Source: an uncultured Clostridia bacterium (GTDB taxonomy: Bacteria > Bacillota > Clostridia > Oscillospirales > Ruminococcaceae). From it: a stretch of 64,000 nt of DNA. The notes beneath the pieces are model-generated. The model ran no database searches. It worked only from the letters and a program-made list of their open reading frames with translations, and had not been told where the DNA came from. The stretch covers positions 2,649-66,648 of the forward strand of contig CALXCO010000008.1 in the NCBI GenBank assembly GCA_944386805.1, read 5' to 3'. Positions 1-64,000 of this stretch are shown one piece after another. Position 1 is the stretch's first letter. The number at the start of each line of letters is the position of its first letter. A program made the position numbers and the translations under genes.

Positions 1-1139
1 AGCGGTTTGCCGCGTCCCCAGCCTTTCAGCTCATTCAGGTTGAGCTTGTGGGTGTTCATATAGATGACGCCTGCCACCATAAACAGCAGCAGTTTGAACA
101 GCGAGTGGTTCATCATATGCAAGACCGTACCACGCGCCGCCAGCATATTTTCTTCGCCCAGTACAGCCAGCAGCCCGACGCCGATCAGAATAAATCCGAT
201 CTGGGACATCGACGAGCAGGCCAGCACCCGCTTAAAGTTGACCGAGAACAGCGCCAGCAGTGCACCGCCAAACATTGTGACGGCACCCAGAACCAGCAGC
301 ATATTCCCCCATGCCGGGTTATACCGGAAGATATTGACGGTCACGGCGATGACGCCAAAGATGCCGCTCTTGGTCAGGATACCCGACAGCAGCGCCGAAG
401 CGGGTGCAGGCGCAACCGGGTGGGCTTTGGGCAGCCAGATATGCAGCGGGAACATACCCGCCTTTGCGCCGAATCCGATCAGAATCAGCAGTCCGGCAGT
501 CCAGACTTTTCCTTTTTCGGGAATCTGAGAGACAGCCGAATACAGCTCATCCAGCGCCAGCGTCCCGGCAGTGATATACAACAGCGCCAGTCCGAACAGC
601 ATCGCCATACCGCCGAAAATCGCGACGGCAAGATAAGTCTGTCCTGCCCGCATTGCACCCGGTGTCTCATCGTGGACGACCCAGGTGTAGGAGGTAAAGG
701 ACATAATTTCAAAGAAGATAAAGACGGTAAACAGGTCGGAACCCAGGAAAACTCCCATCGTCGCACCCAGTGTCAGAAGATAGAAAAAGTTATACCGTCC
801 CAGGCTCTTATAGTGGGAGGCGAAATATTCCCTCCCGAACAGTCCGGTTCCCAGCCACATCAGCGCAGCGACTGTTCCATAGACAGCCCGGGACCCATCC
901 ATTTCGAGGTTGAGTCCCCAACCGCCAAAACTGGCCATCGAACCGGAAATAACCGTTCCATCCTGATAAAAGCCGGTCAGCATCCCGACCATCACCGCGA
1001 ATTCAACCACGACAACCGCCGTCACCGTATTGTCCCGTAACCTCGCGGACACCATATCGGCGAGCCAGCTGACAAACGCACCAAAGACCGGCCAGAAAAC
1101 CAGGAAGAAAAGCATTGTTTGACGCATTTCCACAGACAT
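1..1139 (-). CDS. Antiporter-like membrane subunit (NuoL/MrpA/MrpD, Proton_antipo_M family), 3' end outside window
   Basis: Not in the ORF track because there is no stop in the window. My own reverse-strand translation from ATG 1139-1137 (RBS GGAAGGG) gives MSVEMRQTMLFFLVF...GAKAGMFPLHIWLPKAHPVAPAPASALLSG...MSQIGFILIG. Confidence 0.85.
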   Translation of the reverse strand, partial: MSVEMRQTMLFFLVFWPVFGAFVSWLADMVSARLRDNTVTAVVVVEFAVMVGMLTGFYQDGTVISGSMASFGGWGLNLEMDGSRAVYGTVAALMWLGTGLFGREYFASHYKSLGRYNFFYLLTLGATMGVFLGSDLFTVFIFFEIMSFTSYTWVVHDETPGAMRAGQTYLAVAIFGGMAMLFGLALLYITAGTLALDELYSAVSQIPEKGKVWTAGLLILIGFGAKAGMFPLHIWLPKAHPVAPAPASALLSGILTKSGIFGVIAVTVNIFRYNPAWGNMLLVLGAVTMFGGALLALFSVNFKRVLACSSMSQIGFILIGVGLLAVLGEENMLAARGTVLHMMNHSLFKLLLFMVAGVIYMNTHKLNLNELKGWGRGKP

Positions 1140-1157
1140 ATTTGTTCCCTTCCTTTC

Positions 1158-2633
1158 TCAGCACAGTCCCGCCGCGACCGAAGCAAGGCCATCGGTCAGC
1201 AGCTGCGGAAACAGTCCGGTCAGCAGCATCAGCACGCTGAATACCACAATCGGCACAAGTTCCATCCAGCCGGGGTCCTTTCCGCTGTCACACAGTGCCT
1301 CCCCTTTTGCCGGGAAAAACGCCTGAATGACAATCGAAAACATATAGACAACCGACAGCATCGCCGAAATGAAAATCGCAATCGCACCAAGTATTCCCAT
1401 AACACTGCCATCGCCAATCGCCGCTGAAACCAGTCTCCATTTGCTGACAAAGCCATTAAAGGGCGGGATACCGACCAGCGCACAGGATGCGACCGTGAAT
1501 GCGCCAAAGGTGATGGGCATCCGCATACCAAGTCCGGCCAGTTCGCTGACATAGTTTCGTTTTGCAACCGTCATGACCGCACCTGCACAGAAGAAGGCGG
1601 TAATCTTGATGGTACCATGGAACACCATGTGGGTCAGACTGCCTGTCAGTCCGGCGGTGCTCATCAGGCTGGCACCGAGCAGAATGTAGGAAAGGTTGGA
1701 TACTGTCGAAAATGCCAGGCGGCGCTTGAAGTGAGGTTCCTTAACCGCCATCGCCGAACCGTACACAATCGTGATGACACACAGTGCCATCGGAACCCAC
1801 TGTGCCCAGCTGCCCCGAAGCATTTCGGTGCCAAAGTTATAATAAGTGACACGGATAATCGCAAATGCACCGGCGTTGACGACCGCGACCGCATGCAGCA
1901 GTGCGGTGACCGGTGTCGGCGCAATTGACGCCGCCGGCAGCCAGTTCTGGAACGGAAACAGCGCCGATTTGACGCCAAAGCCAATAAAGGTCACGACATA
2001 AACGGCACGGACAAGGGTCAAATTATTGCTGAGTGCACCGGCATCCAGTACACCGCCATATACAAACTCAGTCGTCCCGCTCAGGACCGAAATAAAGCAC
2101 AATCCAATAAAGGCGAGGGTTGCGCCGCCGATGTTGTAGCAGAGGTACTTCATCGCGACATGAATGGATTTTTTGTCCATCTCGTGGCAGACAAGCGGCG
2201 TCGTAATCAGCGTCAGCATCTCATAAAAGAGGTACATTGTAATCAGGTTTGCTGAGAATGCAATGCCCAGCGTGACACCAAAAGTCGCGGTATAGAAGGC
2301 AAAGAAACGGTTTTTGCCCTTTTCCGGCTCCATATAGCAGAAGGCGTACAAACTCGCAAACGGCCACAAAAATGCAACCAGCAGTGCAAACACCATCGAC
2401 ATTCCGTCCGACCGGAACGCCAGCGTCAGATTGCCGGGGAACGAAATCACCGAAACAGCCTCTCCCCTGCATCCCAGCGCCGCAATTGCCGCCAGGACAC
2501 TGGTCAGGATGGTGAATCCTTCGACATACAGATCTCTTGCCAGCCGTCCTTTAAACCGGAACACCAGAAGGCCAAAACCGCCGATCATCGGCACCAGCAC
2601 CGGCAATAAAATAAACCAGGGTGACAAATTCAT
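1158..2633 (-). CDS. Antiporter-like subunit (MrpD/NuoN family)
   Basis: 491 aa polytopic protein. Contains GVKSALFPFQNWLPAASIAPTPVTALLHA. RBS AAAGGAGG. 18-nt gap to the next gene. Confidence 0.9.
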   Translation of the reverse strand: MNLSPWFILLPVLVPMIGGFGLLVFRFKGRLARDLYVEGFTILTSVLAAIAALGCRGEAVSVISFPGNLTLAFRSDGMSMVFALLVAFLWPFASLYAFCYMEPEKGKNRFFAFYTATFGVTLGIAFSANLITMYLFYEMLTLITTPLVCHEMDKKSIHVAMKYLCYNIGGATLAFIGLCFISVLSGTTEFVYGGVLDAGALSNNLTLVRAVYVVTFIGFGVKSALFPFQNWLPAASIAPTPVTALLHAVAVVNAGAFAIIRVTYYNFGTEMLRGSWAQWVPMALCVITIVYGSAMAVKEPHFKRRLAFSTVSNLSYILLGASLMSTAGLTGSLTHMVFHGTIKITAFFCAGAVMTVAKRNYVSELAGLGMRMPITFGAFTVASCALVGIPPFNGFVSKWRLVSAAIGDGSVMGILGAIAIFISAMLSVVYMFSIVIQAFFPAKGEALCDSGKDPGWMELVPIVVFSVLMLLTGLFPQLLTDGLASVAAGLC

Positions 2634-2651
2634 ACTTTTCGGCCTCCTTTC

Positions 2652-4103
2652 TTAAAATACCATCGCAGCGATGCTGCGTCCAAGGTCAAGCAGCCCACCG
2701 GGTGCAATACCCAGCCAGACTGTCGCACCGGCAAGCAGAATCACCGGCGTCAGCATCAAGCCATCCGGTTCAAGGTCTTCCGTTTTGACACCGCTGCCGC
2801 AGAAAAATCCGCGCAGACCCAGCGGCAGCAGGTACCCGGCTGTCAGCAGCGCAGAGACGATCAGTGCCGCAGGCGCAAGGTAACTGAATACACCCATGCC
2901 GGATTCCATCGAACCGACCATCAGCTGCCATTTGCTGACAAAGCCGCTCATCGGCGGAATACCGACCAGTCCAAGCGATACAATCACCCAGCACCAGATG
3001 GTGGCAGGCATCTTGCGTCCCATTGCGGTCAGTTCGCTGACCTTTGTGCAGCCGGTCTTGACGATCATAATACCGGCGATCATGAACAGTGCGTCCTTGA
3101 TAACCGAGTGGAAGACGATATGGCTGACCGCACCGGTCAGCCCCTGTTCATTGAGGATGGCAAGGCCGAGCAGAATATAAGAAACCTGGCTGACGGTCGA
3201 ATATGCCAGCCGCTTTTTAAGGCCATCTTCCCGGAGTGCCATTGCCGACCCCATCACAATCGTAATACAGATCAGCGTAATGTACACCCACTGTACCCAA
3301 CTGCCGCGGATTGCATCCGGTCCGACCGTATAATAGATGGTCCGGATAACGCCGAGTACACCGGCTTTGGTAATGACACCCGACAATACTGCCGAAGCAG
3401 GTGCCGGTGCGACCGGGTGGGCAGTCGGCAGCCAGCCGTGCAGCGGGAACAGACCGGCTTTGACGCCAAATCCCAGCAGCATGATAAATACAGCCGTCAG
3501 CGTCAGGCCGTCCACTTCCCCACCAAGGCTTCCGCCCGGTGTAAAACCGACTGACGTCAGCATCGGCGTCAGGACAAAAATGCCGAACAGTCCGCAAAAT
3601 GCGCCGAATGAAGAATAGTACAGATATTTCTTTGCCGCCGCAATCGCCTCCGGCGTCCGTTCATGCAGAACGAGCGGAAGGGAAACCAGTGTCATAATCT
3701 TGTAGCCCATATAGAAGGTCACAAGGCTTCCCGCCGAACCGACCAGCATCAACGCGCCTTCGGTCAGCAGATAAAATCCGATAAACTGCCATTCCCGCTC
3801 CTCATGCGTGAGGTAGGAAAAGGCATAAAATCCGACAACCGTAAAAATACAGGCGACCAGTCCGATAAACAGTTTGCCCATCCCGTCCAGGCTGAGCATC
3901 AGTGCGAGGTTGTCGCCCAAATACAGTGCCGGCGTTGCCATCCCGCCGCTGAAAATCGCAATCAGCACCAGGGCCAGTTCTGCCACAAACACACACCCCG
4001 AAAACCACCGGAGTGCCGTCCGCCTATGCAGCACCGGCATCGCCAGCACCAGAACCCCTGCCAGAACCGGCAGCAGGATCGGTATCAACAAAAACATACG
4101 CAT
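2652..4103 (-). CDS. Antiporter-like subunit (MrpD/NuoM family)
   Basis: 483 aa. Contains GVKAGLFPLHGWLPTAHPVAPAPASAVLSG. The second ATG at 4097 has better spacing to GAAAGGAA and may be the real start. Confidence 0.9.
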   Translation of the reverse strand: MRMFLLIPILLPVLAGVLVLAMPVLHRRTALRWFSGCVFVAELALVLIAIFSGGMATPALYLGDNLALMLSLDGMGKLFIGLVACIFTVVGFYAFSYLTHEEREWQFIGFYLLTEGALMLVGSAGSLVTFYMGYKIMTLVSLPLVLHERTPEAIAAAKKYLYYSSFGAFCGLFGIFVLTPMLTSVGFTPGGSLGGEVDGLTLTAVFIMLLGFGVKAGLFPLHGWLPTAHPVAPAPASAVLSGVITKAGVLGVIRTIYYTVGPDAIRGSWVQWVYITLICITIVMGSAMALREDGLKKRLAYSTVSQVSYILLGLAILNEQGLTGAVSHIVFHSVIKDALFMIAGIMIVKTGCTKVSELTAMGRKMPATIWCWVIVSLGLVGIPPMSGFVSKWQLMVGSMESGMGVFSYLAPAALIVSALLTAGYLLPLGLRGFFCGSGVKTEDLEPDGLMLTPVILLAGATVWLGIAPGGLLDLGRSIAAMVF

Positions 4104-4121
4104 TTCCTTTCACAACATGAT

Positions 4122-5618
4122 TTATATAAACAGATTCATCCCATCCCGAATTACCTGTACCATCGGAATGGCAAGCACACCCATCGCCAGATTCAGGCCG
4201 ATCATGACAACCGAAACGAAAAAGTCGCTCCGGCTTTCACGGACCTGGCCGACCTCCCAGTGATGTTCATCGGGAGTATAAATGGTAATGACGGTGCGCA
4301 GGAAATAGATCACGTTGAGGACGGTACTGATCGCCAGTGCGATCAGTGTCACAGCGGTATACGCCATACTGTCATCCAGCGCTGCCTCTGCAAACAGCAG
4401 TTTGGAGGTAAAACCGGCCAGCAGCGGGACACCGACCATCGAAAGTGCGCCAATCGTAAAGGTGACGCCTGCCGGTATGTTGCGCAGACCGGCACCGCGC
4501 AGCTGTGGGAAGGTGCGTCCACGGTCGGAGGCATCCGACAGGTCGGATGCGGACAGAAACAGCAGTGCCTTCGTGGCGCCGTGGCTGAAGATATGGAAGA
4601 CAGCGGCGACGATACCGGCCGTAATGCCCATGCCAAGGCCCATATAAATATAGCCGATCTGGGCAACCGACGAGTAGGCAATCATCCGGCGGATATCGGT
4701 CTCCCGTATCGCGCTGACCGAGCCGATAATCATACCGGCGACACCCAGTACAAAGAAAATGTCAATCAGGTGGCTGCGGTCGATCAGGTCGTACCCGATG
4801 ACACGGCAGCAGAATTTGATCAGAAAGAAGATGTACCCTTTGGAAACCAGGCTGGAAAGAATCGCGGCAGACGGTGCAATCGAACTGCCATATGCGTCCG
4901 GGACCCAGCTGGAGAAAGGAAACAGCGCCGACTTAATGCAAAGGCCGATTCCAATCAGGCCAATCGAAACCAGCAGCGGCGTCTCATAGGACGAGCCGGT
5001 GGTCATAATCTGGACGACTGCCTCGTGACAGGGCTGCATCAGCAGTTGTCCGGTCACATCGTACAAAATACACAGTCCGAACAGCAAAAGGCCGGAACCG
5101 ATCAGGCTCATAATCATATACCGCAGTGCAGCAAGGGTTGTGCGGCCCTTCTGGCCGATCATAATCAGGCCACCGGCGGTGATGGTGTTGATTTCGACGA
5201 AAACGTACCCGGTGAACAGGTCGTTGGTGTAAATCAGCGCGAGCAGCGAACTTAAAAGCAGGCTGGCCATCAGAAAATACAGGTTCTGTTTGGTGTCCTC
5301 GATTTCTGTCCGAATGTGTGCCATGCCGCCGATCAGAATCAGTTCCTCCATCACGCCGACAAACAAGGCCAACATCGTCTCAATCGACCCAAATCGAATT
5401 TCGTTGCCCCAGGGAGACGGAATCTGCCCCATCGTGTAGTTATAGCTTTTCCCGGTTTGCAGGCAGAAGATCAGCGCTGCAAGGCTCATCAGGTTGATGA
5501 CCGTCATGACCGTCAGGTTCAGCCGCCGTGCACCATTCTTTTTGAATGCGGAGGATAGAATGCCGGAAAGCATTGCAAAGACGATCGTCAGTGCGGGAAA
5601 GTTATAAACAATGCTCAC
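4122..5618 (-). CDS. Antiporter-like subunit (MrpD/NuoN family)
   Basis: 498 aa. Contains CIKSALFPFSSWVPDAYGSSIAPSAAILSS. The GTG start overlaps the upstream stop (GTGA). Confidence 0.9.
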   Translation of the reverse strand: MSIVYNFPALTIVFAMLSGILSSAFKKNGARRLNLTVMTVINLMSLAALIFCLQTGKSYNYTMGQIPSPWGNEIRFGSIETMLALFVGVMEELILIGGMAHIRTEIEDTKQNLYFLMASLLLSSLLALIYTNDLFTGYVFVEINTITAGGLIMIGQKGRTTLAALRYMIMSLIGSGLLLFGLCILYDVTGQLLMQPCHEAVVQIMTTGSSYETPLLVSIGLIGIGLCIKSALFPFSSWVPDAYGSSIAPSAAILSSLVSKGYIFFLIKFCCRVIGYDLIDRSHLIDIFFVLGVAGMIIGSVSAIRETDIRRMIAYSSVAQIGYIYMGLGMGITAGIVAAVFHIFSHGATKALLFLSASDLSDASDRGRTFPQLRGAGLRNIPAGVTFTIGALSMVGVPLLAGFTSKLLFAEAALDDSMAYTAVTLIALAISTVLNVIYFLRTVITIYTPDEHHWEVGQVRESRSDFFVSVVMIGLNLAMGVLAIPMVQVIRDGMNLFI

Positions 5619-6157
5619 TTGCCATCCTCCTCCTTTCGTTTCTGGTTATATTCCGCTTCCATCGCGTCGACTTCATCGACCTGGTTTTGCAGTTTGGCGA
5701 TGGTTTTGGCCGTCTCAAGCGCTTCAGCAGCCGCCTTTTCCTGTGCCGCCTGTTCAGGAGGCAGGTGGCGTACCCGCCATGCCTCGTCCTTTTCCAGCTG
5801 TTCCCGGCGAATCCGCATCATCAGCTGGTCGATGTCCAGCGTCTGGTAACGAGCATACAGCCGGATGGAGAGGGACAGCATAATCGCACTGACCGAAACC
5901 GATACGACGATACCGGTCAGCACCAGTCCGGCGGGAATTGGGTTGATATAGGCTTCGACCTCCTGCACTCCGTTGACGACAATCGGAGCGGTGCGTCCGG
6001 TGATATACCCCTTGGAGGCAAGGAACAGGAAAATCGCACAGTCCATGATATCAAAGCCGATGATTTTCTTGAACAGGTTTTTGTGCAGCAGCAGGGTAGT
6101 AAACCCGATTGCAAAGAGAATGATCGAGACAATCTCTTCAAAATTATGAATTTCCAT
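5615..6157 (-). CDS. mrpC: MrpC/NuoK-like subunit with a charged C-terminal tail
   Basis: 180 aa. The first ~110 aa form a three-TM MnhC/NuoK-like segment (NPIPAGLVLTGIVVSVS). The last ~65 aa are an E/K/Q/A-rich tail. ATGA overlap with the upstream gene. Confidence 0.85.
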   Translation of the reverse strand: MEIHNFEEIVSIILFAIGFTTLLLHKNLFKKIIGFDIMDCAIFLFLASKGYITGRTAPIVVNGVQEVEAYINPIPAGLVLTGIVVSVSVSAIMLSLSIRLYARYQTLDIDQLMMRIRREQLEKDEAWRVRHLPPEQAAQEKAAAEALETAKTIAKLQNQVDEVDAMEAEYNQKRKEEDGK

Positions 6158-7212
6158 CAGATTGTCCCCCTTCTGAACATCGAATAGAATGCGTACATCG
6201 TGCAGGCGACCTCAACGCCGACGACAATATTGATCGGCAGGATACCGCCCGAACTGAGGATATTGCCCGGTGTTCCCAACGGGATGGCACTGAGGATGCC
6301 GTTTGCGCCGGTGAGGAAAAAGTAGCTGACAATAATCCCGTAAACGTACAGTGCGCCGATTTTGATGACGGTGTAGCTTTCCTCATTGATGAACCGCTGC
6401 ACCCGCCGCGGGCCAAAGGAGGACTCGAACAGAATCAGACCGGCGCCCATGACACTGCCGCCGGAAAATCCGCCGCCGGGTGAAAGGTGTCCGTTCAGGA
6501 TGATGTAGACGCCGAAGTAGATCAGGCTGGGCACCAGCACCAGCGAGATTTTCTGCAAAATCGGGTCCGCTTTAAACGCAAGGTCGGTATCCACCGAGAC
6601 AAAATGCTGTTTATCCTTGGTGTCAATCCGCAGCAGAATCAGAACGGCCGACGCTGCCGAAAACAGGACCGTCGATTCTCCAAAGGTATCAAATGCACGG
6701 TAAAACAGAATCATACCGGTGACGATGTTGACCGCACCCGATTCCTGGATTCCCTGTTCGATGTAACGGGCAGATACTTCGTTGTTGATCGGGTTGTCTG
6801 CGCCGCCGAAATTGGGCAGATAGGAAACGGTATACAGCAGGATTCCGGCAAAGGCCAGACAGAAAATAACGGCAAAAATTTTATAAAAAGTACGCAGTTT
6901 CGTGTTATGGGTAAAATAATGGGCAACCAGGTGCACTGCCGATTCGTGCGGCAGGTCCTCCGTCTCCTTTTTGCGGACCGTGATTGCGCGGATTTTCTTC
7001 AGCGTCAGAAAGTACAGGACACTGGTGATGCCGGCGCCGACTGCCGCTTCGGTGATCGCAAGGTCGGGCGATTGCAGCAGTACCCAGATTACCGACATAA
7101 TCAGCGAAAAGGACATGTATTTGACAACCGCTGTCAGCAGGTTTTTTCCGATGCACGCCGTCAGCGCGCAGATGACCAGCAGAATCAGCAGGAAATAACG
7201 TAAAAATTCCAA
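6157..7212 (-). CDS. mrpB: Fused MrpA-C-terminal-like (DUF4040) plus MrpB subunit
   Basis: 351 aa. SPDLAITEAAVGAGITSVLY, then NIVTGMILFYRAFDTFGE and GHLSPGGGFSGG (MnhB signatures). TTG start 8 nt after GGGAGG. Confidence 0.85.
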   Translation of the reverse strand: MEFLRYFLLILLVICALTACIGKNLLTAVVKYMSFSLIMSVIWVLLQSPDLAITEAAVGAGITSVLYFLTLKKIRAITVRKKETEDLPHESAVHLVAHYFTHNTKLRTFYKIFAVIFCLAFAGILLYTVSYLPNFGGADNPINNEVSARYIEQGIQESGAVNIVTGMILFYRAFDTFGESTVLFSAASAVLILLRIDTKDKQHFVSVDTDLAFKADPILQKISLVLVPSLIYFGVYIILNGHLSPGGGFSGGSVMGAGLILFESSFGPRRVQRFINEESYTVIKIGALYVYGIIVSYFFLTGANGILSAIPLGTPGNILSSGGILPINIVVGVEVACTMYAFYSMFRRGTI

Positions 7213-7230
7213 AATTGATTCCTCCCTTTC

Positions 7231-7686
7231 TCATCCATTGCCGGCGTGATGGGTGCCCGCTTCGCGGCGTTCTTCTTCCTCGAACTGTGCCTGCACATCG
7301 TGGTGAATCGAAAAGCGCTCCAGCGGTACCCCTCCCCAGGTCGTCTCCGGTACGTCGGGAAGGTCCGGCTCACCCGGACGGTCGGTCGCGTACTTCTTCG
7401 GGTTATCGGTATTCGAGAAGACCTCCAGCTGGCAGAGCAGGTGGCTGGCAGCCGGGCTCGCCATCCAGAAGAACGCAATCACCAGCACCAGTTTGAGTGA
7501 GGACCAGCTGAACCCGTACAGGATAATCAGCCCGATCATAAAAAACAGGATTCCCAGTGTATCCCCCATCGCAGCAGCGTGCATCCGGTTGAGAACATAT
7601 TTAAGTGAATAAATTCCGAAAACTTCCAATGTAAAAATAACCAGGCCGCTAATCATAAACAGAGCCGCAAAAATAAATTGTATCAT
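7231..7686 (-). CDS. mrpG: MrpG/MnhG-like subunit with an extended C-terminus
   Basis: 151 aa. MHAAAMGDTLGILFFMIGL is typical of MnhG/PhaG. ATGA overlap with the upstream gene. Confidence 0.8.
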   Translation of the reverse strand: MIQFIFAALFMISGLVIFTLEVFGIYSLKYVLNRMHAAAMGDTLGILFFMIGLIILYGFSWSSLKLVLVIAFFWMASPAASHLLCQLEVFSNTDNPKKYATDRPGEPDLPDVPETTWGGVPLERFSIHHDVQAQFEEEERREAGTHHAGNG

Positions 7687-8030
7687 TTTCCGTTCTCCTC
7701 CTTTTGCTGCTCCTTTTCCTGTTCGAGGCGCTTTTCGTCGGCCTTGTCAGCAAGATAGCGCTCGGTGTACACCTTCGACAGGATAATAACGGCGATAAAG
7801 CTGATCGCTGCGTATATCAGGCAGATATCCAGCAGATAGCTCTCGTCAATCAGGTAGGCAATGACCGCAATCAGCGTCATGACCAGCGTACCAATCATGT
7901 TGATCGCCATAATCCGGTCGGTAACCTTCGGGCCAAGAATGGTACGAATCATGACCGCGAGAATCAGAATTCCAAGCAATATACAGCATCCGGTAAAAAA
8001 TCCGGCTGCAATTCCCGGCAGATTGTTCAC
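7683..8030 (-). CDS. mrpF: MrpF/MnhF-like subunit
   Basis: 115 aa. LGPKVTDRIMAINMIGT motif. GTG start overlaps the upstream stop (GTGA). Lys/Glu-rich tail. Confidence 0.8.
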   Translation of the reverse strand: MNNLPGIAAGFFTGCCILLGILILAVMIRTILGPKVTDRIMAINMIGTLVMTLIAVIAYLIDESYLLDICLIYAAISFIAVIILSKVYTERYLADKADEKRLEQEKEQQKEENGK

Positions 8031-8491
8031 ACCATCGCCTCCATTTCCATCAGCATATGGACAAATACGCTGTCCTCGATTCCCTCACGGAACGACTTGT
8101 CGAGGCAGTGGACGACATATTCGTCGCCATCCATCTGCACCGTGATTGTCCCAGGTGTCAGGGTGATCGAGTTGGCCAGAATCATCCGGGCACTCTCCGT
8201 CTTCAGCGGCACCCGAAAATGGCACAACAGCGGCGAAGGTTCCCGTCCAGGGGTCAGGATAATCCGGATGACCGCAAAATTGGCCTTCAGAATCTCCCAC
8301 AACAAAATGACCAGATACCGTATCGCTCTGGGCATCAGACGCAGATACCGCAGCTCTTTTTTTGGTGAAAAGTCCATGAACTTTACACCAAAGAGGTAGA
8401 TGACACAGGACAGGATGATGCCCAGCACCACTATCTCCACTGTCACCCGGCCGTTGAAAATCAGCCAGAGTGCAAAAAAGAGAAGAACCAT
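8027..8491 (-). CDS. mrpE: MrpE/MnhE-like subunit (first gene of the operon)
   Basis: Start moved from the track's 8554 to ATG 8491 (MVLLFFALWLIFNG), which follows GGAAAGGAAGGAA. ANSITLTPGTITV is an MnhE hallmark. Confidence 0.75.
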   Translation of the reverse strand: MVLLFFALWLIFNGRVTVEIVVLGIILSCVIYLFGVKFMDFSPKKELRYLRLMPRAIRYLVILLWEILKANFAVIRIILTPGREPSPLLCHFRVPLKTESARMILANSITLTPGTITVQMDGDEYVVHCLDKSFREGIEDSVFVHMLMEMEAMV

Positions 8492-8685
8492 ACATTTCCT
8501 TCCTTTCCTTCCGGTTAAACCGGGTTTTTCCTGTGAAAGCAAAAATTTCACCAATTACATACATTTTAGCAAAAAATCAAGGCGTCGCCAATGTCTATTT
8601 TGTGAGAAATCGTTCGGTTAATCTGAATATTTTTATTCGCTACCACCTATTTTGTGTATTTTTCTCAACTTTGCGAAACGGCAGC

Positions 8686-8712
8686 AAAAAAGCCGGAGAA
8701 ATCTTCTCCGGC
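8686..8712 (-). terminator. Intrinsic terminator after the helicase gene
   Basis: GCCGGAGAA-gat-TTCTCCGGC followed by TTTTTT on the minus strand. Confidence 0.8.
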
Positions 8713-8754
8713 ATACGTAAAAAAATTGTCAATTTTAGCTTTTTTCATCCTGCT

Positions 8755-11148
8755 TTATTTAATTGGAGATTCACCGGCATCCTGTTCCCAAAAATTTTCT
8801 TCCAGACGCAGCAGCTGATCAGGACTGCGGACAATTTCCGCACCGTTCCAGTGCGGCGGACAGAGCATCCGATACCCACCTGTCAGGTACCGGTCGTCCA
8901 GCAGCAGTACCACCCCACGGTCAGTCGCAGTCCGGATGACCCGTCCGGCAGCCTGTAACACCCGGTTCATGCCCGGAAACCGGTAGGCATAGTCAAACCC
9001 GCTCCCAAAACGTGCGTCCATATACTCCCGGAGTTTTTCCTGCCGTGGGCTGACCATCGGCAGCCCCACCCCGATGACCGCCGTCCCGATCAGCCGTTCG
9101 CCGGTCAGGTCGATGCCTTCCCCGAACACGCCGCCCATTACGCCAAACCCCAGCAGGGTCCGGTCGGGTGTCTCCGCAAAATGGGACAAGAACTCCTCCC
9201 GTGCAGCGTCGTCCATTCCCGAATGCTGTACAATGGTCGCAACCTCCGGGTGCGCCTGCTCAAACAGCTCCAGCACCATCTGCAAATAGGCATAGCTTGG
9301 GAAATACGCCATATAGTTGCCGGTTTTTCCGGCGGTCATTGCGTAGAGATACTCGGCGACAGCCGGTGCACTTCCCTCCCGGTCACGGTAACGGGTGCTG
9401 ATATCATCGGCGATATACAGCCCCAGATTGCTGCGTGGAAAGGGACTGGGCAGCGATACACACCGTGCTTCCCCACATCCGCAGATATCCCGGTAAAATC
9501 TGGGCGGCGAGAGGGTCGCCGAAAACAGTACGCTCCCTCTGCCAAGTGCAAAACAGTCGGACAGAAAATCCGACGGGTCAAGGCACAAAAGCGTAATCTC
9601 CGATTCCCGCCCATACGCCGAAACCTGAGTGATATAATGGCTGTCATAGCCATCTGCGACCCGCAGAAAGTCCTGTATCAGAAAATACAACGTCAGCACA
9701 GCGTCGTGCTCTTCACCCTCTCGGTGACGGTCAAGGTACTCCTGTGCCGGACCGACCATCCCAGCCAGCTGGGCAACCAGGCTTTCCGGCGGCTGGTCCT
9801 GAAAAAAGGTCCGGTTCTCTTCCCCGTCGGCAATCTCCCGCAGTCGGTCAAAAGAGCGCTCCATCTCCCGAATCAGAGTTTTGATCTTCGGCTTTTTGCG
9901 GCCAAACACTGCGGCGGTCTCGGTAAAATCCGACCGCCGGAGTGCAGCTGAGTACATATCCCGTGCACGGTCGGGAAGGTTGTGTGCCTCGTCCACCAGA
10001 AAAAGATAATCCCCTCCGCCATCAAAAAAACGCCGGAGCGCAACCTTCGGGTCAAACAGATAGTTATAGTCTCCGACAATCAGGTCGCACCAGAGGGACA
10101 AATCCAGCTGAAACTCAAACGGGCAGAGGGTGTGTTCCTTTGCCAGACGCTCGATGTCCTCCCGTGTAAAACAGTCCTCCTGCAAAGCCTCGGCTATCCC
10201 TGAACGCAGGCGGTCATAATACCCGTTGGCATAGGGGCAGTCTTCCGGCGTACAGCTCCGCTGCTCCAGAAAGCAGAGCTTTTCTTTGGAGGTCAGCGTC
10301 AGGTTTTTCAGCCGCAATGGTGCTGCATTCTGCTCGCGCAGAATCCGGACTGCGTTTTCTGCCGCGTGCGCCGCCGTCCCTCTCGCCGTCAGATAAAATA
10401 CCCGGTCACCATACCCTTCGCCCAGTGCCTTGAGTGCCGGGAAGATACTGCTCATCGACTTGCCGGTGCCGGTCGGCGCCTGACAGAGCAGCAGCCGCTC
10501 ATCCCGGAAGGTCCTGAAAATCTCACCGGCCATCTCCCGCTGTCCCGGACGATATGCCGCAAATGGAAAGGTCAGCCCGGCCAGTGATGCAGTCCGTTCC
10601 CGGCGCCAGTCGTTCTCCCGCTTTGCCCAGGGAGAATACTCCTCCAGAAGTCCGCGCAGATATTCCTCAAACCACCCGGCATCCTGCTCTTCGGTATACT
10701 GAACCGTCTGCTGCAAATCAATCCGGAAATAGCTCAGCTGTACCCGTGCACGGGAAATCCCCTCACTTTCGCACAGCAGCGCTGCGTAAATCCTTGCCTG
10801 TGCCCAATGTTCCGGGCAGCTGTCCCGCTCAATCTCGCCTTCAACCGTCTTGATCTCGTCGATTGTACGAATACCGTCGGGCGATGTGAAAATCCCGTCT
10901 GCCCGGCCGTCAATCTGATAATGAATCCCGCTTTGGAGGCGCTCACCTTTTAAGTATACCTCACTCTGGTAGTCACTGCCCTCCTGTTTTTTATAAGCAG
11001 CCTGCAATCGCCGGTGAATGCGTGCGCCCTCCTGCGCACGCATCAGGCCGCCATGCCGGCTGTCGATGCTGCCGCTGCGCAGCAGGAATTCCGCCAGCTC
11101 TCGCGCTGATAACCGAACGACCGATATTTCCTCTGGATGCTCTGCCAA
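8755..11148 (-). CDS. DinG/XPD-family Fe-S DNA helicase with an N-terminal PD-(D/E)xK nuclease-like domain
   Basis: 797 aa. N-terminus has QIDGRADGIF...IDEIKT. Then Walker A APTGTGKS, DEAH box VDEAHN, a Cys cluster CFLEQRSCTPEDCPY...C, and a C-terminal helicase lobe. TTG start after AAGAAGG. Confidence 0.85.
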   Translation of the reverse strand: MAEHPEEISVVRLSARELAEFLLRSGSIDSRHGGLMRAQEGARIHRRLQAAYKKQEGSDYQSEVYLKGERLQSGIHYQIDGRADGIFTSPDGIRTIDEIKTVEGEIERDSCPEHWAQARIYAALLCESEGISRARVQLSYFRIDLQQTVQYTEEQDAGWFEEYLRGLLEEYSPWAKRENDWRRERTASLAGLTFPFAAYRPGQREMAGEIFRTFRDERLLLCQAPTGTGKSMSSIFPALKALGEGYGDRVFYLTARGTAAHAAENAVRILREQNAAPLRLKNLTLTSKEKLCFLEQRSCTPEDCPYANGYYDRLRSGIAEALQEDCFTREDIERLAKEHTLCPFEFQLDLSLWCDLIVGDYNYLFDPKVALRRFFDGGGDYLFLVDEAHNLPDRARDMYSAALRRSDFTETAAVFGRKKPKIKTLIREMERSFDRLREIADGEENRTFFQDQPPESLVAQLAGMVGPAQEYLDRHREGEEHDAVLTLYFLIQDFLRVADGYDSHYITQVSAYGRESEITLLCLDPSDFLSDCFALGRGSVLFSATLSPPRFYRDICGCGEARCVSLPSPFPRSNLGLYIADDISTRYRDREGSAPAVAEYLYAMTAGKTGNYMAYFPSYAYLQMVLELFEQAHPEVATIVQHSGMDDAAREEFLSHFAETPDRTLLGFGVMGGVFGEGIDLTGERLIGTAVIGVGLPMVSPRQEKLREYMDARFGSGFDYAYRFPGMNRVLQAAGRVIRTATDRGVVLLLDDRYLTGGYRMLCPPHWNGAEIVRSPDQLLRLEENFWEQDAGESPIK

Positions 11149-11247
11149 GCGACAACCTTCTTTCTTATTTTTTTACAAAAAAATACATGTATTCTCTGCG
11201 ATTTTGTGCTAGAATATAAGTAACGAATCATTCCAGGAGGGATCGTT

Positions 11248-12852
11248 ATGAAACTGACTTTTATCGGAGCCAACCACGAAGTAACTGGCAGCTGTCATTA
11301 TCTGGAAACCTGTGGAAAAAAAATCATCGTTGACTATGGCATGGAACAGGGTATCAATGTCTTTCAAAATGCGCCTGCTCCCTTTTCCGCCGCTGAAACA
11401 GATATTGTCCTGATTACCCACGCACATATCGACCATACCGGTCTGCTCCCGCTGCTCTTCCGTCAGGGATTCCGCGGCAAAATCTACGCAACCTCGGCTA
11501 CAACCGAACTGTGCCAGATTATGCTGCGTGACTGTGCCCATATCCAGGAAGCGGACGCAGAATGGATTACCCGTAAACATAAGCGCGCCGGTACCGAACC
11601 GGTCGAACCGCTCTTCACAATGGAAGACGCGGAAGGCGTCCTCAAGTTGTTCCATCCCTGTCACTACGGCGTTCAGGTCAGTATCGCCGACGGTATCTCC
11701 ATCCGTTTTATCGACGCAGGCCATCTGCTCGGCTCATCCAGCATCGAAGTCTGGCTGAACGAGGACGGTGTACAGAAAAAGCTGATCTTCTCAGGCGATA
11801 TCGGCAACCTGAACCAGCCGCTGATTAAAAACCCGACCTACCCGGAAACCGCCGATTATGTCATCATGGAATCGACTTACGGCGACCGCAGCCACGGGCC
11901 GAAACCCGATTATGAGAAAAACCTCGCCGCGATTATCGAAGAAACCTATGCACGCGGCGGCAATGTCGTCATCCCCTGTTTTGCGGTCGGCCGCACACAG
12001 GAGGTCCTCTATTTCCTGCGCAAAATCCGCGCCGACAACATGGCAAAGGGTTTTGAAAATATGGAGGTCTGGCTGGACTCCCCGCTCGCAATCGAAGCAA
12101 CCCGGATTTTCGATGAACAGACACGGGAATGTTTTGACGAGGAAACCCTCGCGCTGATGGACGCCGGTATCAACCCGTTACAGTTTGACGGACTGCGGCT
12201 GGCCATTACGTCGGATGAATCCAAACTGATCAATGAAGACCCCGCTCCGAAAGTCATCCTTTCGGCATCGGGCATGTGTGATGCCGGACGTATCCGCCAC
12301 CACCTCAAGCACAACCTCTGGCGGAGCGATTCGACGATCGTCTTTGCCGGTTATCAGGCCGTCGGTACCCTTGGACGCAGCCTGCTGGACGGTGCAAAGG
12401 ACGTCCGTCTGTTCGGCGAAGAAATTCATGTCGCCGCCCGTATCTGCCGGATTGACGGCATCTCCGGCCATGCAGACCGGGAAGGGCTGCTCCGCTGGAT
12501 TTCGTCCTTTACAGAAAAACCCCAGAAGGTCTTTATTGTACATGGCGAAGACCTGACCGCCGACCTGTTCGCCTCGACACTCCGCAGCCGGCTGGGGCTG
12601 GACGCAGAAGCACCATACAGCGGTTCGGTGTTCGACATCGCCAAAGGCCGCTGGGAAGTCCGTGCACAGCCGCGCCGGGTCGAAAAACTCGAAAGCAAGT
12701 CTTCCAGCCGTGCCAATACCGTCTTTGGACGGCTGGTCGCTGCCGGTCAGCGGCTGGTCGCTGTCATCAAGCAGAACGAGGGCGTCGCCAACAAGGACCT
12801 CGCCAAGTTTGCCGATCAGATCAACGCACTTTGTGACAAATGGCAGCGGTAA
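11248..12852 (+). CDS. MBL-fold beta-CASP family (RNA) nuclease
   Basis: 534 aa. HAHIDHTG motif, beta-CASP region and SGHADREGL near the C-terminal lobe. RBS AGGAGGG. Confidence 0.85.
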   Translation: MKLTFIGANHEVTGSCHYLETCGKKIIVDYGMEQGINVFQNAPAPFSAAETDIVLITHAHIDHTGLLPLLFRQGFRGKIYATSATTELCQIMLRDCAHIQEADAEWITRKHKRAGTEPVEPLFTMEDAEGVLKLFHPCHYGVQVSIADGISIRFIDAGHLLGSSSIEVWLNEDGVQKKLIFSGDIGNLNQPLIKNPTYPETADYVIMESTYGDRSHGPKPDYEKNLAAIIEETYARGGNVVIPCFAVGRTQEVLYFLRKIRADNMAKGFENMEVWLDSPLAIEATRIFDEQTRECFDEETLALMDAGINPLQFDGLRLAITSDESKLINEDPAPKVILSASGMCDAGRIRHHLKHNLWRSDSTIVFAGYQAVGTLGRSLLDGAKDVRLFGEEIHVAARICRIDGISGHADREGLLRWISSFTEKPQKVFIVHGEDLTADLFASTLRSRLGLDAEAPYSGSVFDIAKGRWEVRAQPRRVEKLESKSSSRANTVFGRLVAAGQRLVAVIKQNEGVANKDLAKFADQINALCDKWQR

Positions 12853-12855
12853 CCG

Positions 12856-13617
12856 TTATTTCAGCTGCAAAAATTCCCGGATGGCGGTCTGTGTACCGGC
12901 CATGATCGAGGTTTTGACATTGAGGTCAGCAGGGGTTCCGTCCATCGTCATCAGGACACCGCCTGCTTCCCTTAAAATGCAGCTTGCAGCTGCATAGTCC
13001 CAAGGCGACAGGATACATTCAAAAAACAGTACGTTGCGGTTCGCCGCAACATAGCAGATGTCCAGAGCGGCACTTCCCTGACGGCGCAGGTCCATCGTAT
13101 GAGGCAGCAGCTTTTTCAGCAGGGCAAAGGTCGCATCGGTATATTCCGCATTATAGGGAGAGGTTCCAAAACAGATGACCCCATCTTTTAACCCTCTCTC
13201 CCTGACCGACAAGCGCTTTCCATTCAGGAAGGCGCCTTTTCCTTTTTCTGCCCAGTACATCTCATCCCGGAAAGGATTGTAGACAACCCCCATCACGACT
13301 TCACCGTCCAGCGCAAGTCCGACCGAGACTGCGCTCATCTGATAGCCGCAGATGAAGTTGGTCGTCCCGTCAATCGGGTCGACGACAAAGGTGTAGCCCT
13401 TGCCTGCCTTGACCTGACAGCCCTCTTCCTCGCCGAGAAAAGCTGCCTCCGGCAGCAGGTCGGCCAGTTCCTTCCGCAGGAACCGCTGGACGGCTACGTC
13501 ATAGACGGTTACAAAATTGGCGTGTCCTTCTTTGGCTGTGATATCCGACTCAGCGACGGACGCGTCCAGCATGATTGCGCCTGCACGGCGGACGATATTT
13601 TTGAGTTGTTCCAGCAT
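12856..13617 (-). CDS. Inositol monophosphatase family protein (SuhB-like)
   Basis: 253 aa. GEEEG, VDPIDGTTNF and WDYAAA motifs. Confidence 0.9.
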   Translation of the reverse strand: MLEQLKNIVRRAGAIMLDASVAESDITAKEGHANFVTVYDVAVQRFLRKELADLLPEAAFLGEEEGCQVKAGKGYTFVVDPIDGTTNFICGYQMSAVSVGLALDGEVVMGVVYNPFRDEMYWAEKGKGAFLNGKRLSVRERGLKDGVICFGTSPYNAEYTDATFALLKKLLPHTMDLRRQGSAALDICYVAANRNVLFFECILSPWDYAAASCILREAGGVLMTMDGTPADLNVKTSIMAGTQTAIREFLQLK

Positions 13618-13784
13618 ACTGATAACTTCCTTTCCAAATCATCCCGTTTTGTTCCAGTATAACACACGTTCTCCGCCGATGCAATCATCAACCACTTTCG
13701 CAGCGGCATATACAAAATAAGCAGGCATATTGAAAAATGGGCATAAAAAATCCTCTCCGCTTTCGGGCAGAGAGGATTTCCATT

Positions 13785-14453
13785 TTACAAAAGTGCACGA
13801 ATCGGGGTCTTGACCGCACCGCGGCGCCAGTTGCAATGATAGGTCCAGTGGTACATGATGACCGCAAGCGCCGTTCCGCAGAACAGGTCGATCACCGAAT
13901 GCTGTTTCAAAAAGACGGTCGCCAGGCAGATCAGCACCGACAGCACAATCAGAAATGCTTTCAGCATCCGTTTGCCGGTAAACCGCGGCGAACGCATCAC
14001 TGCCATCAGCACCCCAAGCGTCGCAAACACATGAATCGACGGGCAGACATTGGTCGCAGTGTCGACCTTGCGCAGCATGATGACCAGCTGGGAGCAGACA
14101 TCATGCCCGGTGATCATCTCCCGCAGGTGGATGCCATTGGGGACGACGGCGTAAATCGCAAGGCAGATGGTCATGCCGGTGAACAGCATAAAGCACAGGT
14201 CAAGAAACTCTTCCTTGCTGGTGAACATAAAGTACCCGATCACCGCCGGGATCAGCAAAAACCATGCAAAATACGGAATGATAAACAGCGAGTTAAACGG
14301 AATCAGATCATCCAGCGGACAACGGACAATGACGATCGGACGCAGATACTGTTCCTCCAGCGTAAAAACCGTCATATAAAAGAAGAAGTACAACAGGATG
14401 AAACAGTAATTGTGACTTTCAATCCAGCCACGGACATTGCGGATCAGCCGCAT
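13785..14453 (-). CDS. PAP2-like integral membrane (lipid) phosphatase family protein
   Basis: 222 aa, about 6 TM segments. CPSIHV-type motif. Good RBS AAAAGGAG. Family assignment is by recall only. Confidence 0.65.
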   Translation of the reverse strand: MRLIRNVRGWIESHNYCFILLYFFFYMTVFTLEEQYLRPIVIVRCPLDDLIPFNSLFIIPYFAWFLLIPAVIGYFMFTSKEEFLDLCFMLFTGMTICLAIYAVVPNGIHLREMITGHDVCSQLVIMLRKVDTATNVCPSIHVFATLGVLMAVMRSPRFTGKRMLKAFLIVLSVLICLATVFLKQHSVIDLFCGTALAVIMYHWTYHCNWRRGAVKTPIRALL

Positions 14454-14493
14454 AAACTCAAACTCCTTTTCAGATCAAACGAAGGATATGTAC

Positions 14494-15516
14494 TCAGTTG
14501 AACGCGACTACGCTGTGAGCAAAACGGTAGCAGAAGATAGAAAGACGTCTTCCGACCTTCCCTGGGAAGTTGACAAACGACGCCAGCGAAAAATACCGGA
14601 TGCGTTTTGCCAGCGCAGGGTTGATCGAGCGGGCATATTCCCACATCTTCTTAACCTCTTCCTCCGCTTCATCGGTCATGCTCAGCCGGGTGAAGATCGA
14701 CGCAATCGTCATCATCAGCACCAGCTCATGATACATATACCGGGCAAGCTTGGGATTTTCCTGTTTCAGTTTACCGAGGTCGTGGGCCGCAAAGATCTCC
14801 TTGCTGACCAGCATCTGATGGCTCCAGCGCTTGACCATTGTCGCCTCGGCGACCGACTGCCCTTCCCGGCCAATCAGATACCGATAAAAATCGGCGTTCA
14901 GGTACAGGACCTTTTTGGTGAGCGGCAGCGGATCGTAAACAAACAGGTTATCTTCATAAAAAATATGCTTGGGAAGTACCCGGCCGCACTTGCGCAGGAT
15001 CTCGGTCCGGTAAATCGCCGAGTGCAGCGTCAGATACTGAGAGGCACCGAAATGATGGGTCTGATCCCATGTCACCAGTTTTCCGTCCGGGAAAACATTC
15101 TGATAACAGATTGTTTTGGTGGGACTCCCGTCCGAATACTCATATACATAGTTGCAGACAATCAGGTCGGCTTCCTTTTCAGGGGAATCCATCCCACGAA
15201 TTGCATCCAGCACCCGTTTCAGCGCCGCCTCGTTGACCCAGTCATCCGAGTCGACGACCTTAAAAAACTGTCCGGTCGCGTGTGCAAGGCCCTGATTGAT
15301 GCCCTCACCGTGGCCGCCGTTTTCCTGATGAATCGCGCGGCAGATTCCAGGATATTCCCGTTCATACCGGTCAGCTATCTCACCCGTCTCGTCCTTAGAG
15401 CCATCATCAATAATCAGAATTTCGACCTCGTCCCCGCCTTTTAACAGGCTGTCGATACATTTGCTCATATACCCGGCAGAATTGTAGCAGGGAACTGTAA
15501 AGGTTATCCGTTTCAT
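14494..15516 (-). CDS. Family 2 glycosyltransferase
   Basis: 340 aa. TVPCYNSAGYM...IIDDGSKDET...DSDDW pattern. Confidence 0.9.
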   Translation of the reverse strand: MKRITFTVPCYNSAGYMSKCIDSLLKGGDEVEILIIDDGSKDETGEIADRYEREYPGICRAIHQENGGHGEGINQGLAHATGQFFKVVDSDDWVNEAALKRVLDAIRGMDSPEKEADLIVCNYVYEYSDGSPTKTICYQNVFPDGKLVTWDQTHHFGASQYLTLHSAIYRTEILRKCGRVLPKHIFYEDNLFVYDPLPLTKKVLYLNADFYRYLIGREGQSVAEATMVKRWSHQMLVSKEIFAAHDLGKLKQENPKLARYMYHELVLMMTIASIFTRLSMTDEAEEEVKKMWEYARSINPALAKRIRYFSLASFVNFPGKVGRRLSIFCYRFAHSVVAFN

Positions 15517-15801
15517 TTATTACATCCTTTTTTTCGATACTCCTATATTGTCCGGACAGACACGCAGGCATCTGCTGACCTATAACCATTATTATAGCCA
15601 TTCCGTTTTTTTTGTCAAGAAACGGAATGTTGATTTGTGCAGATAATCACCCGTTTCTGCGATTTAATCAAAAAAAAATATTTTTTCACACCGCTTCCGG
15701 TCAGTTTGCTTCAGAAGAGAAAACCCCTCTTCCATTTTTCTGCAAATTCCGCTATAATATATTTATTCTATGCGTTCATTCTATGAAAAGGAGTTCCTGT
15801 C

Positions 15802-16941
15802 ATGCATTATGATACCATTATCATCGGTGCGGGATATGCCGGGGCTGTCTCGGCCAGGCTTCTGGCGGAAAAGGGCGAAAAGGTCCTGATTCTTGAACAG
15901 CGCCCCCACATCGGCGGCAATGCCTATGACCGGCTGGATGACGCCGGCGTCCTGATTCACCAGTATGGTCCCCATATCTTCCATACCAATTCTGAAAAAG
16001 TTTTTGATTTCCTGTCCCGCTTTACCGAATGGCGGGATTACCAGCACCGGGTCGTCGCCCGCTTCCTGCCGGGAAGCGATGCGGTCATGCCGGTCCCCTT
16101 TAACCTCACTTCCCTGCGGATTGCGTTTGGTGAAGAGGAGGGCGCACGGCTGGAAGAAAAGCTCTGCGCACGGTTCGGCCGTGAGCAGAAGGTCGGCATT
16201 CTCGCCCTTCGCCAGGAAGAAGACGAAGACCTCAAAAAGGTGGCCGACTATGTTTATGAGCATGTCTTTGTCCATTATACCGTCAAACAGTGGGGCACAT
16301 CGCCTGAACAGATCGACCCTGCAACCACTGCCCGTGTACCGGTCTTCCTTTCGACCGACGACCGCTATTTCCAGGATAAATGGCAGGGTATCCCCAAAGA
16401 CGGCTACACCGCTATGTTTGAGAAGATGCTGGACCACCCCAATATCACCGTCCTGACCGGCACGCCTGCCGGTGAACGGATGCGCTTTGAGGAAAACATT
16501 CTGTTTGACGGTGTTCCCTTTGACGGAAAAATCATCTATACCGGTGCACTGGACGAGCTGTTTGACTGCCGGTTCGGGCGTCTGCCCTACCGGACGCTGG
16601 ACTTCAAGTTTGAAACGTTTGATCAGGAGTGGTACCAGCCCCGCGGCACAGTCAACTATACGGTTGACGAGGATTTTACCCGCATTACCGAATTTAAATA
16701 CTTTTCCGGCCAGACGCTCCCGAAAACAACGATTGTCAAAGAGTATTCCCGTCCCTATGCCGGCGCAGAGGGTGAAATTCCCTATTATGCCATCATCAAC
16801 CCGGAAAATATGGCGCTGTATGAGCGCTACAAAGCGCTTGCAGGCAAATATCCCGGACTGACCCTGCTCGGCCGACTCGCCGAATACCGTTATTACAATA
16901 TGGACGCAATCACCCTGCGGGCGATTGAAACCTTCGCATAA
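15802..16941 (+). CDS. glf: UDP-galactopyranose mutase
   Basis: 379 aa. FAD fold IIGAGYAGAV...LEQRPHIGGNAYD and overall Glf-like sequence. RBS AAAAGGAG. Confidence 0.9.
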   Translation: MHYDTIIIGAGYAGAVSARLLAEKGEKVLILEQRPHIGGNAYDRLDDAGVLIHQYGPHIFHTNSEKVFDFLSRFTEWRDYQHRVVARFLPGSDAVMPVPFNLTSLRIAFGEEEGARLEEKLCARFGREQKVGILALRQEEDEDLKKVADYVYEHVFVHYTVKQWGTSPEQIDPATTARVPVFLSTDDRYFQDKWQGIPKDGYTAMFEKMLDHPNITVLTGTPAGERMRFEENILFDGVPFDGKIIYTGALDELFDCRFGRLPYRTLDFKFETFDQEWYQPRGTVNYTVDEDFTRITEFKYFSGQTLPKTTIVKEYSRPYAGAEGEIPYYAIINPENMALYERYKALAGKYPGLTLLGRLAEYRYYNMDAITLRAIETFA

Positions 16942-16950
16942 CTGAAAAAC

Positions 16951-16990
16951 AACAGCGTATTGTGGTTTCCCACGGTGCGCTGTTTTTATA
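16951..16990 (+). terminator. Terminator after glf
   Basis: AACAGCG...CGCTGTT stem followed by TTTTTATA. Confidence 0.6.
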
Positions 16991-16994
16991 TTAC

Positions 16995-17040
16995 GTCAAA
17001 AGGACGGTGCAAAAGCAGCAGCTTTTACACCGTCCTTTCT
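16995..17040 (-). terminator. Terminator after glmS
   Basis: Long hairpin AAAGGACGGTG.AAAAGC-loop-GCTTTT.CACCGTCCTTT with a U-run on the minus strand. Confidence 0.75.
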
Positions 17041-17058
17041 CAGACAGCCATAATTTAA

Positions 17059-18897
17059 TTATTCAACCGTTACGCTCTTGGCAAGGTTTCTGGGTTTATC
17101 GACGTCCAGACCTCTTGCAACCGATACGTAATAACCCATCAACTGGAGCGGTACAACCGCCAGCGAAGTAGTGAAATGACGGTCGGTCTTCGGGATGTAA
17201 ACGGTGAAGTCGACGGTATCTTCCACATTGTAGTTGCCGTAGTTGGTCAGTCCCATCAGGTATGCGCCGCGGCTGCCGACTTCGACCATATTGCTGATCA
17301 TCTTCTCGTACAGCTCTTCCTGGGTCAGCACGCCGATGACCAGCGTGCCATCCTCAATCAGGCTGATGGTGCCATGTTTCAGCTCGCCTGCCGCGTATGC
17401 CTCCGAATGGATGTAACTGATCTCCTTCATCTTGAGGGAGCCTTCCAGGCTGATCGCATAGTCCAGACCGCGTCCGATAAAGAAGATGTCGTGTGCATTT
17501 GCGAATTTCGCCGCAAACCACTGAATCCGTTCCTTGTCGTCCAGCACCCGTTTGATCTTATCCGGCAGAGTCTCCAGTTCTTGAATCAATGCGGTATACT
17601 GCGCGTCGTCAATCGTCCCGCGTGCCTTTGCAAACTGAATCGACAGCATATATCCGACAATCAGCTGGGTCGAATACGCCTTTGTCGTCGCAACCGCAAT
17701 TTCCGGTCCTGCCAGTGTATAGAAGACATTGTCCGCCTCACGTGCAATCGACGAACCGACAACGTTGACAATGCCCAGTGTCCGGATGCCGCGGCCTTTC
17801 GCTTCGCGGAGTGCCGCAAGCGAGTCGGCGGTTTCGCCCGACTGGGATACGATGATGACCAGCGCGTCTTTGTCCAGCAGCGGACGGCGGTATCTGAACT
17901 CACTCGCAAGGTCGACCCGTACCGGAATCCGTGCCAGATCTTCCATGACATACTGGGTCGCAACGCCGACATGGTAAGCGCTGCCGCAGGCGACAATATG
18001 AACCTCGCTGATGCCGCGAATGACGTCATCGGTCAGGCCGACTTCGGTCAGGTCAATCTGACCGTCGTGGACAGCCGAATGGATGGTATCCTGTACCGCA
18101 CGGGGCTGTTCATGGATTTCCTTCATCATAAAGTGCTCGAAGCCGCCCTTTTCAGCTGCTTCTGCGTCCCATTTGATTTCGGTCAGTTCCTTTTCGATTT
18201 CTTCCCGGTCGATATTGAAGAAGGTAACCTTACCCTTTTCAAGGCGGGCAATCTCCATATTGCCGATATAATAAACATTGCGGGTATATTTGAGGATGGC
18301 CGGAACGTCGGAAGCAAGGTAGCTCTCTCCGTCCTCGACGCCGATAATCATCGGAGAATCCTTACGGGCAACGTAGATCTCCTCCGGTGCACATTCAAAC
18401 ATGACGGCCAGTGCATAGCTGCCGCGAATCCGCATCATCGCGCGTGCCAGCGCATCGACCGGACCGCCGTTATATTTTTTATAATAATAATCAATCAGTT
18501 TAACAGCAACTTCGGTATCTGTCTGAGAAACGAATTTGTAGCCGTTTTTCAGCAGCTTTTCCCGCAGTTCCTGATAGTTCTCGATAATTCCGTTATGAAC
18601 GGCAACAACTGCCAGATCGTCACTCGCATGAGGGTGTGCATTGACCTCGGACGGTTCCCCATGGGTCGCCCATCTGGTGTGACCGATACCGCAGCAGCCT
18701 ACCAGCGTATTTCCGCCGTCGGTCTTTTCGTACAGTACCCGCAGACGTCCCTTTGCCTTGACAATGACGGGTGTCTCCTCACCGTTGCGCACTGCCAGAC
18801 CAGCTGAGTCGTATCCTCTGTATTCCAGTTTGGCAAGCCCGTCAAGCAGGATTGGAGCTGCCTGTCTTCTGCCGGTAAATCCAACGATTCCGCACAT
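17059..18897 (-). CDS. glmS: Glutamine--fructose-6-phosphate aminotransferase
   Basis: 612 aa. MCGIVGF Ntn start, two SIS domains, C-terminal AKSVTVE. Confidence 0.97.
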   Translation of the reverse strand: MCGIVGFTGRRQAAPILLDGLAKLEYRGYDSAGLAVRNGEETPVIVKAKGRLRVLYEKTDGGNTLVGCCGIGHTRWATHGEPSEVNAHPHASDDLAVVAVHNGIIENYQELREKLLKNGYKFVSQTDTEVAVKLIDYYYKKYNGGPVDALARAMMRIRGSYALAVMFECAPEEIYVARKDSPMIIGVEDGESYLASDVPAILKYTRNVYYIGNMEIARLEKGKVTFFNIDREEIEKELTEIKWDAEAAEKGGFEHFMMKEIHEQPRAVQDTIHSAVHDGQIDLTEVGLTDDVIRGISEVHIVACGSAYHVGVATQYVMEDLARIPVRVDLASEFRYRRPLLDKDALVIIVSQSGETADSLAALREAKGRGIRTLGIVNVVGSSIAREADNVFYTLAGPEIAVATTKAYSTQLIVGYMLSIQFAKARGTIDDAQYTALIQELETLPDKIKRVLDDKERIQWFAAKFANAHDIFFIGRGLDYAISLEGSLKMKEISYIHSEAYAAGELKHGTISLIEDGTLVIGVLTQEELYEKMISNMVEVGSRGAYLMGLTNYGNYNVEDTVDFTVYIPKTDRHFTTSLAVVPLQLMGYYVSVARGLDVDKPRNLAKSVTVE

Positions 18898-18973
18898 AGA
18901 TAACCCTTCCTTTCTGGTTCAGGCCGGCCGCCGCGGATTGACCATCCGCAACTGCCGGCAGTTCATCCTTTTC

Positions 18974-20362
18974 TCAGGCAACAACGTGCCCTTTTTTATG
19001 GATGACGTCGACAATCTCGTCAACGTATTTGCGGCAAACCTCTTCGCTCTCCGCTTCGACCATAATCCGGACAACAGGTTCTGTCCCCGACTCACGGACC
19101 AGTACCCGTCCGGTCTCGCCCAGCGCTTCCGATACACGGCTGACCGCTGCCTGCACATCCGGATCATCCTGTGCAGCTTTTTTGTCGGCTACCCGCACAT
19201 TTTCCAGCACCTGCGGATAAATCACCAGCGGCTGTGCCAGTTTGTGGAGCGACTGTTTTTTGGCGAGCATGACTTCCATCAGCTTGAGGCTGGTCAGAAT
19301 GCCGTCGCCGGTCGTCGCGTATTTGGAGAAGATGATGTGTCCGGACTGCTCACCGCCGACACGGCAGCCGTTTTTGAGCATATATTCGTAGACATATTTA
19401 TCGCCGACGGCTGTCTTGGCATAATCAATGCCCAGCTCGTCGAACGCTTTATACAGGCCAAAATTGGACATGACGGTCGTGACAACCGTATTGGTCAGCA
19501 GCCGTCCCTGTTCCTTCAGGTAACGTCCATAGATATACAGGATATGGTCGCCGGTCACGACTTCGCCTGTCTCGTCGACCGCCAGGCAGCGGTCGGCGTC
19601 GCCGTCATAGGCAAACCCTGCATCCAGACCCTTTTCCAAAACAAATTTCTGCAAAGCTTCGATGTGGGTGGAACCGACACCGGCATTGATATTCAGGCCG
19701 TTGGGTTCAGCGCCCATCACATAGGTCTGTGCGCCCAGCGCATCAAAGACCGATTTTGCGATATTCCAGGAACTTCCGTTGGCGCAGTCAAGGCCAATTT
19801 TCAGACCCTTGAAGGAATACAGTCCCAGCGAAATCAGGTAACCGATATAACGGTTGCGTCCGGAGACATAGTCGACCGTGCGGCCGATTGCGTCACGGGT
19901 GGCAAACGGGACTTCCTCCCACTTCTGCCCGAACAGCTCCAGCTTTCCGTCCAGATAGTCCTCGATCAGCGAAATGGTCTCTTCGTCCATCTTCTCGCCC
20001 TGACCGTTGAGCAGCTTGATACCGTTGTCGTAATAGGGGTTATGGCTGGCGGAAATCATGATGCCGCAGTCAAATTCGTCCACCCTTGCGACATAAGCGA
20101 CCGACGGAGTGGTAGTAACATGCAGCAGGTAGGCGTCGGCGCCCGAAGCAACCAGACCGCCAACCAGTGAATATTCAAACATATAGCTGGAACGGCGGGT
20201 GTCCTTGCCGATGACGATTCTGGCAGGTTCAGACAAACCTGCGCGCATTTTCAGTTCCCCGTAGTACCATCCCAGAAACCGGCCGACCTTATAGGCATGG
20301 TCAGCGGTCAAATTTACATTGGCTTCTCCCCGGAAGCCGTCTGTACCAAAATATCGTCCCAT
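18974..20362 (-). CDS. glmM: Phosphoglucosamine mutase
   Basis: 462 aa. FGTDGFRG start and phosphoserine loop SASHNPYYDNGIK. Confidence 0.97.
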   Translation of the reverse strand: MGRYFGTDGFRGEANVNLTADHAYKVGRFLGWYYGELKMRAGLSEPARIVIGKDTRRSSYMFEYSLVGGLVASGADAYLLHVTTTPSVAYVARVDEFDCGIMISASHNPYYDNGIKLLNGQGEKMDEETISLIEDYLDGKLELFGQKWEEVPFATRDAIGRTVDYVSGRNRYIGYLISLGLYSFKGLKIGLDCANGSSWNIAKSVFDALGAQTYVMGAEPNGLNINAGVGSTHIEALQKFVLEKGLDAGFAYDGDADRCLAVDETGEVVTGDHILYIYGRYLKEQGRLLTNTVVTTVMSNFGLYKAFDELGIDYAKTAVGDKYVYEYMLKNGCRVGGEQSGHIIFSKYATTGDGILTSLKLMEVMLAKKQSLHKLAQPLVIYPQVLENVRVADKKAAQDDPDVQAAVSRVSEALGETGRVLVRESGTEPVVRIMVEAESEEVCRKYVDEIVDVIHKKGHVVA

Positions 20363-20377
20363 ATTGACCCTCCCGAC

Positions 20378-21064
20378 TTATTCTTTTTCGACGATTACGC
20401 CGCCGGTTTTCAAAATACTGTTTGCCGGTACAACCCCGCGCACGCATGAAAGCGGATAAATATTGCTGTTTTTGCCGACAACCGTTCCCGGATTGAGAAC
20501 GCTGTTGCAGCCGACTTCGACGTGGTCACCCAGCATCGCGCCGAACTTTTTGCGGCCGGTGTCAATCTGCTCATCGGCAGACTTGACAACGACATGGGTT
20601 TTATCCGACTTGACGTTGCTGGTGATCGAACCGGCGCCCATATGGGATTTATAGCCGAGAATCGAGTCCCCGACATAGTTAAAATGTGGTACCTGTACGC
20701 TGTCAAAAATGATTACGTTTTTCAGTTCGGTCGAGTTGCCGATTACGCACCCCTCCCCGACCAGAACACTGCCGCGGATAAATGCGGACGGGCGAACCTC
20801 GGTGCCCTTTCCAATAATGCAAGGACCGGTAATCGAAGCGGTCGGTGCGATTTTGACGTCTTTGGCGATCCAGACATCCGGCTGGGGATGGTCGTATTCA
20901 TCGGCAGAGAGCGTCTCCCCAAGGCTCAGCACAAATGCGCGGATTCCGTCGAGTGCTTCCCAGGGATAAACCGTCTTTTCCAGCAGCGGTGCTGCCAGTG
21001 TGTGAGACAGATCAAAAAGCGAAGATGTAGTCGGTATCATCGCAAAATTCCTTTCCGGGTCCAT
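20378..21064 (-). CDS. Left-handed beta-helix (hexapeptide-repeat) acyltransferase, GlmU C-terminal-domain-like
   Basis: Hexapeptide repeats (IGKGTEVRPSAFIRGSVLVGEGCVIGNSTELKNVIIFD...). Start moved to ATG 21064 (MDPERN), 8 nt after GGGAGG. The track start at 21091 has no RBS and lies about 16 nt from the predicted TSS. Confidence 0.8.
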   Translation of the reverse strand: MDPERNFAMIPTTSSLFDLSHTLAAPLLEKTVYPWEALDGIRAFVLSLGETLSADEYDHPQPDVWIAKDVKIAPTASITGPCIIGKGTEVRPSAFIRGSVLVGEGCVIGNSTELKNVIIFDSVQVPHFNYVGDSILGYKSHMGAGSITSNVKSDKTHVVVKSADEQIDTGRKKFGAMLGDHVEVGCNSVLNPGTVVGKNSNIYPLSCVRGVVPANSILKTGGVIVEKE

Positions 21065-21113
21065 GCCGGATACCTCCCGGCAAAAGGCCATAACATTTCA
21101 TAATAATATGGAA

Positions 21114-21142
21114 ACTATACCACGACACGCCGCAATTGTCAA
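21114..21142 (-). promoter_or_regulatory. Sigma-A-type promoter of the LbH-glmM-glmS operon
   Basis: TTGACA-N17-TATAGT on the minus strand. Confidence 0.65.
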
Positions 21143-21270
21143 GAAATTGGCTGTAAACTTTGGCTTTATTCCGGATTTTCAGACCGTTCTTTCATTTGAT
21201 ATGTTTTTTATGCAGTTTCTATACCAGAAATCCGAAAGTTTTAAATTTCCGGCTGACGGTCATTCAGGCA

Positions 21271-21299
21271 TTGAAAAATGCTTAAAATATTGTTATAAT
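21271..21299 (+). promoter_or_regulatory. Sigma-A-type promoter of the AIM24 gene
   Basis: TTGAAA-N17-TATAAT, about 50 nt upstream of ATG 21349. Confidence 0.6.
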
Positions 21300-21348
21300 A
21301 TTCCCGTAGCCTTATGCAAACTGCTAATTCCTGAAAGGAGACTGCTTT

Positions 21349-22113
21349 ATGTTTCAGATCAAAAACTTTACCGACAACGACGATATCCGTATCATCAACC
21401 AGCTTGGACCTTTTCAGGTCATCGAATACCAGCGCGACCTCAGCGTCATGCCGGGCAATGCCCAGCAGGCTTATTACAGCAGTCTGATGAATGTCCGCAA
21501 ACGGCAGGTCCTCTGTGATCTGAGCGTATCCCCAGTCACCGTTCAGGCTGGCGCAATGCAGTGGATGGTCGGCAACGTCAACGCCACCACCGGCATCAAA
21601 GGCGTCGGCGACCTGTTCGGCAAGGCACTGCGCGGCAAGGTCACCGGTGAATCAGCAATCAAACCGGAATATGTGGGGGATGGGCTGCTGGTACTGGAGC
21701 CGACCTTCAAACATATTCTGCTGCTGAACCTCGATGAATGGAACGGGTCGGTTGTACTGGAAGACGGGCTGTTTCTCGCCTGTGACTCCCGGCTGAAACA
21801 CAAGGCAGTTATGCGCTCCAACCTTTCCTCCGCTGCCGCCGGCAACGAAGGCCTGTTTAACCTCGGCATATCCGGCAGCGGTGTACTCTGTCTGGAATCC
21901 CCCTGTCCAATGGAAGAACTGGTGGAAATTACCCTGCAAAATGATGTGGTCAAGATCGACGGCAGTATGGCCATCGCCTGGAGCGGAAGTCTGGACTTTA
22001 CCGTCGAACGCTCCGGCAAAACACTGATCGGTTCGGCAGCTTCGGGTGAAGGACTGGTCAACGTCTACCGCGGCACTGGAAAAGTCCTGATGGCGCCGGT
22101 CGGTACCAACTGA
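21349..22113 (+). CDS. AIM24 (DUF124) family protein
   Basis: 254 aa. QAGAMQWMVGNV...GESAIKPEYVGDG...VYRGTGKVLMAP pattern typical of AIM24/TRAP-like proteins. RBS AAAGGAG. Confidence 0.8.
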   Translation: MFQIKNFTDNDDIRIINQLGPFQVIEYQRDLSVMPGNAQQAYYSSLMNVRKRQVLCDLSVSPVTVQAGAMQWMVGNVNATTGIKGVGDLFGKALRGKVTGESAIKPEYVGDGLLVLEPTFKHILLLNLDEWNGSVVLEDGLFLACDSRLKHKAVMRSNLSSAAAGNEGLFNLGISGSGVLCLESPCPMEELVEITLQNDVVKIDGSMAIAWSGSLDFTVERSGKTLIGSAASGEGLVNVYRGTGKVLMAPVGTN

Positions 22114-22131
22114 TTCATACAACTAAAAATC

Positions 22132-22176
22132 ATGTCCCATTTGCTGTAAACCTGAGTTTTACAGCAGACGGGACAT
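22132..22176. terminator. Bidirectional terminator hairpin
   Basis: ATGTCCC.TTGCTGTAAA-loop-TTTACAGCAG.GGGACAT, with an A-run before and a T-run after. Confidence 0.7.
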
Positions 22177-22204
22177 TTTAATTTATGGGTGCCAAACAGC
22201 AGAA

Positions 22205-22702
22205 TCAGCCTTTTGCAATATCTTGATAAATCATCTCCACCGTATCCGCCTGCGTCATATCAGCGGAAATTACCTTTTCCGGTATCATCTTAAGCCAGTC
22301 CTTTTCTTTCCACCAGCGCTGCATTTCTTCCCTTCCAAATTTATCCCGACAGGGCTTGGTCTGATGACGGATAAGGGTCTCCTCAAAAGTCAGATCATAA
22401 TAATATGCAAATATCTCGCGGCCAAAAAGCTCTGACGCCAACTCAAATAACGGCCGGTAATATTCTGCATCCAATATTCCTTCCAAAATAACCGTTTCAC
22501 AGTGATGATATCCGTATTGCAGCATATCCATCAGTAAGGGCAATGCTTCTGTACCAAACCCATCCTTTACCCACAAAATCTCTCTTCGAATTACATCCTG
22601 CGACAATACCATGATGTTGCGTCCCAGTCTGTGCTGCAACGCCTTTGCCGTTGTCGTTTTACCGCTCCCGGAATTTCCCCGAATAATAACCAGCTTTGAC
22701 AT
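22205..22702 (-). CDS. P-loop kinase/ATPase (AAA_33 / zeta-toxin-like fold)
   Basis: 165 aa. Walker A GNSGSGKTT. G+C is visibly lower than the neighbours (by eye, not computed). Confidence 0.75.
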   Translation of the reverse strand: MSKLVIIRGNSGSGKTTTAKALQHRLGRNIMVLSQDVIRREILWVKDGFGTEALPLLMDMLQYGYHHCETVILEGILDAEYYRPLFELASELFGREIFAYYYDLTFEETLIRHQTKPCRDKFGREEMQRWWKEKDWLKMIPEKVISADMTQADTVEMIYQDIAKG

Positions 22703-22754
22703 AACGCATACCCCTACTTTTCTTTATCCATATAGACACTGCAATCCACAATAT

Positions 22755-22790
22755 CAAAAACGGACGGGTGAAAAATCACCTGTCCGTTTT
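22755..22790 (-). terminator. Terminator after gltX
   Basis: AAAACGGACAGGTG-loop-CACCCGTCCGTTTTTG on the minus strand. Confidence 0.8.
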
Positions 22791-22809
22791 ATCATACAGT
22801 TATCGTCGA

Positions 22810-24285
22810 TTAAGCCTGAGCAGCTTCAAGCTTTTCAATGCCTTTCTTGACGCGGGCAATCGTTTCATCCTTGCCCAGCAGTTCGGCGATCTCAACACCG
22901 CCGCCGGGAGTGAACTGTTTGCCGGAAACGGCAACGCGCAGCGGCCACAGAACAATGCCGTTCTTGACGCCCATCTCGCCGATCAGCGCAAAGATGCGGT
23001 CATGGATGACATCCAGTTTCCATTCAGAAGCGTCGATCGATTCGAGAACCGGCAGCAATGCCTTGAGAGAAGCAAGCGAGTTCTCAGGGTTGGTCTTCAT
23101 CTTCTTGTGGGTGTACATTGCGATATCGTAGTCCGGCAGCTTGTCAATAAAGTCAATCTGCTCCGGAATCTCGGTAAAGATCTCGGTACGGGGCTGGAGC
23201 ATCTCAGCCAGTACATTCATATCCAGATCGCGGCGGGTGGTTCCCTGTTCGATATAGGGTTTGGCCATCTCGATGAACTTTTCGGGAGTCAGGCGGCGGA
23301 TATATGCGCCGTTGATGGCTTTCAATTTGGCACCGTCGAAAATCGCCGGGCTGCGGGAAATGCCGGAAACGTCAAATTCCTGAATCAGTTCGTCCAGTGT
23401 GAAAATCTCATTTTCACCCTTGGGTGCCCATCCGAGCAGTGCAATATAGTTGATGACTGCTTCTTCCAGATATCCCTTTGCAACCAGATCTTCGAAAGAT
23501 GCGTCACCATTCCGTTTGGAAAGCTTGTGCTGTGCGTCCTTCATGACCGGCGGTACATGAATATAGGTCGGGATTTCCCAGCCGAATGCCTCGTACAGCA
23601 GGTTGTATTTGGGCGCAGAAGACAGGTATTCGTTGCCGCGGACAACATGGGTGATACCCATCGTATGGTCGTCGACGACGTTTGCAAAGTTATAGGTCGG
23701 CATACCGTCGGTCTTGATCAGAATCTGGTCGTCCAGCTCGGAGTTATTGACGGTGATGTCGCCGAATACCTCGTCATGGAAGGTCGTGGTGCCTTCCTTC
23801 GGGCATTTCTGGCGGATAACGTAGGGGACGCCGGCTGCCAGTTTCTCGGCAACCTCTTCCTTGCTCAGGTTGCGGCAGTGGCCGTCATATTTGGGGACCA
23901 TACCGGATGCGGTCTGAATCTTGCGCATCTCTTCCAGACGGTCCTTGTCGCAGAAGCAGTAATAAGCATGTCCCAGTTCAACCAGCTTTTCAGCATATGC
24001 TTTGAACATGCCCATCCGCTGGCTCTGAATATACGGACCAACCGGGCCGCCGATATCGGGACCTTCGTCCCAGATCAGGCCGGTCTTGCGCAGGGTGTTG
24101 TAGATGATATCGACCGCGCCTTCGACATAACGCTCCTGGTCGGTATCCTCGATACGCAGGATAAAGGTGCCGTGATTCTTTTTGGCGATCAGGTAGGTGT
24201 ACAGTGCGGTACGCAGGTTACCGATATGCATATAACCGGTCGGGCTGGGTGCGAACCGGGTTCTGACGGGTTTATTGTTTTCCAT
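22810..24285 (-). CDS. gltX: Glutamate--tRNA ligase
   Basis: Start moved to ATG 24285 ([23 protein letters not shown]) after GAGGAAAGGAAG. HIGH-type motif HIGN and KMSKS-type motif KLSKR. Confidence 0.95.
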
Positions 24286-24383
24286 CGTTGGAGTCTTCCT
24301 TTCCTCTAAACAAATTACCTCTGTCTGAGCTGCTGTTTTCCTGTGAGAAACACATACAGATATTAACAAAGTTCATCCAGTTT

Positions 24384-24412
24384 ATTTTACCCTGTTTATA
24401 CCGGAATGTCAA
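24384..24412 (-). promoter_or_regulatory. Sigma-A-type promoter of gltX
   Basis: TTGACA-N17-TAAAAT on the minus strand. Predicts a ~90-nt leader. Confidence 0.65.
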
Positions 24413-24431
24413 TACAAATCCGCGACAATCC

Positions 24432-24460
24432 TTGACGAATCCCGGCTGCCGGCGTACAAT
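24432..24460 (+). promoter_or_regulatory. Sigma-A-type promoter of the small Cys-containing protein gene
   Basis: TTGACG-N17-TACAAT, back to back with the gltX promoter. Confidence 0.6.
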
Positions 24461-24492
24461 AAAATAAACTGATTCTACCGGGAGGGTTTACC

Positions 24493-24723
24493 ATGTTCTT
24501 TCGCGGCAAAAAACACCCGCTGTCCTCAAAATTTGCCTACGACCCGTCCACGATGTCCCCTGCCATCCGTGCCAGCATCTGCACCGGTGAACAGACGGCC
24601 GGTTTTATCAGCCGGGAAAGCGGCAGTTTTACTGCCGTCATGCTGATTACCTCTCCCGAAGATCGAAAGCGGTTCTGCCGTGAATTCGGCGTCGCAGACG
24701 ATCAGATCAAAATCATCTACTGA
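24493..24723 (+). CDS. Small conserved hypothetical protein (IRASICTGEQ motif)
   Basis: 76 aa. RBS GGGAGGG with 7-nt spacing. Has its own promoter and terminator. I recall similar small proteins in Clostridia, but this is unverified. Confidence 0.7.
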   Translation: MFFRGKKHPLSSKFAYDPSTMSPAIRASICTGEQTAGFISRESGSFTAVMLITSPEDRKRFCREFGVADDQIKIIY

Positions 24724-24731
24724 CAGTTTTA

Positions 24732-24766
24732 AAGCCCGTTTCCAGCATTCCACTGCAAACGGGCTT
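24732..24766. terminator. Bidirectional terminator between convergent genes
   Basis: AAGCCCGTTT-loop-AAACGGGCTT, a 10-bp stem. Confidence 0.7.
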
Positions 24767-24777
24767 GTTGCATTCAT

Positions 24778-26124
24778 TCAGGCCGTGCGCCGGTCCCTGC
24801 TCCACATCCATGCAAAATAAACTACACAGATGACAATCGAAATCAACGAGGCAGCCGGGGCTGCAATGCCCATCGGGGTCAGACTTCCCGACGTCATCCG
24901 GCTCATCAGCCAGGTCACCGGGATTCTGACCGCAAAGGTCGCCACCATCGAATGGGCAAAACAGACAATCGACCGTCCCCTTGCGTTGAGATAGGCGTTC
25001 ATGCAGAAGACAAAGCTGACCAGGATACAGTCAATCGAATAGGTACGGACATATTCTGCGCCCGACTGGATAACGGCCGGATCGCTCGTAAAGATGCCGA
25101 CCAGCAGATCCGGAATCAGCTGACTGAGCAGGCAGATAATCGCACCGCAGATCAGCGAAAATACAATGCCCCATTTCATCGAACTGCGGGCGCGGTCGTC
25201 CCGACCGGCGCCGATATTCTGCGCCGCCATCGTCGCGACCGCCGAAGAAAACGCGCCCGGCACCAAAAATGCAAATCCCATCAGCTTTTCAACAACACCG
25301 ACCGCTGCCGATGCAATGACGCCCAGAGTATTGATAATCGCCGCGATTGCCAGAAACGAGACATTGACCAGCACGTCCTGCAATGCGAGCGGTACGCCGA
25401 CCTGCAAAATTGCGGTCAGTTCCGTTTTGTGCGGTGAAAAATCGTTCCGGAGCATCGGAACCTTAAACCCACCCCGGAGCATATGAACCAGTGCACAGAT
25501 AAACGACACGGCCTGTGCCACGACGGTTGCAACCGCTGCACCTGCCGCTCCTAATCCGAAATATCCGGTCAGCAGGAAATCCAGCACGATGTTGACTACG
25601 CAGGCAATTGAAATAAAGATGACCGGGGTCCTCGAATCCCCCAAACCACGGTAGATACTGCTGACCGCGTTGTAGCCGACGATAAACGGCAGACCTGCAC
25701 AACAGATAAAGACATACTGTCTTGCATACTCGACTGCTTCCGCTGGCGTCATCATCACGGCAACCATCCCGTTGGTCCCCAGCAGCATCACCGGCGTCAG
25801 TATCACCGCAATCATCACAAACAAAAACGTCAGGTTCCCGACTGCCCGCGCGACACCCGGCTGGTTATTTTCTCCGATTCTCCGGCCGATCAATACCGTT
25901 CCGCCCATCGCGATTCCCTGTACCAGCGCCGTCACCGTCATCATCAGCTGTGAGCCGATCGAAACCGCCGATACCGCCGCTGAATCCGCGTACTGTCCGA
26001 CGACAAACAGGTCAACTGCGCCGTAAACTGCCTGCAAAAAGCTCGCCGCCATAAACGGGAGTGCAAATCGCAAAAGTTCCGGTGCAATCCGACCGGTTGT
26101 CAGTCTGTTTTCTACTGCTGCCAT
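24778..26124 (-). CDS. MATE family efflux transporter
   Basis: Start moved to ATG 26124 (MAAVENRLTTGRIAPELLRFALPFMAASFLQ). The track's longer ORF would run through the mobA terminator. 12-TM MATE pattern. Confidence 0.85.
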   Translation of the reverse strand: MAAVENRLTTGRIAPELLRFALPFMAASFLQAVYGAVDLFVVGQYADSAAVSAVSIGSQLMMTVTALVQGIAMGGTVLIGRRIGENNQPGVARAVGNLTFLFVMIAVILTPVMLLGTNGMVAVMMTPAEAVEYARQYVFICCAGLPFIVGYNAVSSIYRGLGDSRTPVIFISIACVVNIVLDFLLTGYFGLGAAGAAVATVVAQAVSFICALVHMLRGGFKVPMLRNDFSPHKTELTAILQVGVPLALQDVLVNVSFLAIAAIINTLGVIASAAVGVVEKLMGFAFLVPGAFSSAVATMAAQNIGAGRDDRARSSMKWGIVFSLICGAIICLLSQLIPDLLVGIFTSDPAVIQSGAEYVRTYSIDCILVSFVFCMNAYLNARGRSIVCFAHSMVATFAVRIPVTWLMSRMTSGSLTPMGIAAPAASLISIVICVVYFAWMWSRDRRTA

Positions 26125-26167
26125 CAATTTTCCGTCCTTCCATCCGTTTATTCGCACCCAGCTATGT

Positions 26168-26221
26168 TCAAAAAAGCCGGATAAGACAACGGGACTCTCA
26201 CCCGCCATCTTATCCGGCTTT
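26168..26221 (-). terminator. Terminator after mobA
   Basis: AAAGCCGGATAAGA-loop-TCTTATCCGGCTTTTTT on the minus strand. Confidence 0.85.
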
Positions 26222-26266
26222 GCCATATCTTCAACTGTATGGATGCCTCCGATGAACAGCTTTATT

Positions 26267-26857
26267 TTAGCAAAATCCGACGCTGTTGTCAAGCTTTTCA
26301 AGCACTCTGAGCCGGGCAAGATCTTCCGGGGTATTGACATTGAAATGCACACCCTCAAATCCCGTCCCGACAAGTGAAATGACCTGAACCGGCACCCGTT
26401 CCATCAGTCCCATCAGCCGCCGTTCTCCGTCCCGGAGCATCTGGCCGATAAAGGGCAGGCAGTCCCGGTGATAGACTGCCCCAAGCGGCTGCATCCGTCC
26501 ATCGGCTGTCCGGCTGAGGGTCAGCCCATCCGCTGCCTGTTCAATCATAAAGCGGACAAACGCTTCGGTCATCAGCGGTGTATCACAGGCGGCGACAAAC
26601 AACCCGCTGCATTTGGTACAAGACAGCCCGGCGTAAATCCCGCCGAGCGGTCCACATCCGGCGTACTCCTCGTAGACCGGCACAAACTGGCTTTTCCCCT
26701 TTCCGGCATACAACCGTTCCGGCAAAAAGGCGAGCGTCTCTTCCATCCGCTGCAAAAAACTCTTCCCGTTAAACAACAGGCTCCCTTTGTCGATGCCGCC
26801 CAGCCTGCACGCATTGCCGCCGCCTAAAATCAGCCCGCCGCAGTCATTGATCTGCAT
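26267..26857 (-). CDS. mobA: Molybdenum cofactor guanylyltransferase
   Basis: LILGGGNACRLGGIDKGSL matches the MobA N-terminal motif. Start probably ATG 26857 (MQINDCGG), alternatively 26905. Confidence 0.8.
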   Translation of the reverse strand: MQINDCGGLILGGGNACRLGGIDKGSLLFNGKSFLQRMEETLAFLPERLYAGKGKSQFVPVYEEYAGCGPLGGIYAGLSCTKCSGLFVAACDTPLMTEAFVRFMIEQAADGLTLSRTADGRMQPLGAVYHRDCLPFIGQMLRDGERRLMGLMERVPVQVISLVGTGFEGVHFNVNTPEDLARLRVLEKLDNSVGFC

Positions 26858-26932
26858 CCGCTGCCCTCTCAATCTCCACCAGGTTGGAATGCTGGGTATT
26901 GCCATGCGAAAGCGGCGTCGGGTGACTGGAGG

Positions 26933-29095
26933 TCAGGACATTAATGGAACCACCACGGTCCCGGCCTTTTTGTCCGGATTATACCATGCTCCCTGTGAAA
27001 TCGCCGCAACACCCTGTACAATCCGGTCACTGATTTTTACCGGCAACAGTGTTTCCCCGCGGTCATTGTACACCCGTACCGTCATGCCGTCCGTCAGTCC
27101 GCGTGCCTTCGCGTCCTCCGGGTGCATCCAGACGCATTGCGGGTCCAATACCGCAAGGGCAGGGTTTTTGTCGTGAACCGAATGACAGCGGCGCTTGGTA
27201 TGCCATCCAATCAGCTGGAGCGGGTAATGGGCGATTGCCGGGTCGGAAACCCCCTCTTTGCCCGGCAGATAGTTTGGCAGCGGCGAAACATACTCGGAAA
27301 AAGTGCCCTGATAAATTTCCTGAGAAAAGATTTCAATCCGTCCGCTTTGGGTCGGAAAAGGATGGGATACCGGGTCGGCGGCTTGCTGCGCAAACGCGAC
27401 ATATGGCGGCAATGGCTGATAGCGGTAAACGCCATTCGGTTTGGCTTCGTCATAAGGCGGCAGTTCCGGTTCTTTTTCCCGCAGTTCCTGATAGATTGCC
27501 CGCAGCCACTCATCCGTCGTCCGGCCAAGCGAAAATTCTTCGTACAGCCCCAGTTTCTTTGCGACCTCGCACAGCCAGTCATATTCAAACCGGCTCTCCC
27601 CGATCGGCTTGCAGACAGGGTTGATAAACCCGATAAAGTCGCCCACCATCCACGGCGTCACCAGATTGTCCCCTTCGAACAGGCTGGTTCCGGGCAGCAG
27701 AATATCGGCAAACTTTGCGCTCGCCGTCATAAACAGGTCGCTGACGACGATAAACTCGACCTTGCTCTCGTCCCGCAGGATTTCGGCGGTTTCATTGATA
27801 TTGCCGTGCTGGTTAATCAGCGCATTTCCGCCGAGATTCAGAATCATCTTAATCGAACCGGGCAGGTGAATATCCGGGCTGCGTTTCCCGTCGCAGGTCA
27901 CGCCGTCCAGTCCGGTCAGCTTTTCGCCGCAATCCGCCGCCTTGCTCCAGTTAAAGACCGGTATCTGATACCGGCAGGGATTTGTCACCCTTGGCAGATG
28001 GGGCTGTGCATGGCGCTGGATGTACCCCGGTCCGCCTGCCCATCCGCCGCTTACCCCGACGTTCCCGGTCAATGCTGCCAGCATAATGCCGCCGCGGGTG
28101 ACCTGTTCGCCGTTCTCCTGACGCTGCGGGCCATACCCCTGAATCAGGGCAGCAGGGTGTATTGTCGCGTACTGCTCCGCCAGCCAGATGATCGTCTCTT
28201 CCGGTACGCCGGTGATGGCGGACGCCCATGCCGGCGTTTTTTCGATGCCGTCCCTTGTCCCCATCAGGTAATCAAAATAACATAAGGTCGGGTCAATCCC
28301 CTCCGGCATATGCTCCCGGTCAAATCCGAGTGTGCACCGGCTGACAAAATCCCGATCATACAGTCCACGGGTGTAAATCCAGTAAGCCATCCCATCCGAC
28401 AACGCGGCGTCTGTTCCGGGACGGAGGCCAATCCACTTTGCATCCAGTTTCAGTGCCGTATCGTTCTTACGCGGGTCGATGACGATGATCGGGATGCCTT
28501 TTTCCTTCTCCTTTTTGAGCCAGAACATCTGGCCGTCAAACACCGTCTCGGCCGGATTGTGTCCCCATAGGATGATCAGCTTGGCGTCCAGCAGGGTGTC
28601 ATAGCTCGAACCGGTCATATTCGTCCCGTACATATACGGCGTCACGTAGGAAACACAGGCGGTCGAGTAGGAATTATAATAATCCAGAAAGCCGCCGTCC
28701 AGCGACAGCAGCCGTTTTGCCAGTCCCGGTCCGCGAAAAACCGCCGACGAACCGGTCGCATAATGGACATACCGGGATGCGGGACCATACTGGTCACGGA
28801 TGCGGACCCATTCGGATGCAATCCGGTCCACCGCTTCCTCCCAGCTGATCGGGACAAACTTCCCCTCTCCCCGCTTGCCGACCCGTTTCATCGGTGTGGT
28901 CAGACGGTCACGGAAAAAGGTCTGATGATAATGAATCCCACGTGCGCAGGCTGTCAGCGGCTGCTGGGTCGAATCGGCGCAGGCCGGTTCGGTGGAAATC
29001 CGCCTAATTTGGCCGTCCTGTACATGCAGGTGCAAAAGGCACCTGCCGCCGCAGTTGCCCATTCCCATCGTATGAATAATCTGTTCTTTTTCCAT
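26933..29095 (-). CDS. Molybdopterin (bis-MGD, DMSO-reductase superfamily) oxidoreductase, apparently cytoplasmic
   Basis: 720 aa. N-terminal HTMGMGNCGGRC...TACARG cluster-like motif and no signal/TAT peptide. Molybdopterin and C-terminal dinucleotide-binding regions. RBS GGGGAGG. Confidence 0.85.
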   Translation of the reverse strand: MEKEQIIHTMGMGNCGGRCLLHLHVQDGQIRRISTEPACADSTQQPLTACARGIHYHQTFFRDRLTTPMKRVGKRGEGKFVPISWEEAVDRIASEWVRIRDQYGPASRYVHYATGSSAVFRGPGLAKRLLSLDGGFLDYYNSYSTACVSYVTPYMYGTNMTGSSYDTLLDAKLIILWGHNPAETVFDGQMFWLKKEKEKGIPIIVIDPRKNDTALKLDAKWIGLRPGTDAALSDGMAYWIYTRGLYDRDFVSRCTLGFDREHMPEGIDPTLCYFDYLMGTRDGIEKTPAWASAITGVPEETIIWLAEQYATIHPAALIQGYGPQRQENGEQVTRGGIMLAALTGNVGVSGGWAGGPGYIQRHAQPHLPRVTNPCRYQIPVFNWSKAADCGEKLTGLDGVTCDGKRSPDIHLPGSIKMILNLGGNALINQHGNINETAEILRDESKVEFIVVSDLFMTASAKFADILLPGTSLFEGDNLVTPWMVGDFIGFINPVCKPIGESRFEYDWLCEVAKKLGLYEEFSLGRTTDEWLRAIYQELREKEPELPPYDEAKPNGVYRYQPLPPYVAFAQQAADPVSHPFPTQSGRIEIFSQEIYQGTFSEYVSPLPNYLPGKEGVSDPAIAHYPLQLIGWHTKRRCHSVHDKNPALAVLDPQCVWMHPEDAKARGLTDGMTVRVYNDRGETLLPVKISDRIVQGVAAISQGAWYNPDKKAGTVVVPLMS

Positions 29096-29175
29096 TGCAT
29101 ATCCTCCCCGCGGTCACCGGCCATCGACCACCGTATCTTCCCGTTCCGGGCAGAGAACCTCCGCCGCATGGCAAC

Positions 29176-29204
29176 ATGATACCATATCTTTGCCGCCGGT
29201 GCAA
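29176..29204 (-). promoter_or_regulatory. Promoter of the molybdoenzyme-mobA unit
   Basis: TTGCAC-N17-TATCAT on the minus strand, just after the OFOR terminator. Confidence 0.55.
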
Positions 29205-29215
29205 GGGTTCCATAT

Positions 29216-29250
29216 GCAAAAACGCGCCGCAGGATATTCCCACGGCGCGT
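29216..29250 (-). terminator. Terminator after the OFOR beta subunit
   Basis: ACGCGCCG-loop-CGGCGCGT followed by TTTTTG on the minus strand. Confidence 0.75.
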
Positions 29251-29277
29251 CTATTCCCGATGATAACAGGTCAGCTA

Positions 29278-30213
29278 TCAGCGGCATTTTGCCAGCAGCT
29301 CTTCCCATTTCTTATCGACGTATTTCTGTGCTTCTTCGATGGTCCATTCATTGCCCGGCTTGAAGCAGTGTTTGAATCTGCCCTGAAGGCGCATAAATTC
29401 CTCGACCGGCAGTTTCTGTTTCGGCTCATAGTTCAGTTTCCAGACGCCGTTCTCCACCTCGTACAGCGGCCAGACACAGGTCTCGACCGCCATCTTGCAG
29501 ATTTTCGCAAAATCGGACGCGTCATACTGCCAGCCACGCGGACAGGGCGACAGTACATTGACAAATGCCGGTCCTTCGGTGTAAATCGCCTTGTGTGCCT
29601 TTTCATGGAAGTCCTTCATATTGCCGATAAAGGTCGTCTGGGCTGCATACGGAATTCCGTGTGCAACGACAATCTGTGTGAGGTCCTTTTTGTTCTGGAC
29701 CTTACCGGTCGAGCAGGTACCGGAAGGGGTCGTTGTTGCGTTGGCAAAGCGAGGGGTCGAGGACGAACGCTGGATGCCGGTATTCATATACGCTTCGTTG
29801 TCGTAGCAGAAGTAGGTATAGTCATGGCCTCTCTCCATCGCGCCGGAGAGCGACTGCAAACCGATATCATAGGTACCGCCGTCGCCGCCGATTGCAAGCA
29901 CCTTGATTTTTGCATCGGGAGAAATCTTTCCCCGCTTTTTCAGCACACGAATCGCCGTCTCTACGCCGCCGGCAACCGCCGACGTGTTTTCAAACGCAAC
30001 ATGGATATAAGAATCTTCCCACGCGGTAAACGGATAAAGGAAGGACGAAACTTCCAGACAGGAAGTCGCATTGCAGATCACCGCCTGATCGCCCGGATCA
30101 AGCGCCCGCAGCATCGCACGGGAGGTTACACCCGCACCACAGCCCGCACAAAGGCGGTGACCACTGGCAAACCGTTCCGGCTTTGCCAGCTCCTGTTTCA
30201 GATTATATGCCAT
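29278..30213 (-). CDS. 2-oxoacid:ferredoxin oxidoreductase beta subunit (TPP-binding)
   Basis: 311 aa. CAGCG..., GGDGGTYDIG TPP motif. RBS AAGGAGG. Confidence 0.9.
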   Translation of the reverse strand: MAYNLKQELAKPERFASGHRLCAGCGAGVTSRAMLRALDPGDQAVICNATSCLEVSSFLYPFTAWEDSYIHVAFENTSAVAGGVETAIRVLKKRGKISPDAKIKVLAIGGDGGTYDIGLQSLSGAMERGHDYTYFCYDNEAYMNTGIQRSSSTPRFANATTTPSGTCSTGKVQNKKDLTQIVVAHGIPYAAQTTFIGNMKDFHEKAHKAIYTEGPAFVNVLSPCPRGWQYDASDFAKICKMAVETCVWPLYEVENGVWKLNYEPKQKLPVEEFMRLQGRFKHCFKPGNEWTIEEAQKYVDKKWEELLAKCR

Positions 30214-30227
30214 TGTCTGTTCCTCCT

Positions 30228-31427
30228 TTATACAGTCGGTTCGCGCAGATCACGCTGACCCATATGGTTGTATACCGGGCCGCGGTCACCTGTCTCGACC
30301 ATCTTCATCAGCCGGTTGTATACCCGCTCAATATCCTCGGTCGCGCAGTCACGTCCGCCCAATCCGTAGACAACATCGATCATCATCGGACGGTTTTCCA
30401 GATCATAGCAGGCGCTTCTGACCTCATGGAACAGCGGGCCGCCGTCGGCGGCAAAGCATTCCGACTTGTCCATGACCGCCACGGCTTTGACATGGGACAG
30501 TGCCGCTGCCAGTTCCTCAGCCGGGAAGGGACGGAAGACACGTACTTTAATCATGCCGACCTTTTTGCCCTCGGCACGCAGGGCATCCACTTCTGCCCTT
30601 GCGGTACCGGCGGTCGAACCGATCAGGACAATCGCAACCTCGGCATCTTCCATGCGATACTCTTCAAAAAAGCTGTATTTTCTGCCGGTCATCTTTTCAA
30701 ACGCTGCGGCCACTTCGAGAATCCGCTTTTTCGCGTTCTTCATTGCCTCTGCCTGCTGGACCTTATGCTCCATATAGTAGGGGCAGGTGTCATACGGGCC
30801 GACCGCAAGCGGCTGTTCCCTGCCGACCAGTGCGGCTTCCGGGTTATATTCGCCGACAAAATCCCTGACCAGCTCATCTTCGACCAGCTCGATATTTTCG
30901 ACCGCATGAGAGGTGATAAAACCATCCTGGCAGACCATGACCGGCAGCCGGACTTCCGGATCTTCGCCGATCGGCATCGCCTGCAGGTAGTTGTCGTAGA
31001 CTTCCTGGTTATTTTCCGCGTACAGCTGAATCCAGCCTGCATCCCGCGCACCCATCGAGTCAGAATGGTCGTTGTTGATGTTGATCGGGCCGGTCAGTGC
31101 ACGGTTTGCAACCGCCATTACGATCGGCAGCCGCATCGAGGCCGCTACGTACAGCACTTCATACATATACGCAAGTCCGCAGGACGAAGTCGCGGTAATC
31201 GCACGGGCACCGGCTGCCTCGGCACCGATACAGGTGGACATCGACGAATGTTCCGATTCAACGGTGACAAACTCGGTATCGACTTTCCCGTCTGCCGCAT
31301 ACTGGGCAAAATACTGCGGGATTTCGGTCGAAGGGGTGATCGGAAAAGCGGCAAATACGTCCGGGTTGATCTGCTTCATCGCAAATGCAACCGCTTCATT
31401 GCCGGAGAGACGTTCACGAATAGCCAT
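30228..31427 (-). CDS. 2-oxoacid:ferredoxin oxidoreductase alpha subunit
   Basis: Start at ATG 31427 (MAIRERLSGNEAVAFA), overlapping the delta-subunit stop (TAATG). Confidence 0.9.
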   Translation of the reverse strand: MAIRERLSGNEAVAFAMKQINPDVFAAFPITPSTEIPQYFAQYAADGKVDTEFVTVESEHSSMSTCIGAEAAGARAITATSSCGLAYMYEVLYVAASMRLPIVMAVANRALTGPININNDHSDSMGARDAGWIQLYAENNQEVYDNYLQAMPIGEDPEVRLPVMVCQDGFITSHAVENIELVEDELVRDFVGEYNPEAALVGREQPLAVGPYDTCPYYMEHKVQQAEAMKNAKKRILEVAAAFEKMTGRKYSFFEEYRMEDAEVAIVLIGSTAGTARAEVDALRAEGKKVGMIKVRVFRPFPAEELAAALSHVKAVAVMDKSECFAADGGPLFHEVRSACYDLENRPMMIDVVYGLGGRDCATEDIERVYNRLMKMVETGDRGPVYNHMGQRDLREPTV

Positions 31428-31732
31428 TACTTTTCTTCCTCCTTTTCCATCCGAATTGCACCGAAAGGACATACCTTCGCACAAATGCCGCATCCCTTGC
31501 AGTGATAGAGGTCAAAATCCTCCCGTTTGCCATCCTTGACCGGGATGGAGCCGTCGGGACAGTAGGGCGCACAGAGCAGACACTGTTTACATTTTTCCGT
31601 ATCCCAGACCGGCAGGTTGGAACGCCAGTCGCCGGTTTTCACTGCCTTGGAAGTCCCGCCGCCGCAGATCTCGCCGCCCGGCGTCAGCTCCTGCCAGGCA
31701 CAGGATTCGTGGATATCGCTAGCCTTGATCAT
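31427..31732 (-). CDS. 2-oxoacid:ferredoxin oxidoreductase delta subunit (2x[4Fe-4S] ferredoxin)
   Basis: 101 aa. CKQCLLCAPYCP and CKGCGICAKVCP motifs. Confidence 0.9.
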   Translation of the reverse strand: MIKASDIHESCAWQELTPGGEICGGGTSKAVKTGDWRSNLPVWDTEKCKQCLLCAPYCPDGSIPVKDGKREDFDLYHCKGCGICAKVCPFGAIRMEKEEEK

Positions 31733-31766
31733 AATCCTTGTTCATTCCTTTCTGTTGCGGTCCGGC

Positions 31767-32345
31767 TCAGCCTTCCCGTACCTGCTGCATTGCCATCTGC
31801 AATGCCTTCATATTGCCCTCAATGACCTGAGGCTTGGTCGCAAATTTATGCTGGAACGATGCCCGCATGTCCTGGACGAACCGCTCCGGGTCGACAACGC
31901 CCGAAACTTTGACAACGGCTGCCAGCATCGGGGTGTTCGGGAAATACCGGCCGAGCGCCTCTTCCGAAATCTTCCGTGCATCAATTGTGCAGACCCTTCC
32001 GGCATAACCGCCCAACATCGGACGCAGTTCTTCGGGAGAACGTTCGCTGTTGATGATGATCGCACCAGTCTCCTTCAGGCCGGCAGTGACGTCGACGCTC
32101 TTGAGCAGCGTCTCATCGACGACAACGACATAATCAGGGTGATAAATATTCGAATGGATGGTACAGCGGGTGTCGCTGATGCGGTTATAGGCGGTGATCG
32201 GCGCCCTCATCCGTTCAGGTCCGTATTCCGGGAACCCCTGCACATACTTTCCGGATGCAAAAGCAGCGTCGGCAAGCAGCAGGCAGGCGGTCTTCGCGCC
32301 CTGTCCGCCACGGCCATGCCAGCGAATTTCAGTCATGGTGCTCAT
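31767..32345 (-). CDS. 2-oxoacid:ferredoxin oxidoreductase gamma subunit
   Basis: Start moved to ATG 32345 (MSTMTEIRWHGRGGQGAKTA) after AAAGGAAAC. Confidence 0.88.
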   Translation of the reverse strand: MSTMTEIRWHGRGGQGAKTACLLLADAAFASGKYVQGFPEYGPERMRAPITAYNRISDTRCTIHSNIYHPDYVVVVDETLLKSVDVTAGLKETGAIIINSERSPEELRPMLGGYAGRVCTIDARKISEEALGRYFPNTPMLAAVVKVSGVVDPERFVQDMRASFQHKFATKPQVIEGNMKALQMAMQQVREG

Positions 32346-32447
32346 GCTTGATCGTTTCCTTTCTGTTTGGGTATCTGTCCTTGTATTGCGCACAAATCAC
32401 AGGTGAACTGTCCACCTCAATACTTGTCCGACAACTGGAATAGTTTT

Positions 32448-32476
32448 ATTATATCCCCATTTTTCGGCCTTGTCAA
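32448..32476 (-). promoter_or_regulatory. Perfect-consensus promoter of the OFOR operon
   Basis: TTGACA-N17-TATAAT on the minus strand. Predicts a ~95-nt leader. Confidence 0.7.
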
Positions 32477-32657
32477 CCAGAATTTCCCGCATTTTTTCAT
32501 TTTTCTGTTCTCTGTGGCAGATAGAGCAAAAATTCATTTGCAAATATGTCCGCCCATCGTGGACTACTTTCTGCTGCAAAACCTTCCGGGCATTCATTTT
32601 CACCAGTTTTTTTGGTCATGTATTTGGCAATCAGCCGCCTTTTTAAGCGAAAGCTGC

Positions 32658-32694
32658 ACAAAAACCGGCCTGAACCCATTGTCAGACCGGTTTT
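32658..32694 (-). terminator. Terminator after the TetR gene
   Basis: AACCGGTCTGA-loop-TCAGGCCGGTT plus TTTTT. One position pairs (G-U) only in the minus-strand RNA. Confidence 0.8.
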
Positions 32695-32743
32695 ATTGCA
32701 AAATCTGTATTTTATGAAAATACACCTGTATCTGTGCAGAAAA

Positions 32744-33337
32744 TTATTCCGGTACCCGCAGACTGTCCCGTATAATCCCGCAGATCGCCGGACGCAGCCG
32801 TGCAATGTCCTCCGGCTCACCCCGCATAATCGACGAATAGGCGACGCTGCCGCACATCGACACCAGACAGTACACCCGTCTGATCAGTTCCTCTTCACTC
32901 TTTCCGGACAGCTCAGCCTGATGGCGCAGATCGTTGCGCAGCGACTGCCAGACCGGGTTGCCGGTTGCGTTCATCCGTTCCCGGAAGGCAGGCCAGCGGA
33001 ATCCGCGTTCGATAAATCCGAGCAGCGGCCGGTTTGCTTCAAAAAAGTCCAGCAGTGCACCGGCCAGCAGCGTCATATCCTCGGCAAAATCCCCTGTCCG
33101 TACCGCACACATTTTCAGATAAGCTTCTTCCAGAATCTGGCGGGACACCACCACGACCACCGCCGTCACGATGTCCTGCTTGTCACGAAAATACAGATAA
33201 AACGTTCCCTTCGCGACTCCGGCAGCCTCGGTGATATCGCCGACACTGGTGTTTTCCATCCCCTGTTTTAAAAACAGGGTGTAGGCTGCCTGCATCAGTG
33301 CCGCTTTTTTCTTCTGCTTTTTCAGCTCAATTTTCAT
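32744..33337 (-). CDS. TetR/AcrR family transcriptional regulator
   Basis: 197 aa. HTH region TSVGDITEAAGVAKGTFYLYFRDKQDI. Confidence 0.9.
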   Translation of the reverse strand: MKIELKKQKKKAALMQAAYTLFLKQGMENTSVGDITEAAGVAKGTFYLYFRDKQDIVTAVVVVVSRQILEEAYLKMCAVRTGDFAEDMTLLAGALLDFFEANRPLLGFIERGFRWPAFRERMNATGNPVWQSLRNDLRHQAELSGKSEEELIRRVYCLVSMCGSVAYSSIMRGEPEDIARLRPAICGIIRDSLRVPE

Positions 33338-33340
33338 TGT

Positions 33341-34324
33341 TTATTTCAACAGTCCCCGCATTTTCAGATGGTGGTACAAAGCGCCGACCATATTGGCCTC
33401 GTTATGGAAGGTGCAGGGGCAGATATGCACCTGCGGATAAAAAGCGGAGTATTTGGAAAGCGGGTTATTGGCATTCAGATACTCGGCTTTCTTTTGCAGC
33501 ATCTCCAGCAGCATCGGTTCGCGGGAAATCCCGCCGCCGATTGCGACCACATCCAGGTCAAGCAATGCCGTCATGTTATATGCCTGGCCGACAATCTCAT
33601 CGCAGGTCTTATCCAGAATCGCCAGGACTGCCGGATCGCCCTCTTTGGCCAGCTGGAACAGCTTGAAGCCATCCATGTCAGACGGCTGCATGCCTTTGGC
33701 ATACGCCGCCTTCATGCACATTCCCATTGCCGAATCAGAGGAAAAACCAGTCGCCATGTTCAGCGGATTTGCGATATCATTGGTCATATAGCTCATCTCA
33801 CCGGCTGAAAAGCGCCGGCCGCGGACGATCTTCCCGTCGACGATAATGCCGCCGGCAATACCGGTCCCCAGTGCGATGACGGCGCCGTTCTGTACCCCTT
33901 GCAGCGAACCTTTCCAGTATTCGGCGAGCACGGCACATTTGCCGTCATTTTCCAGCGTACAGGGAATGCCGAAATGTTCGGTCATCATCTCGCCGAGCGG
34001 CTGGCCTGCCGCAAACAAGAATGCGCCGCCGGAATAGCAATACCCCTTTTCGGCGTCATTGACGCCGGGAAAACTCATGGCAATCCCGTCGACTTCGCCT
34101 TTCAGCGGCTGATAGACGCCATCCAGCAATTCCAGATACTTTTCAACTGAATCCAGTTCCCCTTCGAGTTTGACTTCCTCTCCGTCCGGTTGCTGAGCCA
34201 ATGCCGCCGTATTGAGCGAGTGGGTCGGAATTTTGGGGAGCATCTGGAGAATATTGCCCTCTCCGTCCATCACGCTGGGTTTGATAAAAGTCCCGCCGTT
34301 ATCGATTACAAGATACTTTGCCAT
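33341..34324 (-). CDS. ROK-like sugar kinase/ASKHA-fold protein lacking the ROK zinc motif
   Basis: Start moved to ATG 34324 (MAKYLVIDNGGTFIK). ALGTGIAGGIIVDGKIVRGRRFSAGE is present, but there is no CxCGxxGC motif. Confidence 0.8.
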   Translation of the reverse strand: MAKYLVIDNGGTFIKPSVMDGEGNILQMLPKIPTHSLNTAALAQQPDGEEVKLEGELDSVEKYLELLDGVYQPLKGEVDGIAMSFPGVNDAEKGYCYSGGAFLFAAGQPLGEMMTEHFGIPCTLENDGKCAVLAEYWKGSLQGVQNGAVIALGTGIAGGIIVDGKIVRGRRFSAGEMSYMTNDIANPLNMATGFSSDSAMGMCMKAAYAKGMQPSDMDGFKLFQLAKEGDPAVLAILDKTCDEIVGQAYNMTALLDLDVVAIGGGISREPMLLEMLQKKAEYLNANNPLSKYSAFYPQVHICPCTFHNEANMVGALYHHLKMRGLLK

Positions 34325-34370
34325 GTATAATACCACCGTTCCTTGTATGTTTGTACATTTTTCTGTGTAC

Positions 34371-34399
34371 ATTGTAACATTTTCTGCGCACTTTTGCAA
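34371..34399 (-). promoter_or_regulatory. Promoter of the ROK-like/TetR unit
   Basis: TTGCAA-N17-TACAAT on the minus strand. Followed by two TGTACA palindromic hexamers (34352-34357, 34366-34371). Confidence 0.55.
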
Positions 34400-34457
34400 C
34401 AACCGGCGGACATTTTATCCCGATTGTTTCAGATACAGGGACGGTGATTCTATACGA

Positions 34458-35153
34458 TTATTGAAATCCGGCCCGCAGCCGTTCCAGCGCCTTTTTTTCA
34501 ATACGCGACACATAGCTCCGGCTGATGCCCAGCTTTTCCGACACCTCCAGCTGTGTCTGCGGTCTGCCGCCCGACAGCCCGTATCGCAGGGTGATGATCA
34601 TCCGTTCCCTTGGACTGAGGGCACTGCGCACCAGCTCATGCAGCTTTTCGCTGTCCATCTTGAGGTCGACTGCTTCGGCGATGTCAGTTTCGTCCGCGAT
34701 TAAGTCAAACAGGGTCAGTGGGTTTCCGTCCCGGTCGGTTTCGATCGGGTCATTGATCGAAACATCGTTGCTGTTCTTTTTCAATGAACGGAAGTGCATC
34801 AGGATTTCATTGGTCACGCATTTGGCCGCATAACTGGAAAAACGAATCTTCTTTTCGGGTGAAAAAGTCTCGACCGCTTTAATCAGCCCGATACAGCCGA
34901 TCGAAAACAGGTCATCCCCGCTCCCGGAGCGGGCATATTTGCTGACGATGTGGGAAACCAGCCGCAGGTTGTGCTCGATCAGTTTATCCCGTGCCGCCTT
35001 TTTCTGCGCACCGGTCCCCTGCTCCATCTGGACAAAAAGAGCCGCCTCCTCCTGTCGGGAAAGCGGTCGTGGAAAGGACAACCCTCTGTCGCCGCGCTCG
35101 GCGTGCAGGGCAAGAAACGGAAACCGCATAAACAGTTGCAGCAATAACCACAT
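34458..35153 (-). CDS. sigK: Sporulation sigma factor, pro-sigma-K type
   Basis: LIEHNLRLVSHIV, ILMHFRSLKK.SNDVSINDPI and GISRSYVSRIEKKAL match SigK better than SigE. Start at ATG 35153 (MWLLLQLFMRFPFL..., hydrophobic pro-sequence) after GGGGAGG. Confidence 0.85.
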   Translation of the reverse strand: MWLLLQLFMRFPFLALHAERGDRGLSFPRPLSRQEEAALFVQMEQGTGAQKKAARDKLIEHNLRLVSHIVSKYARSGSGDDLFSIGCIGLIKAVETFSPEKKIRFSSYAAKCVTNEILMHFRSLKKNSNDVSINDPIETDRDGNPLTLFDLIADETDIAEAVDLKMDSEKLHELVRSALSPRERMIITLRYGLSGGRPQTQLEVSEKLGISRSYVSRIEKKALERLRAGFQ

Positions 35154-35350
35154 ATCGGACAACCTCCCCTTCCGGTAAAGCCCGTCGGCAAAAACTTCAT
35201 CTCTCATCTTTATGCGATATTCCGATAAAAAAGCACGCTTTGTCCCAAACAACGATTGATGAATCGGGCAATGCGTGCTAAACTATAGTCAGGAAGATGC
35301 GGCAAATGTGCGGCGTCCTCTGAATATCAACATATACAAGGAGACGCTCT

Positions 35351-35752
35351 ATGAAAGTCGCGTTTATCTGTGTACACAACTCCTGCCGCAGCCAGATTGC
35401 AGAAGCGCTCGGCAGATATCTGGCAGGTGACGTATTTGAAAGCTATTCTGCCGGAACCGAAACCAAACCCCAGATCAATCAGGACGCCGTCCGGCTGATG
35501 AAGGAAATCTATGGCATCGATATGGAGGCGACACAGTATTCCAAGCTGCTGGCGGATATTCCGCCAGTGGATGTCGTCATCACAATGGGCTGTAATGTAC
35601 AGTGCCCGTTCCTTCCCTGCAAATACCGGGAAGACTGGGGGTTGGATGACCCGACCGGCAAGGACGATCAGGCTTTTCGTCTGGTGATTGCCGCCATTGA
35701 GAAAAATATCCTCCACCTGAAAGAACGGATTTTGCGAAAGGAGCTGCCGTAA
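35351..35752 (+). CDS. arsC: Arsenate reductase, thioredoxin-coupled LMW-PTP type
   Basis: 133 aa. CVHNSCRS P-loop plus downstream Cys pair (GCNVQCPFLPC). Confidence 0.85.
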   Translation: MKVAFICVHNSCRSQIAEALGRYLAGDVFESYSAGTETKPQINQDAVRLMKEIYGIDMEATQYSKLLADIPPVDVVITMGCNVQCPFLPCKYREDWGLDDPTGKDDQAFRLVIAAIEKNILHLKERILRKELP

Positions 35753-36786
35753 TGCTTGCTTACACCTATACCGCACCGGGAAAATTTGAACTGTGCGAAA
35801 AACCGAAGCCGGTTTTGCTGGACGACCGGGACGCTATCGTAAAAGTTACCCTCGCCAGCATCTGCACCAGTGACCTGCATATCAAGCACGGCTCGGTTCC
35901 GCGTGCCGTCCCCGGCATTACCGTCGGGCATGAGATGGTCGGCATTGTGGAACAGGTCGGCGCTGCTGTCACCACCGTCCGTCCCGGCGACCGGGTCACC
36001 GTCAACGTCGAAACCTTCTGCGGAGAATGCTTCTTCTGCCAAAACGGTTGGGTCAACAACTGTACCGACCCGGACGGAGGCTGGGCACTTGGGTGCCGGA
36101 TTGACGGCGGTCAGGCGGAATATGTCCGTGTCCCCCATGCCGACCAGGGCTTAGATAAAATCCCGGACGGTGTGACCGACCGGCAGGCACTTTTCGTCGG
36201 CGACCTGCTTGCAACCGGGTACTGGGCGGCGCAGATTTCTGAAATCAAGCCGCAAGATACCGTATTGATTCTCGGTGCCGGGCCGACCGGATTGTGCACG
36301 CTCCAATGCGTGCTGCTCAAACACCCGAAACGGATTATTGTCTGTGACCCGGACGTCCAGCGGCTGGATTTTGTTCGCCGCCATTATCCCGATGTGCTGA
36401 CCGTCTCCACCGAAAACCTCGCCGAATTTGTCCGTGCAAACAGCGACCACGGCGGCGCAGATACCGTGCTGGAAGTCGCCGGAAGTGCAACCAGCTTCCG
36501 GATGGCATGGGAATCCGCACGTCCGAATGCGATTGTGACGGTCGTCGCACTCTATGACCAGCCGCAGATTCTGCCGCTGCCGGATATGTACGGCAAAAAC
36601 CTGACCTTCAAAACCGGCGGCGTGGATGGCTGCAACTGTGCCGAAACCCTCCGGCTGATCAAACAGGGTAAAATTGATACGACCCCGCTCATCACCCATA
36701 CATTCCCGCTGCGGGAGATTGAGGCAGCTTATGCGCTGTTTGAAAACCGGCAGGACGGTGTCATCAAGGTCGCAATCGAGTGCTGA
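35752..36786 (+). CDS. Zinc-dependent alcohol dehydrogenase family protein
   Basis: 344 aa. GHEMVGIV and structural-zinc CGECFFC motifs. Start overlaps the arsC stop (TAATG). Confidence 0.9.
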   Translation: MLAYTYTAPGKFELCEKPKPVLLDDRDAIVKVTLASICTSDLHIKHGSVPRAVPGITVGHEMVGIVEQVGAAVTTVRPGDRVTVNVETFCGECFFCQNGWVNNCTDPDGGWALGCRIDGGQAEYVRVPHADQGLDKIPDGVTDRQALFVGDLLATGYWAAQISEIKPQDTVLILGAGPTGLCTLQCVLLKHPKRIIVCDPDVQRLDFVRRHYPDVLTVSTENLAEFVRANSDHGGADTVLEVAGSATSFRMAWESARPNAIVTVVALYDQPQILPLPDMYGKNLTFKTGGVDGCNCAETLRLIKQGKIDTTPLITHTFPLREIEAAYALFENRQDGVIKVAIEC

Positions 36787-36790
36787 TCGT

Positions 36791-37507
36791 TTACTGGTTA
36801 TTCTCTTCCAGTTTCCAGCCGTAATCGTTGTGATAGATCATCAAATGGGTCATGCCGCCGTCGATGCAGATGTTTTCGCCGGTGATAAACCCGGCTTTGT
36901 CCGACGCCAAAAACAGCACCATATTTGCAATGTCCAGCGGGTTTCCGACCCGTCCGGCAGGCTGCTGAAACGCATCCGGGCCGTGATATTCGGTAAAATC
37001 GGTGTCAATCCAGCCCGGTGAAATCGAGTTGACCCGGACTTTGCCGGACAGGCTGACCGCTAAGGCATGGGTCAGTGCCGAAATGCCGCCCTTTGCAGCG
37101 GTATAGCTTTCGGTCTGCGGCTGGCTCATCCGGTCGCGGGAAGAGGAAATGTTGATAATCGACGCGCCGGGCGCAAAGTATTTTGCAAATAATTTCGTCA
37201 GGTAAAAAGGCGCGGTCACGCCGACCCGCAGGGCATAATTAAACTGCTCATAACTGCATGTATCCAGACCTTTCATCACCGGCAGGGCGTTGTTGACCAG
37301 CACGTCCACCCGGCCATAATCGGCGATCACCTTGTCCGCAAACGCCTCCAGCACCTTCTGCTCCCCTACATCTCCGACAAAATAGTCGTTCGGCAGCAGG
37401 TCGATGATGCAGACATGGGCACCGGCTTTTCGGAATTCTTCCGCAATGGTTTTTCCAATCCCTTTTGCGCCGCCTGTCACGACGACGACCCGATCTTTGA
37501 ACATCAT
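36791..37507 (-). CDS. SDR family oxidoreductase
   Basis: 238 aa. TGGAKGIG and YTAAKGG motifs. Confidence 0.9.
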   Translation of the reverse strand: MMFKDRVVVVTGGAKGIGKTIAEEFRKAGAHVCIIDLLPNDYFVGDVGEQKVLEAFADKVIADYGRVDVLVNNALPVMKGLDTCSYEQFNYALRVGVTAPFYLTKLFAKYFAPGASIINISSSRDRMSQPQTESYTAAKGGISALTHALAVSLSGKVRVNSISPGWIDTDFTEYHGPDAFQQPAGRVGNPLDIANMVLFLASDKAGFITGENICIDGGMTHLMIYHNDYGWKLEENNQ

Positions 37508-37612
37508 AACCGTTTCCTCCTATTTATAAACAGTAAAAACAGACCTGTATCCGACCGTAAAAAGGCCGGGTGCAGGTCTGTTGATTTTATTGCAGCCAGA
37601 TTTGGCAGACGC

Positions 37613-38545
37613 TCAGTCCTTTTGCTGCGCCAGATATTCCTCTGCATAGTACACAGCCACCGCTCCATCCGCGACCGCCGTTACAACCTGCCGGAGTGCC
37701 TTTGTCCGGACGTCACCGACCGCAAATACTCCGGGAATGTTGGTCCGGGTGGATTCATCGGCGACAACATACCCGCCCTGATCGAGCGTCAGCTGGTCTT
37801 TGACCAGCTCGGTCGCGGGCTTTCTGCCAATGCTGACAAATACGCCGTCACATTCCACGACGGTCTCTTCACCGGTCTGAACATCTTTCAGTTTCACGCC
37901 GGTAATTTTGTCCTCATGCAGCAGCTCGGTTACAACCGAATTCCAGCGGAATTCGACATTCTCTGCCTGCATCAGCGGTTCATGATAGACCTTTGTCGCA
38001 CGAAGGGTATCCCGGCGGTGGACCAGAATGACCTTTTTGACAAGACGGCTCAGCAACAGCGCATCCTCTGCCGCCGTGTTGCCGCCGCCGACAACGACGA
38101 CCGTTTTGCCACGGTAAAACATCCCGTCGCAGGACGCACAGTATGCGACGCCGCGTCCGACCAGTTCCTTTTCTTCCGGCAGTCCCAGTTCTCTGGGGTT
38201 GGCTCCAGTCGAGAAGACGACGGTTCTGCCGTAAAATGTGCCCTCAGAGGTTTCCACAACCTTCGGGTAAGCATTCAGGTCAACCTTTTTCACCTCAGCG
38301 TAACGGGTCTTTGCGCCAAACCGTTCAGCGCCCTGCTTCATCTTTTCCGCGAGGGTAAACCCGTCAATCCCGTTTTCAAATCCGGGATAGTTGTCAATCT
38401 GATCGGTGAGGGCCATCTGTCCGCCTGCCGAAAATTTTTCCAGCAATACGGTGTCCAGTCCGGCACGGACTGCGTACAGTGCCGCCGTGTATCCGCCGGG
38501 ACCTCCGCCAACAATGACCATATCGTAAACATGATTGTTCGTCAT
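37613..38545 (-). CDS. trxB: Thioredoxin-disulfide reductase
   Basis: 310 aa. GGGPGGYTAA FAD motif and redox CASCDG. Confidence 0.92.
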   Translation of the reverse strand: MTNNHVYDMVIVGGGPGGYTAALYAVRAGLDTVLLEKFSAGGQMALTDQIDNYPGFENGIDGFTLAEKMKQGAERFGAKTRYAEVKKVDLNAYPKVVETSEGTFYGRTVVFSTGANPRELGLPEEKELVGRGVAYCASCDGMFYRGKTVVVVGGGNTAAEDALLLSRLVKKVILVHRRDTLRATKVYHEPLMQAENVEFRWNSVVTELLHEDKITGVKLKDVQTGEETVVECDGVFVSIGRKPATELVKDQLTLDQGGYVVADESTRTNIPGVFAVGDVRTKALRQVVTAVADGAVAVYYAEEYLAQQKD

Positions 38546-38661
38546 GAAAAATCCTCCCTTTATCCATATCTGTATTCAGTATCTCTCTGTTGATTACAGT
38601 TTATCCCAAAACAGAAGACTTTTCTGTGATGTTGTCACGAACAACCACAGAAATGCAAAAA

Positions 38662-39222
38662 TCACACGGCGTCCGGTTCAATCGGATGCAGTATATCCTC
38701 CATATGGTCGATGATAAAATGCTGGGCATCCTCATTGTATAACACCGCAGTATAACCTCCGTATTTTCCGGGCCGATACTCCGATGATATTCCAAGTTCC
38801 TTACCGGCGTCCGTTGGAAGTTTATGACCATGACCTTTTTCATCGGTTTCTACGAACAGAAATCCTTTCTCAACCAGCCAGCCGGTGATTTTAGTAAGAG
38901 ATATTTTCTGCATCATTTTGGAATCTGCCAGAGCATTGACTGGTTCCATAAATTTCCGTATCATAACCGGTTCAGCTGAATAAATGATACAATTGTACAT
39001 TTCATCAGTCATCTGGAACGGTGCTTTCGAGCCTCGGTTCACCTGGCCGCCGTTGTCAATCACCTGCTGCAGCACACCCGATACGTAAAAAAAACACCGT
39101 ATCAGACGTGCCTGGTTAATCACCGAATCTTCCGGGACTTCCTGACCGCTGATCGGGTCAATTCCCTGCGCCAGCTTGTCAATATAGTCCTTTGCGTGCC
39201 TCATAATGTCCAGTTCGGTCAT
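38662..39222 (-). CDS. Hypothetical protein
   Basis: Start taken at ATG 39222 (MTELDIMRHAKDYIDKL), 8 nt after GGAAAGGTGG. I recognise no motif. G+C is visibly lower than the neighbours. Confidence 0.65.
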   Translation of the reverse strand: MTELDIMRHAKDYIDKLAQGIDPISGQEVPEDSVINQARLIRCFFYVSGVLQQVIDNGGQVNRGSKAPFQMTDEMYNCIIYSAEPVMIRKFMEPVNALADSKMMQKISLTKITGWLVEKGFLFVETDEKGHGHKLPTDAGKELGISSEYRPGKYGGYTAVLYNEDAQHFIIDHMEDILHPIEPDAV

Positions 39223-39269
39223 GGAATCGACCACCTTTCCATTTTGTCAGTCGTTATTTGATGCTGGCT

Positions 39270-39983
39270 TTACCGGTAAATACCGCATTTTCCGTATGTA
39301 TACAGCAGGACATTCTCTGCACCCGGAAACGTCAGGCCGGAAGGCTGTCCGATGATTGAACCGTCCTTGATTCCCTGAGCGCATGCAATCAGGTCAGAAA
39401 TAATCTCCGCTGAAACCGGGCAGGTGTTATGACTGGGATAAACGGTATCAAATTTTCCGCTTTCGGCCATCCCACGCAGTTTCAGCAGGCTTTCCAGATA
39501 CTTGTCCGGGTCGCGATGTCCCCCAAACAGATACACCGGACCGTATGAAACCGTATCTCCCGAAAACAAAATGCCCGCCTGCTCGTCCATCAGCGCAATC
39601 GAACCGGGCGTATGACCCGGACACTCCACGACTTTCAGCCGGATTCCGCCAAGGTCGATACAGTCCCCCTCGCTGATTTCAACAATCTCTGTCCCTTCGG
39701 CATAGCGGTCCTGCGTCAGCAGCGGCCGTTCAGCCGGGTGAATATAAATGCGGGAAAAAGCGTTCAAATTGGCGGTATGATCGCCATCGGTATGGCTCAT
39801 GCAGCAGGCGACCGGCAGGTCGGTTACACTGCGTATCATGCCGGCAAAATCTGCCGGGCTGACGCCTGCGTCCAGGCACAGCGCCGACTCTGTCCCCACA
39901 ATCACGAAACTGCGGACCATTTGCTGGTCAATCGCATAAATCCATTCCCCCAGTTTGACCAGGCTTGCCGTGAATTTTTCCAT
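39270..39983 (-). CDS. MBL-fold metallo-hydrolase
   Basis: 237 aa. SHTDGDH and CPGHTPGS motifs. Confidence 0.88.
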   Translation of the reverse strand: MEKFTASLVKLGEWIYAIDQQMVRSFVIVGTESALCLDAGVSPADFAGMIRSVTDLPVACCMSHTDGDHTANLNAFSRIYIHPAERPLLTQDRYAEGTEIVEISEGDCIDLGGIRLKVVECPGHTPGSIALMDEQAGILFSGDTVSYGPVYLFGGHRDPDKYLESLLKLRGMAESGKFDTVYPSHNTCPVSAEIISDLIACAQGIKDGSIIGQPSGLTFPGAENVLLYTYGKCGIYR

Positions 39984-40011
39984 ACCTTTCAGCTCCTTTC
40001 GTGTATTTCCG

Positions 40012-40518
40012 TTAAATCAGTTTCAGGCCGCGCACCGCTGCCTGCAAACCAGCAAAGTCGTCCTGATTTGGATGTCCGACTGCCCTGTCAAAGTTGTCCA
40101 GCATCTGCTCACGGGCAGGAGATGGTTCCATCGCCTGATACCGCTGACGGACTGCATCCGGCATCTGTCCCTGACAGACAAAACTCCCTTCCATCCGTGC
40201 CGCTCCGCTGAGGTTCTTGCGCACATTGCCCAGAATTTTGGCGTAATATTCGTCCGAACCGCCAAAGCCCGCTGTCCCAAACAGGAAAAACCGCCGGGCA
40301 CCACATTTTTGCAGAAAGTCCGCCATCCCCGCGTCACAGCTGCCCCGGTCGGTCCAGAAGCCTGCAAAAATAATCTCGGCCTGTTTCGCCTTTTCAACCG
40401 CCTCATCGCCCGGCTCTCCATAATATAGGCAGTCCTGTTCCGGCAATAAGGTGTGAATAACCTCCGCAAGCTGACGGGTATTGCCGGTTCTGCTGCTGTA
40501 CACGATGATATATTTCAT
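40012..40518 (-). CDS. Flavodoxin family protein
   Basis: 168 aa. MKYIIVYSSRTGNTRQLAE FMN-binding start. Confidence 0.85.
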   Translation of the reverse strand: MKYIIVYSSRTGNTRQLAEVIHTLLPEQDCLYYGEPGDEAVEKAKQAEIIFAGFWTDRGSCDAGMADFLQKCGARRFFLFGTAGFGGSDEYYAKILGNVRKNLSGAARMEGSFVCQGQMPDAVRQRYQAMEPSPAREQMLDNFDRAVGHPNQDDFAGLQAAVRGLKLI

Positions 40519-40631
40519 CTGCTGCTCCTTTCCGCTATAAAAAATAAGCGCCCATATTTCCCAACCATCAGGCAGTATTGTTGCCTAAAATTTCAGCAAA
40601 TAACCGCCTGATTTTTATTCCATTTGAATTC

Positions 40632-40660
40632 AGTATACTCCCACCTCCCGCCAAAGTCAA
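40632..40660 (-). promoter_or_regulatory. Promoter of the flavodoxin gene
   Basis: TTGACT-N17-TATACT on the minus strand. Predicts a ~115-nt leader with a 10-bp hairpin. Confidence 0.55.
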
Positions 40661-40693
40661 GGCGGATTCGGTAAACATTCCCCGGCTGTCTGT

Positions 40694-40724
40694 AAAAAAA
40701 CAGGAAACCATTTCTGATTTCCTG
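40694..40724 (-). terminator. Terminator after the methyltransferase gene
   Basis: CAGGAAA-loop-TTTCCTG followed by TTTTTTT on the minus strand. Confidence 0.75.
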
Positions 40725-40743
40725 CACACCTAAATGATTCAAT

Positions 40744-41367
40744 TTAGCCGTCATTTTTCAAGGTCAGCAGACCGGCACAGTGTGAGACTGGTTCAAAGCG
40801 CATGTTGGGGAAAGATTTTCTTAACTCGTCAAATACAAAGTAGACCTCATCCTGATCCCATCCATCTCCGGCCTGTTCCCTGCATTTATCCAGTTCGGCA
40901 CGGGTCGCGAACGCAACATCGCCGATATAAATGCAGCCGTCCTCCCTGAGCAGCGGCAATAGTTCGGTCAGAAACCGGACTTTCTGTTCATCGGTCAGGT
41001 GGTGCAGCGAATAGGTCGCGATGATCGAATCGTACCGGTTCTGCTTCAGCTCCTCCACCAGCCCATGCGAAAAATCACCCTGGTACAGGCTGGCCTGCGG
41101 CATTTTTGCCTGTGCGATTTCGATCATTCTGGCGGAAAAATCCTGACCATAGATGCGGCATCCCTGTTCGTACAGTTTTGTCGTCAGTGTGCCGGTGCCG
41201 AATCCGATGTCCAGCACGGTTTTCCCGGTATGGGACAGCACATGATTATAAATCTCATTCAGCAGGTTCCGGTATCCTGCAAAAGGATAGGAACCATCCT
41301 CGTCGGACAGCCCGACACTTTTGTCGTAATCGTCTGCCCATAAATCAAACGCGTGACTATTTAACAT
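40744..41367 (-). CDS. Class I SAM-dependent methyltransferase
   Basis: 207 aa. VLDIGFGTGTL motif I. Confidence 0.88.
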   Translation of the reverse strand: MLNSHAFDLWADDYDKSVGLSDEDGSYPFAGYRNLLNEIYNHVLSHTGKTVLDIGFGTGTLTTKLYEQGCRIYGQDFSARMIEIAQAKMPQASLYQGDFSHGLVEELKQNRYDSIIATYSLHHLTDEQKVRFLTELLPLLREDGCIYIGDVAFATRAELDKCREQAGDGWDQDEVYFVFDELRKSFPNMRFEPVSHCAGLLTLKNDG

Positions 41368-41469
41368 ACATTCTCTCCTGATGTTTTCCGTAACCTAAAT
41401 ATAACCAGAGCCGGTTCCTCTGATGAAATCCACCAGAAAAACCGGCTCCTGCCGTCATCTATAACCTGA

Positions 41470-42714
41470 TTATACCGATGCGGTAATCACACCGGTCAGT
41501 GCAGTCGCGGCAGCAATCGCCGGGCTGCTCAGATAGATATTGACCCCAGAGGTGCCCATCCGGCCGAGGAAGTTGCGGTTGTTGGTCGCAACAACCGTCT
41601 CGCCGTCGGTCAGAATACCGCCTGCACGTCCGCAGCAAAGGCCGCATCCCGGCTGGGTAATAATCGCGCCAGCCTCTGCCAGAATCTCAATATACCCTGC
41701 TTTAATTGCTTCGCGGTAGATGCTCCGGGAAGCCGGGGTGACAATCATCTTGAGACCGGGCGCAATCTTTTTGCCTTTCAAAATCTCGGCTGCAACTGCC
41801 AGATCTTCCAGACGTCCATTGGTGCAGGAACCGAGGAAAACCTGATCGACCTTTGTTCCGGCCTTTTCCGAAACAGGATGGATGTTGTCCACCTGAGAAG
41901 GACATGCCAGTACCGGAACAAAATCCTCTGCATTATAGTGGATGACCCGCTCATAAACCGCGTCTTCATCCGGGCGCACCCATGCGATTTCGTCATACGG
42001 CTGTCCGGTAAATGCGGCGGTCTTCTCGTCGGTCGCGAACAGCGCACATTTTGCGCCGCATTCGATCGACATGTTGGACATCGTCATCCGGGAAGAGATG
42101 CTCATATTGTCAATGCAGCTGCCTGCAAATTCCAGTGCCTTATAGGTCGCGCCGTCGGCGCGCAGGTCGCCGATAATCGTCAGAATGACGTCTTTTGCAT
42201 AGACGCCTTTGGGCAATTTACCGTCAATGACAATCCGAATCGTCTCTGGAACACGGCACCACATCTCACCGGTGCCCAGAATTGCCGCCATCTCGGTATA
42301 ACCGATACCGGACGAGAAGCAGCCGACACAGCCATAAGTGGTGGTATGGGAGTCGGTGCCGAAGACAATCTGACCCGGACGGGCATAGCCCATCTCCGGC
42401 ATCAGCTGGTGACAGATACCGTCGGCACGGTGGAAATGGGTCAGTCCCTGCTCTTTGACAAAGGCGTCGCCAATCTTGAAGTGGCGGACGTCCTCGACGG
42501 CAGAAGTCGGAACCAGATGGTCATAAATCAGGACGACCTTGTCCGGGTCCCAAACTTTGGTGAAGCCCATCTCTTTGAACTTGTCAACAACGAACGGAAT
42601 AAAAATATCGTGAATCATCACCCGGTCAACCTTGACCGTCACGATCTGGCCGGGACGAACGTCCGCAGCGTCGGTTCCCTTCATAATGATCTTTTCAATC
42701 AGTGTATGTCCCAT
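41470..42714 (-). CDS. Aconitase-family dehydratase large subunit (LeuC/HacA-like), copy 1
   Basis: 414 aa. GTDSHTTT, GSCTNGR, PGCGLCCG Fe-S ligand motifs. Confidence 0.9.
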   Translation of the reverse strand: MGHTLIEKIIMKGTDAADVRPGQIVTVKVDRVMIHDIFIPFVVDKFKEMGFTKVWDPDKVVLIYDHLVPTSAVEDVRHFKIGDAFVKEQGLTHFHRADGICHQLMPEMGYARPGQIVFGTDSHTTTYGCVGCFSSGIGYTEMAAILGTGEMWCRVPETIRIVIDGKLPKGVYAKDVILTIIGDLRADGATYKALEFAGSCIDNMSISSRMTMSNMSIECGAKCALFATDEKTAAFTGQPYDEIAWVRPDEDAVYERVIHYNAEDFVPVLACPSQVDNIHPVSEKAGTKVDQVFLGSCTNGRLEDLAVAAEILKGKKIAPGLKMIVTPASRSIYREAIKAGYIEILAEAGAIITQPGCGLCCGRAGGILTDGETVVATNNRNFLGRMGTSGVNIYLSSPAIAAATALTGVITASV

Positions 42715-42727
42715 CGCTTTTTCCTCC

Positions 42728-43216
42728 TCAGATCAGACCGTTGCGCTTCTGCATCGCACGGACCAGGCCGCCTGCCTCCAGAATATCCATCAGGTTCTGC
42801 GGCAATGGGCTGATCGGGAAAGACTCACCGTTATGCACAATCTGATGACCCGGTTCAACCGTGATGGTATCCCCTTCCTGGACATGGTCGTACAGGTCGC
42901 TTTCAATCAGCAGCAGGCCGTTGTTGATCGAGTTGCGGAAGAAGATCCGGGCAAAGCTTTTCGCAATGACACAGGCAACGCCCAGATGACGGATAATCTC
43001 CGGCGCCTGTTCACGGGAAGAACCGCAGCCGAAGTTCTTGCCGGCGACAATGATATCACCCGGCTGAATCTGTCCGGCCAGTTCGGGACGCAAGGGAGAA
43101 AAAGCGTATTTTTTCATATCATCAACCGTTTTGAGTGCCAGATATTCGGTCGGGATAATGATATCGGTGTCGATATCGTCCCCCAGCACCCAGATTTTAC
43201 CGGTAAAAGTGGACAT
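42728..43216 (-). CDS. Aconitase-family dehydratase small subunit (LeuD-like), copy 1
   Basis: 162 aa. GDDIDTDIIIPTEYLAL... and GKNFGCGSSREQA motifs. Confidence 0.9.
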   Translation of the reverse strand: MSTFTGKIWVLGDDIDTDIIIPTEYLALKTVDDMKKYAFSPLRPELAGQIQPGDIIVAGKNFGCGSSREQAPEIIRHLGVACVIAKSFARIFFRNSINNGLLLIESDLYDHVQEGDTITVEPGHQIVHNGESFPISPLPQNLMDILEAGGLVRAMQKRNGLI

Positions 43217-43256
43217 CGTGTTCAGTCTCCTTTATCAAATCAAAATGCAGGCCGGT

Positions 43257-44501
43257 TTACTCGGCGGCAACAATCTTGCCGGCAATCGCCGATGCAGTGA
43301 CTGTCGCGGCGGATGCAAGGTAAACCTTGGAGGTCTTATGTCCGGCACGTCCTTTAAAGTTGCGGGTACCGGTCGAGACAAGGACCTCGTTCTCGCCGAT
43401 GACACCCTGACAGCTGCCCCAGCATACCGAGCAGTTGCAGTTCATCACCATCGCGCCCGATTCCAGCAGCACATCAATAATGCCCTCACGCAGTGCCTGC
43501 AAATAGACTTCATTGGAAGCAGGTGCAACAATAAACCGGACATCGGGATGGACCTTTTTGCCCTTCAGGATTTTAGCGGCAACACGCAGTTCGTCAATCC
43601 GTCCGTTGTTGCAGGAGCCAAGGAACGCCTCGTCGATCTTGACATCGCCCAGTTCCCGCAGCGGAATGACATCATCGACAAAGTCAGGACGTGCTACAAC
43701 CGGTTCGATCTTGTCCAGATCATACTCGTATACCTTGAGGAATTTTGCGTCCGGGTCAGAGACAAACATGTTCTCTGCCTTTCTGCCTCTCGACTCAACA
43801 AATTCCTTTACCTTCTCATCCGGTTCGACAATACCGGTCTTTGCACCGGCTTCGACTGCCAGGTTGCAGAGGACAAAACGGTCATTGACCGACAGGTTGT
43901 GTGCGCCGTCTCCGGCAAATTCCATGCACTTGTAGTTGGCGCCGTTGGCGCCGATATCTCCGATAATCGTCAGAATCAGGTCACGCGGATAGACGCCTTC
44001 CCGCAGTTTGCCGTGCAGGTTAAAGCGCAGTGTCTCCGGGACCATGACCCAGCTGCCGCCGGTGACCATGCCGTACAAAAAGTCGGTGCATCCGACGCCG
44101 GTGCCGAATGCGCCCAGCGCACCATACGAGCAGGTATGGGAATCGGCGCCGAAAATCAGCTGACCGGGTTCGACAAAATCCTCGAACATGATCTGATGGC
44201 AGACGCCTTTGCCCTCATACATCTTGATATTGTTCTCGCGGGCAAATTCCCGCATTTTTTTATGTACCGCTGCCGTCTTGGGGTTTTCGGCAGGGATGTT
44301 GTGGTCGACGATAAAGACCACCTTGCCGGGGTCGGCGATATGGGGGTGTTTGAGTTTGTTCCGGTACATATCGATCGTCAGGTGGGTGGTGCCGTCGTTG
44401 CTCATCAGCCAGTCAAGGTTGACCGAGTGAATCTCGCCCGGCTTTACTTCATCGACTTTCGCGGCACGCGCAATAATTTTTTCCGCAATGGTCATGCCCA
44501 T
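43257..44501 (-). CDS. Aconitase-family dehydratase large subunit (LeuC/HacA-like), copy 2
   Basis: 414 aa. GADSHTCS, GSCNNGR, CNCSVCWG motifs. Clearly diverged from copy 1. Confidence 0.9.
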   Translation of the reverse strand: MGMTIAEKIIARAAKVDEVKPGEIHSVNLDWLMSNDGTTHLTIDMYRNKLKHPHIADPGKVVFIVDHNIPAENPKTAAVHKKMREFARENNIKMYEGKGVCHQIMFEDFVEPGQLIFGADSHTCSYGALGAFGTGVGCTDFLYGMVTGGSWVMVPETLRFNLHGKLREGVYPRDLILTIIGDIGANGANYKCMEFAGDGAHNLSVNDRFVLCNLAVEAGAKTGIVEPDEKVKEFVESRGRKAENMFVSDPDAKFLKVYEYDLDKIEPVVARPDFVDDVIPLRELGDVKIDEAFLGSCNNGRIDELRVAAKILKGKKVHPDVRFIVAPASNEVYLQALREGIIDVLLESGAMVMNCNCSVCWGSCQGVIGENEVLVSTGTRNFKGRAGHKTSKVYLASAATVTASAIAGKIVAAE

Positions 44502-44551
44502 GATTACTTCATCCTTTTTTCTTATTGATATTCTCTTATCCGATCTCTTTG

Positions 44552-45025
44552 TCAGTCGTCCTTATTGAGGAACGCAATCAGCCCGCCGGCGTTCAGAATC
44601 GTCTGCATATACTCCGGCAGTTTGGTGCAGGTAAAGCTGCGGTCACCGACGGTAACGGTACCGTTTCCAAGGTCGACCTCTGCTTCGTCCCCTGCCTGTA
44701 CGTTGTCGGCAAGGTCGGCGCTGACCAGAACCGGCAGGCCGATGTTGATTGCGTTGCGGTAGAAGATGCGGGCAAAGCTGCCGGCAATAATTGCCTTGAC
44801 TCCCAGTGCTTTCAGGACGCTGGGCGCCTGTTCACGGGAAGAGCCGCAGCCGAAGTTCTCTCCGGCGACAATAATATCGCCCGGTTTTACCTGCTGTGCA
44901 AACGTTTCATCCAGCGATTCGAAAGCATGCCCTTTCATCTCATCGATATTCGGCAGCAAAAGATACTGGGAAGCCAGAATCTGGTCGGTATCCACGTCAT
45001 TTTTGAATTTAAAAATCTTGCTCAT
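44552..45025 (-). CDS. Aconitase-family dehydratase small subunit (LeuD-like), copy 2
   Basis: 157 aa. VDTDQILASQYLLL... and GENFGCGSSREQA motifs. Confidence 0.9.
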   Translation of the reverse strand: MSKIFKFKNDVDTDQILASQYLLLPNIDEMKGHAFESLDETFAQQVKPGDIIVAGENFGCGSSREQAPSVLKALGVKAIIAGSFARIFYRNAINIGLPVLVSADLADNVQAGDEAEVDLGNGTVTVGDRSFTCTKLPEYMQTILNAGGLIAFLNKDD

Positions 45026-45104
45026 AACCTGATATCATCCCTTTATCCAACATTTCTGCGTCTGGTCAGAGAAGCTGTGTTCCTGACCGACAACTTTTGT
45101 TTCT

Positions 45105-45133
45105 ATTATAAATGATAAACCCATTTTTGTAAA
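45105..45133 (-). promoter_or_regulatory. Promoter of the aconitase-family operon
   Basis: TTTACA-N17-TATAAT on the minus strand, about 75 nt upstream of ATG 45025. Confidence 0.6.
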
Positions 45134-45151
45134 GACCCGGTGTCCGGGTCT
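45133..45151 (-). terminator. Terminator-like hairpin at the end of the hairpin-dense block
   Basis: AGACCCGG-aca-CCGGGTCT followed by TTTACAAAAAT on the minus strand. There is no U-tail on the plus strand. Confidence 0.5.
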
Positions 45152-45173
45152 GCACAGTGCCTGCACAGTGCCT
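45152..45173. repeat. Tandem 11-nt duplication GCACAGTGCCT x2
   Basis: Read directly. Each unit contains the small palindrome GCAC.GTGC. Confidence 0.9.
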
Positions 45174-45644
45174 GTGCTCCCTGTTTGCCGATGTGATACC
45201 ACGCTCTGCATGCTCAGCAAACGAACGTCGCTTCACCGCTCGATTTTATATTGCACACGCTTCCCATCTGTTCACGCGAGCGCAGAGCGAGTCCCAAAGT
45301 TACGCACAATGTGGGCACGGTCATATCAAAAAAGTTCGGTCAAGCCTTTCAAGGCTTGCAGGTCCAGGACAGAGTACGGTTTGCTTTGCAAACCACACAG
45401 TTTCCAGAGGAAACTGTCCGGTTCCAACAGGGAACCGTGGTCGCACCTCCGCAGAAGGCGAAATTCCTTAAACGGAGTGCGCCCGGCACAGGGTGAATTT
45501 CCCGAACTGTCCGGTGGACAGTTCGGGAAAGAGGGGCATGCCCTGCAAGAGAGGGCTGCCCCTGACAATCTTCCGACAATTACCATCTCCCCCTTGCATT
45601 CCCTGCTTGCCAGGATTTGAACCACCGCAGATTTTAAAATCGAA

Positions 45645-46970
45645 TTATCGCGGCAGAATACCAAAGGTGTACCCTTTCTGGCGGGCTGTGTCGATAAAAT
45701 CGCCCAGAATTGCCGCGTTGGTCTTGGAAACGGCGTGCAGCAGGTAGATTGCGCCCGGATGCAGGGCAGAAGTCGTCTTTTGCAATGCAGTCGAGGTACT
45801 CATCTGTGCCGACGGGTCCCAGTCCTTATACGCAAAACTCCACAGCACCGTCTGGTACCCCATTCCCTGCGCCTGAGCAAGCACCTGCTCGGAAAATACA
45901 CCTTCCGGCGGACGCATCAGGTACATCGAATACCCGAACTTTTCCTCCACTGCGTCATGCAGGTCGCCGATCTCCTCGGCACGGCGGCTGATGCTGCACT
46001 GGGGCAGGTTGGGGTGCTTGACGGTATGGTTGCCAACGGTATGTCCCTCATTGATCATCCGGCCAACCAGATCGGGCTGGCTGTTCAGGTAATCGCCGGT
46101 GATAAAGAAGGTCGCCTGCACCCCTTTGGCTTTCAGAGTGTCGAGAATCGATGCGGTATAGCCGTTTTCATACCCTTCATCGAAGGTCAGGTAGATCACC
46201 TTTTCATTCGGTCCGACAAACTGTCCGCCGAGTGCGCCGTATTTTTCCTGATACGAAACGGCACTGATCGGTCGGTTATAGGAATCGACCTGAGTCCCCT
46301 GTCCCCAGCCGAGCGCCTTATTGGAAAGGGTGCTCAGGTCTTTGGAGGAAGCGACCGCACCGGAAGCGTCCAGTGTGTACACCGTCGAACCTTCGGTCAT
46401 CGCGCCGGTCTTCATTGCACCGGACGGCGTCAGATAATACCGCTTGCCGTTTACGTTCAGCCAGCCGGTCTGCATCGCGCCGCTTTCAGCAAAATAATAC
46501 CATTTTCCGCCGTTATAGACCCATCCGGTCTTCATTGCACCGCCGCCGAACAGATACCATTTCCCGCCGATCTTCTGCCAACCGTCCACCATGACGCCGT
46601 CGGCGTCCAGATAGTACCATTTTCCATCCACTTCCCGCCAGCCGTTCTGACGGATGCCGCTCTCGGAAAGCAAATACCATTTTCCGTCCAGCTGCTGCCA
46701 TCCGTTCAGCGGAATGCCGTTCCCGTCCAGCAGGATATACTGTCCATCCCGCTGTTCCCAGTGAGGAGCCGGCATCATCTGCCCATCCTCTGCCGAACTG
46801 GTGTTTTCATCCGGTTGCTGAGAAGAAGTTTGGTTTTCTTCCTCCGTCTGGAATGCCGGCTGTCCGATCACAACCGGGTTTGCAGGATCAGTTCCCGTCT
46901 CCGCAGCTGCTGCCGGAAACGGCAGCGCCAGTAAAAGTGCAGCGAAAAGTGCTGTCAGTCTTCGTTTCAT
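45645..46970 (-). CDS. Secreted polysaccharide deacetylase (NodB domain) with cell-wall-binding repeats
   Basis: 441 aa. Signal peptide, about six GW..DGKWYY-type repeats, then YLTFDEGYENG...GHTVGNHT NodB motifs. Confidence 0.9.
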   Translation of the reverse strand: MKRRLTALFAALLLALPFPAAAAETGTDPANPVVIGQPAFQTEEENQTSSQQPDENTSSAEDGQMMPAPHWEQRDGQYILLDGNGIPLNGWQQLDGKWYLLSESGIRQNGWREVDGKWYYLDADGVMVDGWQKIGGKWYLFGGGAMKTGWVYNGGKWYYFAESGAMQTGWLNVNGKRYYLTPSGAMKTGAMTEGSTVYTLDASGAVASSKDLSTLSNKALGWGQGTQVDSYNRPISAVSYQEKYGALGGQFVGPNEKVIYLTFDEGYENGYTASILDTLKAKGVQATFFITGDYLNSQPDLVGRMINEGHTVGNHTVKHPNLPQCSISRRAEEIGDLHDAVEEKFGYSMYLMRPPEGVFSEQVLAQAQGMGYQTVLWSFAYKDWDPSAQMSTSTALQKTTSALHPGAIYLLHAVSKTNAAILGDFIDTARQKGYTFGILPR

Positions 46971-47065
46971 ATCGTAAACCTCCCATCCAACGCGTCCGGG
47001 CTGCTAAGCAGTCCCGGACACTCAAGGTTTATTGGCCCATTCTTTCAGGGTTTCTCCCTGTCCTT

Positions 47066-47094
47066 ATTGTACCAATATTCACAGAAAAAGGCAA
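47066..47094 (-). promoter_or_regulatory. Promoter of the deacetylase gene
   Basis: TTGCCT-N17-TACAAT with an extended -10 TG. The leader carries hairpins at 47046-47060 and 46994-47019. Confidence 0.55.
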
Positions 47095-47259
47095 GGAACA
47101 GCCGGTTAATTTTGCACAGCATCTGCTGGATTCCTGTGCAAAAAGCAAAGAATAATGCCGTTTCAACGAAAAAAATTTTCCAAATATTCACATTTTTTCT
47201 GCAAAATCCCTTGACCTTGAGTCCACTCCATGTACTACAATAGATCATAGAAAGGAAAG

Positions 47260-47541
47260 GTGGTTATCGTGATACGAAAACATCTGCTGCTCAGCGGCAG
47301 CGTTCAGGGCGTCGGCCTCCGTTACCGGACCAAATATGCCGCTTCAATGCGTGGGCTGACCGGCTGGGTACGCAACCGTTCGGACGGTATGGTGGAAATG
47401 GAAGTGCAGGGTAAGGAGGAAGAAATCGACCTGCTGCTGCAAATCCTTCAACAGAACCGTTATATCGATACTACCGGTCTTTCCGCAAAAACTGTCCCGC
47501 TCCAGGACGATCATTATTTTGAGATTCTGGATGACGACTGA
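47260..47541 (+). CDS. acyP: Acylphosphatase
   Basis: About 90 aa. GSVQGVGLRYR...GWVRNRSDGMVEMEVQG motifs. GTG start (47260 or 47269) after GGAAAGGTGG. Confidence 0.85.
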   Translation: MVIVIRKHLLLSGSVQGVGLRYRTKYAASMRGLTGWVRNRSDGMVEMEVQGKEEEIDLLLQILQQNRYIDTTGLSAKTVPLQDDHYFEILDDD

Positions 47542-47597
47542 TGCGGGCACTGTTTATATTATTCATTTGTTTTTATAACTGAAAGGACGTATGAAAA

Positions 47598-48716
47598 ATG
47601 GCACTGGGCGAAAATATTCCAAAACTGGGCTTTGGACTGATGCGGCTGCCGATGATCGGCGAAGAGGTCGATATCGAACAGACCAAGGAAATGGTCGATC
47701 TGTTTATGAAGGCAGGTTTTACCTACTTTGACACCGCTTATGGCTACCTCGGCGGCAAGTCGGAAGAGGCTGTCAAAACTGCGCTGGTCGACCGTTACCC
47801 CAGAGACAGCTTCACCATTGCAACCAAACTTCCCGCATGGGCTGGCGCAAAAACGGCCGATGAGGCAAAAGAGATGTTCTTCACCTCTCTGCGCAGAACC
47901 GGCGCCGGATACTTTGACTTTTACCTGCTGCACAACCTCGGCGGCGAACGCACGGCAAAGTTCGATGAGTACGGTATCTGGGACTTCGTGCAGGAACAGA
48001 AGGCAAAGGGCCTGATTAAGCATATCGGCTTTTCGATGCACGACTCGGCTGAGGCTCTCGACAAGGTTCTGACCGCCCATCCTGAGGTCGAGTTTGTTCA
48101 GCTGCAAATCAACTACGCCGACTGGGATTCTCCTTCTGTCCAGTCGCGCCTCTGCTATGAGACTGCGCGCCATCACGGCAAACCAGTCGTCATCATGGAA
48201 CCGGTCAAGGGCGGCAACCTCGCAAACCTCCCCGAAAGTGTTGCGAAGGTCTTCAAGGCAGCAGAACCGGATTCCTCCCTCGCATCCTGGGCACTGCGGT
48301 ATGCAGCTTCTCTTGACGGACTGATTACAGTCCTGTCGGGTATGTCGACCGTTGACCAGATGAAGGACAACCTCGCCGTGATGAAAGGGTTCACCAAGCT
48401 GACCGATCAGCAGATGGCTGTCATCGAGGACGCAAAGAAAGCGCTTGCCGCTGTCCCGGCGATCCCCTGCACCAGCTGCGAATACTGTATGAAAGGATGT
48501 CCGCAGGGTATCCCGATCCCCCATATCTTCACCGCAGTCAACACCTATAAAATCTACAACAACCTCGCCGGCGCCAAAGGCAGTTATGGCTTTGCAACCC
48601 GTGACAAGGCCAAGGCCAGCGACTGCATCGCCTGCGGACAGTGCGAAGCAGTCTGTCCGCAGCACATCAGCGTCATTGACGAGCTGAAAGCGGCGGCTGA
48701 ATTGCTGGAAGGATAA
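47598..48716 (+). CDS. Aldo/keto reductase with C-terminal 2x[4Fe-4S] ferredoxin domain
   Basis: 372 aa. FDTAYGY AKR core, then CTSCEYCMKGCP and CIACGQCEAVCP. Confidence 0.9.
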   Translation: MALGENIPKLGFGLMRLPMIGEEVDIEQTKEMVDLFMKAGFTYFDTAYGYLGGKSEEAVKTALVDRYPRDSFTIATKLPAWAGAKTADEAKEMFFTSLRRTGAGYFDFYLLHNLGGERTAKFDEYGIWDFVQEQKAKGLIKHIGFSMHDSAEALDKVLTAHPEVEFVQLQINYADWDSPSVQSRLCYETARHHGKPVVIMEPVKGGNLANLPESVAKVFKAAEPDSSLASWALRYAASLDGLITVLSGMSTVDQMKDNLAVMKGFTKLTDQQMAVIEDAKKALAAVPAIPCTSCEYCMKGCPQGIPIPHIFTAVNTYKIYNNLAGAKGSYGFATRDKAKASDCIACGQCEAVCPQHISVIDELKAAAELLEG

Positions 48717-48737
48717 AACGTAAATTACATAAACGAT

Positions 48738-48778
48738 CAAAAACGCCTCTCTTCCGTCTGGAAAAGGGGCGTTTTTCA
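48738..48778. terminator. Bidirectional terminator
   Basis: AAACGCCTCT-loop-AGGGGCGTTT, with A- and T-runs on both sides. Confidence 0.75.
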
Positions 48779-48785
48779 TTGATAT

Positions 48786-49451
48786 TCAGGTGGATTGGGC
48801 GATCTGTTTCAGCCTGTCCGGGCACAGTACCCGGATGTGTCCGTTTTCCCGAATCAGAATACCTTCCCGGTAAAACTGCGAGATCAGCCGCATCAGCTGC
48901 CGGTAGCTGCACCCAAGGTAATTGGCGGCATCGGTATACCGGCCGGTAAAGACGCCGTCGTTGGAGGCGTCCAGCAGGTAACAGGCCAATCGGCGCACCA
49001 GCGGCTGGAAAACCATATGGGTCGCATTCTCCGAAGCCTGCTCCATCTTTCCGAGCAGGACCATCGCAAGATACCTGTACAGCGCAATGTCCGTCTCCAT
49101 CAGCACCCGGTCAAACGGCACCAACAGTAAAATCGATTCACCGGCCGCCTCGGCATGGTTGGGAGAGGGACTGCCGGTCAGGTACTCGACGTCCCCCAGC
49201 AATACCTCGTCCTCCTGCTGGCAAAGGGTCAGCAGCCGGACCCGGCCATCCGTCCCCAGCGTATACACCCGGATGCTGCCTTGCAGCAGGAAATAAAAGC
49301 CAGGCATTTCCGTTCCTGCAATCAGAATCTGTTCGCCGGCCTGACAGCGCAAATACCGCCGGGAATACTGCTCCCAATGGGTAAAATGGCCGGGGATTCC
49401 TCTCCTTTCGACCTCTGCACGCAGACGCCGGGTTTCTGGGATTATTCGCAC
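48786..49451 (-). CDS. Crp/Fnr family transcriptional regulator
   Basis: 221 aa. cNMP-binding-like N-terminus and C-terminal HTH (AANYLGCSYRQLMRLISQF). GTG start lies inside the last codons of the upstream peptidase gene. Confidence 0.8.
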   Translation of the reverse strand: MRIIPETRRLRAEVERRGIPGHFTHWEQYSRRYLRCQAGEQILIAGTEMPGFYFLLQGSIRVYTLGTDGRVRLLTLCQQEDEVLLGDVEYLTGSPSPNHAEAAGESILLLVPFDRVLMETDIALYRYLAMVLLGKMEQASENATHMVFQPLVRRLACYLLDASNDGVFTGRYTDAANYLGCSYRQLMRLISQFYREGILIRENGHIRVLCPDRLKQIAQST

Positions 49452-51433
49452 CGCTTCAGATACTGGTCAAACCACTGGGTGATCTCACGCAGGCGGCGTA
49501 CACGATGTTTCGGTTTGCCGGAGCGGGACAGCTCGTGGTTCTCGCCATGGAACAGGCACATCCGTGCCGGTACGCCGTGCATCAGCAATGCCTGGAGCAT
49601 CTGGACCGCGTCACCCATCCAGCAGCGGTAATCCTCGTCCGACTGGATAAACAGCGTCGGGGTCTTGGCACGGTTCGCATAAGCAAGGGGCGAATGCGCC
49701 CACATCTTCTCAGGACTTGTCCAGGGGTCTGCCTGAATCGCAGAAAGGTTGTGATAATAGCCGATATCGGTGGTCAGGCATTTGCTGATGTAGTTTGCAA
49801 TGCTGCGCTGGGAAGCGACCGCTGCAAACCGGTCGGTGTGGCCGATAATCCAGTTGGCCATGAATCCGCCGTAGCTGCCGCCGGTCATACCGATGCGGGA
49901 CGGGTCAATCTGCGGAACACGCTCCAGTACCTGGTCGGTGAATTCCATCAGGTCGTTATAGTCCCGTACACCGTAGTTGTCGCCGTAGATGTCGGCAAAT
50001 CCGCCGCCCTTGCCGGAAGAACCGCGCGGGTTGCAGAAGAAGACGATGTAGCCAAGCCCAGCCCAGTACTGCATCTCATGGAAGAAACCTTCGCCATATG
50101 CCGTCTGAGGACCGCCGTGTACATCCAGAATGCCGGGGTATTTACGGTTCTTGTCAAAGTCAGCCGGGTAGAGCACCCATCCGTCGATCTCCACGCCGTC
50201 CGAATCGGTAAAGGTGAAGTGCTCGGTATGAGCGATTTCGTGGCTGGCAAGGTATTCTGCATTAAAGGACGACAGCTTTTTCAGCGCGCCATTTTCCACA
50301 CAGTAAAACTCCTGCGGTGCATCCTTCTCCATGCCGATCAGGTAAATCGGGTCGGTTCCCTGTGCACAGCTGACGATGTTGATCTGGTCGGCCAGTGTTT
50401 CGATCTCGCCATCCAGTTTCAGGCGGCTGTAAACCGAATGGTAACCGACGGTCTGTACAAAGGTGACGCCCTTGTCGTCTCCGCAGAAGCTGTCGCCGCC
50501 GCCTGCGATGTCGCTGCCGACTCCGCCAAGGCTGGGATCGGGTGCTGCAAGCAGGGTAAAGCTGCCGTCATCGGCACAGCGATAAAAGGCAGGGTTTTCA
50601 CTGCTGCCGTATTTTTCGCCGGTTGTCGCGGCGAAAATGATCTCTTTGCCGGCAAAGACTGCGCCGTCGACACGGTATCTGCCGCCCAGCTGCACTTCCT
50701 CCATCTTTCCGGTCTTCAGGTCATAGAGGAACATCCGGGATTTCTGTTTGTTCAGGGTCGTAAACTCAATTCCCCACAGCACCGCACGGTCTTTTTCCTG
50801 ATTGACCGAAAATCCGTGCAGGTCAAAATACTCCGCGGTCAGCAGCTGTTTTTCGCCGGTCTTCGGGCAGACCAGATACAGGCCACGGCGTTTTTTGTTG
50901 ATGACGCCGCGTCCGTTGAACCAGAATGGCAGTTCGTCGAAAACTTCATAGTCCTTTTCTTCTTCCAGCATTTTGACCGCTTTCGCCTTTTCTTCACCAG
51001 AAAGGCCGGACAGGTCGGGAATGGACAGGTCGCGCATACCGCCGACCAGATATCTGTCCTCGCCGACCGGCGTCAGACCGGTCGCGGCAAACGGCAGCAC
51101 AAAATATTCCTCTGCTTCACCACCGCCCAGTGAAATCCGGTTATAAACGGTGTACTGGACACCTTCGGACGGTTTATGACGGCCGTGACGGTCTGCCGGG
51201 AACAGGATCGTGTCTTCGTCCAGAAAACAGGGTGCTTTTCCGTCCTCGCCGGTCGTCAGACGGAACAGTGCCGGGGTATGACCGGGGTCATATGCCCAGA
51301 TATCCGTCCGGTAGGCGTTGTCCTCAACGCTGCCGACCGTAACGGTAAAGGCCGCCTTTTTGCCGGACGGCGACAATGTCAGCCCGCCCAGCTTCTTGAC
51401 ATTGGCAAAATCTTCAATCGCTACTTTCATCAT
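49442..51433 (-). CDS. S9 family (prolyl oligopeptidase/acylaminoacyl-peptidase-like) serine peptidase
   Basis: 663 aa. Beta-propeller N-terminus and GGSYGG nucleophile elbow. Confidence 0.9.
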   Translation of the reverse strand: MMKVAIEDFANVKKLGGLTLSPSGKKAAFTVTVGSVEDNAYRTDIWAYDPGHTPALFRLTTGEDGKAPCFLDEDTILFPADRHGRHKPSEGVQYTVYNRISLGGGEAEEYFVLPFAATGLTPVGEDRYLVGGMRDLSIPDLSGLSGEEKAKAVKMLEEEKDYEVFDELPFWFNGRGVINKKRRGLYLVCPKTGEKQLLTAEYFDLHGFSVNQEKDRAVLWGIEFTTLNKQKSRMFLYDLKTGKMEEVQLGGRYRVDGAVFAGKEIIFAATTGEKYGSSENPAFYRCADDGSFTLLAAPDPSLGGVGSDIAGGGDSFCGDDKGVTFVQTVGYHSVYSRLKLDGEIETLADQINIVSCAQGTDPIYLIGMEKDAPQEFYCVENGALKKLSSFNAEYLASHEIAHTEHFTFTDSDGVEIDGWVLYPADFDKNRKYPGILDVHGGPQTAYGEGFFHEMQYWAGLGYIVFFCNPRGSSGKGGGFADIYGDNYGVRDYNDLMEFTDQVLERVPQIDPSRIGMTGGSYGGFMANWIIGHTDRFAAVASQRSIANYISKCLTTDIGYYHNLSAIQADPWTSPEKMWAHSPLAYANRAKTPTLFIQSDEDYRCWMGDAVQMLQALLMHGVPARMCLFHGENHELSRSGKPKHRVRRLREITQWFDQYLKRCE

Positions 51434-51450
51434 TTCTCTATCCCCTTCAT

Positions 51451-52065
51451 TTATTGTTGTGAAAGCCGGTCACGGATCTTGGTCACAACCAGATCGAGTG
51501 CGACCGGATTCATTCCTCCATTGATGACAAAGTCCGCCTTTGCCCGCGATGGCTCGACAAACATATAGTGCATCGGCTTGACGGTGGTCAGGTACTGCTG
51601 GACGATGCTTTCAATATTTCTGCCGCGCTCTTTCAAATCCCGCATGACACGGCGGAGAATCCGTTCATCGGCATCCGTTTCGACGTAGATCTTGATGTCA
51701 AACAGGTCCCGCAGACGTTTGTCCGCCAGCACAAGGATTCCTTCTACAATAATGATATTGCGCGGTTCGATTCGGATGGTCTTGTCCGACCGGTTATGTA
51801 CCGTAAAATCATAAACCGGAGACTGCACCGCGACCCCTGAACGCAGTTTAATCAGGTGTTCGACCAGCAGTTCGGTTTCCAGCGAGTCGGGATGGTCATA
51901 ATTGATCTTGCTGCGCTGTTCAACCGGGACACCGTCGTTGCTGCGGTAGTAGTTATCGTGGTATACGACCGCGATGTCGTCCCCGAAGATCTCCCGCAGC
52001 CGTCCGGTAAAGGTGGATTTGCCCGAACCGGTTCCGCCGGCTATCCCGATCATCAGTGGTTTCAT
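51451..52065 (-). CDS. udk: Uridine kinase
   Basis: 204 aa. IGIAGGTGSGKST P-loop and DHPDSLE pattern. Confidence 0.92.
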   Translation of the reverse strand: MKPLMIGIAGGTGSGKSTFTGRLREIFGDDIAVVYHDNYYRSNDGVPVEQRSKINYDHPDSLETELLVEHLIKLRSGVAVQSPVYDFTVHNRSDKTIRIEPRNIIIVEGILVLADKRLRDLFDIKIYVETDADERILRRVMRDLKERGRNIESIVQQYLTTVKPMHYMFVEPSRAKADFVINGGMNPVALDLVVTKIRDRLSQQ

Positions 52066-52313
52066 CTGGCATACACTTCCTTCCGTTGTCTATTGATCTT
52101 GTACCGTTCACAGCTGTACTGTACAAAACACCAACTCAATAATAGTCTATCGCGTTTAGGGCAAAATTGCAAGAAAAAGATTAGGCATATCCCATCCTGT
52201 CCAAAATTTTTTTGCGGCAGCGCTGCCCTTAACATTTCCCAAACACAACTTCAGCAATTGCCAAACAAATCTGCCCTATAATCAGACCATCAACCACAGA
52301 AAGGAGTCCATGT

Positions 52314-52418
52314 ATGAAAAAGGCCCTGTTCGCTGCCGGTCTGGCGGCAGCAATTCTGACCGGCGGCATCGTCATCTGGCAGTTGGCAGCTAAGCGGCAC
52401 TGCTGCAAATCATTTTAA
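52314..52418 (+). CDS. Small single-TM peptide (34 aa)
   Basis: Not in the ORF track (below its size cutoff). ATG 7 nt after AAAGGAG. MKKALFAAGLAAAILTGGIVIWQLAAKRHCCKSF. Confidence 0.45.
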   Translation: MKKALFAAGLAAAILTGGIVIWQLAAKRHCCKSF

Positions 52419-52456
52419 TCCGTACCTGATTCGATACAAAACGGGAGGTTTTTGAT

Positions 52457-52795
52457 ATGAAAGAATACAAGCTCAAACCCGGCAAAATCGGTGACAAACT
52501 GATTGAGACCTATCAAAAAGTGGAGGACAAATTTGTGGACACCTTTCTCGAAGATGACGGCTCGCTGAAAACCGGCGGCATTGACCGCAAGGTCACCGAC
52601 GCATATAAACGGGTGGAGGATACCGTCGTCGACGGCTATAAAAAAGTCGAAGATACCGTCGTCGGCGGCTACAAAAAGGTCGAAGATGCTGTCGTCGGCG
52701 GCTATAAAAAAATCGAAGACGCATTTACCGACGCCTTCCTCGAAGAAAAAGACAGCAAGTCTTCCGATGAAAACACACCGTCCAAGCATCGGTAA
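52457..52795 (+). CDS. Hypothetical protein built from 11-residue repeats (xxYKKVEDxVV)
   Basis: 112 aa. RBS GGGAGG. Four tandem 11-mers plus one or two degenerate copies. Confidence 0.8.
   Translation: MKEYKLKPGKIGDKLIETYQKVEDKFVDTFLEDDGSLKTGGIDRKVTDAYKRVEDTVVDGYKKVEDTVVGGYKKVEDAVVGGYKKIEDAFTDAFLEEKDSKSSDENTPSKHR
52598..52729 (+). repeat. 4 x 33-bp in-frame tandem repeat
   Basis: Units at 52598-52630, 52631-52663, 52664-52696 and 52697-52729, encoding DAYKRVEDTVV / DGYKKVEDTVV / GGYKKVEDAVV / GGYKKIEDAFT. Confidence 0.9.
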
Positions 52796-52838
52796 CCACC
52801 CCCCAAAAAATTGACAGACTTCTGAGGAGATATTTGAC

Positions 52839-53207
52839 ATGAAGAAAAAGAATTTTATTACGCTGATGATGAGCACAGTCGGCGGTATCCTGTTTGCACT
52901 CGGCATCTGTATGGCACTGCTGCCCGAATGGGGTGTGATGACCGAAGGGATTGCCTTCGGCTGCATCGGCGCCATGATTTTGCTGGCAATGGTTCTGGTA
53001 CGCCGCAAAATGGACGGTAAACCGGCTATCCTGCTCAACGGCAGAACCATCGGGATTGGACTGCTCGGCATCATCGGTACAATCGTGCTGGGAGTCGGAA
53101 TGTGCATGGTGATGGTCTGGGAGATGCTGGTGTATGGGATTCTGGTCGGCATTATAGGGATTGTGCTGCTGATCTGCCTGGTTCCCGCCGTCAAAGGCGT
53201 CAAATGA
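52839..53207 (+). CDS. Small 4-TM membrane protein, unknown function
   Basis: 122 aa. RBS GAGGAG. Hydrophobic G/I/L/V-rich segments. Confidence 0.8.
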   Translation: MKKKNFITLMMSTVGGILFALGICMALLPEWGVMTEGIAFGCIGAMILLAMVLVRRKMDGKPAILLNGRTIGIGLLGIIGTIVLGVGMCMVMVWEMLVYGILVGIIGIVLLICLVPAVKGVK

Positions 53208-53225
53208 CCGCCTGCCGGTATAAAC

Positions 53226-53258
53226 TGCGCCCGCCTGTTTTGACAGCAGACGGGCGCA
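53226..53258 (+). terminator. Terminator-like hairpin after the membrane protein gene
   Basis: TGCGCCCG...CGGGCGCA stem. The U-tail is weak. Confidence 0.5.
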
Positions 53259-53270
53259 ACTTCTGTCCAA

Positions 53271-53313
53271 AACAAAAAGGCTCCCAGAACGGTATACAAC
53301 CATTCTGAAAGCC
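53271..53313 (-). terminator. Terminator after tRNA-Leu
   Basis: GGCTTTCAGAA-loop-TTCTGGGAGCC plus TTTTTGTTTT. Two positions pair (G-U) only in the minus-strand RNA. Confidence 0.75.
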
Positions 53314-53320
53314 TGAACTA

Positions 53321-53407
53321 TGGTGCCGCCAACCGGAATCGAACCGGTACAGTGTTGCCACCGAGGGATTTTAAGTCCCTTGCGTCTGCCAGTTCCGCCA
53401 TGGCGGC
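53321..53407 (-). tRNA. tRNA-Leu (anticodon UAA)
   Basis: Hand-folded cloverleaf: acceptor GCCGCCA/TGGCGGC, anticodon loop CTTAAAA, long variable arm, T-arm ACCGG-TTCGATT-CCGGT, encoded CCA. Confidence 0.93.
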
Positions 53408-53422
53408 AGATAATTCTTATGT

Positions 53423-53451
53423 ATTATAACAAATGGCACGGTATTTGTCAA
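53423..53451 (-). promoter_or_regulatory. Perfect-consensus promoter of tRNA-Leu
   Basis: TTGACA-N17-TATAAT on the minus strand, 15 nt upstream of the tRNA 5' end. Confidence 0.75.
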
Positions 53452-53568
53452 GTTCCCTGCCAACAAAATTCCCTTTTTCTGTCTGCAAAGTGCATACTTG
53501 ACCAAACCGCGTTTTCATTGTACAATAGAAAAGCAGCACGCTTATTGTTGTAAAAACAGAAAGGTTGG

Positions 53569-53835
53569 ATGAAGATGGCAACTTATACATTTACCCCTCG
53601 CGGCGTATGCTCCCGCAAAATTGATTTTACACTCGAAAATGGTATCATTAAAGACGTTCGTTTTACCGGCGGCTGTTCCGGCAATACCCAGGGTGTCGCA
53701 GCTCTGTGCATCGGCCGTCCTGCAGCCGAAGTGATCGGCATTATCAAAGGCATCCGCTGCGGTGTCAAACCGACTTCCTGCCCTGACCAGCTGGCCAACG
53801 CTCTGGAACAGGCGCTCGAACAGGAAAAACAGTAA
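53569..53835 (+). CDS. TSCPD-domain protein (TIGR03905-like)
   Basis: 88 aa. CSRKIDFTLENG...VRFTGGCSGNTQG...CG.K.TSCPDQLA pattern. Confidence 0.8.
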   Translation: MKMATYTFTPRGVCSRKIDFTLENGIIKDVRFTGGCSGNTQGVAALCIGRPAAEVIGIIKGIRCGVKPTSCPDQLANALEQALEQEKQ

Positions 53836-53849
53836 TTTCCTTTAACGAA

Positions 53850-53895
53850 AAAAGACTGCGGTATCCGTTTGTACATCAGGGTACCGCAGTCTTTT
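53850..53895. terminator. Bidirectional terminator
   Basis: AAAAGACTGCGGTA.CC-loop-GG.TACCGCAGTCTTTT. Confidence 0.8.
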
Positions 53896-53898
53896 GGT

Positions 53899-54507
53899 TT
53901 ATTCAGCGTCGCTGGTGCTATTGGTGTTGCTGCTGTCGCTGGTATCGCTGGAATCACTGGTATCGTTGGTGCTGTTCATATCGTCGGTGCTATCGGTATT
54001 GCCGGTGTCATCGGCAGCGTCGTCGGTATGGAAGCTCCCCATCACCAGTTCAACCCGTCCCGTCTCGGTCAGCGGCAGTTCGGAATAGTTCTCGACCGTT
54101 CCGTCCGCAAGCGTCGCTTCCGCCTGCCAGCTGGTGCAGTCGCCCCATTCTTCCCGCTGGAGTGTCAGCGAAATGACAGTACCGTCCTCCCAGGGTGAAT
54201 CGCCGAGGATTTCCAGACTCCAGTAATCGTCTTCCCCATCTTCCGGTCGAATCCGCAGCGAAGTGACAGCCTGTCCGGTTCCGTTGCACAGCTCAACCGT
54301 GTGCTCCCCTTCTTCGGTATAATCATCCACCGGCTGTTCAAACGATGAGGACGGTTCCGAGGAGGATGTCGAACTGGATTCCGATTCAGATACCTGGGAG
54401 GAGGTCTGAGCAGAACTGTCCGACGAATTGGGTTCAGTATTCTGATTGCACCCGGCGAGCGCGAACACCATTGTCAGCGCGGTCAGGATTATGGCTATTT
54501 TTTTCAT
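53899..54507 (-). CDS. Lipoprotein with an acidic Ser/Thr/Asp-rich C-terminal tail
   Basis: 202 aa. Lipobox LAGC. C-terminus DTGNTDSTDDMNSTNDTSDSSDTSDSSNTNSTSDAE. Confidence 0.8.
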   Translation of the reverse strand: MKKIAIILTALTMVFALAGCNQNTEPNSSDSSAQTSSQVSESESSSTSSSEPSSSFEQPVDDYTEEGEHTVELCNGTGQAVTSLRIRPEDGEDDYWSLEILGDSPWEDGTVISLTLQREEWGDCTSWQAEATLADGTVENYSELPLTETGRVELVMGSFHTDDAADDTGNTDSTDDMNSTNDTSDSSDTSDSSNTNSTSDAE

Positions 54508-54629
54508 GTATCGATATTCTCCTTTATATGGCGGCAGTTATTCTCAAACAAACTTTATTGGATATTATAGCATAAAAAACCGGTCAGGTAAAGCAAATGA
54601 GAATTTTCTGACGTTATTCCTGTAAATAA

Positions 54630-54658
54630 TTGCATTTGCCACAATTTTGTTGTATAAT
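54630..54658 (+). promoter_or_regulatory. Promoter of the second MATE gene
   Basis: TTGCAT-N17-TATAAT. It lies downstream of the track's ORF start at 54647, which is therefore excluded. Confidence 0.6.
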
Positions 54659-54736
54659 ACCTTTTGTAATCTGCATGTAAAGCAAATTTTTCAGAAAGCT
54701 GGGAGTCATGTGAATCTAACAGGCAAAAAAAAGACA

Positions 54737-56104
54737 ATGGATATGACCCAGGGGGTCATATGGAAACAACTGGTCGCATTCGCTTTTCCGCTGCTGATTG
54801 GCAACCTCTTTCAACAGCTGTATAACACCGTCGACTCGATCGTCGTCGGTAACTTCGTCTCAACACAGGCTCTCGCTGCGGTCGGCTCCGTCACCCCGAT
54901 TATCAACATGCTGATCGGCTTCTTCTCCGGTCTGGCGACCGGCGCAGGCGTCGTTATCAGCCAGTATTTCGGCGCACATAACGGCGAAATGGTCCATAAA
55001 TCGGTACATACCACCATCCTGATGACCCTGATCCTTGGGGTCGCGTTTACCTTTATCGGAATCGGCATGGCGCCCGCCATGCTGCGGTTCATGTCGACGC
55101 CGGACGACGTTATGGCAAGTTCGTCCGAATACCTGCGCATCTATTTCGCCGGTGTCATCGGGCTGATGCTGTACAACATCGCATCCGGTATCCTGAGAGC
55201 AGTCGGCGACTCCAAACGCCCGCTGTACTTCCTGATCGTTTCGTCGATCGTCAACGTCGTGCTGGACCTGACGTTCGTCATCGTCTTTAAAATGGGCGTC
55301 GCAGGCGTCGCGTGGGCAACCATCCTGGCACAGTTTATCTCCGCTGCCCTCGCCCTCATCTCGCTGGCAAAAAGCGACGGCGATTACCGGTTTGTCATCC
55401 GTGACCTGAAAATAGACTGGATGGTCCTGAAAAAGGTCGTCCGCATCGGCCTGCCGGCCGGGTTGCAGATGGCGATTACCTCCTTCTCCAACGTCTTTGT
55501 ACAGTCCTACATCAACGCTTTCGGTTCCTCCTGTATGGCGGGCTGGACCTCTTACTCCAAGATCGACCAGTTCGTCCTGCTCCCGATGCAGAGCCTGTCC
55601 CTCTCCGCGACAACCTTCGTCGGTCAGAACCTCGGCGCAGGCAACCTCTCCCGTGCGAAAAAAGGTACCCGCGTTTCCCTCGCGCTTTCGATGGCAATCA
55701 CTGTCCTGCTGACCATCCTGCTGCTGATCTTCTCGCGGCAGATGCTGCTGCTCTTTACCCAGGACGACAACGTGCTGTATTACGGCGGCATCTTTATTCG
55801 CTTCCTTTGTCCGTTTTATGTGCTCTGCTGCGCCAACCAGATCTTTGCAGGTTCGCTGCGCGGCGCCGGAGATGCAACCGGACCAATGTTCATCATGCTG
55901 TTCAGTTTCGTATTCTTCCGTCAGCTGTACCTGTTCTTCGGTACCAAGCTCATCGACTCGGTCATCTTCGTCGGACTGGGATATCCTGCCGGATGGCTGG
56001 TTTGCAGTCTCGGTATGATGATTCATTACTACCGCGGCAAGTGGGAAAAATGGTATACCAATAAAGAAACTGCCAACAAAGAAGCGGCAGAAATCGCGGA
56101 TTAA
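54737..56104 (+). CDS. MATE family efflux transporter
   Basis: MDMTQGVIWKQLVAFAFPLLIGNLFQQLYN is a typical MATE N-terminus. The alternative in-frame GTG at 54710 follows GGGAG by only 4 nt. Confidence 0.85.
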   Translation: MDMTQGVIWKQLVAFAFPLLIGNLFQQLYNTVDSIVVGNFVSTQALAAVGSVTPIINMLIGFFSGLATGAGVVISQYFGAHNGEMVHKSVHTTILMTLILGVAFTFIGIGMAPAMLRFMSTPDDVMASSSEYLRIYFAGVIGLMLYNIASGILRAVGDSKRPLYFLIVSSIVNVVLDLTFVIVFKMGVAGVAWATILAQFISAALALISLAKSDGDYRFVIRDLKIDWMVLKKVVRIGLPAGLQMAITSFSNVFVQSYINAFGSSCMAGWTSYSKIDQFVLLPMQSLSLSATTFVGQNLGAGNLSRAKKGTRVSLALSMAITVLLTILLLIFSRQMLLLFTQDDNVLYYGGIFIRFLCPFYVLCCANQIFAGSLRGAGDATGPMFIMLFSFVFFRQLYLFFGTKLIDSVIFVGLGYPAGWLVCSLGMMIHYYRGKWEKWYTNKETANKEAAEIAD

Positions 56105-56227
56105 ATCTACACAGCGGCCTGGGGTGATGCTTTGCCCCAGGCTGTTTTTGTTCACGGCCTTGTTTTTGCCGGACAAATATGGTATCCTATTGAAAAAAGA
56201 TGCTGCACAGAAAGGAAGCTGTTCCCA

Positions 56228-56617
56228 ATGAAAGAAATTATCCTCGGCACAACCTATACCCTCTCGACCACCGTCACCGAAGACAAACTCGCCTGCAATA
56301 TGAAAAGCGGCTCCCTGCCGGTCTTCGCGACCCCGGCGATGGCTGCACTGATGGAGGAAACCTCTGCCGCGGCACTCTCCATCTTCCTGGAGGAAGGCGA
56401 AACCTCGGTCGGCACTGCGCTGGACCTCAAGCATACCGCCGCTACTCCGCTCGGCATGACCGTCACCGCAACCGCTGAAATCATCGAAATCGACCGCCGC
56501 CGGGTCACCTTCCAGGTAACTGTCCGCGACGAAAAAGAGGAAATCGGTTCTGCATGCCATGACCGGTTTGTCGTCAACGCAGAAAAATTCCTCGCCAAAG
56601 CAAACGCAAAAAAATAA
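56228..56617 (+). CDS. Hotdog-fold thioesterase family protein
   Basis: Start moved to ATG 56228 (MKEIILGTTY) after AAAGGAAG. 129 aa. Resembles FlK/YbgC-type thioesterases. Confidence 0.75.
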   Translation: MKEIILGTTYTLSTTVTEDKLACNMKSGSLPVFATPAMAALMEETSAAALSIFLEEGETSVGTALDLKHTAATPLGMTVTATAEIIEIDRRRVTFQVTVRDEKEEIGSACHDRFVVNAEKFLAKANAKK

Positions 56618-56653
56618 ATACCAATCGGACCATTCCGAAAGGAGGCAATCGGT

Positions 56654-57289
56654 ATGAAACCAACCCGCCGGATACTGGCGGCTGTACTGACCGGTGCGCT
56701 GCTCTGCCTGACCACCGGCTGCACACCCCAGTCAACCAATTCCGCCAAGCCTGTGATCTACCTCTACCCGGAAACCGAAACGGAGATTTCGGTCCGCCTT
56801 TCGCTGGATGGTGAACTGACCACCACCTACCCCGACTACGGTCAGAATGGCTGGACTGTCACTGCGCAGCCGGATGGAACGCTGGTCAGCCATGCCGACG
56901 GCCAAGAATACAGCTACCTCTTCTGGGAAGGGGTCAGCAATGCGGAATATGACCTGTCCAAAGGATGGTGTGTTCCGGGAGATGAGACGGCTGAATTTTT
57001 GCAGGAAACCCTCGCAGCCCTCGGCCTGACACCGGAAGAATACAACGAAATGATCGTCTACTGGCTGCCGCAGATGGAGAAGAATCCCTACAACCTGATT
57101 ACCTTCCAGCAGGAATGCTATACCGACTCCGCAAGGCTGGATATCTCACCCCAGCCGGACAGCCTGCTTCGGGTATTCATGGCCTGGAAACCGCTGGAAC
57201 AGCCGGTGGACATCCAGCCGGATACGCTGGCACCGTTTAAACGGGAAGGGTTTACCGTCGTCGAATGGGGCGGATGCAAATTAAACTGA
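56654..57289 (+). CDS. Lipoprotein, unknown function
   Basis: 211 aa. Lipobox LTTGC. RBS GAAAGGAGG. Confidence 0.8.
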   Translation: MKPTRRILAAVLTGALLCLTTGCTPQSTNSAKPVIYLYPETETEISVRLSLDGELTTTYPDYGQNGWTVTAQPDGTLVSHADGQEYSYLFWEGVSNAEYDLSKGWCVPGDETAEFLQETLAALGLTPEEYNEMIVYWLPQMEKNPYNLITFQQECYTDSARLDISPQPDSLLRVFMAWKPLEQPVDIQPDTLAPFKREGFTVVEWGGCKLN

Positions 57290-57317
57290 AAAAATTGCAG
57301 TTTTTTTCAAAAAACGC

Positions 57318-57346
57318 TTGACAAAATTCTTCCGCCATGCTATAAT
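57318..57346 (+). promoter_or_regulatory. Perfect-consensus promoter of tRNA-Thr
   Basis: TTGACA-N17-TATAAT. Confidence 0.75.
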
Positions 57347-57383
57347 ACAAAAGCTGTCACGGAAAACCTTCCGCAAGACACTC

Positions 57384-57459
57384 GCTGTTATGGCTCAGGC
57401 GGTAGAGCACGTCCTTGGTAAGGACGAGGTCACCAGTTCGAATCTGGTTAACAGCTCCA
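57384..57459 (+). tRNA. tRNA-Thr (anticodon GGU)
   Basis: Hand-folded cloverleaf: acceptor GCTGTTA/TAACAGC, anticodon stem CGTCC/GGACG with loop TTGGTAA, T-arm ACCAG-TTCGAAT-CTGGT, encoded CCA. Confidence 0.93.
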
Positions 57460-57460
57460 G

Positions 57461-57496
57461 AAACGCTTCATGTTTTCACATGAAGCGTTTTTTGTT
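57461..57496 (+). terminator. Terminator after tRNA-Thr
   Basis: AAACGCTTCATG-loop-CATGAAGCGTTT plus TTTTG. Confidence 0.85.
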
Positions 57497-57522
57497 GCTT
57501 TTGGGAGAATTCGGTCATTCAC

Positions 57523-57550
57523 TTGACATATTCAAAACAGGGTCTATAAT
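57523..57550 (+). promoter_or_regulatory. Promoter of the cell-wall-binding protein gene
   Basis: TTGACA-N16-TATAAT. Confidence 0.6.
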
Positions 57551-57601
57551 AAAGAAGAAGCGATTTACTTTTAACCAGTTTGATTATTGGAGTGATTGAT
57601 C

Positions 57602-58378
57602 GTGAAAAATGTCTGGAAAAAACTGTTCTCTGTGATGGCTGCCGCTGTCACCGCCTGCGCAGTCCTGACTGCCCCGGTATCCGCCGGTTGGCACCACAAT
57701 GAGTCCCATCACGGCAGCTCCTCGTCCTGGTCTTACCACCATGACAACGGACGGCAGGCCTGCAATGAATGGGTCTGTGACGGGAATAAATGGTACTGGT
57801 TCGATGAGGACGGCCATATGTGCACCGGCTGGCAGAAGGTCGACGGTTGCTGGTACTATCTGAATAACTCCGGTGAGATGGCGACCGGCTGGAAATGCCT
57901 CGACGGCTGCTGGTATTACCTGAACGGCTCCGGCAAGATGGCCACCGGCTGGAAACAGGTCGGAAATACCTGGTATTATTTCAACGGCGCCGGTAAAATG
58001 AAAACCGGCTGGCTGGAATGGAACGGAGACTGGTACTACTTTGACGGGTCGGGCGCAATGGTCACCGGTACTAAGACCATCGACGGCAAGTCCTATACCT
58101 TCTCTTCCGACGGCAGAATGACCGGCAGCTCGTCGGGTTCCTCCGGCAGTTCTTCCCAGGTGACGGCTCCTGCCGGAGAAAAACAGATCGTCTACTGGGG
58201 CAAAACCGGCACCAAATACCATATCGACCCCCACTGCCGTTCCTTCAAGGGTACTGCCGCCAATTCCGGCACCCTCTCCCAGGCAAAGGCAGCCGGTCGT
58301 GAAGACTGGTGCGGCATCTGCTCCAAGGGATGGACGGATGAAAAGCTGATGCAGCAGGGCAATCCGAACGTCAATTAA
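57602..58378 (+). CDS. Secreted cell-wall-binding repeat protein with a C-terminal His/Cys motif domain
   Basis: GTG 57602 lies 7 nt after GGAGTG (the track begins at TTG 57596). Signal peptide, about six GW..YY repeats, then KYHIDPHCRSFKG...AAGREDWCGIC. Confidence 0.85.
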   Translation: MKNVWKKLFSVMAAAVTACAVLTAPVSAGWHHNESHHGSSSSWSYHHDNGRQACNEWVCDGNKWYWFDEDGHMCTGWQKVDGCWYYLNNSGEMATGWKCLDGCWYYLNGSGKMATGWKQVGNTWYYFNGAGKMKTGWLEWNGDWYYFDGSGAMVTGTKTIDGKSYTFSSDGRMTGSSSGSSGSSSQVTAPAGEKQIVYWGKTGTKYHIDPHCRSFKGTAANSGTLSQAKAAGREDWCGICSKGWTDEKLMQQGNPNVN

Positions 58379-58394
58379 ACCATAAAAAACAGTC

Positions 58395-58443
58395 AAAAGC
58401 GCCCTGTACGGCGGAAATTTTCCGTTCGTACAGGGCGCTTTTT
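58395..58443. terminator. Bidirectional terminator
   Basis: AAAAGCGCCCTGTACG-loop-CGTACAGGGCGCTTTT, a 16-bp stem. Confidence 0.85.
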
Positions 58444-58452
58444 CTGTTCGCA

Positions 58453-59001
58453 TCAGTCGGGATAGCCGTTATAAAAAACTACTTCATCCATCGGACGGCG
58501 GTTCTTGGCAGGTGTCTTTTCATCGGCGGGATGCCCCAACGCAATGACCAGATCCAGCCCCTTCTCAGCCGGAATGCCGAGCACCTTTTTCACGCCGTCG
58601 GCAGAAAAAGAACCGATAATGCAGCTGCCGATTCCCCGCTGCTGGGCTTCCATGCAGAAGCAGACAATCGCACCGCCGATATCGCTTTTGGTGTAATTGT
58701 CGCCCTTCATCTTGCCGCGGTTGACAGGTGTATAGGGAATGCCCTCATTGACAAATACGGCAAATGCGGTCGCACCGCGGGTAAACAAATTAAGTTTCAG
58801 CTCCTCATCGGACGTCTGTTCCCGTACCTTTGCGACCGTCTCCGGGTCATCGACCAGAATAATCCGCCAAGGCTGGCTGTTGCGGGCAGACGGCGCCAGA
58901 CAGGCCGCTTTTGCACAGGCATCCAGATCTTCCCGTGAAACCGGCTGATCGGTATAATTGCGGCAGCTGTAACGGGCAGCCGCCAGTTCAATAAAGTCCA
59001 T
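58453..59001 (-). CDS. Nitroreductase family protein
   Basis: Start moved to ATG 59001 (MDFIELAAARYSCRNY) after GGGAGGGACGAGG. PSARNSQPW motif. Confidence 0.88.
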   Translation of the reverse strand: MDFIELAAARYSCRNYTDQPVSREDLDACAKAACLAPSARNSQPWRIILVDDPETVAKVREQTSDEELKLNLFTRGATAFAVFVNEGIPYTPVNRGKMKGDNYTKSDIGGAIVCFCMEAQQRGIGSCIIGSFSADGVKKVLGIPAEKGLDLVIALGHPADEKTPAKNRRPMDEVVFYNGYPD

Positions 59002-59021
59002 CCTCGTCCCTCCCATGATCC

Positions 59022-60368
59022 TCAGGCATTGTCAACGTCCAGCAGCTGGACATGGTGGCTGTCCCAGCTGCACGGCTTCCAGTAAGGGAGGTCTTCCCCA
59101 TTCGGATCGCCGGTCTTGATAAAGTTGGCCCAGTAGCTGTTGATCTGCTCGGCAAGACGGTAGTCAGCCTGGGATTTGGGGCGCCAGCTGCGGGACAGGG
59201 TGTTGAAAACATACCACAGTTCAGCCGAATGGAACGCGCCGGAATAATCCCCCAGCAGCTTGCGGTCAAAGTAATAGACATAAGCAGGCGTGCGGCCCAG
59301 TTCTGCATTCTTCAGGCTCCAGTTGATACAGCCATAATACAGCTGGGTATGTCCGCCGCGCATCGTCATCTCCGGCGTCTGTCCCAGGTCGTTGCCGCAG
59401 GAACCGATCATATACGGGATGTCCGGGCAATCGCCGTCTTCGACGACCTTGTCGTATCCCTTCTCCAGCAGATACCCGTCGATGACCGCCGTAAAGGGCA
59501 GCCCGGTTCCGGTACGGAAACCTTCCGCCATCATCCGCTCCACTGCCTGCATCACCTTTTCAGGCGGCAGTGCACGCATTTCCTGCAGGGTATTGGCGCC
59601 GGTCAGCTGGGAGAACATTTTTCCCTGTTCGATTGCGTCCGCCATCGTCTTATCCCGAAGGACGCCGGCCTGATATCCGCCGGCCGACTGCATGATCGCG
59701 CCTGCCATCAGGTCACGCGACAGCGGCGACGAGAGCAGCGTCTGGACGCTCATTGCACCGGCGGACTGGCCAAAGATGGTAATCCGGTCGGGGTCGCCGC
59801 CAAATGCTTCGATGTTTTCCTTCACCCATTTGAGCGCAGCAATCTGGTCAAAGATGCCATAGTTACCGCAGCGTCCGTTGGGGTCCTCTTTTGCCAGCTC
59901 AGGGTGGCACAAAAATCCAAATGCACCCAGCCGGTAGTTGATCGTGACCAGAATCACGCCTTTGCGTGCAAACGCTTCACCGTCAAACTCCAGCTCGGAC
60001 CCGAACCCGTTAATCAGTGCCCCACCGTGAATCCAGAAGGCAACCGGCAGTTTCTCACCGGTCAGCGGGCGCCAGATATTCAGATACAGGCAGTCCTCGT
60101 CCATCGGCGGCATAAAGGCCGGATTGGAATAAAATTCGCGGGCATAGTTGATTCCCTTGCCGTCAACCGGCGGCTCCTGCACCATCTGCCAGGCACGGTG
60201 CGGGAAGTCACAGGCTTCCAGTACCCCTGTCCACGGCTGAAGCGGCTGAGGCGCTTTCCACCGAAGGTCGCCGACCGGCGGCTGTGCATAGGGAATGCCA
60301 AAATAAGTAAAACAGGTGTCCTTACGTTTGCCGCGCAGATCACCGTATTTGGTATGAACCAGCTGCAT
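59022..60368 (-). CDS. Type-B carboxylesterase/lipase family protein
   Basis: 448 aa. FGGDPDRITIFGQSAGA nucleophile elbow. Confidence 0.9.
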   Translation of the reverse strand: MQLVHTKYGDLRGKRKDTCFTYFGIPYAQPPVGDLRWKAPQPLQPWTGVLEACDFPHRAWQMVQEPPVDGKGINYAREFYSNPAFMPPMDEDCLYLNIWRPLTGEKLPVAFWIHGGALINGFGSELEFDGEAFARKGVILVTINYRLGAFGFLCHPELAKEDPNGRCGNYGIFDQIAALKWVKENIEAFGGDPDRITIFGQSAGAMSVQTLLSSPLSRDLMAGAIMQSAGGYQAGVLRDKTMADAIEQGKMFSQLTGANTLQEMRALPPEKVMQAVERMMAEGFRTGTGLPFTAVIDGYLLEKGYDKVVEDGDCPDIPYMIGSCGNDLGQTPEMTMRGGHTQLYYGCINWSLKNAELGRTPAYVYYFDRKLLGDYSGAFHSAELWYVFNTLSRSWRPKSQADYRLAEQINSYWANFIKTGDPNGEDLPYWKPCSWDSHHVQLLDVDNA

Positions 60369-60551
60369 CCATCATCATCCTTTCTATCCTGTCAGGAGCT
60401 TCGCTCATCTACATCACATTATAGCACACTCGCCCCAAAAAGAACAGAACTTTTTTGTAAATTCTCAACGGTAATCTTTCGCATTGAACCGCAAAAACTG
60501 TCAGGAATGTTTGGACAATCGCCAAACTGTTTAATAAATTCGGCCATCTTC

Positions 60552-60580
60552 TTGACAAAATGCCTCTGAACAATTATAAT
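60552..60580 (+). promoter_or_regulatory. Perfect-consensus promoter of the Fur-family gene
   Basis: TTGACA-N17-TATAAT. Confidence 0.7.
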
Positions 60581-60583
60581 ATT

Positions 60584-60605
60584 AGATAGATTCCAGAATT
60601 TATCT
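60584..60605. promoter_or_regulatory. Candidate operator: imperfect 22-bp palindrome just downstream of the -10
   Basis: AGATAGATTC-CA-GAATTTATCT. 18 of 22 positions are self-complementary. Starts 4 nt after the TATAAT. Confidence 0.4.
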
Positions 60606-60647
60606 GTAATCGCGGTGAACGTATATTATGCAGAAAGGAAGACAGCA

Positions 60648-61055
60648 ATGGAAAAGCTCAGGCAAATCCTGCGGGATAATCACATCCAGGTCACCCAGCA
60701 GCGTCTGGAAGTGCTTCGGGTGCTGCGGGAACTCAACACCCATGTCACGGTTGACGACGTCGTTGCCGCCCTCCGGGAACGCGACGTGACCCTGACGCTT
60801 GCCACGATTTACAATATCCTCTCGATATTTGAAAAGAAAGGGCTGATTATGAAGATCGAATCAGCCGGTGAACCCATCATCTTTGACGTCAATACCTTCC
60901 CCCACTTCCATATCCTGGACAGTGAAACACGGGAGGTCCGCGACTATGTCAATGATGAGCTGATGGAAATCATCAGCGAATATCTGACCGACCATCCGGT
61001 CAATGGGTTGGATATGCAGCGGATTGACCTCAACCTGATCGGGCATATGGAGTAA
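60648..61055 (+). CDS. Fur family transcriptional regulator (no CxxC pairs)
   Basis: Start moved to ATG 60648 (MEKLRQILRDNHIQVTQQRLEVLRVL) after AAAGGAAG. Winged-helix Fur N-terminus. The C-terminal half has His/Asp/Glu residues but no cysteines. Confidence 0.8.
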   Translation: MEKLRQILRDNHIQVTQQRLEVLRVLRELNTHVTVDDVVAALRERDVTLTLATIYNILSIFEKKGLIMKIESAGEPIIFDVNTFPHFHILDSETREVRDYVNDELMEIISEYLTDHPVNGLDMQRIDLNLIGHME

Positions 61056-61076
61056 ACCTATCGCCCGGCAGACAGC

Positions 61077-61123
61077 AAAACAGGCGGTACCAGCAGCTTT
61101 GCGCTGTGGTATCGCCTGTTTTT
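61077..61123. terminator. Bidirectional terminator
   Basis: AAACAGGCGGTACCA-loop-TGGTATCGCCTGTTT, a 14-bp stem with one G-T pair. Confidence 0.8.
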
Positions 61124-61129
61124 GTCATG

Positions 61130-62350
61130 TTATGCAGAATAGGTCTTTTCCGCCTGGAATGCAAATACATCGCTCTGCTGGTAACGGTTGCCCAGTTCGG
61201 ACGCTGTCCGGCAGAAATGGCTGTACCCGCCGCCTGCTTTCAGGTCAGAGGCGACGTCAAATATGTAGCTTTTGCCGTTGATTTTGACGGTGACCCAGCT
61301 GGAGGGTGTACCGGTGGTCAGCTTGGCATCCTGATAGATAATGCCCTCTGCGACCTGCGCATCCAGTCCGATTGCACGCAGCAGCGACGCCAGCCCGGCT
61401 GCAAAATGTTCCTCGGTGCCGCTGCCCGACAGCAGCAGCAGGCGTGCATTGTACTCCGGTCCGTCAAAATACAGGCTCATCAGCTCGTCCATCGACAGTC
61501 CCGATGTATCGATCACACTGTCGTCCGGTGTGCCGTATTTGAATTTCAGCAGTGCGTCATAAATCGCCTTGACCTTATCCCAGGTGCTCATCGACGAGGT
61601 CAGGTGACCGGCAATCCAGCTGGACACCGCCTGATTGAGCTTGCTGTCCGCCGTCGACCGAGGGGTCAGGGACACGCCGTCCAGCAGGCTGCGTACACTG
61701 GCCGGGTCAAATGCCGATGCAGATGCCGGCGGATTGCCCGAAGTCAGCACGCCATCCGAAGAAAAGGTATAGGATACCCCGCCAATCGTCCGGGAACCGG
61801 TCTGCATCACGCCGTCGCCATCCAGATAATACCAGCTGCCGCCATTTTGCAGCCAGCCGGTCTGCATCACGCCGTCGGCATCCATATAGTACCATTTGCC
61901 GCCGTTGCTGACCCATCCGGTCCGCATAACGCCGCCGCCGTTGAAGAAGTACCATTTCCCGCCTGTCTCCAGCCAGCCGGTCTTCATTACGCCGCCGCCA
62001 TTGAAATAATACCACTTGCCGTCGATTTCAGCCCATCCAGCCGCCATACGGCCGGATGCGTACAGATAATACCATTTGCCGTCGAGCTTCTGCCAGCCGG
62101 TCAGCATCTTTCCGCTCGCGTCCATATAGTACCAGTTGTCATCATACTCCTGCCAACCGGTCAGCATCTTCCCATACTGATCGTAATAATACCAGTTCCC
62201 GTCCCTTTCGATAAACCCCGCTGCCTGGGCATAACCACCGGTTCCGTCCGTCCACTGGGCGGCAAGTGCTGTCGCCGGGATTCCCATCATCCAAACTGCT
62301 GCAACAGCGCCGCTCAGCAATGCTGTCAGTATTCTGGTCCGCTTTCTCAT
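61130..62350 (-). CDS. Secreted cell-wall-binding repeat protein with a C-terminal transglutaminase-like-fold domain (catalytic Cys apparently replaced)
   Basis: Start moved to ATG 62350 (MRKRTRILTALLSG) after GGGAAAGGGAAAG. About eight GW..YY repeats. The C-terminal GTEEHFAAGLASLLRAIGLDAQV resembles the G.C..FA...LLRA.GIPAR core with Glu at the Cys position. Confidence 0.8.
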   Translation of the reverse strand: MRKRTRILTALLSGAVAAVWMMGIPATALAAQWTDGTGGYAQAAGFIERDGNWYYYDQYGKMLTGWQEYDDNWYYMDASGKMLTGWQKLDGKWYYLYASGRMAAGWAEIDGKWYYFNGGGVMKTGWLETGGKWYFFNGGGVMRTGWVSNGGKWYYMDADGVMQTGWLQNGGSWYYLDGDGVMQTGSRTIGGVSYTFSSDGVLTSGNPPASASAFDPASVRSLLDGVSLTPRSTADSKLNQAVSSWIAGHLTSSMSTWDKVKAIYDALLKFKYGTPDDSVIDTSGLSMDELMSLYFDGPEYNARLLLLSGSGTEEHFAAGLASLLRAIGLDAQVAEGIIYQDAKLTTGTPSSWVTVKINGKSYIFDVASDLKAGGGYSHFCRTASELGNRYQQSDVFAFQAEKTYSA

Positions 62351-62469
62351 ATTCTTTCCCTTTCCCGTCAAAAGCCGTTCCAAACGACATCTGTGTCTGT
62401 AAATTCCGGCAGCCTTCTCACGCAAAGGCCTCCCGTATATGCGCGGCAGAACACCCGCCGCGGCAGACA

Positions 62470-62505
62470 TGCAAAGCGGCCCACCCCATCCAGAGTGGGC
62501 CGCTT
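62470..62505 (-). terminator. Terminator after gpmI
   Basis: AAGCGGCCCAC-loop-GTGGGCCGCTT plus TTG on the minus strand. The U-tail is short. Confidence 0.6.
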
Positions 62506-62522
62506 CATCCATGACCAAAAAC

Positions 62523-64000
62523 TTATCGGATAATCAGGCTATGACCTGTCATTTCCTTGGGCTGTTCCAGACCGAGGATATCCAGCATCGTCGGAGCCAG
62601 GTCAGCCAGGCGGCCGCCTTCCTTCAGGCTCTTGCAGTCGTCACAGCCGACAACAATCAACGGAACCGGGTTGGTGGTATGTGCGGTAAACGGAGAACCG
62701 TCGGGTTCGCACATCTTTTCCGCATTGCCGTGGTCAGCCGTAATCAGCGCTGCGCCACCTTTTGCCAGAATCGCATCGATCGTCCGTCCAACACAGGTAT
62801 CGACTGCTTCAACAGCCTTGACGGCTGCGTCAAAAATGCCGGTATGACCGACCATGTCGCAGTTTGCCCAGTTGAGGATGATGGTATCGTACTTGTCCGA
62901 TTCAATTGCCTCGACAACCTTGTCGGTAACCTCGTAAGCGCTCATCTCAGGCTTGAGGTCGAAGGTCGGGACGTCGGGCGAATGCACCAGAATACGGTCT
63001 TCACCGGGGAAGGTCTTTTCCTCGCCGCCGTTAAAGAAGAAGGTAACATGCGCATATTTCTGGGTCTCAGCAATGCGCAGCTGGGTCATGCCCTTGGAAG
63101 CGATATATTCGCCATAGGTCATCGTCAGCGCTTCAGGCGGATATGCAACCTCTACGCCAGGCATCGTCGCGTCGTACTGTGCCATGCAGACGAAGTGTAC
63201 ATGGAAGAAGCCCTTCTTGCGCTCGAATCCCTTGAAATCCGGGTCAACATACGCACGGGTGATCTGACGGGCACGGTCAGGACGGAAGTTGAAGAAGATG
63301 ACCGAATCATTCTCGCCGATCATGCCGTCTTTGTTGACAACCGTCGGGAGCATAAATTCGTCGGTCACGCCGTTTTTATAGCTGTCCTCAATCGCTGCGA
63401 CCGGGCATTCAGCCTGAACGCCTTCGCCCATAACCATCGCGTCATATGCCTTTTCGACACGGTCCCAGGCGTTGTCACGGTCCATCGCGTAATAACGGCC
63501 GGAAATGGTCGCAACACTGCCGACGCCGATCTCTTTCATCTTTTCGACCAGCTCACGCATATACTCAGCTGCGGAGGACGGCGGAACGTCACGGCCGTCG
63601 AGGAAAGCATGAACATAAACCTTGGTCAGGCCGTAGTTCTTTGCCATCTGGAGCAGGCCATACAGGTGTTCCTGATGAGAGTGGACGCCGCCGGGAGAAA
63701 GCAGGCCCATCAGATGCAGAGCAGTCCCGTTGTCACGGGCATTCTCCATCGAATGAACCAGCGCGGGTTTCTTAAAGAAATCACCGTCGGCGATATCCTT
63801 GGTGATCTTGACCAGCATCTGGTAAACAATGCGGCCGGCGCCGATATTGGTATGGCCGACCTCAGAGTTGCCCATCTGTCCGTCCGGCAGGCCGACGTCC
63901 AGCCCGGATGCGCCGATCAACGTATGGGGGCAGGTGGCAAAAAGGCGGTCGAGGTTGGGGGTTTTCGCAGCTGCAATTGCATTGCCGTAATCGGAGGTAT
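62523..64000 (-). CDS. gpmI: 2,3-bisphosphoglycerate-independent phosphoglycerate mutase, 5' end outside window
   Basis: GQMGNSEVGHTNIGAGR and the metal-binding C-terminus ADHGNAE. The reading frame stays open upstream of the track's TTG (...NAIAAAKTPNLDRLFATCPHTLIGASG) up to the window edge. Confidence 0.93.
   Translation of the reverse strand, partial: TSDYGNAIAAAKTPNLDRLFATCPHTLIGASGLDVGLPDGQMGNSEVGHTNIGAGRIVYQMLVKITKDIADGDFFKKPALVHSMENARDNGTALHLMGLLSPGGVHSHQEHLYGLLQMAKNYGLTKVYVHAFLDGRDVPPSSAAEYMRELVEKMKEIGVGSVATISGRYYAMDRDNAWDRVEKAYDAMVMGEGVQAECPVAAIEDSYKNGVTDEFMLPTVVNKDGMIGENDSVIFFNFRPDRARQITRAYVDPDFKGFERKKGFFHVHFVCMAQYDATMPGVEVAYPPEALTMTYGEYIASKGMTQLRIAETQKYAHVTFFFNGGEEKTFPGEDRILVHSPDVPTFDLKPEMSAYEVTDKVVEAIESDKYDTIILNWANCDMVGHTGIFDAAVKAVEAVDTCVGRTIDAILAKGGAALITADHGNAEKMCEPDGSPFTAHTTNPVPLIVVGCDDCKSLKEGGRLADLAPTMLDILGLEQPKEMTGHSLIIR

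Follow-up and report, generated by a model that had tools for sequence, protein, structure and literature searches.

A spacer between a deacetylase gene and an aconitase-family operon

The window, by which we mean the whole 64-kb stretch of DNA that was analysed, harbours two minus-strand genes that are separated by a spacer of 619 nt (45026-45644). The upstream gene specifies a polysaccharide deacetylase, while the LeuD-like gene on the other side is the first of an operon comprising two aconitase-family small/large subunit pairs. An earlier sequence-only reading had singled out this spacer as the largest non-coding gap, and the other gaps of the window indeed measure at most about 474 nt, as gauged from a rough greedy ORF map that took in spurious ORFs. 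The features of the locus are given below in the direction of transcription of the two genes; L024, L083 and L084 are loci of a second lineage that is described further on.

45645..46970, minus strand: polysaccharide deacetylase with choline-binding repeats; upstream gene, with the block beginning directly past its stop codon
45256..45644, no strand assigned: hairpin-dense block (insert of allele A), recognized by strain alignment, identity with L024, hairpin enrichment and the lack of an Rfam match
45438..45644, no strand assigned: stop-proximal conserved arm of the block, with hairpins 45443-45480, 45498-45530 and 45532-45563
45498..45530, no strand assigned: perfect 15-bp hairpin with a 3-nt loop, the longest perfect stem in the window
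45376..45437, no strand assigned: variable cassette made up of three adjoining perfect hairpins (45419-45437, 45397-45417, 45378-45394), defined by alignment with L083 and L084
45364..45374, no strand assigned: half of the palindrome CCAGGAC-AGA-GTCCTGG, intact in L083 and split in the window
45341..45358, no strand assigned: hairpin CAAGCCTT-TC-AAGGCTTG, 7 bp with a 4-nt loop, kept in every copy of the block
45256..45340, no strand assigned: promoter-proximal conserved arm with few hairpins, 100% identical in the window, L024 and L084
45150..45243, no strand assigned: single copy of a 93-nt tandem-repeat unit outside the block, present in 1 to 6 copies in relatives
45133..45151, minus strand: 8-bp hairpin directly next to the -35 box, with a weak T-rich tail (TTTACAAAAAT) and not called by the terminator scan
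45105..45133, minus strand: promoter-like site TTTACA-17-TATAAT of the aconitase-family operon (11/12 matches, promoter scan)
44552..45025, minus strand: aconitase-family small subunit (LeuD-like), downstream gene and first of its operon

The hairpins that the sequence-only reading had listed are all present in the sequence, and so are the doublet of the tandem 11-mer CTGCACAGTGC (45150-45171, inside the 93-nt unit) and the two occurrences of AACTGTCCGGT (at 45412 and 45505). The hairpin positions stood, while two sizes had to be corrected, as the stem at 45397-45417 measures 9 bp rather than 8 and the hairpin at 45341-45358 has 7 bp and a 4-nt loop. All strong stems are perfect Watson-Crick palindromes with loops of mostly 3 nt, those at 45378-45394 and 45419-45437 being 7 bp long; the hairpin at 45532-45563 is bulged (11 bp) and that at 45443-45480 is nested and bulged. 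When perfect hairpins with a stem of at least 7 bp and a loop of 3-8 nt were counted in segments of 389 nt, the block was found to hold 5 distinct ones, as compared to a mean of 0.16 and a maximum of 3 in 1000 dinucleotide shuffles, and no other 389-nt segment of the 64 kb exceeds 3. Folding against shuffled controls, a check that had been suggested, gave z-scores of -4.9 (minus strand) and -5.6 (plus strand), a signal so alike on both strands that neither is favoured.

The statement that the downstream operon has its own promoter after the block was confirmed by a minus-strand TTTACA-17-TATAAT site (45133-45105), which is kept in all alleles of the spacer as well as in a more distant lineage (L073, see below); as the block is positioned upstream of this promoter-like site, it is not a leader of the aconitase-family operon. 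The hairpin at 45133-45151 is common to block-carrying and block-free alleles of the species and to the L024 lineage, and possibly acts as a terminator for upstream transcription. Within the block itself the promoter scan detected no sigma-70-like promoter-like site on either strand, and the terminator scan detected no terminator-like site in 44800-45900, hence none in the block, on either strand; a canonical terminator with a T-tract was found elsewhere in the window, at 57461-57490. The view that the block comprises one or two separate transcription units finds no support in these scans, and the T6 run that had been noted downstream of the 45341-45358 hairpin on the minus strand is 7 nt removed from the stem.

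The block also resisted assignment to any known RNA family. Rfam cmscan of the whole window at gathering thresholds returned two tRNAs only, and a permissive scan of 44900-45800 gave PYLIS_2 as its best match (E=0.21, 17.9 bits), which is noise, and no T-box or riboswitch match at E-values up to 10. This agrees with the earlier failure to place the block in RNase P, tmRNA, 6S, SRP or the T-box class, and the cmscan that had been proposed as a check yielded no family, OLE, ROOL, GOLLD, raiA, HEARO and riboswitches included. The idea of a CsrA sponge did not gain ground, the GGA that follows three loops being the one feature that speaks for it. The concatenated six-frame translation of the block had zero matches among 5.8 billion predicted proteins, so that a coding sequence and a pseudogene were both rejected and the earlier description of the block as non-coding was upheld; in agreement with this, no gene is called inside the block in any block-carrying contig.

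Alleles of the spacer within the species and in relatives

Ten contigs encoding a 100% identical LeuD-like protein were compared with the window, and their gaps were found to measure 285, about 375, 564 or 619 nt. Alignment established that, besides the window, 3 of the ten (L002, L003 and L005) carry the block; these four sequences represent allele A, in which the stop codon is followed by the block and then by one 93-nt unit. The block-free alleles carry 66 different nucleotides past the stop codon and then 1, 2 or 4 tandem 93-nt units (in L004, an array of period 93 and 4.3 copies), and they retain the same promoter and a leader of approximately 80 nt. The block is optional within the species: L008 is devoid of it, yet its entire deacetylase gene is free of SNPs relative to the window and its opposite flank shows few, and of six contigs encoding an identical 441-aa deacetylase protein two are block-free, as against four with the block. 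Within one species, the same pair of orthologous flanking genes therefore encloses non-homologous alternatives, as is characteristic of switched intergenic regions. The first ~55 nt after the stop codon have diverged by ~35% between block and block-free alleles, which indicates a replacement rather than a clean insertion, and no empty-site allele was found. A lineage with 96% LeuD identity lacks the block and carries only a 94-nt unit, in 1, 2, 3 or 6 copies. As a minor point, the sequence GCGTGGTA(T/C)CACA of the tandem unit resembles the T-box motif.

A genome scan covering one genome for each of 185,579 species, using a 23-nt pattern derived from the 15-bp hairpin with 20 specified bases, identified just one locus with the whole block, namely L024, on a contig of Candidatus Faecivivens stercorigallinarum. 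This locus is syntenic with positions 39046-47103 of the window at 82% overall identity, and its block lies at the same site and is 98% (98.2%) identical, as compared to 80-90% for the flanking genes. In steps of 200 nt the flanks are 55-94% identical to L024 and the stretch 45246-45645 is 97% identical. Just 7 differences were counted in the 389-nt block, and still only 7 across 45256-45659, while directly left of 45256 the identity collapses, the adjoining 20-nt junction differing at about 10 positions; in both species the limits of the 98%-identical tract thus very nearly coincide with those of the block. Two further loci, L083 and L084, were recovered by look-ups from the deacetylase side, with the LeuD-side contigs breaking in the repeat, and they belong to the L024 lineage, as judged from the substitutions specific to it that their stop-proximal arms share. 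A further, AT-rich allele of the spacer is seen on contigs of the L024 species. Exact-pattern scans of the sequence collections, by which diverged homologues would be missed, revealed only these two lineages with the block.

The diversity of the block is far below that of its flanks, both within the species, where L005 differs from the window at 2 sites of the 389-nt block as compared to some 2-5% in 250-nt segments of the deacetylase gene, and between the two species. This low diversity implies that the block is young relative to its flanks, since constraint on more than 95% of its positions would be implausible when whole hairpins are dispensable.

In more distant relatives the same gap has other contents. 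A lineage with 83% LeuD identity carries a T-box leader (RF00230, 96.7 bits in L072), another (L085-L089) has a promoter and the T-box motif AATGGTACCGCGG, and a third (L073) combines the promoter and short leader of the window with unrelated hairpins upstream. The occurrence of unrelated contents in one and the same gap across lineages marks the spacer as a hot spot of turnover. Alignment of the spacer with the T-box leaders of relatives revealed no similarity, and a degenerate T-box was consequently rejected.

Hairpins as modules

The block is a mosaic of perfect palindromes that have been singly gained, lost or remodelled. The three central hairpins (window 45437-45378) are missing from L083, where an intact CCAGGAC-TCT-GTCCTGG takes their place; read in this manner, the same palindrome is interrupted in the window by two insertions, a hairpin of 18 nt and a double hairpin of 42 nt. 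At the cassette L084 has a different hairpin, GGTTCGC-TAC-GCGAACC, with two homologues, namely the post-stop hairpin of the block-free allele and the hairpin at window 45378-45394; from the latter it differs by a C-G to T-A double change that leaves the stem perfect. Both L083 and L084 differ from the window by a clustered multi-base change, CGGAGGTGCG to CGGAAGGCG, which destroys the outer stem of 45443-45480 and creates GCCTTC-TGCG-GAAGGC. Helices accordingly differ among homologues, with three hairpins gone in L083 and replaced in L084 and with one outer stem remodelled. The conversion of one perfect inverted repeat into another by clustered changes is a signature of template switching (PMC8794818, PMC7202029), a process that can yield perfect hairpins and one-step compensatory changes (PMC8794818). 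One clear case of this signature was observed, GCCTTC-TGCG-GAAGGC versus CGCAC...GTGCG, and template switching may be the mechanism behind the CGGAGGTGCG to CGGAAGGCG change, whichever direction this event took.

The modules were also sought elsewhere. Self-BLAST detected no second copy of the block or of any of its units within the 64-kb window, and the 15-bp hairpin is single-copy in the representative genome of Ca. F. stercorigallinarum. In addition to L024 the genome scan returned 47 other loci, mostly from a handful of Oscillospiraceae MAGs and approximately 28 of them from a single MAG; most contain a dispersed repeat of ~305 nt, the central hairpin of which equals window 45503-45525 at 22 of 23 nt, and the remaining matches were attributed to chance. 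An nhmmer profile of the ~305-nt repeat matched the window at the 23-nt hairpin only, so that the block is not a copy of this element and a reading as such was rejected; Rfam searches of the repeat and of the relatives' loci returned nothing relating to the block. The stems of the other block hairpins were absent from 431 kb of other Oscillospiraceae loci, and as 8 of the 9 hairpins have no known relatives the analogy with the dispersed repeat comes down to a single hairpin. By sequence comparison, then, one module of the block appears to have dispersed relatives, and the block as a whole appears to be single-copy. Scans of JGI metagenomes with a hairpin 22-mer and an arm 20-mer gave zero matches and two chance matches, and none of seven IMG/VR scans with block motifs produced a match containing the block, the 15-bp-hairpin pattern retrieving three stretches, two with the dispersed repeat and one in a Gemmiger-like context. 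No match was obtained by blastn against phage and plasmid collections.

The substitution pattern was examined for signs of a conserved fold. RNAalifold predicted 129 pairs for seven block sequences with a covariation term of +4.5, which is unfavourable, the divergence among these sequences being low; a double change was present in 1 of the 129 pairs and a G-U change in 1. Of the seven between-species differences three fall in predicted pairs of the single-sequence minimum-energy fold, without enrichment of unpaired positions, and none falls in the strong local hairpin stems, for which the chance was estimated at roughly 0.04-0.06, making it only marginally unusual. An in-stem variant at 45420 in L002 retains pairing, as G-U, only if the RNA is made from the minus strand. 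The proposal of one large structured RNA fared poorly against these observations, as a compensatory change is seen, at this low divergence, in only 1 of 129 predicted pairs, some strains of the species lack the block although their flanks are identical, and three hairpins are deleted or replaced in close relatives. The substitution-free strong stems, the 45420 variant and the C-G to T-A change would all fit selection on hairpins, and template switching yields the same.

Origin of the block and its relation to known systems

We give about even chances to the reading that the block represents an alternative allele, made up of stacked palindromes and passed on by horizontal exchange, of a hypervariable intergenic region, and such a swappable palindrome cluster is more likely than a new large structured RNA. 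The allele may have spread horizontally, either through recombination within the conserved flanking sequence or through a site-specific route, while its hairpins would arise and stay perfect by processes acting at the DNA level, such as template switching at quasi-palindromes, insertions and deletions at hairpin bases, and capture of a hairpin from the dispersed repeat. Any function would then be generic and dispensable, and would amount at most to a stem-loop tail on the deacetylase mRNA; stem-loops in such a 3' tail could hinder 3'-exonucleases and reduce the read-through that reaches the promoter of the operon, with the 45151-45133 hairpin perhaps serving as the final stop for the deacetylase transcript. 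The sharp edges of the tract count against this reading, as they are not predicted by plain homologous recombination.

The ending of the 98% tract at the block edges in both species keeps two other explanations alive, that of an RNA gene and that of a mobile element. According to the former, which we consider improbable, the block is an accessory non-coding RNA gene of an undescribed class that has two conserved arms and a variable hairpin region, occurs in some strains only and is held nearly invariant by selection. The 98.2% identity between species whose flanking genes are 80-90% identical, the strong predicted folding (z near -5), the strong local stems free of between-species substitutions, the one minus-strand G-U-compatible variant and the one compensatory pair would all suit such a gene, which in view of the empty Rfam search would be new. 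It would, however, be dispensable in same-species strains with identical flanks, would lack promoter-like and terminator-like sites on both strands and would have had three hairpins deleted or replaced in the sister lineage; moreover, for there to be 7 differences in 389 positions, over 95% of the sequence would have to be under constraint, including loops and linkers. Of the 7 substitutions 3 lie in pairs of the minimum-energy fold, with no enrichment at unpaired positions, and the exact-pattern scans of the 185,579 genomes, JGI and IMG/VR brought to light two carrier lineages only. The alternative of a small non-autonomous mobile element or its remnant, site-specific at this spacer and recently moved between strains and species, is unlikely. 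A near-identical, sharp-edged tract in two species, its presence or absence on identical haplotypes, the location in a rearrangement hot spot and the core hairpin shared with the MITE-like ~305-nt dispersed repeat of related genomes are what such an element would be expected to leave, but the block is single-copy in the 64-kb window, occurs as a whole at one locus among 185,579 species-representative genomes, matches the profile of the dispersed family at the 23-nt hairpin only and is flanked by no convincing terminal inverted repeats or target-site duplication, nor is there an empty-site allele. The two may be joined in a broader reading, likewise unlikely, by which the block would be a self-contained non-coding element that spreads by horizontal transfer, be it an accessory RNA gene or a selfish element with hairpins, with two invariant arms and a variable cassette, confined to one spacer in Faecivivens-like Oscillospiraceae and kept at 98% identity by selection or by very recent site-specific transfer.

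Two further functions, that of a leader for the operon and that of a coding sequence, were both rejected on account of the downstream promoter and the absence of any protein match, respectively. A cis-regulatory leader (riboswitch or attenuator) of the aconitase-family operon would suit the shared orientation of block and operon and would have a parallel in the T-box leader that relatives carry in the same gap (L072, and the motif in L085-L089); it is nevertheless very improbable, as the block is followed by a strong, conserved promoter-like site, block-free alleles keep this promoter and their ~80-nt leader, and the block is unlike the T-box leaders of relatives and matches no T-box or riboswitch at E up to 10. 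That the block encodes one or more small proteins, for which ORFs of 41-43 aa on the minus strand and of 150 aa on the plus strand might be invoked, is hardly credible in light of the empty six-frame search and of the lack of called genes in block-carrying contigs; in the 43-aa ORF the only purine-rich stretch directly abuts the ATG, and the substitutions comprise 2 synonymous and 2 non-synonymous ones.

The block is a new example of switched intergenic regions, of REP/BIME-like mosaics and, putatively, of template-switch hairpins, and not a new RNA class. The switching of intergenic regions between conserved genes is a described phenomenon (Piggy, PMC5890482), and the present locus resembles such regions (PMC5890482) in having the same flanking genes with identical proteins and non-aligning alternatives between them that are independent of flanking SNPs. 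It is unlike them in that one allele is common to a second species at 98% identity, consists almost entirely of perfect palindromes and leaves the downstream promoter unswapped. The REP/BIME clusters of enterobacteria combine repetitive extragenic palindromes into mosaics that lie past the 3' ends of genes and stabilise the upstream mRNA. The block likewise is an intergenic cluster of palindromes stacked past the stop codon, varies in unit number between strains and includes in 45498-45530 a member of a dispersed family, whereas its other hairpins are unique and share no common consensus, the 64 kb contain no multi-copy family, and a REP-associated (RAYT) transposase is not known from it. Perfect stems, very short loops, the CGGAGGTGCG to CGGAAGGCG change and the one-step compensatory change are features that it has in common with template-switch hairpins (PMC8794818) and quasi-palindrome mutagenesis (PMC7202029), from which the 18-nt and 42-nt hairpin insertions depart in having no visible template nearby.

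With OLE, ROOL, GOLLD and raiA the block shares a length of several hundred nucleotides, a non-coding nature, strong folding and a patchy distribution, but it matches no covariance model, is composed of simple perfect local hairpins instead of ornate multi-junction folds, and has an architecture that varies even within a species-level lineage. Its size, hairpin content, intergenic site and presence or absence among strains are similarly reminiscent of MITEs and of BOX/RUP/Correia-type repeats, although it is single-copy, lacks terminal inverted repeats and a target-site duplication, and came about by replacement. Hairpin density and folding z-scores alone would have misclassified the region as a structured RNA, and the failure of its candidacy for a new class of large RNA saves follow-up effort. 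Should the minority reading prove true, the block would represent a new accessory non-coding element in gut Oscillospiraceae; its sharply bounded 98% identity is the notable observation in this respect. As a swappable palindrome cluster, the reading that we favour, it would provide a natural example of spacer turnover in which alleles are exchanged between strains and species and in which perfect hairpins are added, removed and rewritten as units, an example that bears on the origin of terminators and RNA hairpins.

Different leaders upstream of the aconitase-family operon

The gap between the polysaccharide deacetylase gene and the LeuD-like gene carries a T-box leader in more distant relatives of the window lineage:

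L072:2139-2402, T-box leader in the deacetylase-LeuD gap
L085:3023-3439, T-box leader in the deacetylase-LeuD gap

The leader of L072 matched RF00230 at 96.7 bits, the gaps of L085-L087 contain the AATGGTACCGCGG motif together with a TTGACA-17-TATAAT promoter, and two further contigs (L088 and L089) are truncated. In the window lineage the T-box leader is lost, and another promoter with a leader of ~80 nt is used instead. The operon downstream of this gap (window about 41550-45025) encodes two consecutive pairs of aconitase-family small and large subunits, LeuD-like plus LeuC-like in each case, and this succession points to a single promoter that serves two distinct isomerases. On the other side of the gap, the deacetylase gene of the same-species contig L010 (L010:1411-2715) exhibits patches of very high SNP density, at 34 differences per 250 nt in one case and 94 in another, and its 434-aa product has no recorded Pfam match, which together suggest that the choline-binding repeat region has undergone mosaic recombination.

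Variable sequence upstream of the promoter

The operon promoter is adjoined on its upstream side by a tandem unit of 93-94 nt, the copy number of which differs between contigs:

window 45150-45243, 93-94-nt tandem repeat
L004:2464-2866, the same repeat in a same-species contig
L063:1795-2383, the same repeat in the lineage with 96% LeuD identity

A single copy is present in the window, as compared to 1, 2 or 4 in same-species contigs and 1, 2, 3 or 6 in the 96% lineage, and the repeat is a frequent breakpoint of short-read contigs. Within the unit, GCGTGGTA(T/C)CACA bears a loose likeness to a T-box motif, as judged by sequence.

In the Candidatus Faecivivens stercorigallinarum lineage (L079:1-85 and L080:1-40), instead of the tandem unit or the hairpin-dense block, an additional AT-rich sequence lies upstream of CAATTGGCAAAC; both contigs stop there, and these ends may represent the end of an inserted element. 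A lineage with 83% LeuD identity (L073:2022-2500) has the gap promoter and leader in common with the window (CTTTACAAA...TTGTCGGTCAGGA), while upstream of these lie unrelated hairpins, one being followed by a T-run (GCCAGCC-GTACGGCAT-GGCTGGC plus ATTTT), and a called 41-aa ORF.

A dispersed repeat in Oscillospiraceae

A second repeat, of which only the central hairpin matches the block, is dispersed in several Oscillospiraceae MAGs, a single MAG holding about 28 loci:

L039:3575-3885 (JALERU010000077.1) and about 45 other loci among L011-L060, intergenic repeat of ~305 nt

Its appearance is that of an undescribed repeat, either MITE-like or structured, with subterminal inverted repeats (TCGCCCTCATCCG / CTGATGAGGGGGCGA), the central hairpin CGAACTGTCC-GGG-GGACAGTTCG, a fold z-score of -3.2 and no Rfam match. 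Its neighbours are ordinary genes, and one IMG/VR contig carries it in two stretches.
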